Of a DNA stretch of 64,000 bases, positions 1 to 64,000 are shown piece after piece; the stretch's first letter is position 1; each line of letters begins with the position of its first letter. A program made the position numbers and the translations under genes. This stretch comes from Octopus vulgaris (taxonomy: Eukaryota). The notes under the pieces were generated by a model. That model was not told where the DNA came from. It was given only the letters and a program-made list of their open reading frames with translations, and made no database searches. Where the stretch lies: contig OX597837.1 in the NCBI GenBank assembly GCA_951406725.2, positions 30,380,001 through 30,444,000 of the forward strand. The letters are read 5' to 3'.

Positions 1-184
1 AATCTCCAGCTCGGAACCTTGCGAACCACTTCCGTACAGTTCTTTCGGATAAAGAAACATCACTGTAAACTGTGCATATTTCTTTGGTTGCTTGTGAGGC
101 ATTTTTCCTTTTACGGGAAAAGAAAAGCATCAAGTGCCGAAAATGAACTTTCTTATCTTCCATTTTAAAGGGTTACAGAATTAA

Positions 185-402
185 CCCTTTAACATTTAAA
201 CCGGCCATATCCGGCCAAAAGTATTCTGCCTGTTTTATGTCCAAACTGGACAGAACTGGTCTCTCACACCAACCCTACAATATTATTTTAAAAATTAACA
301 GCTACCTCATCAAAATCTCATAGCTACAAGATAATGCATGATTAGTTCAAAACAATGTGGATGAAGAAGCATTAACTTTGGCAGAATAATGCAAACAAAG
401 GT
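185..402. mobile_element. piggyBac-like MITE, degenerate right end
   Basis: Starts TTAA|CCCTTTAACATTTA; the body is the reverse-orientation relative of the TTAA-flanked element at 60276-60494. Confidence 0.55.
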
Positions 403-899
403 TATAGGAACATAAATCTTCTTTGACGAAAAGATAGCTGAAACTGTGCTCTAAATGGAGGTGTAGTCAAATCCTATTTTATGGACTCAAACATGTTTCA
501 AAAAATAAGTCAAAAGGTAAGCTGCTATAAATCAGTACGAACTTTCCGGACAACCCTATACTATCAGTCTCAGCAAGGCATCGCTACTGTACAACTGAAC
601 ATGTTAAAGCTCATGAAACTACAATGTGATGGGTGTAATGTATAGATGCTTATATAGTCTTAGATCTCTTTCATTAATGATAAATAATTGTTCTACATGA
701 AGCTTGTTTCCATTGCAATAATGATGATTATGAAACTGTTAACATATTGCATAGTTATTTATTAGATGGTAATCTGAAATATTGAATATATGAAATACCT
801 CAGGAGGTGCTCTTTTCTTTGAATAGTCTTCTGTAGATATTGAACCTATATTAAAATATATCCTTCTCACTGTCTGCTTTCTCTCTTCTTATCTTTCAG

Positions 900-947
900 T
901 TCAACATGCTGTGTTATACCTAAAAACAGAGGGTTATACACATCCAG
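900..947 (+). CDS. TNF-like gene copy A, exon 3 (48 nt)
   Basis: ctttcag|TTCAACAT...CATCCAG|gtaagc; encodes QHAVLYLKTEGYTHP; same length and phase as the exons at 25390-25437 and 52509-52556; splices in frame to 3475. Confidence 0.85.
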
Positions 948-1718
948 GTAAGCTAATTTATACAGATTTATTGCACACTTTTTCTCATAATTTGAATTAC
1001 TCCCTTACATAACTGATAATAACTACTTTATATAAACACCTATGTCGCTATATACATTTTAGAATCAATTAGGTGTAATGAAATCATTAAATATTTCATT
1101 AACAGTTATAGTAATAGTCTTTGGCTATTACAAACTATTAATACAATTAGTGGGTGAGTAAAGAATGTCCCCATATTATTTTAACAAACGAATATGCATC
1201 TGGGTAAAATAAATGAGTTGACTGGAAATGCTGGGAAAGTGGGGGTTGTTCCCATTTGCCATTACACTGTTCCATGTCATATCCCATTTCCTGTTCATTT
1301 CTTGTTCATTTCCTGTCTTTATATCCATCTTGTCATTTATGTAAAAAGGTTATTGCAAAAAATAGGTATTACAAACTATTAATTCGATCAGTGGGTAAAT
1401 AAGGAACATCTCTATACTATTTTAATGAATGATTGTGCATCTGAGTAAAATTCACTAACATAAGTCACCCTCTCTCTGTTAGTACCTTTCTCTCTGTTAC
1501 TACCTTAGACATACGTTTTGCAACCTTCTCATTTTATCTCATAATTCACCCAGTGCTCCAGGGGTGCAAATTACAGATTTGTATTGAAATCTAATTATCC
1601 TATTATTGAACTGGATGTTAGTGTAACATGTATGCAAAGTTTCATGAATATTGGTCAATGGTTTAGGTACTAAGATGGTAACAGATGGACAGGCAGAAAT
1701 TGTCATATACATACATAT

Positions 1719-1763
<45 letters not shown>

Positions 1764-1950
1764 TCGATAGATAGATAAATACACATGCACTCACGCACAC
1801 ACATGCACACATGTATATTGTTGTATATATATATATTTATGTATATCAATAATAATATGACAACAAAAGAATGAATGAGACCTAGATATTATGCAAATAG
1901 AGGAATTTATCTATGAATATAATATATGTGACAATTAGTTGGTTGTCATA

Positions 1951-2009
1951 ATAAAACTCAGAGTTTTGGATGCCGGGGTTGAAGTCTGCTCCGGCATCTC
2001 ATCAGTTAT
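1951..2009 (-). ncRNA. Degenerate hammerhead-ribozyme-like motif (Penelope-type remnant)
   Basis: Minus strand: ataa CTGATGA GATGCCGG..CCGGCATC CAAAAC TCTGAGTT ttat; the GAAA core is mutated. Confidence 0.4.
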
Positions 2010-2015
2010 TAAGAC

Positions 2016-2346
2016 AGGTGGTATAAAAATGTTTCTGGGGTAGTTATGTTTGATAAAAATAACTTGTATATCTAATTTTTTAAATCATCTCCTTTGAAAT
2101 AGTCACCTTGTGCAGCAATATACCAGTTCCAGCATTCCTGCTGCTTTTCAAATGTAGCCTGGAAGTTGTCTTCTGTAAGTGGTGGTCCTTCAGAGATTCA
2201 CTCTGGATCCCATTGGTGGTGTTATAATGGCAACCTTTGAGCTGTATTTTCATCTTGGGAAAGAGATGGAAGTACACAGGTACTAAATCTGGGGAATAGG
2301 GTGGGTGCAGAAGTGATACCCCCATTTTTGGCAAGAAGCTCACCAA
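2016..2346 (-). mobile_element. Tc1/mariner transposase C-terminal remnant
   Basis: Translation LLHPPYSPDLVPVYFHLFPKMK contains the mariner YSPDL motif; degraded. Confidence 0.8.
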
Positions 2347-3092
2347 TGAGGAGGGCTCAGTTAAGAACCCAATTCTTCATGCTCCCGAGACCAGGTTGTT
2401 TTTGCCTAATATCCTCTTTCAAGGGCTCAGTTAAGAACCCAATTCTTCATGCTCCAGAGAACAGGTTGTTTTTGCCTAATATATATATATATATATATAT
2501 ACATATACCTTTGGTGAGAAATGTTACACATTTGAAATTCTCTCAGAGTATACTCTTTACAGATCTCGTTATCTCTCATTTCCAGGGTTGTTTTTCAGTG
2601 CATTTGAAGTGCCTGGCCTATGAAACCTACGTACAACCGCATATATATATATATCGAGCATATATATCTTTGGTGAGAAATGTTACACATTTGAAATTCT
2701 CTCAAGTATCGTCGATTTTGTACCTTTGATCATATGTGTTTATACATATATACACCAGCATGTATATATACATATGTATAGGGGATAAACATATGACATA
2801 AACACACACATATATATATATGTATATATATATATACAACAGTGCTTATTTCAGTTTCCGTGTACCAAATCCACTCACAAGGCTTTGGTCGGCCCGATAT
2901 AGTAGAAGACACTTGTGTGTGTGCCACGTGTGTGTGGTGTGTGTGTGTGTGAACCATGTGGTTGGTGTGTACTTACCACACAACCACTCCTGCGTATGTC
3001 GATTTTGTACCTGTGTGATTATATGTGTTTATACATATATATATATATGTATATATATATATGTATATATATATATACATATGTATATATAT

Positions 3093-3200
<108 letters not shown>

Positions 3201-3474
3201 CTTTGGTGAGAAAGAGGAGAGAGATGAAAGAGGGATTTTTTGCTCTATGTATTGAATATATCTGTAAATTATCATTATCATTAAATTAGTGAGTTAGCAG
3301 AATCATTAAGACTTAGTCTGAAATTCTGTTGAGGTTGTCTTCAGCTTTCATCCTTTTAGTGTCAATAAAATAAGTACCAGTTAAACACTAGGGTCAAAGC
3401 AGTTTACTTAATCTTGCCCCGTAATTTCTAGCTTTGTGCAAAATGTGAAATCATTTTCATTATTTCTTTTTCAG

Positions 3475-3863
3475 ATAAGGAAATAAGGTTACAATGGAAG
3501 AAAGATGAGAAGCAGAGTGTAGGCAACATTCAACTGGTCAATGAAACTCTCATATATATTCCACAGGATGGGGTATACCAAATAAACAGTGCTGTGCAAT
3601 TGCACTTTAAAAAAAATGATTCTGCAGCAATTGTAACCATGTTATATAGGAAAAAGAATGGGGCACCAGACGAATATTTTATAAAAAGGAAAAAATCCCT
3701 ACACAATGTATCAGAACATGCTGTAATACAAACATCATTTACACACCAATTTAAAGCAAATGATTCAATGTATTTGATGATGAACAAGGCAAGATTCATC
3801 AGCTCCGATAAATACTCAAGCTATTTCACTATCACCAGTTCCAATACAAATGATCCTCAGTAA
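3475..3863 (+). CDS. TNF-like gene copy A, terminal exon (TNF homology-like domain)
   Basis: tttcag|AT; DKEIRLQWKKDEKQSVGNIQLVNETLIYIPQDGVYQINSAVQLHF...FKANDSMYLMM...SSYFTITS; matches the THD pattern L-x-W ... I-x-x-x-G-x-Y-x-I-x-S-x-V-x-(F/L). Confidence 0.85.
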
Positions 3864-4157
3864 AATGTTAGTGTTGTACTTTAAATACAGATAAACTGCT
3901 TTCCCAAGAGCTTCTCTTTCACCATAAAACATCTTGTGAATAAAAAATTCTTTTGCTTTCTTCTATTCTGTAATCAGTTTTAATCAGTGGTTTGTGGTTA
4001 CGTTGAAGCATTTCTTTGGAGATAATCTTTATATCCAAGGTGTCCCTATTTAACTTAATAAAAAGATTATCTTTTGGTATTAACACCGCTTGCATCCCCA
4101 ATGATTAACTTTGGAGTTTCATTTAATTATATCAAGCTCATTGTCTTTTCTCTAGAC

Positions 4158-4664
4158 CAGTGGTTTTCAACCAGGGTTCCGTGGAACCTTAGGGTTCCAC
4201 CAGCACAGTCCAGGGGTTCCGCAAGAAGTTACAAAACTGCTAAAATCGGCAGTAATTTTTAATTCTCCTGTGCAGATATGCGTGCATAAGACTATTAAAT
4301 TATTGCACAGGGGTTCCTCGAGCCAGAGGAATGTTTCCTTGGGGTTCCGCTCCAGCAAAAAGTTTGAAAAGCACTGACATAGACAAACAGACACACATTC
4401 TTATATCTAAATCAATGCAAAGACATACAGACACACACATTAATACAGTGGTTTTCAACCAGGCTTCTGCAGAACCTTAGGGTTCTGCCAGCACGGTCTA
4501 GGGGTTCCGCAAGAAGTTACAAAACTGCTAAAATCGGCAGTAATTTTTAATTCTCCTGTGCAGATATGCGTGCATAAGACTATTAAATTATTGCACAGGG
4601 GTTCCTCGAACCAGTGGAATGTTTCCTTGGGGTTCTGCTCCAGCAAAAAGTTTGAAAAGCACTG
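4158..4664. mobile_element. Two tandem hAT (Charlie/Buster-like) MITE copies, 4158-4376 and 4446-4664
   Basis: Each 219 bp copy has TIRs CAGTGGTTTTCAA..TTGAAAAGCACTG; CTCTAGAC / CTCTAGAT flank the pair. Confidence 0.8.
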
Positions 4665-4994
4665 CTCTAGATCTTAGTTGTTGTCATACGATACAAAATG
4701 TGAAGCGGAGATTGCTGTAAGAGAAGACTATTCGAACAATCACAATCGCTGCAGAGTATTTTTGTTTAAATGCACACAAAGCCACTTGTCAGTTTTTACA
4801 TGTTTACATGACATACCATTGATTCACCATTATCGTATATTTTTTAACCATTGTTGGTATCCCTTTCATTTCATACATATGGTTCTACACAGTAATGTTT
4901 TCTGTGTGTATAAATGCTTTTCTCAAATAAAATTACACCTCATGTTTGAAAATCTATTTATTATTCCCTTGCCATTTATTTTATTTCTTATATA

Positions 4995-5002
4995 TGTGTA
5001 TG

Positions 5003-5037
<35 letters not shown>

Positions 5038-5056
5038 GTTATTCTGTGTTTGTATG

Positions 5057-5087
<31 letters not shown>

Positions 5088-5202
5088 GTGTGTGTATGTA
5101 TGTATGTATGTATGTATGTAAGTGTGTGTCTGTGTATGTATGTATGTATGTATGTATGTGTGTATGTATGTATGTATGTATGTATGTATGTATGTATGTA
5201 TG

Positions 5203-5233
<31 letters not shown>

Positions 5234-5322
5234 GTGTGTGTCTGTGTATGTATGTATGTATGTATGTATGTAAGTGTCTGTGTATGTATGTATGTATGTA
5301 TGTATGTATACATGTATGTATG

Positions 5323-5353
<31 letters not shown>

Positions 5354-5556
5354 GTGTCTGTGTATGTATGTATGTATGTATGTATGTATGTATGTATGTG
5401 TGTTTGTATGTATGTATGTATGTAAGTGTCTGTGTGTATGTATGTATGTATGTATGTATGTATGTATGTATGTATGTATGTATGTATGTATGTGTCTGTG
5501 TATGTATGTATGTATGTATGTATGTATGTATGTATGTATGTATGTATGTATGTATG

Positions 5557-5587
<31 letters not shown>

Positions 5588-5652
5588 GTGTCTGTGTATG
5601 TATGTATGTATGTATGTATGTATGTATGTGTGTATGTATGTATGTATGTATG

Positions 5653-5683
<31 letters not shown>

Positions 5684-5704
5684 GTATGTATGTATGTATG
5701 TATG

Positions 5705-5735
<31 letters not shown>
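4995..5735. repeat. (TATG)n compound microsatellite
   Basis: Directly visible; source of the YIHT/MYVC pseudo-ORFs. Confidence 0.95.
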
Positions 5736-5737
<2 letters not shown>

Positions 5738-5929
5738 TAGAAAAAAATCAACTTTTATCAATTCAATAATGAAATTATACCATCTAGAAAATTACTTATT
5801 ATAGTTAAATTATACCATCTAGAAAATTACTTATTATAGAAAGATTATTATATTATATTTTGTGAAATTTGATTCAGTATTTCTAAATTGAATTTTTCCC
5901 TGTAAATTTGGAACAATATTCCCTCATAC

Positions 5930-5968
<39 letters not shown>

Positions 5969-6436
5969 TAATAAGATATATATATATATAATTATATATA
6001 TATATATATATTATATATGCATTTATATTTATATATATTAGAAATTCCCAAACAAGATATCACTTAATGAAAGGTACTATAAAAGAGAAATTAAGATGAA
6101 AGCTTACTTTAGACATGAAAATGTTCAGGTCATTAGAAGGGGGGAAACAAGGTAATGGAAGAGTGTTCCAAGATCTGGCAGTTCAAAGAATAAAGCTACG
6201 AATGTAGAAAAACTTTCTTATTCACGGAAGCACAACAGCATTTGGATGAAGGTGTGAGTTTTGAGTCTGGCGAGATGGCACAAAGCGATTTGGAACAAAG
6301 AAGCCAGGAAGGAACCAATTAAATTAAAAACTTGCTTCTGAACCCGATCAAGAAGATTCAAGTGCACCAGTCCAGATATGATCACAGTATCCCATACAAA
6401 GATTGTGGACTTTTAAAGATACAAAATAGCCTTCAT

Positions 6437-6920
6437 CATTATCATCATCATCACATTTAGTGCCCGCTTTCCATGCTAGCATGGGTTGGACGGTTGAATT
6501 GGGGTCTGGGAAGCCAGAAGGCTGCACCAGGCCCAGTCTGATCTGGCAATGTTTCTACGGCTGGATGCCCTTCCTAACGCCAACCACTCCGAGAGTGTAG
6601 TGGGTGCTTTTTACGTGCCAGACGGGCTGGCAAACGGCCACGATCGGATGGTGCTTTTTACGTGTCACCGGCACGGGGGCCAGGCGAGGCTGGCAAACGG
6701 CCACGTTCAGATGGCTCTCTTACATACCACTGGCACTGGTATCACAGCTGCAATTTCCATTGATGTTGATCGATTTCGATTTCCACTTGCCTCAACAGGT
6801 CTTCACAAGTGGAATTTTGTGTCCCAAGAAGGAAAGGTATGCATAAGTGGACTGGCTACAGCCCATGTAGAGGCCACGGGTTATGGTCTCACTTGTCCTG
6901 CCGGGTCTTCTCACAAAGTC
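6437..6920 (-). mobile_element. RTE-associated 3' end or SINE with (GAT)n tail
   Basis: (CAT)n at the left end followed by TTTCTACGGCTGGATGCCCTTCCT..GCCAACC, resembling RTE-type 3' ends. Confidence 0.5.
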
Positions 6921-7099
6921 CTTTGAGTGATACAATGACCCAACTTTACAGGAAGGAAATCTACCAACTGACTGTGTGTAAGGACCTCCAAAAGATGGGG
7001 CAAGAAAGTAAAAACCAAGTGGTTCCCTTGAAAACCTTTCATCCAGCATTTTGACTATCTCACCATGTGATACTGCAAACCTGTAATCCATGCAAATGG

Positions 7100-7470
7100 G
7101 AAAAAGCTAGTGAAAGACCTGAGTTTGGTCTTGCTAAGGTTGAACGTTACTAACCACTTGCTCTGTTTCTCAACAGCATGCACATCCACCTCAAGATTAG
7201 CGTCAAATTCCAACCATTTCAAAGGAGAGAGATTATCAGGAAAACCAGAATAAAGTTAAGTACCATCGTTACAAACATTGATGAATTGCAGAACATTTGG
7301 AAGGAAGATTGTTGGATGTAGAAGTGAAATAGAGTAGGATGAATAATAGAGCCTTGGAGGACATCGGTATTGATAGAGTATTGGAAAGTAACACTGTCCA
7401 GAGCCACATGCATACAATAACCTTTCCACATATACAATAGGCAGAGAGCTTATGGAATAAACCGGCATGC
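7100..7470 (-). mobile_element. Old LINE reverse transcriptase fragment
   Basis: SINTDVLQGSIIHPTLF resembles a decayed GVPQGSxLxPxLF RT motif. Confidence 0.5.
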
Positions 7471-7493
7471 CAAATCCTAAGGTTTGGGATATA

Positions 7494-7882
7494 GAGTGGC
7501 TGTGTGGTAAGTAGCTTGCTTACCAACCACATGGTTCCGGGTTTAGTCCCACTGCGTGGCACCTTGGGCAAGTGTCTTCTCCTATAGCCTCGGGCAGACC
7601 AAAGCTTTGTGAGTGGATTTGGTTAACGGAAACTGAAAGAAGCCCGTCGTATATATGTATATATATATGTGCGTTTGTGTGTCTGTTTGTCCTCCCAACA
7701 TCGCTTGACAACCGATGCTGGTGTGTCTACGTCCCCATAACTTAGCGGTTCAGCAAAAGAGAACCGATAGAAAAAGTACTAGGCTGACAAAGAATAAGTC
7801 CTGGGGGGGGGGGTCGATTTGCTCGACTAAAGGTGGTGCTCCAGCATGGCCGCAGTCAAATGACTGAAACATGTAAAAAGAG
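7494..7882 (+). mobile_element. tRNA-derived SINE family 1 (octopus OK-like), full copy
   Basis: Head GAGTGGCTGTGTGGTAAG..GGTTxAGTCCC, internal microsatellite, tail GGTGCTCCAGCATGGCCGCAGTCAAATGACTGAAAC; more than 12 copies in the window. Confidence 0.85.
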
Positions 7883-8215
7883 AAAAAAAAAGAGAGAATG
7901 AGCTTCAACGTGAGCCTTTCCTGATTTATCCATAAATCGGTAGATTGAGACAACATGAGATATATTCCAGCAAGATGAAAAACAAGACTTAGCAAGAAAA
8001 AGATTAAATAACTTAGAGAGTAAAGGAAAACATCCCAGGAGCACCCTGCTTCAAGAGTACCACAGGAATGTTGCCAGGACTAGATGCTCCAGACTGATCA
8101 AACCCAGAGGTCACTATGGCAACAAGTTTCAGAGTTATGACTACGAAATAAGAACCCGTTCTGTATGAGAAGGAAACTCAGAGATAATAGTGGTTTTTCT
8201 CCAATTTATATATAT

Positions 8216-9057
8216 TGTTACGGACCACCCTCGCTCAGTAGAACGGAGAATTCGCCACACAGAGAGGACCCGGTGGGGATGGCAGCGGCGAACACGACAA
8301 CCGGCGACCGGAGATATAACGACAACAACAAACAGGAAGAGATACAGAGAGAGACGGCTGAAGGCAATTGGCTACATTTAACAACAGTTTATGCAAATAT
8401 TACAACAAATACAATGTGATACATCAGGTACATCAAAGTAAATACAAGCAACAGAATCAACTGCATGCAGATGCAATATACAGTTCAGAGACAATAGTTC
8501 GAATCCAATTAAGACAAATAACGTTCACATTAACGATACAGTTCAATACATTAGAGTCTTTCTCCTTCTTTCTCTTTAACAGTTCTTTCTTTTTTTCCTC
8601 TCTCCTTCTTTCTCTTATTTTTTCAACACATTAATTCTTTTTCCTTCTTTTTTTTTTCACATATCAAAACATAATTAAACACAAACCGTCAACAACAGCC
8701 AAGTGCCCTCATACCGTAGTCCCTCTCTCTTAGCTCTGTAATACTCTCTGCCTGTCTTCCTCTTTCACATTCTCTATCATTCTCTCGCTTGTCAGCTCCT
8801 CAGATTCCCTGTTTATCTTCCTCTTTCACGTTCACTGTCATCGCAGAAACTACCTGTCACTAACTCGCTCTGTCCCCAACTGACTAACAGACTCACATCT
8901 CCCTGCTTTTTAAGGGGTTTCCTCGAACTTTCTTTGACCGGCACAAGGCCAAGTGTCCCCTCAAAGCTCATTACTCCTTCGTGAATCTGACAGAACAATG
9001 GATTTATTCCCAAAGTAGGTCGCAACCAACTGTCCTTAAATTGAACCATTCATAACA
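8216..9057. mobile_element. Probable solo LTR
   Basis: 842 bp bounded by TGTTA...TAACA with ATAT on both sides; no coding capacity. Confidence 0.6.
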
Positions 9058-9077
9058 ATATATATATATATATATAT

Positions 9078-10235
9078 GATTGATTGATTGATTCTAGTTT
9101 CAGCTTATGAGCTGCGGCCATGCTGGGGCACCGCCATTTGATGTTGCTATTTGGTTTCACTTCACGAAAGCTTTCTAGCAACTGCCATTTGGTGCATGAG
9201 AGAGTTCGTTGCAGCTGCCCTCATCTGCCCCTCCTGCAGTTCATCTGGGACACCTGACAGGAAGAGATCAAGCTTCATTTTAAAGACATCCGCATCCACC
9301 CCATGCAGGTCTCTCAGGTTCTTCGGGAGGATATTGAAGAGTTGTGGGCCTCGGAAGCCCAGGCTATCACAGAATCTTGTCCTACATCTTGATGGCAGGT
9401 TTGGAGTCCTAGGCACCACGCAGTGGCGCCCAGTTCTGGCATTTGCGTAACTCTCGATGCCAAAGTTCAGGACACGTCCCTCCAGGATCTTCCAGATGTA
9501 TATTATGGCATATCTTTCCCGCCTACGCTCCAGGGAATATAGTTTTAATCTCTTGAGTCTTTCCCAGTAGCTTACATTCTGCATAGAGGCTATCTTCTTC
9601 GTGTAGCTACGTTGGATCGCCTCGAGCTCTGTGATCAACTTGACACTGGATGGTGACCATAACTGAGAGCAGTAGTCAAAGTGGCTTAGGACAAGTGTCC
9701 TCCAGAGGACCATCATGGTTTCTTGTTCTCTTGTTCTAAAGGTTCTGAGGATCCATCCGGCCAGTCGTCTACATTTCATTGCCAATTTAGCAACATGTAC
9801 ACGAAAGGTCGCGTCATCACTCATGTAAATACCTAGGTCACGCACTGATTGTGCCTCCGGGTCCAGTGTATTCATTGGGTATTGCATTTAGTTTTGCATG
9901 CTGATAGTATAGAGCTTGAAACTTTTCAGCATTGAACTGCATGCTATTCTTTTAGGCCCACTTGTATATTTTGTCCTGCTCACATTGCAGGTGTTTAGTG
10001 TCCTCAGGGTTCTGTATTGCCTGTGAAACTTTTGTATCACCTGCATAACTTGTGATCGTGGCTCTCTGCGTGGCTGAGGGCATGTCTGAGAGGGCCATTA
10101 TGAACAGTAGTGGTCCCAGAACAGTGCCCTGCGGAACACCGCTCACTATTTGCGTGTTAATGGAAGTGGCCCCATTGGCTGCTACCACCTGACTTCTATC
10201 TTTCAGAAAGTCATGAAGCCATTCTCCCAGTTTTC
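9078..10235 (-). mobile_element. 5'-truncated CR1-type LINE
   Basis: RT motifs GVPQGTVLGPLLF and YAGDTK plus C-terminal LYSLERRRER; near-identical to 36240-37407 apart from small indels; (AATC)n tail; embedded in TA runs. Confidence 0.92.
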
Positions 10236-10466
10236 ATATATATATGCCATGTTACTACCCCAATGTCTCAGCTGGAACTGATCTACAGACTCACAGCTCC
10301 TTTTTATAAGATAGTTTCTTTGACCCTTCCTTGACTGGCAAAAGGGTAGGGGTCCTTCCAAAAGCCATCACTCTTTCTAAAACAAAGGACTATAACTTTG
10401 TATTGTAGACTTTCAGTCTCCAAGCCAAGCAAAGTAGGTAAAGAAGTACCGTGAACTGAACTATTC

Positions 10467-10519
<53 letters not shown>

Positions 10520-10781
10520 CATTACAGATAAAGAGTGAAATATAATTAATTTAATAAAATCAACAAATTTCACCTAGTAGGATTTCGGTATGGAAAAGGG
10601 CCATATTCGGTAAAAACTTATATAATTATAACAATAAGGGTCTTTGCAATAAGTTGCTTGACAACATAAAGAAAATTTTTGAAATAGCAGCCAGAGGACT
10701 GCTATTTCCTTTTATTACAAAAATATGTCTCCTCAGACAACTTATATATGAGTTACAAATATTGTTTTCGATATACATACA

Positions 10782-10839
<58 letters not shown>

Positions 10840-10964
10840 CCGAAATTACTACGATGATCCGGTTCTTGACTGAAGACTGAGGGTTTCGAATGTCCTGTCC
10901 GTGTTTTTTGTATCGTCTTCTAAGAGTTATACGTTCTTGTCCATGTTGTATTTTTCTACATACC

Positions 10965-11035
<71 letters not shown>

Positions 11036-11163
11036 GTATATATATATACCAATCTTTCGGTATTAGTAGACGATGTCATTCACTCTCATTTACATTTTAT
11101 CTATAACATGAAGGAGTCATTGCGTGGTCGAATGAGATCCCGTAAAAACAAATGAACGAAAAC

Positions 11164-11197
<34 letters not shown>

Positions 11198-11250
11198 CAC
11201 CACCATCACCACTACTGCTGCTGCTGGTGCTGGTGCTGCTGGTGCTGCTG

Positions 11251-11298
<48 letters not shown>

Positions 11299-11456
11299 TT
11301 ACTACTACTATCGCTGTCGGCTTGGTCTCTATTTTAGCCTATCAAAACTGAAGACGGTAAGAGAGAAAGGCTGAACGACATTACCATTGAAATGGATATG
11401 ATATTGATATAGCGTCATAGAAATGACACCTTGTTTCACATTTATGTGCTGACTCC

Positions 11457-11495
<39 letters not shown>

Positions 11496-11717
11496 CGGGA
11501 AGCTTTATGAAAATAGACAAAAGACGAAGGCAGGTGGAATACAAACAAACAATTGTATTAGTATGGCGCTCAGGAAATATAAATAAAACAAGTCTTTAAC
11601 GTTTCGAGCCTACGCTCTTCAACAGAAAGATACACAGAAAAAAAAACACAGAAAGAAGGAGAGAAAAAAAAATGCGTGCAGTAACTAACGAATCAACATG
11701 GCGATATATATATATAT

Positions 11718-11770
<53 letters not shown>

Positions 11771-12263
11771 TATACATATATATATACATATATAAGTCCT
11801 GGAGTCGATTTGCTCGACTTAAGGCGGTGCTCCAGCATGGCCGCAGTCACATGGCTGAAACAAGTAAAAGAGTATCATAATCTCCATATTTTCCTACGTA
11901 TAGCGAAATGTGTGTGTGTGTGTGTGTGTGTGTGTCTGTGTGGGCGTATCTCTTTGAATCGGTACACGTAACCCCCCCCCCCTAATACACACTTGCATTT
12001 AAAAAGAATTTACAACGTCATAGAAGATAATCTAAGTTATAATTATAGCCTCGTTCTGAAATAGACCACGCCTCCACATTGGGCGGGCTTACTTCTCCTC
12101 ATCCTCTGCCATCTTCATCGTCCTTCGTCTTCACTCGAACGAGACACATCGCTGAGGTTCATTCTTTCTCAGTAAATTCCAGTTTGTTACAAGTCATTTT
12201 AATTATGCCTGTTTTTACCTTGTAAAGTGTCTTCTGCTATTCAATTTTAGCTTTAGTATTTAT

Positions 12264-12419
12264 GAGTGGCTGTGTGGTAAGTAGCTCGTTTACCAACGAC
12301 ATGGTTCCGGGTTCAGTCCCACTGCGTGGTACCTTGGGCAAGTGTCTTCTACTATAGCCTCGGGCCGACCAAAGCATTGTGAGTGGATGTGGTAGACGGA
12401 AACTGAAAGAAGCCCGTCG

Positions 12420-12450
<31 letters not shown>

Positions 12451-27400: not shown

Positions 27401-27792
27401 AGAATTTAAAGTGGAAGGAAGATGATGACCAGCAAATAGGTGATATTAAATTGCTGAAGAAAACTCACATCCTTATATCGCAAGATGGGTTTTACCATAT
27501 AAATTGTATAGTGCAATTGAGGGTTAATAAAAATATTTCACAATATATCATATTGAAGGCTCATATTAAGAAAAATGGGGGAAAAGATCATATATTAACG
27601 CAGAAAAGTACCCATTCCTTAAAAATAACAGAATATTTCACAATGTACTTACCATTTACAGCCAAACTTCAAACTAATGACACAATCTATTTTGAGATGC
27701 AAGGGGCAGAATTCATAATCAAGGATGATAAAAGAAGCTACTTGTACATCTACAGCTTCTATTTAGATAATCCTCCGAAACATAAGCCTTAA
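27401..27792 (+). CDS. TNF-like gene copy B, terminal THD exon
   Basis: ttttag|AG; ENLKWKEDDDQQIGDIKLLKKTHILISQDGFYHINCIVQL..LQTNDTIYFEM..; exons 288+43+48+392 nt give an uninterrupted 256 aa protein. Confidence 0.85.
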
Positions 27793-28177
27793 CTCACAAA
27801 TAAAGAATTTTATCCACCAATGAATGCCACAGTGAACGCTCATTCTCATTGTTCAAGATTAATGTGTGTGTGTGTGCGTGTGCATGTGCATCTGCTTTTA
27901 TAGCATGTAAAGAAAACATTGTTGTAGGAATGTACGCTGCATGTGTACTACAGCAGTACTAAGCGTAACTTTCATACTAAGCAAATTATGCCTATCTAAT
28001 CTACAAAAAAAAATATTTTGCATTTTATGAATAGTAATCAGAGTAACCTTTATAATTTTGAGTTAGGTGCATATTTTACCATAAAAGGAAAATGTTAGTA
28101 TCGATCTATTTTATTCAAGGCAAGCACTACCTTGGCTACCTAGGCTGCATGTCCCTGATACATACATACATGCATAT

Positions 28178-28216
<39 letters not shown>

Positions 28217-28219
<3 letters not shown>

Positions 28220-28608
28220 GGCGGAGGAGTAGCTGTATGGTAAGTAGCTTGCTTACTAACCATATGGTTCCGGGTTCATTCCTACTGCGTGGCACCTTGG
28301 GCAAATGTCTTCTACTCTAGCCTTGTGAGAGGATTTGGTAGACAGAAACTGAAAGAAGCCTGTCGTATATAGGTATATATATGTATGTATGTGTATATGT
28401 TTGCGTGTCTGTGTTTGTACCCCCAACATAGCTTGACAACTGATGCTGGTGCGTTTACATCCCTGTAACTTAGCAGTTTGGCAAAAGTGGCCTATAGAAT
28501 AAGTACTAGGCTTCCAAAGAATAAGTCCTGGGGTCGATTTGCTTGACTAAAGGCGGTGCTCCAGCATGGCCGCAGTCAAATGACTGAAACAAGTAAAAGA
28601 GTAAGAGT
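28217..28608 (+). mobile_element. SINE family 1
   Basis: Head and tail present, small deletion. Confidence 0.85.
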
Positions 28609-28718
28609 ATATATATATATTTATATATATATGTAGTTCCCGGGTTGATACGGGGTTAACCACAGTAAGTAAGGTACTCAATACATAGCAGAGTAAAATT
28701 AATTTATTATATAGAAGG

Positions 28719-28769
28719 AGCTTCTACAGGACTAGTACTGTTTCATTCAAGAGAAATCTTCAGGAAGCT
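28719..28769 (-). ncRNA. Type I hammerhead ribozyme motif (inverted pseudo-LTR copy)
   Basis: Reverse complement of 32150-32200. Confidence 0.75.
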
Positions 28770-29951
28770 ATTTAACAAGAATTGTATTAGCATTTATACA
28801 TTTAGAGGAGTGGTGGTGGGGGACTTTTTGGGGGTAGGCATAGCGCAAAATATCATACTTGGGGGAGTGGTCAAGGTAATAAAAAAATAAAAAAATATAA
28901 AAAATAAAATAATAAAAAATAAAAAAAATAAAAAAAAGGATAAAATAAAAGAATAAAAATAAAAAATATAAAAAATATAAAAAATATAAAAAATATAAAA
29001 AATATATATAAAAAAAATCCGGCGACAGGATAAATCCAACCAAACTACCCTCGCCGCCCACATCTGGTACCTTAAAAGGAACTCAATCCCCTTCAAGACC
29101 AAGTGGAAACTACTACAGAAGGCGCGCTCGTACACGGGAGGACATACCTGCTGTGACCTATGCATATCAGAGAGCCTAGAGATCTTGTTCGCCAAAGGCC
29201 CTCTCCTTAACAAATTTTCAGAACACTCCCCAAACTGTATGCATAAGAAGTACGCGAACTACAAGAACTATAGACCTACCCGGCAACCTGATTGATGACA
29301 ACCCCCCCTACAACCCCCCCCCCCCAACCCCACTGTTCCCCTAGCACCCCCGATTACCTTTTCTCCTAAGACCTTTCACATATTATATGTGCACGCTTGT
29401 ATATGTGTATCGTATGTATGTATGTATATATGTATAGAAATGCATGGGTACAGTAGGAATATACGCATGTATTATGTGTGTGTGTGTGTATGTATGCATG
29501 TAAAAAAATATATATGTATATATATTTGCATGTATATATATATATATATATATGTGTATATATATGTGTATATATATGTATATATATATGTATGTGCTTG
29601 TATGTGTGTGTGTGTGTATATGTGTATATGTGTTTGTATGTATATGTGTATATATGTATATGCATATGTATGTGTAAATGTATGTGTATGTATGTATAAA
29701 ATATTATATAATTAGGGCTTAGGAAAATAAAATAAATTACTTTGCCACATACTAAACTTTCTAGAAATAGCAGCCAATAAAGTTTTTTAGCCTCTTCCAC
29801 TACTTAGAGAATTTTTTTCCCTCTAACATTGTTTACTCAAAATAATAATGGTCCCTTTACATACTGAACACTTGATGAAATTGATTAATAACTAATTAAC
29901 TTTACCCTCCCTTGTTGATATATATATACATATGTATATGTGTACATGTAT

Positions 29952-29983
<32 letters not shown>

Positions 29984-30617
29984 GTGTGTGTGTATGTGTG
30001 TATGTATGTATTTGTATATGTGTGTGTGTATATGTATGTGTGCGCGTGTGTGTGTATGTTTGTGTATGTATACTTGTATATGTATATGCATGAATGTATA
30101 TATATGTGTGTGTATATGTGTATTATGTTTGTATTTATATAGATATGTAGTTTATATGTATATATATGTATGTATATGCATCTGTCTGTGTGTGTGTATG
30201 TGTATATATGCGTATCATTTTTGCGTATGTATACATGTATATGTGTATATGTATGTGTGTGTGTGTGTGTACGTATGTATATATATATATATATATATGT
30301 ATGTGTATATATGTGTGTGTATATATATATATATATGCATGCGTATGTGTATGTACATGTATATATGTATGTGTGTATATGTATATATGTCTATATATGT
30401 GAGTATGTAGTAATATAAGTATATGCATGTGTATGTATGGGTATGTGTATCAGTGTATATGTATATATGTATGTGTGTGTGTATGTATATGTATGTATAT
30501 GTGTATATATGTATGCGTGTATGTGTATATATATATATATGTATATATATATATGTGTATATGTGTGTGTACGTATGTGTATGTGTATGTATGTGTATGT
30601 ATGTCTATGTATGTATA

Positions 30618-30675
<58 letters not shown>

Positions 30676-31183
30676 TGCGTGTGTGTATGTATGCATATAT
30701 GTATGTATGCATGTATATGTGTATGTATATATATGTGTGTAAGTGTGTGCATATATGTATTTGTAAGTATGTGTGCGCGTATGAGTATGTATGTATGCTT
30801 GCACACGTGTATATATATATGTGTGTGTGTGTATTTATATGGATGCGCGTGCGTGTGTGCACGTGTATGGGTACGCATGTATATGTGTATGTGCGTGTAT
30901 GCGTATACGTGTATGTATGTATGTGTGTGCGTAGATTTGTATATGTATGTGTGAGTGTGTATATATATATATATATATATATACATATATATAGATGGGT
31001 GTGTGTATGCGTATAAATGCATGTAAGTATGGATGTATAGATGTATGTATGTATGTATACGTATGTATGTGTGTATGTGTGTATGTATATATATGTGTGT
31101 GTATATATGTTTGTGTATGTATATATATGTGTATGTATGTGTGTGTATGTGTATGTGTGTATGTGTAGGTATGTGTATATATG

Positions 31184-31241
<58 letters not shown>

Positions 31242-31700
31242 TATGTATCTGTATGTAGGAGTATATATGTGTGTGTGTGTATGTATATGCGGGTATATAT
31301 ATATATATATATATATGTATATTTATTGGTGTATATGTATAGACTAGCCTCCTAAAGTGTAGACACGAATCTGTAGGTACGAGTACGTATGTGTATATAC
31401 GTGAACGTATGTAGATGTTTGTATGTATGAATATAACGCGTGCGTACGTGTATGTGTATGAGTGTACGAATGGGTGAATGTACGTGCTAATGAGTGTGCG
31501 TGCGGGAATGAGTACTTGCCTTCTAGTAGACAGACAAACGGACAAGCAGCTATTGCCAGGATTCTTAGCCCTAGCGATCAAAGATAACAAAAGTAATAAA
31601 TGAAGATAATAAAATTAAAATTAGGGAATGGGCCTGTATTGGATTGTATATATATATATGTATATGTATATTTGTATGTATGTATGTGTGTATGTGTAGG

Positions 31701-31753
<53 letters not shown>

Positions 31754-32149
31754 AGATATATGTGTATGTGCGTATGTGTGTGTAGATACGTATACATGTG
31801 TGTATAGGTATAAGTGAGAATCTCCTTATTTATCTATAACTCTATCCCCCCTTTTTTTTATATATATATTTTATATATATATTTTATATATATATTTTTT
31901 TTATATATTTTTTTATATATATTTTTTATATTTTTTATATTTTTTATATTTTTTATATTTTTTATTTTTATTCTTTTATTTTATCCTTTTATTTTTTTAT
32001 TTTTTATTATTTTATTTTTTATATTTTTTTATTTTTTTATTACCTTGACCACTCCCCCAAGTATGATATTTTGCGCTATGCCTACCCCCAAAAAGTCCCC
32101 CACCACCACTCCTCTAAATGTATAAATGCTAATACAATTCTTGTTAAAT

Positions 32150-32200
32150 AGCTTCCTGAAGATTTCTCTTGAATGAAACAGTACTAGTCCTGTAGAAGCT
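32150..32200 (+). ncRNA. Type I hammerhead ribozyme motif
   Basis: AGCTTC-CTGAAGA-TTTCTCTTGAAT-GAAACAG-TACTAGTC-CTGTA-GAAGCT: 6 bp stem I, short stem II, ACAG/CTGT stem III. Confidence 0.75.
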
Positions 32201-32220
32201 CCTTCTATATAATAAAAATA

Positions 32221-32268
<48 letters not shown>

Positions 32269-32793
32269 TACACACACACATACATTCTTTTATTCCTTTA
32301 TTCTTTTACTTGTCTCAGTTATTAGTGTGCGGCCATGCTGGGGCACTGCTTTGAAGAATATCAGTCAAACAAATTAACCCCAGGACTTATCTTTTGAGTT
32401 TGGTATTTATTCTGTCAGTCTCTTTTGCCAAACCACTAAGTTACAGGGGCATAAACACTCCAACACTAGTTGTCAAACAATTGGTGGGGGGATCGATGAA
32501 CGTAAACACACACACACACGACTCGCTTCTTTTAGTTTCTGTTTACCAATTATCCACTATAGTAGAAGGCACTTGCCCAAGGTCCATGCAATGGGACTGA
32601 ACCCAGAAGCATACAGTTGGAGAGCAACCTTCTTAGCACCCAGCCACTATAATATCTATACATATATATATATATATCAAATTTAAAACTATAAGCCAAT
32701 CGAATCAATCTAGAATAATCAATATCAAGCGGACAGATGAATTAGACTTATTGATATGTAGATGTCCGCTTGCTGTACTTGGTACATTCATGG

Positions 32794-32846
<53 letters not shown>

Positions 32847-33167
32847 ATTGATATTAATTTTATTGACTTTTTGTAGGGTTACACATTTTAATGAACTGAA
32901 CTGTTTTTTTATATATATATGTCTGCTTTAAATTTAAATGTGAGTGTATATGTATTTCCTTGATGTTAGTTATGGAACTAGGAGTCCAATATGGAAAATA
33001 ACTGTGTTTGTTAATGTATACTGATATATTTTGTTTATATTGTATTATTGTGTTAATGTGTATATGTATGTATATAAATATGTGTAGAATTATGAGTGTC
33101 TATGCACACATTTTTATATTTTATATTTTTATATTTGTATGTCAATTTTTTTCATGCTTATATTAAT

Positions 33168-33278
33168 TCTCTGAAGAGGCCGTGAGACATCCTTGTTAAT
33201 GTCTCATTTATACCTGCTTTATGTGGCTAATAGGTTAAATGAGACATACTTGTCCTCACGGCTGAAACAGCTGTCAGA
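33168..33278 (+). ncRNA. Hammerhead ribozyme motif with long stem II
   Basis: TCT-CTGAAGA-GGCCGTGAG..CTCACGGCT-GAAAC-AGCT-GTC-AGA; internal ATGTCTCATTTA/TAAATGAGACAT hairpin; canonical GUC site. Confidence 0.7.
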
Positions 33279-33445
33279 TATGATGTAATTGTATTTTATA
33301 TTTATATTTCTATGTCTAGCTATATTTACAATATATTATGTATAATGTCTTTGCTGTTATGTAATGGTGTAATAAAGTATTGATTGGGTATTATCTGATG
33401 GTTGATGTTTGATTGATTTAAGTATGTTTCTCCATTTTCTAATTT

Positions 33446-33529
<84 letters not shown>

Positions 33530-33788
33530 TAACTGCTTGCATATCTATGATATTTTGCTCTTTTCACCTAAAAAAAATATGATTATTATGTAATTCTTGC
33601 CTTCTTGAAACAGCTGTCAAGTTAAGATATTATATATTTCCTTTATAGTTTATAGGATATTTCTGATATCTCACCGATTCAATATTAACTGATATGTGTA
33701 TTGTAACATTAAATGATTGTATTGAAATATACTTCTGTAATGGAAATATATATACATATATTGGTAATATATTGGTATATATATTGAT

Positions 33789-33821
<33 letters not shown>

Positions 33822-35046
33822 TGATTATATATATATATATATATACATATATAGGTAATATATTGGTATATATATTGATTATATATATACATATATTGAT
33901 AATATATATACATATATATTGATAATATATATACATACATATATATATATTGGTAACTGGTTGCATATCTATGACATTTTGTTCTTTTCACCTAAAAAAA
34001 TTATGATTATTATGTAATCGTTGCCATCTTGAAACAGCTGTCAAGTTAAGATATTATATATTTCCTTTATATTTTATAAGATATTTCTGATATATCAATC
34101 GATCCAATATTAATTTATGTGTGTATTGTAACATTAATTGATTGTATTTAAAGATAATTCTGTAATGGAAACGTGTGTTGGTTTCTTGTATGATGTAATT
34201 CTGGATTAAAGATGTGTTTTTCTTCATTCTTGTTAATTTCTTCGGAATTTTTTTTTTAAAACTGAGCTAAATTCAGAGTTACTGATCAGGCTAGTACAAC
34301 CGTGGCTGTTAATTCCTTTCAGATTTAATGGACTCTACTTGATCGATATAGTTATCCAAGACTATTACAAAGGTATCTGCCTGGATTTTTGAATCCTCAT
34401 AACACCATTACTTTGTATGTATGTGTGTATGTGTGTGCATGCACACGTGAATGCATGCATATGTATGTATATACTCATGTATATATGTAACTAGTAGTTT
34501 ATTTCACCAACCCTTGGAGGAATGAAAAGAAAAATTGACCACAGTGGTATTTGAACATAAAAATCCCAGAGAAATACATGAAGGTATTGTCAGGCCACCA
34601 ACCTTGGAAAACAGGATAAAATAATATGAAATCATAGTGATAGAGAGAAAAGAAGATTAGAAAAAGGAAACAAGAAAGATTGTGTGTGTGTGAGAGAGAG
34701 AGAGAAGAGAGGAAAAAGAAAGTAACAGAGAGAGAGTGAGAGAGAAAAAGACTGTGGGTGACCCTAATATAATGTCAAGTGAGAAAGTAAAGTGAGGGAA
34801 GAGAAAGATAAGAAATATAAAGCAGAGTATTTATTTAATGTCATTGAGAATTTATTTATTCTAACGTTGTGTCATGGTTATTTGCTGAAAGTTAGCAAAA
34901 ATTTCCACACCAGCAACATAACATTTTATCAAATAGAAAGATATCTCAAAATCAAAGGAACATGGCAATCTATATTTGGAAACTCAGCCACAGGTGAACT
35001 GTGTAATTATTTTAAAAAAATGAACTTGAATGTGGCACATTCCTTT

Positions 35047-36075
35047 ACTCAAGCAACTGGTCAAGGTAGGTCACCTGCTGATACTCAAACAACTGGTTGA
35101 TATAAGGTGCCTGAGGGTCCTCAATCAACTGGTCAAGATAGGACACCCGTGGGTACTCAAGCAGCTGGTCAAGACAGGGTGCCTGAGGGTCCTCAAGCAA
35201 CTGGTCAAGATGGGGTAACTGAGGATCCTGAAGCAACTGGTCAAGGTGCGGTACCTGAGGGTCCTCAAGCAACTGGTCAAGGTGAGGTAACTGAAGGTCC
35301 TCAAGCAACTGGTCAAGGTAGGACACCTGTGGGTACTTAAACAGCTGGTCAAGACAGGGTGCCTGAGGGTCCTGAAGCAACTGGTCAAGTGAGGGTACTC
35401 AAGCAACTGGTCAAGGTAGGTCACCTGCTGATACTCAAACAACTGGTTGATATAATATGCCTGAGGGTCCTCAAGCAGCTGGTCAAGATAGGACACCCGT
35501 GGGTACTCAAGCAGCTGGTCAAGATAGGGTGCCTGAGGGTACTCAAGCAACTGGTCAAGATGGAGTAACTGAGGATCCTGAAGCAACTGGTCAAGGTGCA
35601 GTACCAGAGGGTCATGAAGCAACTGGTCAAGGTGAGGTAACTGAAGGTCCTCAAGCAGCTGGTCAAGATAGGGTGCCCGAGGGTCCTCGAGTAACTGGTC
35701 AAGAGAGGGTACTCAAGCAACTGGTCAAGGTGGGGTAAACGAGGGTCCTGAAGCAACAGGTCAAGGTGTGGTACCTGTGGTCATGAAGCAACTGGTCAAG
35801 GTGGGGTAACTGAAGGTCCTCAAGCAGCTAGTCAAGATAGAGTGCCTGAGGGTCCTCAAATAACTGGTCAAGTGAGGATACTCAAGCAACTGGTCAAGGT
35901 CGGGTACCTGAGAATCCTGAAGCAACTGGTCAAGGTGGGGTACCTGAGGGTCCTGAAGTAACTGGTCAAGGTAGGATAACTGAAGGTACTCAAGCAACTG
36001 GTCAAGATAGGATCCCAAGGGTCCTCAAGCTACTGGCTAAATAAAAGGCACCTGAAGGCCCTCAAGCAACTGGTA
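35047..36075 (+). repeat. 36 bp coding-type minisatellite (PEGPQATGQxxV-like)
   Basis: Recurrent CTCAAGCAACTGGTCAAG core; higher-order duplication at 35047 and 35397. Confidence 0.92.
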
Positions 36076-36307
36076 AAAACTGGACTGAACCTGAAGTGTG
36101 ACGGACCCCTTAATACCAAACCCCAAAGAAAAGGCACTTCCAACAACTTGGCTTGAATGTCATAAACATGCAATTTAATGCAATAATTGCAATTATTATT
36201 ATTATGACAACGGCAATCTTTATTTTGATTTTGATTTTTCCAGTTTCAGCTTATGAGCTGTGGCCATGCTGGGGCACCGCCATTTGGTGTTGCTACTTGG
36301 TTTCACT

Positions 36308-39303
36308 TCATGAAGGCTTTCTAGCAGCTGCTATTTGGTGCATAAGAGAGTTCGATGCAGCTGCCCTCATCTGCCCCTCCTGCCGTGAAGTTGGTTCATC
36401 TGGGACACCTGACAGGAAGAGATCCAGCTTCATTTTAAAGACATCTGTATCCACCCCATGCAGGTCTCTCAGGTTCTTCGGGAGGATATTGAAGAGCTGT
36501 GGGCCTCGGAAGCCCAGGCTATCACAGAATCTTGTCCTACATCTTGATGGCAAGTTTGGAGTCCTAGGCACCACGCAGTGGCGCCCAGTTCTGGCATTTG
36601 CGTAACTCTCGATGCCAAAGTTCAGGACACTTCCCTCCAGGATCTTCCAGATGTATATTATGGCATATCTTTCCCGCCTACGCTCCAGGGAATATAATTT
36701 TAATTTCCTGAGTCTTTCCCAGTAGCTTACATTCTGCATAGAGGCTATCTTCTTCGTGTAGCTTCGTTGGATCGCCTCGAGCTCTGTGATCAACTTGACA
36801 CTGGATGGTGACCATAACTGAGAGCAGTAGTCAAAGTGGCTTAGGACAAGTGTCCTCCAGAGGACCATCATGGTTTCTTGTTCTCTTGTTCTAAAGGTTC
36901 TGAGGATCCATCCGGCCAGTCGTCTACATTTCATTGCCAATTTAGCAACATGTACACGAAAGGTCGCGTCATCACTCATGTAAATACCTAGGTCACGCAC
37001 TGATTGTGCCTCTGGGATTGCTATTCCTCCGGGTCCAGTGTATTCATTGGGTATTGCATTTAGTTTTGCATGCTGATAGTATAGAGCTTGAAACTTTTCA
37101 GCATTGAACTGCATGCTATTCTTTTCGGCCCACTTGTATATTTTGTCTACCTCACATTGCAGGTGTTTAGTGTCCTCAGGGTTCTGTATTGCCTGTGAAA
37201 CTTTTGTATCATCTGCATAACTTGTGATCGTGGCTATCTGCGTGGCTGAGGGCATGTATGAGAGGGCCATTATGAACAGTAGTGGTCCCAGAACAGTGCC
37301 CTGCGGAACACCGCTCACTATTTGCGTGTTAATGGAAGTGGCCCCATTGGCCACTACCACCTGACTTCTATCTTTCAGAAAGTCATGAAGCCATTCTCCC
37401 AGTTTTCCAACTATGTTGAGATCACGCAGTTTGTTACATATCATTCCATGATCGACTTTATCAAAGGCCTTTGCAAAGTCGAGATATATCACTTCCACAT
37501 TTGAGTGGTTGAGCAGCCGTTTCAGCACCCAGTCATAGTGTTGTAGGAGCTGAGTTAAACAGCTTCTCCCTGGTCGGAAACCATGTTGGGTGTCGGGCAG
37601 CAAGTCATTTTCTTCAAGGAAGGTGATCAGCTTCCTTCTGACTATTCGTTCCATGTCCTTGCTGATGTGTGAGGTCAGAGAGATAGGTCTGTAGTTCTTG
37701 GCTTCCGCTCTGCTACCTCCTTTATGAATGGGGCATATTTTACCTTCCTTCAGTTTTCTTGGAAGTTTGCCAGCTGCAAGGAAGCTCTGAAAGAGGAACT
37801 GCAGTGGTCTTGCTAGGACTCTCTTACATGCTTTTAGGAGGATTGCCGGGAATCCATCGGGGCCAGTAGCTGAGTCTGTTTTCATTTCATCTATAGCCTT
37901 GATTACATCGTCTTCCTTTATATCGATGTAATCTATCGTCGCCGCCTCTGATTTTATATCTGCAGTGGTAAAAAAGTCAGTTGGATTGGTGATTTGAAGA
38001 TGCCCAAGGGGTGGAGTGAAAACACTCTTGAATTGCTCATTCAGTATTTCACTTACCCTCATTGGTTTTCCTGTAAGTGTGCCATCCTTTTCGAGGAGTG
38101 GCCCTATTCTACAGTGCACCGTAGCTGTTTCTTTGGCATACCTGTAGAAAGCTCTGGGGTTAGATTTTATGTTGTCTATAGCCCAGGCTTCTTTGTCTGC
38201 TCTTTCCTTTTCATGGGAGAGTTTCAGACATTTTTCGATTTCCAACAGTTTTATTTTTAGGCGGGACTTTTCATTGCTTTCAAACTGTTTGTTTAGGCGA
38301 TTTGAAAATTTTGTACGCCGTCTCATTAGAATTTTCCTCTCTCTGGGGATTTTGTTCTTGTGTACAGTGGCCTTTCTCTCTGGGACATATTTGTAGCATA
38401 TGGCTTGCATTACAGACATGAATTGTTGAAGTTTCACGTCGATGTCTGGCGAGGAGAGACATTTAGGCCAGTTTTGTTTGAGGATCTCTTTCTCAATTTG
38501 TTTCCAGTTTGCCTTATGGTAGTTCAAGCTGGAAAGATTCTGGGGTTTCTTGTAGGCTGCATGTCCGTGCTCTCTTTTGGCCCGTACATGGTCAGCTCTA
38601 TCATGTTGTGATCCGAGAGTAGTGTCGGTGTCACTTTCACATTATGGATGAGATCCATGTCATTTGTGAAGCAGAGATCTAGTGTGTTACCTGCCCTGGT
38701 TGGTTGGAGTATTACCTGCGCCATGTACAGGGTGTTGATGAGGTTCAGGAGGGACCTCGCCTGTCCTCGTTCACATCTTGTCATTCCTGGGAGAGAAAGG
38801 CCCTCGGGCCATCTAACATTTGGCAGATTGAAGTCTCCCATAAGAAGTACACTTATGTGTTGTTCTAATGTGGTTAGAACTTCTTCTATTTTTATAAGGC
38901 AGTCTTCAAACTTGCCCACATGGCTTGGGGCATCTGGAGGGCGATATGTAGCACACACAACTACATCAAGTTGCCTAATATGTACAATTAGTGTGTCACA
39001 CACCGAGTTTGAGTATGACAAGAGGACCTGGGGTGTGAGGTCCTCACGGATGTACATAGCAACACCTCCATGACTCCTTTCTTTCCTGTCGGTCCGTAGT
39101 ACAGCATACTGTGGTATGTGTAACTCCGCATCTGCTATGTCCGGTTTCAGGTGCGTTTCCGTTAGTGCTATGCATAAGGCTTGATTGCATGCAACAAAAT
39201 CTCTCAGGAACGGGATTTTTGTCCTGTTACTGAGTGTTTGCAGTCCTCTGATGTTCAGTAGGAGCATCGAGGTGAGGTGTACGTTGTTGCCGGTGGTGTC
39301 CAT
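36308..39303 (-). CDS. LINE ORF2 (APE endonuclease + reverse transcriptase), one frameshift near 38546
   Basis: EN motifs NIRGL, LTETHL, YRPP, GDFN, LDL, SDH; RT motifs YRPISLTS, QHGFR, LDFAKAFDKV, GVPQGTVLGP, YADD. Confidence 0.92.
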
Positions 39304-40139
39304 CCTGGGTCTGTTTGCTGTGGTGGTGGTCTGGTATATAGTGGGTAGTCCCACCTGCGGGCTTGGGTTTGATGAAGCCAGGTCAGCTGCTGTACAATCT
39401 TTTGTGCCATGCACAAAAAAGATTGTTGCTCAGCAGCTGCCCTTTCGACAACATCATGTTGGTGGTTTGTGGCACGCACAACATCTGCGTACCTCCGCTT
39501 TGGGGCAAGTGGTGCGTGGTCCATCCCTTTTCCTTGTGTTGATGGTTTGTCCATCTGCCTCGTGTCTCTGTGGCAGGGTCCCCGATGTGCAAAGCGGCAG
39601 CCTGCACCTTCCTTTCCATGCCAGCAGGAACCTCTCAGGTAGAACCTACACACCTGTGTGCGCTGTCCGTTTCCATCTTTTGCGGTTCCACTTCTATTCC
39701 TGGTTTTTTCACCCTTTGGTCCTGCTTGAGCTTTTCCTTTAGCTCTACCAGCCCTTCTTTTAGTTCTTCCTCCTCCCTCTACCTCTTCACCGGGTTCTCC
39801 GTATCCATGGCCTTTGCTGCCGGTTGGAGAACTTGCACCTGGGTTCACTTCCCGGGCAGGTTTCTCATTCAAAACCTCCTCCCGGGCATCCACCAGGTGG
39901 GGGTGACTTCTTTCATCGTTTCCATTCTTGTCATCTTTGCCTCGCTCGTTCTCAAAGATGGCATCAAGTGCGCCAATGTGCGACCGTACAAGCGCATATG
40001 AGCGCACGAATTCCCGTCTCTTTCGCTCCATCTGAGCCGCTGTCCTCTTGTAGCCTCTGCTCTTCAGCGCAGCCGCAATCACCTCGCTAGGGCTATCTCC
40101 GCTATCTCCCATGCTTGTACGAATAAAACCATCTCCCAT
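39255..40139 (-). CDS. LINE ORF1 with a CCCH-type zinc finger
   Basis: 294 aa ORF directly upstream of and overlapping ORF2; CRFYLRGSCWHGKEGAGCRFAH. Confidence 0.75.
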   Translation of the reverse strand: MGDGFIRTSMGDSGDSPSEVIAAALKSRGYKRTAAQMERKRREFVRSYALVRSHIGALDAIFENERGKDDKNGNDERSHPHLVDAREEVLNEKPAREVNPGASSPTGSKGHGYGEPGEEVEGGGRTKRRAGRAKGKAQAGPKGEKTRNRSGTAKDGNGQRTQVCRFYLRGSCWHGKEGAGCRFAHRGPCHRDTRQMDKPSTQGKGMDHAPLAPKRRYADVVRATNHQHDVVERAAAEQQSFLCMAQKIVQQLTWLHQTQARRWDYPLYTRPPPQQTDPGWTPPATTYTSPRCSY

Positions 40140-40249
40140 GCTTGTACGAATAAACCAGCTCGTCAGGTCTCCATGCTCTGGACATGCTGGATGATCTGTC
40201 TATTTGTTTATCTATTTAACTATGTTCGAGAGAAGACAAGAAGATATTT

Positions 40250-40925
40250 AATCTTAAGGCTAATTATGGGATAGAGTATTATTAATATTAACAATATTAA
40301 AGTTTGTGGGTAAAAACGTTATCTAATCTTAGGCTAATTAGGAGATAGAGTATCTGAAAATATGTTAACAATATTACAATTTTATTAAAGTGTGGGTAAT
40401 AATCGTTATTTAATCTTGGGGCTAATTAGAAGGTAGAGTATTCAAAAATATATTAAAGTGTGGGTGAAAAAGTTAAAGTGTGGGTAAAAACGTTATTTAA
40501 TCTTAAGGCTAATTAGAGGATAGAGTATCTGAAAATATGTTAACAATATTACAATTATATTAAAGTGTGGGTAATAATCGTTATTTAATCTTGAGGCTAA
40601 TTAGAAGGTAGAGCATCCAAAAATATATTAAAGTGTGGGTGAAAAAGTTAAAGTTAAAGTGTGGGTAAAACGTTATTTAATCTTAAGGCTAATTAGAGGA
40701 TAGAGTATCTGAAAATATATTAACAAATATTTAAAATGTGGGTAAAAAGGCTAATTAGAAAGATATTAGAGTGTGGGTAAAAAATTAGATGTTAAAGTGT
40801 GGGTAATAAACGTTGTTTATTCTTAAGGCTAATTAGAAGATAGAGTATCTGAAAAATTATTAACAATAAACAGTATTAAACGTTATTTAATCTTAAGGCT
40901 AATTAGAAGATGGAGTATCTGAAAG
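40250..40925. repeat. Tandem repeat array in the LINE 5' UTR
   Basis: Recurrent TTAAAGTGTGGGT and TAATCTTAAGGCTAATTAGA modules. Confidence 0.85.
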
Positions 40926-41726
40926 AGGTAAGAAAGAGGGGAAAGATTAGTTATCTATATAAAGTTCATGAAAGTTCACGTCCATGCATATATACGCATA
41001 CATATATACATACACGCACACACACATACATACACGTGCACACACATACACATATACACAGACGGGGAGAGAAGGAAGGTGGAAAAAAAAAGAAAGAAAA
41101 TGAGTGAAAATATATTAAAATATATATATATTTTAAAGTGTGAAGAAAGGGTTATTTAATTTTGAAGCCAAATTCTACCTTCGAGACAGTTATTGAAATG
41201 TAAACAAAAAAAAAAAAAAAAAAAATAGCGATCGTAAACTTTAACGGAGATGTGGGCTTAAGTTATATAAAATAGGATAATAAACAAAATATGAAATAGA
41301 AGATGAAAGTGATACTTAATCCAACGATGTGGTCTGGATTTTTCGTGGTTTTTTTCGTGGTTATTTTCCAGGAGATGTTTCTTTTTCCTTCTACAGTGGA
41401 TTATTTTTTTTTTTTTTTTCACCATGTGCGTTTTCGGTGAAAAGAAAAAATTTTTACTGTGTTTGGCTTCAGGCAAAATATATTACGTTTTTGATTAATA
41501 TATTTGTAGCCGAAGTGTTGTAGTGGGCTTTATGAGTTGAATTTGTGACTTTCAGTAGATTATTTCACCGATTTATGCACACTTTCTGCTTTTTAAACAG
41601 AGCAAAAACGATACACGACTCTCCCTGTCGGATCCGATATATATATATACTCTAGTTAAGGTAATTAACTTAATCTCATTTATTTACATGCATACTAGCA
41701 GAATAGCACACACACACATACCCACG

Positions 41727-41775
<49 letters not shown>

Positions 41776-41941
41776 CTCTCCTGCTGTTGTTATAGTTTTC
41801 TACTTTTTAAAAATTTTGTTTCAATTATTTACAAATTTGGTATATTGATTTAGTTTATTATGCTAAGTTAATAGCCTTTTAAGTTTGCAAGTATCCATAT
41901 TATGAGTGCTATTTCATATTATGAGTGAAATAAACAATCTG

Positions 41942-42158
41942 CGAGAGCGAATCAAAAAGTAATGCCATTTTGTTTAGGACAGGTATAATTACCAACACAG
42001 GAACATGTATCATACATCAAAATGAAGTTAGTCCTCTGTGGATCACATCCCTACTTTTCAACATAATCACCATTTCTCTCAATAGCAATGTTCCACCTTC
42101 AAATGAGAGCATGTATCCCTGCCCCGTAAAATTCCGTTGACAGTTCTTTGAGCCACAT
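41942..42158 (-). mobile_element. Mariner 3' end remnant
   Basis: Minus translation GIHALI*RWNIAIERNGDYVEK* is typical of a mariner transposase C-terminus. Confidence 0.7.
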
Positions 42159-42394
42159 AAAAAACACTGGTGATTTTTAATGCTTAAATTATATATAATG
42201 ATTGAGATTACTTATATGAACTAAAGGTGTGTTTTTGCCAATGTTTACATCGGTATGCACACTCTATAACCGTGTTTACTAGGTGATTTTTAGAAAAAAT
42301 AATGAAGAAATGTTCAGAATCACAGAGAAAACAGAATTCCTTGCCTTTGTCATAAGGTATCGATATTGAGAGAATCAACCATTCTAAATTAAAT

Positions 42395-43080
42395 CATGAT
42401 GTCATAGGAGAGAACTGTGTCTGTATGGATGATAGTGCACTTGCATTCAATGATTCCACTAACAAAGAGGCTTGGAGATGCCATTATGAAAGACTGCTGA
42501 CGTGGAGAATAAATGGGAGGAGGAGAATCTACCAAAGGTTGACCCAGTTGAGGGACCAGCTACCTGAATCGACAGTACCCTGGCAGATAAATCAATTAAG
42601 GATATGAATTCCATGGCACTCATGTACACCATAGAAGATACCAGATTGCTGTCTGACATGCCCATTAAAATCTCCAGTCACAATGATGAGATCATTGTCA
42701 CTTGTCTTTGGGGTAGCCTGCAAAAGAATATTATAAAAGTGATCCTTTATTCATTTGGTAGACCTGTTTGTAGGGCGTAGGCAGAGATAATTGTAGCTAT
42801 ACTATTCTGCAAGACTAGCCTGAGTTTAAGTACTCTATCGCCCACCCTGACTACCTCTATGACCTTTTCCACCCATTTCCCTCCAAGAAGTATGCCCACA
42901 CCTCTTACTCTGTCACTGTTACCTTCCCAGAAGAGTTCATACCCATGTGCTTTGCCTGTGAGAACCATAGCTGAAGCTCCTCTCCATCTTACCTCTTGTA
43001 TGCAACATACATCAACATGGCCTCTGTTCAATCCCGATAGACCTACCTTTCAATGTTCCTACATTTACGGTGCCAACTCT
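42395..43080. mobile_element. RTE-clade LINE fragments in opposite orientations
   Basis: Minus 42747-43031: VDVCCIQEVRWRG..GVGILL..IISAYALQ (APE endonuclease); plus about 42400-42660: KEAWRCHYERLL linker. Confidence 0.75.
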
Positions 43081-43198
43081 GAAAACTGGGGAAGGGATGT
43101 GGGAGGAAACATGGGAAGGAGAGATCTAAGGGATCATAAATCAGAGAGAAGATGCACTCGTATATCTGTCAGTAGTGTAGTTATATTATCAATTTTAT

Positions 43199-43702
43199 AT
43201 TAAATATCCATCATGGCTGGGCTTACCAATCGATTTCGCGTAAAGAATACAATGGAGTGTTAGGTAACAGTCTGATCATATAACTCTACACTCATCAGAG
43301 GTAGCTGGTATGGAAGGGAATAAGGCAACTGCTCTCTATGGTCAGAGGTGGATTAGTACATCCATCAGCGGCTAATGTGAAGTAAGTGGTGAAACAGAAA
43401 AGGGTCCACGGGGATTGGATTAGGAGTTATGTCCCTTGGTTAGGTATGCACTCTCCCTACTTCATGGGACATAACTTCTAAGCCAATCCTGTGGACCCTT
43501 TCCGTTTCACCTCTTTTTCACAGCAGCCGCTGATCGGTTGTGCTAGCCCACCTCTGACAATAGAGAGCAGTCGCCATATTCCCTTCCAAACCAACTACCT
43601 CTGATGAGCGTAGAGTTATATAATAAAACTGTTAACTAACGCTCCATTGTATTCCTTATGGTAAACCGATTGATTAGACCAGCCATGATGGATATTTAAT
43701 AC
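43199..43702. repeat. Diverged palindrome (about 240 bp arms) with hammerhead-like remnants
   Basis: ATTAAATATCCATCATGGCTGG / CCAGCCATGATGGATATTTAAT ends; central GTTATGTCCC / GGGACATAAC. Confidence 0.85.
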
Positions 43703-44094
43703 TATAAAATTCAGATGATATGTATGTATTAAACAAAATAGTATAAAAAAACTACAGAAGATTTGTATTATATGGTTTAAAATATATTGAAATCGTCGTG
43801 TTAGGAAAATAATATAAAATTTTGTGTTTAGGTTTATTGCTTTTGGAGTAATAACCGGTTTCGCATTTTCTTTTGAAATTTCTGAAATCCCTTCACCGAT
43901 GTTGTGTCATCTATTTGTTATGGTGTGATGTATTAGATTGGCAACTAAGTTCCCGCTGTCTTTTTTTTTATTTAAAATTTTTAAAAGGTTTAATAAAAAA
44001 AATAACAACTAATTCATCAGTAATGTATTTGCTTGACTAAAGGTGGTGCTCCAGCATGGTCGCAGTCAAATGACTGAAACAAGTAAAAGAATAT

Positions 44095-44112
44095 ACATAC
44101 GTATGTACTTAC

Positions 44113-44143
<31 letters not shown>

Positions 44144-44923
44144 CATACATACATACATACATACATACATACATACATACATACATACATACATACATAC
44201 ATACATACATACATACATACATACATACATACATACATACATACATACATACATACATACATACACATACATACATACATACATACATACATACATACAT
44301 ACACGCACACATACACACATACATACGTACATACATACATACATACATACATACACACATACATACATACATACATACATACATACATACATACATACAT
44401 ACATACATACATACATACATACATACATACATACATACATACATACATACATACACGCACACATACATACATATTAGTCCAACTTTATTGGAAACAAGAG
44501 ACGAAGACAGGTGAAGGAAGAACAAGGAGGTGTATTAGCTTAACGCTCGGGAAGAATGGAAAAGTCTTTGACGTTTTGAGCCCACGGGATCGAATATACC
44601 TCCAAGCATATTTGAACTGGTAACAATACATACACACATACATACATACATACATACATACATACAGATATACATACATACAGATATACATACATACATA
44701 CAGACATACAGACATACAGACATACATACATACATACATACATACAGATATACATACATACATACATACATACATACATACATACAGACATACATACATA
44801 CATACATACATACATACATACATACAGACATACAGACGTACAGACATACATACATACATACATACAAATATACATACATACATACAGACATACAGACAGA
44901 CATGCATACATACATACATATAT

Positions 44924-44958
<35 letters not shown>

Positions 44959-45191
44959 TATATACATACACACATACATACATACATACATACATACATA
45001 CAGACATACATACATACAGACAGACAGACAGAAATACATACATACATACATACATACATACATACATACATACATACATACATACATACATACATACAGA
45101 CAGACAGACAGACAGACAGACAGATATGCATACATACATGCATGCATACAGACAGACAGATATGCATACATACATACAGACAGACATACAT

Positions 45192-45225
<34 letters not shown>

Positions 45226-45236
45226 TGACAGACAGA
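44095..45236. repeat. (CATA)n/(CAGA)n microsatellites
   Basis: Directly visible. Confidence 0.95.
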
Positions 45237-45915
45237 CATGCAATCCCTGAGTCAAAATCAGTGCGTGACATGAGCAATGATGCATCTTTCCAAGTGCATA
45301 TTACTAATCTGGTGATAAAATGCAGACGGCTAGCTGGATGGATTCTCCGAACTTTCAGAACAAGAGAGAAGGGGACACTGATGGTCCTCTGGAAAACATT
45401 CGTCCTCAGCCGCTTGGACTACTGCTCCCAACTGTGGTCACCACACAATATAAAACTACAGCAGAACTCGAAGCAATTCAGAGAAGCTACACAAAATATC
45501 AGCTACTGGGAAAGACTGAAAGTATTAAACCTCTTCTCCCTAGAGCGGAGGCGGGAGAGATATGCGGTGATATACATCTGGAAAATCCTGGAGGGTCTTG
45601 TCCCAAACTTTGGCATTCAAAGTTACCCCAACCGCAGAGCGGGGCGCCACTGCATGGTGCTAAAGATTCCAACATCACCATCAAAATACAGGACCGGATA
45701 CTGTAACAGCTTGGGTTCAGAGGACCACAGCTCTTTAACATCCTCCCTAAATGTCTGAGAGACTTGCATGGTGTGGATGTGGGTTTCTTTAAAACTAAAC
45801 TGGATCTCTTCTTGTCGGGAGTCCCAGATGAATCTACCTCACGACAGGAGACGCGGATGCGGGCAGCAGCATCGAACTCCCTTGTTGATCAAGTGCCACG
45901 TATCAGAGGTGGATT
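45237..45915 (+). mobile_element. Older CR1-type LINE 3' fragment
   Basis: AIPESKSVRD..CRRLAGWILRTF..LDYCSQLWSP..LFSLERRRERY, with frameshifts; a diverged relative of the 36 kb LINE. Confidence 0.88.
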
Positions 45916-46444
45916 CACACATTAGTGTAGCTCATTCAGACAAACTAAACTTTGTCTATTTACTATGAAACGCAAGTTCAGTTTATTTGGAGAAAGCTAG
46001 CAAAGGTGGCAACACCAACAGTCGTCAGTCAAAATTTGCGCGTAGACAGCTTTCAGAATTAATTCAAGAAATCGCTGAAGGAAATCGAAGAATGTGAAAC
46101 TAGTAGTGTAAGGGAGATAACTCAAAGCATTTTAGTGAAATCTCACTTTTCTTACTTCTGCGATCGATAAGTTCCAATCAAATACTGAGATTGATCACAT
46201 CTATGTATTTATTGTTGTTGCTATCTTTACGCTGGAGTTATCTTATGTCTGATGATGCCAGACACAAAGATAGGGGGACAGAGGAATATAGATAGAAATA
46301 AGTATAAAGGAACTAGGGGTCTTTTGGGTCCGAGTGGCTGAGGTTACGAAGGTGGGGTCAGGCGCTATAAACCAGCAATACCCTTCATGTGCTGAAAAAG
46401 TAGGGAAGCGTCGTTCCCTTAAGTAACCCTTCGTTTCCATCTCT

Positions 46445-46550
46445 GCTTTAGAATGAAAGAAAATAGATTATGAGTTTGGAGAAGTTACTATATAAATGCA
46501 AATTAGGGCGAGACAATCATTTGTGGGAGCGGCCACGGGAGAAATACTAC
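46445..46550 (+). promoter_or_regulatory. Conserved upstream block with TATATAAA (copy D)
   Basis: Aligns with 60629-60735 upstream of copy E; TATATAAA at 46489-46496. Confidence 0.5.
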
Positions 46551-46907
46551 TGAATTGCATACAGGTAAATGTCTACAATGAGAAAGTGGTTGTTTGAAAT
46601 TGAGTTCATGACCATAATATGTGTGTGTGTGTGTGTGTGTGTGTGTATGAAGGAGAGAGGGACAGTGACAGAAAGAGGTTGTGTGACAGAGAGAGAGAGG
46701 GGGGAGAGAGAGTAAGAGACACAAGGTGAGTGAGAGAGACGGTGGTAAGAGGAAAAACCGTCGACAATCAGGAAGTAAAACAAGAAAATCAGACGAGAAA
46801 AGAAGACAGGTCGCATAAGACAGAGTGAAAATTACCGATTCAATATCATATCAAGAAGTCAATTGTTCTAACATAGTATCGTGGCCGTTTGTTGAAAAGT
46901 TGCAAAT

Positions 46908-48242
46908 ATGCCCACACCAGACGATTATCATAAGAATGGTGGCTCAAAATGGAACGGCCACAACAGTCAATATTTAGAAGACCAACCGAAAGAAAAGGAC
47001 GAAACTACACAAGACAACGATAGCGACATGGATGAAATGGCCACGGAATCGACATCGTTGTTGCCTAATCAAAACCCCGATCAAGATAGAAGGGATGAAC
47101 CACTTCATTCTAATGAAGAAATTGATAAAGTCAGTCTATCTGCTGGTACACAAGAAACCGATCGAGTCGAGGCAATTGCGGATACGCAATTAACTAGTGA
47201 AGATGAGAACCCTGGTTCACCGTCGTTTACTGAAACAACCAGGGCAAATAGGAGACCTGCTGGTAGAAACACGACCCCTCAAAGTGGGATCTCTCTGGCT
47301 ACTCAAACGACTGAGGAACCTTTAGTTGCTGAAACAACCAGGGCAAATAGGAGACCTGCTGGTAGAGACACGACTCCTCAAAGTGGGATCTCTCTGGCTA
47401 CTCAAACGACTGAGGAACCTTTAGTTGCTGAAACAACCAGGGCAAATAGGAGACCTGCTGGTAGAGACACGACTCCTCAAAGTGGGATCTCTCTGGCTAC
47501 TCAAACGACCGAGGAAGATAGATCCGCGGAACCTTTGGTTACTGAAACAACCGAGGCAAATAGGAAACCTGCTGGTAGAGAAACGACTCCTCAAAGTGGG
47601 ATCTCTCTGGCTACTCAAATGACCGAGGAAGATAGATCCGCGGAACGTTTGGTTACTGAAACAACCGAGGCAAATAGGAGACCTGCTGGTAGAGAAACGA
47701 CTCCTCCAAGTGGGATCTCTCTGGCTACTCAAACGACCGAGGAAGATAGATCCGCGGAACGTTTGGTTACTGAAACAACCGAGGCAAATAGGAGACCTGC
47801 TGGTAGAGAAACGACTCCTCCAAGTGGGATCTCTCTGGCTACTCAAACGACCGAGGAAGATAGATCCGCGGAGCGTTTGGTTACTGAAACAACCGAGGCA
47901 AATAGGAGACCTGCTGGTAGAGAAACGACTCCTCCAAGTGGGATCTCTCTGTCTACTCAAACGACTGAGGAAACTTTGGATTCTGAAACAACCAGGGAAA
48001 ACGTTGAAGAAAGGACATGTCCTACAATAGCAGCAAGTGGTCAAAATGGGATCTCTGCGGATCGTCCATTGACTTGTGTACAAATACCAGATGGAAATGG
48101 GACCTCCGAGAATAGTCCAGTGACAGGTGCAGGAAGGAGACCATGCACAGTACCACCATTGTGTACACGTGATAAATGGAAAATCTTGGTTTTTATTGTC
48201 GTGGTTATAGTAATAGCAATTATTATTGCTGTTATCATTAAG
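46908..48242 (+). CDS. TNF-like gene copy D, exon 1 (445 codons; repeat-expanded tail + TM)
   Basis: Open from the ATG; TM ILVFIVVVIVIAIIIAVII; ends ATTAAG|gtattt. Confidence 0.88.
47232..47984 (+). repeat. In-frame coding tandem repeat, 7 units (99, 99, 114, 114, 114, 114, 99 bp)
   Basis: GAAACAACC unit starts at 47232, 47331, 47430, 47544, 47658, 47772, 47886 and 47985. Confidence 0.95.
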
Positions 48243-48368
48243 GTATTTAATTTCACTGAATTTCATATATGTAGTTTTTGTCAGTCTACCTATTTAGTTA
48301 TCTACAACCTTACTAACTACATATCAACGTACATATATACATGCATACACACACATTAGTAGAGGGTG

Positions 48369-48399
<31 letters not shown>

Positions 48400-48454
48400 G
48401 AGAATGTGTGTGTGTGTATCTATATCTCTCTCTATATATATATAAAACTGAGAA

Positions 48455-48538
<84 letters not shown>

Positions 48539-48662
48539 GTATATATGTACACACAAATGTACACACGCACACACATTCCCACACATTCCCACACACCTCC
48601 TTCTCTTACTCTCTACTTTCTTCTGGTCATTTCAAACTGTAGCCACATGTGAATCGTTGGCG

Positions 48663-48693
<31 letters not shown>

Positions 48694-48722
48694 TATAAAC
48701 ATATACATATACACATATACAT

Positions 48723-48775
<53 letters not shown>

Positions 48776-48915
48776 TTATATGTATGTATGTATACGTATG
48801 TACACACAAATGTACACACGCACACACATTCCCACACATACACACACACCTCCTTCTCTTACTCTCTACTTTCTTCTGGTCATTTCAAACTGTAGCCACA
48901 TGTGAATCGTTGGCG

Positions 48916-48949
<34 letters not shown>

Positions 48950-48973
48950 TAAACATATACATATATACATATA

Positions 48974-49033
<60 letters not shown>

Positions 49034-49057
49034 TATACATATATACATATACATATA

Positions 49058-49088
<31 letters not shown>

Positions 49089-49093
49089 ATGTG

Positions 49094-49154
<61 letters not shown>

Positions 49155-49386
49155 AGGTTTGGAGATGATGTACAGGTATTATATATTAGAAGAAATGAGG
49201 TACTCAGAAAGTCGGATGGTTTATATTTACAGATATTTATTTGTATATTACATTTTTTATATATCATATAACTTAGATTATGTATTAGCGCTTTCTCCCA
49301 TTCTAGTGGGGTTTTCAAATCAAACTTATTTATACAAATAAATATCTGTAAATATAAACCATCCGATTTTCTGAGTACCTCATTTC

Positions 49387-49482
<96 letters not shown>

Positions 49483-49819
49483 TAGATAAGAAAGTTGGTT
49501 TGTGAAAGCACGTGGTTGAATATATAGAAAATAGTAAAAAGTGAAAAACTACAGAAGGCTTGTTTTAAAAGGTTAAAAAATATATATTTGAGTCAATATG
49601 TCTGAAGAATATTATAAATTTTTTTCCTTACAATGACATAGTTTAGAAGAAAGACCGGTTTCGCGTTTAGCTTTTCAAATTTCTTTACAACAAAAGAAAG
49701 TGGGCTTTCCGTTCACATGTGGGAAACCCACTTTCCTCTTTCTAGGAAATATGCATCTCAGTATTAAATTACTTTCTTTAGTCAATACTGATTCATCGCT
49801 TATAAGCTTTAAGCTTATG

Positions 49820-49909
49820 GATTATTATTATTGTTGTTGTTGTTGTTGCTGTTGTTATTGTTGTTGTTGTTTTTGTTGTTGTTGTTATTATTATTATTAT
49901 TGTTATTGC

Positions 49910-49943
<34 letters not shown>

Positions 49944-50128
49944 GCTATTATTATTATTATTATTGCTATTATTATTATTATTATTATTATCATCATTATT
50001 ATCATTATCATTATTATTTCTAAGAAATTTGAAAAGCTAAACGCGAAACCAGTCTTTCTTCTAAATTATGTCATTATTATTATTATTATTATTATTATCA
50101 TTATTATTATTATCATCATCATTATTGC

Positions 50129-50161
<33 letters not shown>

Positions 50162-50563
50162 CATTATTATTATTATCATTATCATTATTGCTATTATTAT
50201 TATTATTATTGAGTGAGAGAGCAGTTCATGCCATCAAAGTGACACTGGGGTAAAATATACGAAGCCCAATATACCCATCATGACTACCCGTCTGATAAGG
50301 GTACACTAGGCACATTCATCACAACCATATGTGCGCGACATGGTGATCTCATATGAAGATAAACAGTACATGACCTTGCAGGTGGGGGCCCAGTTAGAAT
50401 TTTCTTCTGGTCGAGAAACCCATCCCACTCAAAAGGTCCCTGAATAAGGGTTGTTTAAGGATGTTGAACAGAAAGATACACAGAGAGAGAAAAACACAGA
50501 AAGAAGGAGAGAAAAAAATGCGTGCAGTAGCTAACGAATCAACATGGCGATCTATATATATAT

Positions 50564-50610
<47 letters not shown>

Positions 50611-51008
50611 TAAGAAGCTTGAAGCCTATAAGCGATCGCCCTGTATTGACTAACGAAAGTAATCTAATATCGGGTGCATAAGCTCCCGACAGAAAAAGTC
50701 ACTTTTCCATATACCTACGGAAAACCCACTTTTTTTTCTGTCGAGAGCTTATGCTTCCCAATTTGAGGTTACTTTCTTTACAACAAAAGAAAGTGGGCTT
50801 TCCGTTCACATGTGGGAAACCCACTTTCCTCTTTCTAGGAAATATGCATCTTAGTATTAAATTACTTTCTGTAGTCAATACTGATTCATCGCTTATAAGC
50901 TTTAAGCTTATGGATTATTATTATTGTTGTTGTTGTTGTTGTTGTTGATGTTATTGTTGTTGTTGTTATTATTATTATTATTATTATTGCTATTATTATT
51001 ATTATTGC

Positions 51009-51047
<39 letters not shown>

Positions 51048-51135
51048 CATCATTATTATCATTATCATTATTATTATTATCATTATTATTATTATTGCTA
51101 TTATTATTATTATTATTATTATTATTATCATCATT

Positions 51136-51170
<35 letters not shown>

Positions 51171-51173
51171 TGC

Positions 51174-51218
<45 letters not shown>

Positions 51219-51353
51219 CATTATTATTATTATCATTATTATTATTAACATCATTATTATTAACATCATCATTATTATTATTATCATTATTATTATTATT
51301 ATTATTATTATTGCTGTTATTACTATTATTATTATTATTATTATTATTATTGC

Positions 51354-51389
<36 letters not shown>

Positions 51390-51605
51390 CATCATTATTA
51401 TTATCATTATTATCATTATTATTATTATCATTATTATTATTATTATTATTATCATTATTATTATTATCATCATCATTATTGCTATTATTATTATTATTAT
51501 TTTTTTTAAAATTTTTATTATTGCTGTTATTATTATTATTATTATCATCATCATTATCATTATTATTATTACTATCATTATTATTATTATCATCAAAATT
51601 GTTGC

Positions 51606-51669
<64 letters not shown>

Positions 51670-51670
51670 T
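49820..51670. repeat. (ATT)n-dominated tracts with duplicated or inverted repeat inserts
   Basis: Directly visible; about 49682-49850 is repeated at about 50773-50940. Confidence 0.9.
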
Positions 51671-51898
51671 AGAGAATTGTCAAATTTAGCACAGCTTTTC
51701 AAACGCACACACACACACACACACTCATTGCATGACTAATTCAACTAAGTGACAAATGTATTACTTCACTACCAAGACTGTAACAAGACAGTGACAAACC
51801 CTATATGATAAAGTAATACAATAAAAGTGATATAAGCATTACCAGTCACTTTCTTATTTTGATTTTCTTTTTCCCATTTTCTTTTCTTTCTGCTTCAG

Positions 51899-51917
51899 GT
51901 GTACAAGCGGTCACCTC
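51899..51917 (+). CDS. TNF-like gene copy D, exon 2 (19 nt micro-exon)
   Basis: Long pyrimidine tract, ttcag|GTGTACAAGCGGTCACCTC|gtaagt; VYKRSP; phase 0 to 1 as required; followed by the family-conserved intron 2. Confidence 0.78.
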
Positions 51918-52508
51918 GTAAGTTATTATCAGTATTTACTTTTCATGTGTCAATAAAATCACTAAACATGTCCTCAATACATTACAGTCTTAAAATAGGC
52001 AACAATTTTTTAACATGAAAAGGAACAGACATACTAAAGAAACAACTGGAAAAATAACCACATCGTTAAATATGTGAATGATGTGTCTAGGATAATTAAC
52101 TGGACTTTAGATGACACTTTGATAGGATGAAGCCTCCTGTACATGTTTACTAGAATTGTACTATCAGTCTCAGCAAGGCATTGCTACTGTACAACTGAAC
52201 ATGTTAAAGCTCATGAAACTACAATGTGATGGGTGTAATATATAGATATTTATATAGTCTTGGCTCTCTTTCATTAATGGTTAATAATTTGTCCTCCATG
52301 TAGAAAATTTTCGTTATGATAATAATAATTGTGAAACAGTTAATATGTGGTATAGCTATTTATTAGGTGAGAATCTGAAGTATTTAATATCTGAAATATA
52401 TCAAGAAGTGTCCTTTTCTTCTGCCTTAGTCTTCAGCCAGATATTGAACCTGTATTCAAATATGTATTCCTCCCATTGTCTGATTTCTCTCTGTTTCTTA
52501 TTTTTCAG

Positions 52509-52556
52509 TTCACCATGCCCTTTTCCATTTAGAAACAAGTGGTTACACAGATTCAG
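52509..52556 (+). CDS. TNF-like gene copy D, exon 3 (48 nt)
   Basis: tttcag|TTCACCAT..GATTCAG|gtaagg; (L)HHALFHLETSGYTDS. Confidence 0.85.
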
Positions 52557-52789
52557 GTAAGGTTATATGCACAGATTTATTGCACACTTCTCATAATTTG
52601 AATTATCCCCTTAAATAGCTATAATCACAGGGTTAAGCTAATTCCTACTATCAGAGTATTACTTAAAATTCTTTCATTACATGCATGTGTTAATGACTAC
52701 TATTGCATACTTGGGTTAGCTCCTGCTGTTATAGAATTGGGGAAATTATTACACTTGGAGAAGTATACTACCATGATAGACATAAATAT

Positions 52790-53336
52790 TATTAGACTAC
52801 CCGTGACCCACTGGGTCACCTGGAAAGTCCGAGTTTTCCAGCTAATGTGATTTGTTGTGATACTCTGATGGTTACTGCATGGAAAGTGTTCTGCGTAGGA
52901 TGTGTGCAGTGCCTAGTAGTGCAATTTTCTGTATGTTATATGTGTTTGTAAGTCCTGGTGTTTTTGTTATGTATTTGTCTGAATATTTTTTTATCATGCC
53001 TAATGCACCTACTATGATAGGAATTGTTTCTGTTTTTAGATTCCACATTCTGGTTACCTCTATTTCCAGGTCTTTGTATTTTGAAAGTTTCTCCATTTCT
53101 TTTAGAGACACGTTGTCATCTGCCGGTATTGATACATCAATTAGAAAGCATTTATTTTCTTCATGATCTCTGATAACTATATCTGATCTGTTAGCCTTAA
53201 TTTCTCTATCTGTGTGTATCGGCATATCCCAGAGTATGGTTGCTTTTTCGTTTTCTGAGACCTTTTCTGGTGTGTGCCTATACCATCTTTTTTCTGTTGT
53301 TATTCCATAATGTTGGCATAGCTTCCAGTGTATGTA

Positions 53337-53340
<4 letters not shown>
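52790..53340 (-). mobile_element. R4/Dong-like non-LTR retrotransposon 3' fragment (restriction-like endonuclease)
   Basis: ILWD..IHTDR.I.ANRSDIV...IDVSIP...EKLSKYKDL...PIIVGALG...ALLGTAHILR. Confidence 0.85.

Positions 53341-53379
<39 letters not shown>

Positions 53380-53380
<1 letters not shown>

Positions 53381-64000: not shown

What the first reader, a model, noticed from the sequence alone, without database searches (positions are those of the whole stretch)
811..999. Exon 3 is far more diverged than its flanking intron (copy A vs B)
Counted by hand: the 89 nt before exon 3 (811-899 vs 25301-25389) differ at 1 position and the 52 nt after it (948-999 vs 25438-25489) differ at 2. The 48 nt exon between them differs at 15 positions and changes 8 of 15 complete codons' residues. 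This inverted pattern is known from toxin and immune gene families under diversifying selection. Inference: strong selection on the first THD strand and loop (receptor or pathogen contact), and/or gene conversion that homogenises introns but is purged in exons.
Basis: partly seen in the sequence, partly recalled or inferred. Interest (0 to 1): 0.82.

Follow-up and report, generated by a model that had tools for sequence, protein, structure and literature searches.

The report
Octopus TNF genes share intron patches
Two long-diverged octopus TNF-like genes have almost identical intron DNA on both sides of a 48-base exon that is no more changed than the rest of their coding sequence, likely because short DNA patches were copied between the genes and stopped at the exon, which is a known process and not a sign of special selection on this exon.

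Summary
The counts are exact: 1/89, 15/48, 2/52 differences and 8/15 residues. The window holds four tandem TNF-ligand-like genes of an Octopus family with about ten or more members. The exon is not the anomaly. Exon 3 A/B has dN/dS about 0.35 and 67% nucleotide identity, against 59% for exon 4; across 14 family members it is better conserved than exon 4 (57% vs 46% amino acids). The anomaly is the intron. A is a patchwork, C-like at 559-650 and B-like at 811-999 (scan P 0.0001-0.002), while other introns and 3' UTRs of A and B are far apart or unalignable. A's upstream flank and exon are confirmed in an independent run; the flank is low-copy. Best reading: short-tract gene conversion in a surviving homologous intron block, excluded from an old, diverged exon, as in primate opsins. 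Purifying constraint on the flank remains a rival. Copy B's flank and cross-species turnover were not checked. Unchecked scan notes report similar exon-versus-intron patterns in other families of this genome, none for this family. Known mechanism, new instance.

The parts
400..560 (.). High-copy dispersed repeat that cuts copy A's homology upstream
   Evidence: Summed contig depth 1e4-4e5 in three large runs against 1e1-1e3 downstream of 572; many loose ends at 560
559..660 (+). Copy A intron 2 block, C-like patch; holds a 36-nt core (604-639) invariant in A, B, C, D
   Evidence: A-C 2/87 differences, other pairs 8-11%; scan P 0.00025; core at 604, 25094, 52204, 63865
761..899 (+). Copy A upstream flank, B-like patch (identical run 836-903)
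   Evidence: A-B 6/139 differences, A-C 26/139, site patterns AB|C 23 vs 3 vs 2; X4 contig 795-903 with 0 other letters
900..947 (+). Copy A exon 3: THD strand A and start of the following loop
   Evidence: AG/GT, phase 1-1; spliced to exon 4 in an X4 contig; strand 83-88 in the model of relative P0001
948..1023 (+). Copy A downstream flank (identical to B over 954-999; homology ends near 1023)
3475..3863 (+). Copy A exon 4, bulk of the TNF domain
   Evidence: Pfam PF00229 27.7 bits, cut-off 23
12911..13198 (+). Copy B exon 1 (cytoplasmic part and hydrophobic segment)
   Evidence: translation, GT donor
22599..22641 (+). Copy B exon 2 (43 nt stalk)
24952..25389 (+). Copy B intron 2 homologous block
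   Evidence: matches A, C, D
25390..25437 (+). Copy B exon 3
25438..25551 (+). Copy B downstream flank
27401..27792 (+). Copy B exon 4
   Evidence: Pfam PF00229 26.0 bits; groups with O. bimaculoides LOC106880432, 99/99
46908..48242 (+). Copy C exon 1 (internal tandem repeat, hydrophobic segment)
51899..51917 (+). Copy C exon 2 (19 nt)
51918..52508 (+). Copy C intron 2, compact 591-nt form of the block that is broken by insertions in A, B and D
   Evidence: pieces map on A, B, D
52509..52556 (+). Copy C exon 3
54856..55235 (+). Copy C exon 4
   Evidence: open frame through four exons; 44-45% aa identity to A and B; no Pfam hit on its own
61019..61492 (+). Copy D exon 1
   Evidence: exons 1+2 are 171/172 identical to O. 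sinensis LOC115224014 X1
62704..62746 (+). Copy D exon 2
63715..63905 (+). Copy D intron 2 block (gene runs off the window)
   Evidence: B-D 14/184 differences

Best explanation
A and B are old tandem TNF-ligand-like paralogues whose exon 3 keeps the same deep divergence as exon 4, while the intron DNA right beside it is nearly identical, likely because short gene-conversion tracts copied the one surviving homologous intron block between copies and were likely stopped or purged at the exon. Shown: the gene models, the old divergence of exons 3 and 4, the patchwork in which A's closest partner switches from C to B, and the lack of such similarity at other exons. Inferred: that conversion made the patchwork, and that either selection against overwriting each paralogue's residues or the 17 clustered mismatches at 904-953 themselves keep tracts out of the exon; these two barriers cannot be told apart here. 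Mild purifying constraint on the block probably helped it stay alignable.
For: (1) Exon 3 is equidistant among A, B, C (15, 15, 17 of 48) with star-like site patterns (AB|C 6, AC|B 6, BC|A 4); the flank 761-899 gives 23 vs 3 vs 2; flank vs exon 3 P = 0.003, flank vs exon 4 P = 8e-10. (2) The drop is specific to A-B: 3/141 in the flank vs 48/275 in the rest of the block (P = 1e-6), while A-C (20/138 vs 50/275) and B-C (22/138 vs 56/275) do not change. (3) A second low-divergence patch joins A to C at 559-650 (scan P 0.00025); a GENECONV-like permutation gives an A-B tract 810-893, P = 0.0005-0.0015 with a mismatch penalty. (4) A-B is the most distant pair in exon 4 (36% aa), its 3' UTR and exon-4 acceptor flank score at shuffled level, and B groups with an O. 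bimaculoides gene (99/99), so the duplication is far older than 2% divergence. (5) Three synonymous differences lie in the 7 unchanged codons of exon 3; at the flank's rate P = 0.0005-0.004, so the exon was not converted with the flank and then driven apart. (6) Same local pattern as L/M opsins (PMC3924837 passages; PMC3213168 abstract); clustered mismatches can block conversion (PMC3728101 Discussion part 1).
Against: The whole block is more conserved than synonymous sites in all three pairs (transitions 7-11% vs 24-37%, P 1e-6 to 0.01) and holds a 36-nt core invariant in four copies, which also fits constraint. Without a mismatch penalty the A-B run is not significant (P = 0.06-0.08), and the A-C patch is not significant in that test (P about 0.3). 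Contigs of other paralogues in runs X12 and X13 lay over 836-993 without gaps, so C's indels may be C's own, and no flank position at 836-899 or 948-999 is among the 40 best-supported difference rows (271 rows not shown), which gives no hint of species-wide turnover. Only three copies carry the exon in the window, so site patterns are unrooted. Tracts must reach within 7-8 nt of the exon on both sides (AB|C sites 893 and 955), which asks for repeated events.
Confidence: 0.62

Rival explanations
1. Purifying constraint: the flanks hold splicing or enhancer elements needed for a 48-nt exon; A and B keep the ancestral sequence and C has drifted.
For: Block 2-5 times less diverged than synonymous sites in all pairs; 36-nt invariant core; 954-999 also 90% in C; other paralogues in other runs keep at least about 85% flank identity by bounds (25-26 other letters over 836-993, 9 or more of them in the exon for the X12 contig).
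Against: C's distance in this flank equals its block average, so C is not specially relaxed; the closest pair switches from A-C to A-B within 150 nt. No RNA structure (z = +1.3; covariation term -1.7 kcal/mol) and no Rfam match above gathering score.
Confidence: 0.2
2. Cassette exchange: one conversion homogenised 761-999 including the exon, and exon 3 of A or B was later replaced from a third paralogue, the shared flanks acting as homology arms.
For: A's exon 3 is closest to O. sinensis LOC115224005 (11/15 aa) though exon 4 is only 43% identical to it; several paralogues share alignable flanks; the diverged patch is compact (904-953).
Against: 11/15 is modest against a family mean of 8.6/15 among 91 pairs; B shares its serine-bearing exon-3 start and 9/15 residues with its O. 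bimaculoides partner; 15 residues cannot carry a tree.
Confidence: 0.1
3. Diversifying selection on exon 3 after a recent duplication or conversion, as in venom-type accelerated evolution.
For: Exon 4 A-B and B-C have dN/dS 0.83-0.86, and B is only 58% identical to its O. bimaculoides partner, so the family evolves fast and some sites may be positively selected; pairwise averages can hide this.
Against: Exon 3 dN/dS 0.35-0.48, pS about 0.5; better conserved than exon 4 in 78 of 91 non-independent pairs; other introns and UTRs of A and B are not near-identical, unlike the snake SSP pairs with KA/KS 1.5-1.7 and intron KN 0.05-0.06 (PMC6609765 passages).
Confidence: 0.05
4. Assembly or polishing artefact, or a dispersed repeat, makes the flanks look alike.
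For: Copy B's flank and A's downstream flank were not confirmed in independent reads; no contig spans the whole stretch.
Against: An X4 contig matches A 795-903 with 0 other letters, carrying A-specific letters 799, 800, 809, 835 into the B-identical run; depth over the flank is 1e1-5e2, against 1e4-4e5 for the repeat at 400-560; A and B differ at fixed sites throughout the block.
Confidence: 0.03

Closest known systems
Primate L/M opsin genes: intronic gene conversion with a divergent exon 5 (Fawcett and Innan review PMC3924837, passages read; gibbon study PMC3213168, abstract read)
   Same: Tandem paralogues about 24 kb apart; introns closer than exons and than synonymous sites; exon between homogenised introns keeps old divergence.
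   Different: Opsins are young and homogenised over kilobases. Here the paralogues are 36% identical in protein, only a block of about 600 nt remains alignable, patches are about 50-150 nt, several partners take part, and no functional site in the exon is known.
Tigriopus GOT1 paralogues (PMC3728101, abstract and Discussion part 1 read)
   Same: Mosaic of converted and diverged stretches; selective and mismatch-barrier explanations both open.
   Different: There conversion is mostly exonic and introns are unalignable or absent; here it is the reverse.
Accelerated evolution of snake venom and small serum protein genes (PMC6609765, passages read)
   Same: Exons more diverged than neighbouring introns in a tandem family.
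   Different: Those pairs are recent, with KA/KS above 1 and low KN in introns overall; here dN/dS is below 1 and only one intron block is similar.
TNF superfamily ligands (Pfam PF00229); Octopus LOC106873363, LOC106880432, LOC115224014 and neighbours
   Same: Type II membrane layout, C-terminal THD, jelly-roll model matching TNF, RANKL, TL1A.
   Different: Octopus-specific expansion annotated only as uncharacterised or THD-containing; 12-20% identity to solved ligands; receptors unknown.

Membership tests
TNF superfamily ligand | C-terminal TNF homology domain | tested here: met
   PF00229 above cut-off for A and B exon 4, no hit for C alone; C aligns at 44-45% to A and B
TNF superfamily ligand | Jelly-roll fold of TNF type | tested here: met
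   Model of relative P0001 (pLDDT 81.5) matches TNF, RANKL, TL1A at E 6e-10 to 3e-9; A and B were not folded themselves
TNF superfamily ligand | Type II membrane segment before the THD | tested here: met
   Hydrophobic segment ends exon 1 of B, C, D, read by eye; helix 45-70 in the P0001 model; A's exon 1 lies outside the window
TNF superfamily ligand | Homotrimer that binds a TNF-receptor-family protein | not tested
   No receptor identified; no complex predicted
Opsin-type intronic conversion with a retained divergent exon | Intron closer between paralogues than synonymous sites of the exon | tested here: met
   3/141 vs pS 0.54; block transitions vs third positions P 1e-6
Opsin-type intronic conversion with a retained divergent exon | Statistically supported conversion tracts in the intron | tested here: met
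   Scan P 0.0001 (A-B) and 0.00025 (A-C); permutation P 0.0005-0.0015 with penalty, 0.06-0.08 without
Opsin-type intronic conversion with a retained divergent exon | Duplication older than the intron similarity | tested here: met
   B groups with an O. bimaculoides gene to the exclusion of A, 99/99; A-B 3' UTR unalignable
Opsin-type intronic conversion with a retained divergent exon | Introns cluster by species, exons by orthologue | not tested
   No genome held; no phased flank sequence of other species obtained
Opsin-type intronic conversion with a retained divergent exon | Selection, not only a mismatch barrier, keeps the exon apart | tested here: inconclusive
   Exon 3 divergence equals the gene's background, so a neutral barrier fits too
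Venom-type accelerated exon evolution | KA/KS above 1 in the exon | tested here: not met
   0.35, 0.48, 0.48
Venom-type accelerated exon evolution | All introns and UTRs near-identical (recent duplication) | tested here: not met
   A-B exon-4 acceptor flank and 3' UTR at shuffled level

The most novel reading that the evidence does not exclude
The conserved intron block is a recombination platform kept across ten or more octopus TNF paralogues, letting the 48-nt exon for strand A and its loop be swapped as a cassette between genes that are otherwise too diverged to recombine, so shuffling ligand surfaces; the same design may recur in other octopus recognition families.
Probability: 0.1. Interest if true: 0.68.

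Novelty: new member of a known kind. Interest (0 to 1): 0.33.

Why it matters
It is a clean warning case: an exon that looks hypervariable beside its introns can be an ordinarily diverged exon inside converted introns, so intron-based clocks and exon-versus-intron claims of positive selection fail here. It also shows exchange apparently persisting in a small intron island between paralogues only 36% identical in protein. The locus points to a fast-evolving Octopus TNF-ligand cluster for which four literature searches (listings only) showed no dedicated study.

Tried and rejected
No whole genome is held, so paralogues outside the window were reached only as proteins. Single-sequence homologue search with longer lengths: 0 of 60 candidates. 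Run search: no RNA holder on record; RNA labels are guesses. Contigs cannot be phased or ranked by depth; X4 has no cover at 959-1087 and X1 shows no contig with A's own exon-3 letters, neither of which proves anything. Rfam on 400-1200: 3 matches, all far below gathering score. RNA structure of the block: rejected. First fold with 6 sequences was unusable (pLDDT 50.7). Exon-4 protein tree is mostly unresolved, 1 of 14 inner branches starred. Reading 559-660 as a hidden exon: judged unlikely by eye (no pyrimidine tract, in-frame stop), not tested further. Searches for a paper on receptor contacts of the first THD loop gave nothing usable; passages of PMC6224509 name the DE and A'B' loops only. 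PMC4199593 passages mention no TNF ligand cluster. Scan notes by sequence: none for this family. P0003, P0004, P0014, P0018-P0022 were left out of the family identity count (fragments, duplicates or isoforms), and P0015-P0017 were left out as distant. No supplements were read.

Full report
Observation. The three counts reproduce exactly: 1 of 89, 15 of 48 and 2 of 52 differences. The exon lies between AG and GT in phase 1-1, and 8 of its 15 complete codons change residue. The contrast is far beyond chance (Fisher P = 8e-8; scan P = 0.0001 after allowing for the chosen window).

What the locus is. Masked self-comparison shows four tandem copies on the + strand. B and C give four-exon models: a cytoplasmic part with a hydrophobic segment, a short stalk exon, the 48-nt exon 3 and a last exon. 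A lacks exons 1-2 in the window and D lacks exons 3-4. Exon 4 of A and B passes the Pfam TNF cut-off (27.7 and 26.0 bits against 23); C alone gives no hit. A profile search of 1.84 billion representatives returned 17 proteins; all ten looked up are Octopus bimaculoides or O. sinensis genes labelled uncharacterised or THD-containing. D's first 172 residues match O. sinensis LOC115224014 at 171. A model of relative P0001 (pLDDT 81.5) places the exon-3 segment on a strand (83-88) and the loop after it, and matches TNF, RANKL and TL1A. That this loop touches the receptor in vertebrate ligands is recalled, not shown; the passages I read name other loops (PMC6224509).

Is it real DNA? In run X4 (RNA by guess) one contig crosses exon 3 with no listed other letter and continues into the start of exon 4; another matches 795-903 with 0 other letters, tying A-specific letters to the run that is identical to B. 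Depth over the flank is two to four orders of magnitude below that of the repeat at 400-560, so the flank is not a high-copy element. Copy B and A's downstream flank were not confirmed by reads.

The exon is not hypervariable. Nei-Gojobori counts for exon 3 give pS 0.54, pN 0.27, dN/dS 0.35 for A-B, and 0.48 for A-C and B-C. Exon 4 A-B is 59% identical in nucleotides and 36% in residues, against 67% and 47% for exon 3; the difference is not significant (P about 0.4), and 84% of 111 overlapping 15-codon windows of exon 4 differ as much or more. Across 14 family members exon 3 averages 57% identity and exon 4 46%, exon 3 being higher in 78 of 91 non-independent pairs. Three synonymous differences in the seven unchanged codons are too many for the flank's rate (P 0.0005-0.004). 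Exon 4 itself has dN/dS 0.83-0.86 in pairs with B, so the family is fast-evolving and site-level positive selection is not excluded anywhere.

The intron is the anomaly. Flanks of the other exons are 53-76% identical after global alignment, and the A-B 3' UTR and exon-4 acceptor flank score at or near shuffled level. By contrast a block of about 600 nt, compact in C and broken by insertions in A, B and D, aligns in all copies. Within it A is C-like at 559-650 (2/87 against 8-11% for other pairs) and B-like at 761-999 (site patterns 23 vs 3 vs 2 upstream). Both patches pass a scan test, B-C has none convincing, and the A-C and B-C distances in the A-B patch equal their block averages. A GENECONV-like permutation supports 810-893 with a mismatch penalty (P 0.0005-0.0015) but not without (0.06-0.08). 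By exon 4, B pairs with O. bimaculoides LOC106880432 (99/99; 58% identity, so orthology is likely but unproven), which makes the A-B split much older than 2% divergence.

Mechanism. Shown: old exon divergence, a patchwork intron, and patches that reach within 7-8 nt of the exon (sites 893 and 955). Inferred: short non-allelic conversion tracts copy the surviving homologous block between neighbours; tracts entering exon 3 are removed by selection or blocked by the 17 mismatches at 904-953. This is the pattern described for L/M opsins (PMC3924837 passages; PMC3213168 abstract), and both barriers are discussed for copepod GOT1 (PMC3728101 abstract and Discussion part 1). I give it 0.62.

Against it. 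The whole block is more conserved than synonymous sites in every pair and has a 36-nt core invariant in four copies, as constraint would give. Other paralogues in runs X12 and X13 lay over 836-993 without gaps, and none of the 40 displayed difference rows falls at 836-899 or 948-999 (271 rows hidden), so no species-wide turnover is visible. No RNA structure or Rfam family explains the block. Constraint alone gets 0.2. Cassette exchange of exon 3 gets 0.1: A's exon 3 is nearest to LOC115224005 (11/15) though exon 4 is not, a weak hint. Positive selection on exon 3 gets 0.05; the snake SSP cases differ in having KA/KS above 1 and low intron KN (PMC6609765 passages). Artefact gets 0.03.

Novelty. 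The mechanism is known. Four searches (listings only, plus passages of PMC4199593) showed no study of this cluster or its introns; subscription journals and supplements were not seen. Unchecked scan notes describe exon-over-intron divergence in LRR-GPCR, Ig-fold, mucin and PARP14 families of this genome and none for this family; they are leads only. Verdict: real, explained by a known process, moderately interesting for the age of the paralogues and the small patch size. Interest 0.33.

Noticed in passing
window 604-639, 25094-25129, 52204-52239, 63865-63900: A 36-nt intronic core is invariant in all four copies, inside a block about 90% conserved; candidate regulatory element, no Rfam match or structure.
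   Followed up: partly
window 46908-48242: Copy C exon 1 encodes a 445-residue cytoplasmic part with an internal tandem repeat of about 26-31 residues rich in Thr, Glu and Arg, far longer than in B or D.
   Followed up: no
window 27401-27792 and P0006: B and O. bimaculoides LOC106880432 share a 3-residue deletion at the start of exon 4 yet are only 58% identical; exon 4 dN/dS near 0.85 in pairs with B suggests fast evolution of this lineage.
   Followed up: partly
P0004 (O. bimaculoides LOC106872472 model XP_052832125.1): The gene model holds two THD starts in a row, either a fusion of neighbouring paralogues or an annotation read-through.
   Followed up: no
window 53680-54841: A 1.1-kb ATT-type trinucleotide array abuts the acceptor of copy C exon 4.
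   Followed up: no
window 36308-40199 (- strand), partial copies at 9096-10235 and 45240-45883: A near-complete LINE-like element with reverse-transcriptase-like and endonuclease-like frames (recognised by eye) lies between copies B and C.
   Followed up: no
window 900-947 in run X1: No X1 contig shows A's own exon-3 letters although A's intron 1196-1628 is present with 1 difference; only about 76% of the run was read, so this may be a hole, but a different exon-3 allele is possible.
   Followed up: no

Follow-up and report, generated by a model that had tools for sequence, protein, structure and literature searches.

Gene D of the Octopus vulgaris DNA analysed here (a stretch of 64,000 nt, hereafter the window) is best read, with a probability of roughly 0.55, as encoding a membrane-tethered type II TNF ligand that tolerates an unstable coding minisatellite in its disordered tail. 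Under this reading, D sits in a tandem cluster of fast-evolving paralogs, and its repeat would have been amplified by unequal crossing-over and conversion. Such amplification would be tolerated because the affected segment is a disordered cytoplasmic tail, with selection removing only those changes that break the frame into the TNF domain. From what is known of the family, the D protein would be expected to trimerise and to signal forward, from cell to cell, via a TNF receptor; the window itself contains no receptor gene. Phosphorylation of the tail is probable, and the tail may have a modest influence on trafficking or half-life; its length would be largely a by-product rather than a device tuned for signalling. 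The length of the D tail need not be a signalling adaptation because the same repeat kept growing in the dead sister gene C. A point against this reading also comes from C, where a span of about 440 codons may point to a long tail that was formerly functional.

A tandem cluster of TNF ligand genes

The window is AT-rich animal DNA, rich in microsatellites and SINE-like repeats, and contains a plus-strand tandem cluster of TNF-ligand-like genes. A tblastn search identifies exactly three TNF last exons in the window, in genes A (from position 3475), B (27401) and D (54856). The Pfam profile PF00229 matches A and B above the cut-off; the last exon of D, taken alone, falls below it. The features of A, B and E are the following.

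900..3863, plus strand: last two exons of gene A (900-947 and 3475-3863); Pfam TNF E 4.1e-6
12911..27792, plus strand: gene B, 256 aa, exons 12911-13198, 22599-22641, 25390-25437 and 27401-27792; Pfam TNF E 1.8e-5
13005-13049, plus strand: repeat in the tail of B, 15 nt x3, distinct from the 36-nt monomer described below
61019..61492, plus strand: first coding exon of E, encoding a tail of about 135 aa with degenerate 36-nt monomers (61154-61333); full-length record P0006
62704-62746, plus strand: next exon of E; the remainder of E lies past the window end

The public 309-aa protein P0006 corresponds to E, with identity at 163 of the 164 aligned residues, and begins at the modelled Met of E. 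It lacks 8 residues at the end of the membrane segment of E, which looks like a gene-model error or a splice variant, as do P0001 (a partial and a full TNF domain, the full one identical to that of P0010) and P0004 (no membrane segment). In the modelled non-coding first exon of E (60700-61020), upstream ATGs lead to a stop just past the splice, a possible uORF; the modelled 5' UTR of D contains zero ATGs. In the Atlas, the E record is closest to TNFSF7/9-like clusters (score 0.90).

The TNF exons of the paralogs (3475-3863, 27401-27792 and 54856-55235) show pairwise dN/dS values of 0.53-0.84; the A-D value, 0.53, is the only one with an interval (0.28-0.97) that excludes 1. Such fast evolution would be compatible with relaxed or partly diversifying selection. 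In a TNF-domain tree of 14 sequences (P0001 was left out, being identical to P0010 in that domain), B groups with P0012 (0.99) and D with P0004 (0.90), and no clear D ortholog is available for comparison; because the tree is otherwise mostly unresolved, no order of events is claimed. Each gene carries one block of intron sequence just 5' of the 48-nt exon (559-899, 25045-25389, 52159-52508 and 63822-63913). Among A, B and D, this block diverges by only 13-17%, compared to 56-73% at the synonymous sites of the TNF exon, which would suit a conserved non-coding element as well as a tract of gene conversion. An intron of B contains a tandem repeat (184 nt x3, 22658-23208). Two minus-strand fragments (15120-15875 and 28768-29295) give weak GIY-YIG matches, below the cut-off, and are possibly Penelope-like elements.

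Structure, fold and topology of gene D

The model of gene D is intact and consists of the following parts.

46420..46564, plus strand: putative promoter (TATA-like TATATAAA near 46489) and non-coding first exon up to a GT donor
46908-55235, plus strand: gene D, 593 aa, exons 46908-48242, 51899-51917, 52509-52556 and 54856-55235
46877..48242, plus strand: first coding exon, with the ATG at 46908, encoding the disordered tail and the transmembrane segment and ending in a phase-0 donor
47046..47063, plus strand: ESTSLL, a chance-level match to [DE]xxxL[LI], about 375 aa from the membrane
47139..47231, plus strand: degenerate 36-nt monomers preceding the array (C-monomer profile, p=0.002 vs codon shuffles)
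47232..47984, plus strand: coding minisatellite of 7 higher-order units, each of about three 36-nt monomers
48183..48239, plus strand: transmembrane segment, aa 426-444 (Kyte-Doolittle 3.99, best 19-aa window)
51899..51917, plus strand: stalk micro-exon of 19 nt (43 nt in B and E), AG/GT, frame kept, acceptor homologous to that of E
52509..52556, plus strand: 48-nt exon for the initial strand of the TNF domain, with homologs of equal length in A and B
54856..55235, plus strand: last exon, most of the TNF homology domain by a predicted model; no Pfam hit alone

The four exons of D are separated by GT-AG introns, with a single terminal stop and with exon phases as in A and B. The region 46908-48242 is a single stop-free coding exon of 445 codons with a GT donor at its end, and the promoter and non-coding exon block is 82% identical over 116 nt to the equivalent position upstream of E. 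Aligned as DNA, the start codons of E and B each coincide with that of D at p=0.005, the lowest value that 200 shuffles allow. Since the start codon aligns with those of its paralogs, the long tail is real at the gene level, being built into the model of gene D.

The predicted model of the last exon (pLDDT 83, pTM 0.77) retrieves TNF-family structures only among the listed Foldseek hits (top hits TNF, APRIL, CD40L and RANKL; TM-score 0.59-0.77), the solved ligands being just 11-17% identical to D. A search of the PDB with the family profile identifies 7dov with E 8e-6. A preprint on the TNF superfamily gives, in its available text, G-L-Y and F-F-G as TNF ligand signatures (bioRxiv 2024.07.27.603686). 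At the G-x-Y signature D reads D-I-Y, with Asp replacing the Gly that is kept in the other 14 of the 15 aligned sequences, and F-F-G is present in 0 of the 15. Because the fold is kept, these departures are read as family divergence; the Asp at the conserved Gly would be a warning sign for the function of D.

In D, 425 residues precede a single hydrophobic segment, the first 40 aa contain no hydrophobic stretch, and no signal peptide is detected. The charge flanking the segment (+2 before, +3 after) does not decide its direction. In the relevant part of PMC10803268, N-out signal anchors are described where the translocated tail is short (for EMC, less than about 50 aa), and this, together with homology, favours type II topology. 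The long N-terminal segment of D is thus most likely cytoplasmic, as the sequence-only reading had proposed. The stalk of D, at 8 aa, is the shortest among the proteins tabulated, and a KR pair encoded in the micro-exon lies beside the membrane.

At E<=0.001, no homolog was found in a search with the D exon, in a search with the D last exon against longer proteins, or with the family alignment against proteins of 553-2000 aa, where no D-sized family member appeared. These negatives are weak because the last-exon search also missed relatives that another search recovered. There is no transcript or protein record of D in the searches made, and the Atlas yields no usable match to the D exon.

Tail lengths and the repeat array of D

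The predicted tails comprise 74 aa in B, 133-138 aa in E and 425 aa in D. These values agree with the approximately 70 aa (with a short DPVNP repeat, i.e., the threefold 15-nt repeat), 135 aa and 425 aa (with a 33/38-aa repeat) read earlier from the letters alone. A search for relatives returned 16 proteins, 14 of which were fetched and 12 tabulated, with two fragments left out. Among the 12, tail length is 32-61 aa in nine; the others are E itself, a protein with no membrane segment and one that begins at the membrane segment. The tail lengths quoted from a review are 22 aa for CD40L, about 30 aa for BAFF/APRIL and about 80 aa, called long, for FasL (PMC6389649). The earlier statement that typical TNF ligand tails are short is borne out both by the 22-30 aa given there and by the relatives. 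Given 9 of 12 relatives at 32-61 aa and a review range of 22-80 aa, D genuinely stands out, and E does so to a lesser degree. The tails were also called hypervariable, which is true between paralogs, but not of the sole second record of E, P0006, which has a tail of equal length with one substitution.

The D tail is predicted to be disordered (FoldIndex below 0 in 98% of windows) and has a net charge of -30; it contains 107 S/T in 420 aa (25%), 8% Pro and 3 N-glycosylation sequons. The array consists of head-to-tail, in-frame units inside the coding exon, of 99, 99, 114, 114, 114, 114 and 99 nt (33/38 aa), 89-99% identical; the two unit lengths differ by one 15-nt indel only. An assembly artefact was rejected as the origin of the array, given that the units differ in a graded, neighbour-wise fashion; the exact copy number in the assembly could be wrong. 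Two other open reading frames, one on the reverse strand (47421-48293) and one in a second plus-strand frame (47623-48030), were dismissed as by-products of the repeat, an open frame being present in 71% of shuffled units. A Pfam DACNK match to the repeat, below the cut-off (0 stretches), was set aside as compositional.

A shared 36-nt monomer and the death of gene C

The remains of C lie between B and D.

34901..36220, plus strand: pseudo-exon of C; the start reads ATT, stops occur early, and 30 monomers of about 36 nt occupy 35038-36086
36221..40200 (end approximate), minus strand: LINE retrotransposon in the transmembrane-coding region of C; RVT_1 E 3.7e-30 and endonuclease E 1.2e-12 (Pfam)
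41653..41689, plus strand: remnant of the C exon end and splice donor, 84% over 38 nt to the donor region of E

The ATT of C aligns with the start codons of D, E and B. The longest stop-free plus-strand stretch in the C span is 95 codons; stops occur in 4 of the 30 monomers, and 6 of the 29 monomers measured (26, 35 or 37 nt) are not multiples of 3. No TNF exon or micro-exons of C are found before the D promoter by tblastn, blastn or a splice scan. Start loss, stops, frameshifts, the LINE insertion and the lack of a TNF exon indicate that C is a pseudogene, so that the tail of over 300 codons once ascribed to it does not stand. The LINE is near full-length, with long ORFs, and a partial copy, 95% identical, is present at 9077-10235 in the A-B interval; beside the LINE lies an 88/175-nt satellite (40294-40731).

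The C array contains two copies of a stop-carrying block of 350 nt, a length not divisible by 3 (96% identity across 180 nt); the 26-nt unit likewise recurs three times. Because lesions of both kinds, stop and frameshift, have been duplicated, the growth of the array postdates, at least in part, the loss of the frame. The single-base 35/37-nt units could be sequencing errors; the duplicated lesions are unlikely to be.

A monomer profile built from C only matches both E (e.g., PESPQATVNGMI) and D (e.g., PAGRETTPQSGI) in frame and in the 36-nt register. Runs of two or three monomers in E, in the pre-array region of D and in a single D unit each score at p=0.002 relative to 500 codon shuffles. 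At the protein level, comparison to the C monomers gives p=0.005 for E and p=0.11 for the best single 12-mer of D, so that monomer homology in D rests on the DNA tests. The DPVNP repeat of B was rejected as a 36-nt monomer: one test gives p=0.45-0.52, and a second gives p=0.094 and 0.036 with negative scores, the latter value being a weak monomer signal in one DNA test. The B repeat aligns with the 5' unique region of D.

These DNA comparisons show a common ancestor of C, D and E with a 36-nt monomer in the first coding exon. They likewise show that E retains a handful of degenerate copies, that single monomers multiplied to about 30 in C and that in D a block of three monomers reached 7 copies; judged from these patterns, the expansions are separate events from a common seed. 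The earlier notion of independently expanded repeats is contradicted to the extent that one monomer is common to C, D and E, with the D unit made of three monomers.

Selection and motifs in the D tail

Among the 7 units of D, 16 columns are variable; 4 of the changes are synonymous and 12 non-synonymous, compared to 87:243 possible ones, a ratio of about 1.07. So few columns give limited power, and selection on the length or composition of a disordered tail need not conserve its residues. The sequence-only reading took the fact that all units are multiples of 3 without stops as a sign of selection. The observation is correct, but the probability of no stop among 16 changes is 0.56 and the changes occur at a neutral ratio. 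None of the 7 units of D is frameshifted, as against 6 of 29 in C. This contrast is in line with selection on the frame but does not distinguish it from selection on the tail. The frame of the D exon is likely maintained by selection, because a TNF domain lies downstream and none of 5000 base shuffles leaves the 198 non-repeat codons open; this says nothing on the function of the repeat. Exonic VNTRs commonly retain 3n units simply for frame preservation, according to a review (PMC12776774, passages on coding repeats).

Nine motifs were tested on the collapsed tail and on one D unit, with no enrichment of any (lowest P=0.089). The full tail exceeds shuffled sequences (S/T-x-x-S/T 44 vs 27, SxxS 8 vs 2.8, TRAF2-type 7 vs 3.4), an excess due to repeat copying only.

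Alternative explanations

An unlikely alternative, and the first to be weighed, makes the D tail a multivalent reverse-signalling scaffold, in which a trimer would present 21 units with TTEE and CK1-type sites and the copy number would tune the output. The TTEE of the D units we take to be a TRAF2-type consensus. The tail has 7 matches to [PSAT]x[QE]E, 6 of them within the array, and abundant S/T, and the very short stalk would fit a retained, unshed ligand. CK1 motifs and the FasL tail are established routes of reverse signalling in vertebrates, by the account in PMC6389649, and TRAF2/3/5/6 transcripts are recorded for Octopus vulgaris hemocytes in PMC4199593, at least in the part that covers them. 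Against these points, counts per D unit are at chance (TRAF2-type P=0.46, S/T-x-x-S/T P=0.16), TTEE is gone from one unit, and the tail has a single PxxP, no proline-rich SH3-binding region and zero Yxx-hydrophobic motifs. The same review ties reverse signalling to tails conserved across species (PMC6389649, relevant section); the tail of B is identical to that of its nearest relative, P0012, at only 20 of 50 aligned residues, vs 61% in the TNF domain. Finally, the same monomer expanded in the dead C. A less probable elaboration has D made bidirectional by the growth of the minisatellite: the 21 units of the trimer (TRAF-type TTEE, CK1-type sites) would form an avidity scaffold, and how strongly an immune cell of this invertebrate signals in reverse would depend on allele copy number, with C a dead sister and E an unexpanded one. 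Reverse signalling by the D tail is possible, but unsupported. The wider proposal that these proteins act as receptors with tunable reverse signalling gains no positive support: the units drift neutrally, no motif is enriched after collapsing the repeats, the tails are poorly conserved and the minisatellite also expanded in dead C.

It is also improbable that the tail serves as an adaptive module for trafficking or turnover, in which ESTSLL and phosphorylation would hold D in endosomes or granules until a stimulus, as in FasL. The motif, noted in the earlier reading and indeed present, conforms to [DE]xxxL[LI] within a stretch that is acidic and accessible; 4 of 12 relatives have looser matches, and the FasL tail directs storage in secretory vesicles, as stated in PMC6389649. 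However, such a match arises in 13-25% of shuffles (P=0.13-0.25), the motif is missing from B and E, and its strict form occurs in 1 of 12 relatives. ESTSLL cannot explain the expansion, being outside the array.

We likewise doubt that D is decaying like C, or is mainly made in a shorter form (e.g., from Met238 following use of an alternative acceptor), so that the 425-aa tail would rarely be produced. The failure to find a D-like protein, the Gly to Asp change and the dN/dS range would suit this, as would an upstream acceptor with 9 of 17 pyrimidines, not richer than some sites within the exon. The four coding exons, the splice sites and the promoter-like block are intact, however, and the A-D dN/dS interval lies just under 1. 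No internal GTRAG donor is found in the big exon, and 0 of the 6 ATGs 3' of the array are in frame, the last in-frame Met being Met238, so that even the shortest form keeps a tail of about 188 aa.

An inverted topology, with the S/T-rich repeat as an extracellular mucin-like stalk and the TNF domain cytosolic, might draw on the S/T content, the sequons, the undecided flanking charge and the very hydrophobic segment, but is highly improbable given the missing signal peptide, sequons below chance (3 vs 4.7 expected), the short tails of N-out anchors (PMC10803268, as above) and the type II topology of the family.

Comparison with known systems and implications

The preferred reading, a tethered type II ligand with a tolerated minisatellite, places D among the TNF-superfamily ligands (PF00229; by features CD70/4-1BBL/GITRL-like), with which it shares the TNF fold, one N-terminal transmembrane segment and a short stalk. 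It differs in the length of the N-terminal segment (425 aa vs 22-80 aa in the vertebrate ligands cited in PMC6389649) and in its low identity (11-17%). For Octopus vulgaris, a preprint reports six TNFSF paralogs that are monophyletic (bioRxiv 10.1101/2024.07.27.603686, available text), a lineage-specific multi-paralog family which the window genes resemble by description and to which they may belong. That text makes no mention of tails ('cytoplasmic' 0, 'disordered' 0 occurrences). Tandem TNFSF expansion is common in tunicates, going by the portion of PMC12843592 that deals with it. A literature search that covered few subscription journals identified no repeat-expanded TNF ligand tail.

With FasL and transmembrane TNF, the known cases of reverse signalling, D shares the type II architecture and a (predicted) phosphorylatable cytoplasmic tail. 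The FasL tail of about 80 aa, the longest named in the review, is conserved and proline-rich (PMC6389649, section on tails). The inner tail of D is about five times longer, built of repeats, not proline-rich and without a detectable homolog. DRD4 and PER3 carry their repeats intracellularly. Exonic VNTRs such as those of MUC1, DRD4 and PER3 (as described in PMC12776774) resemble the D array in their in-frame tandem coding units and graded neighbour identity. The D array differs in being located in the inner tail of a cytokine, with a pseudogene sister array, and is known from one record.

The cluster amounts to a natural experiment, in which one monomer stays short in E, is expanded in frame in D and is expanded out of frame in the dead C. 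The VNTR review states, in its discussion of coding repeats, that formal tests are lacking on whether the absence of frameshifts departs from neutrality (PMC12776774), and the C/D/E trio gives a matched comparison of live and dead arrays for this question. If the D tail does signal, reverse signalling by TNF ligands would extend to an invertebrate, with repeat number as its dial.
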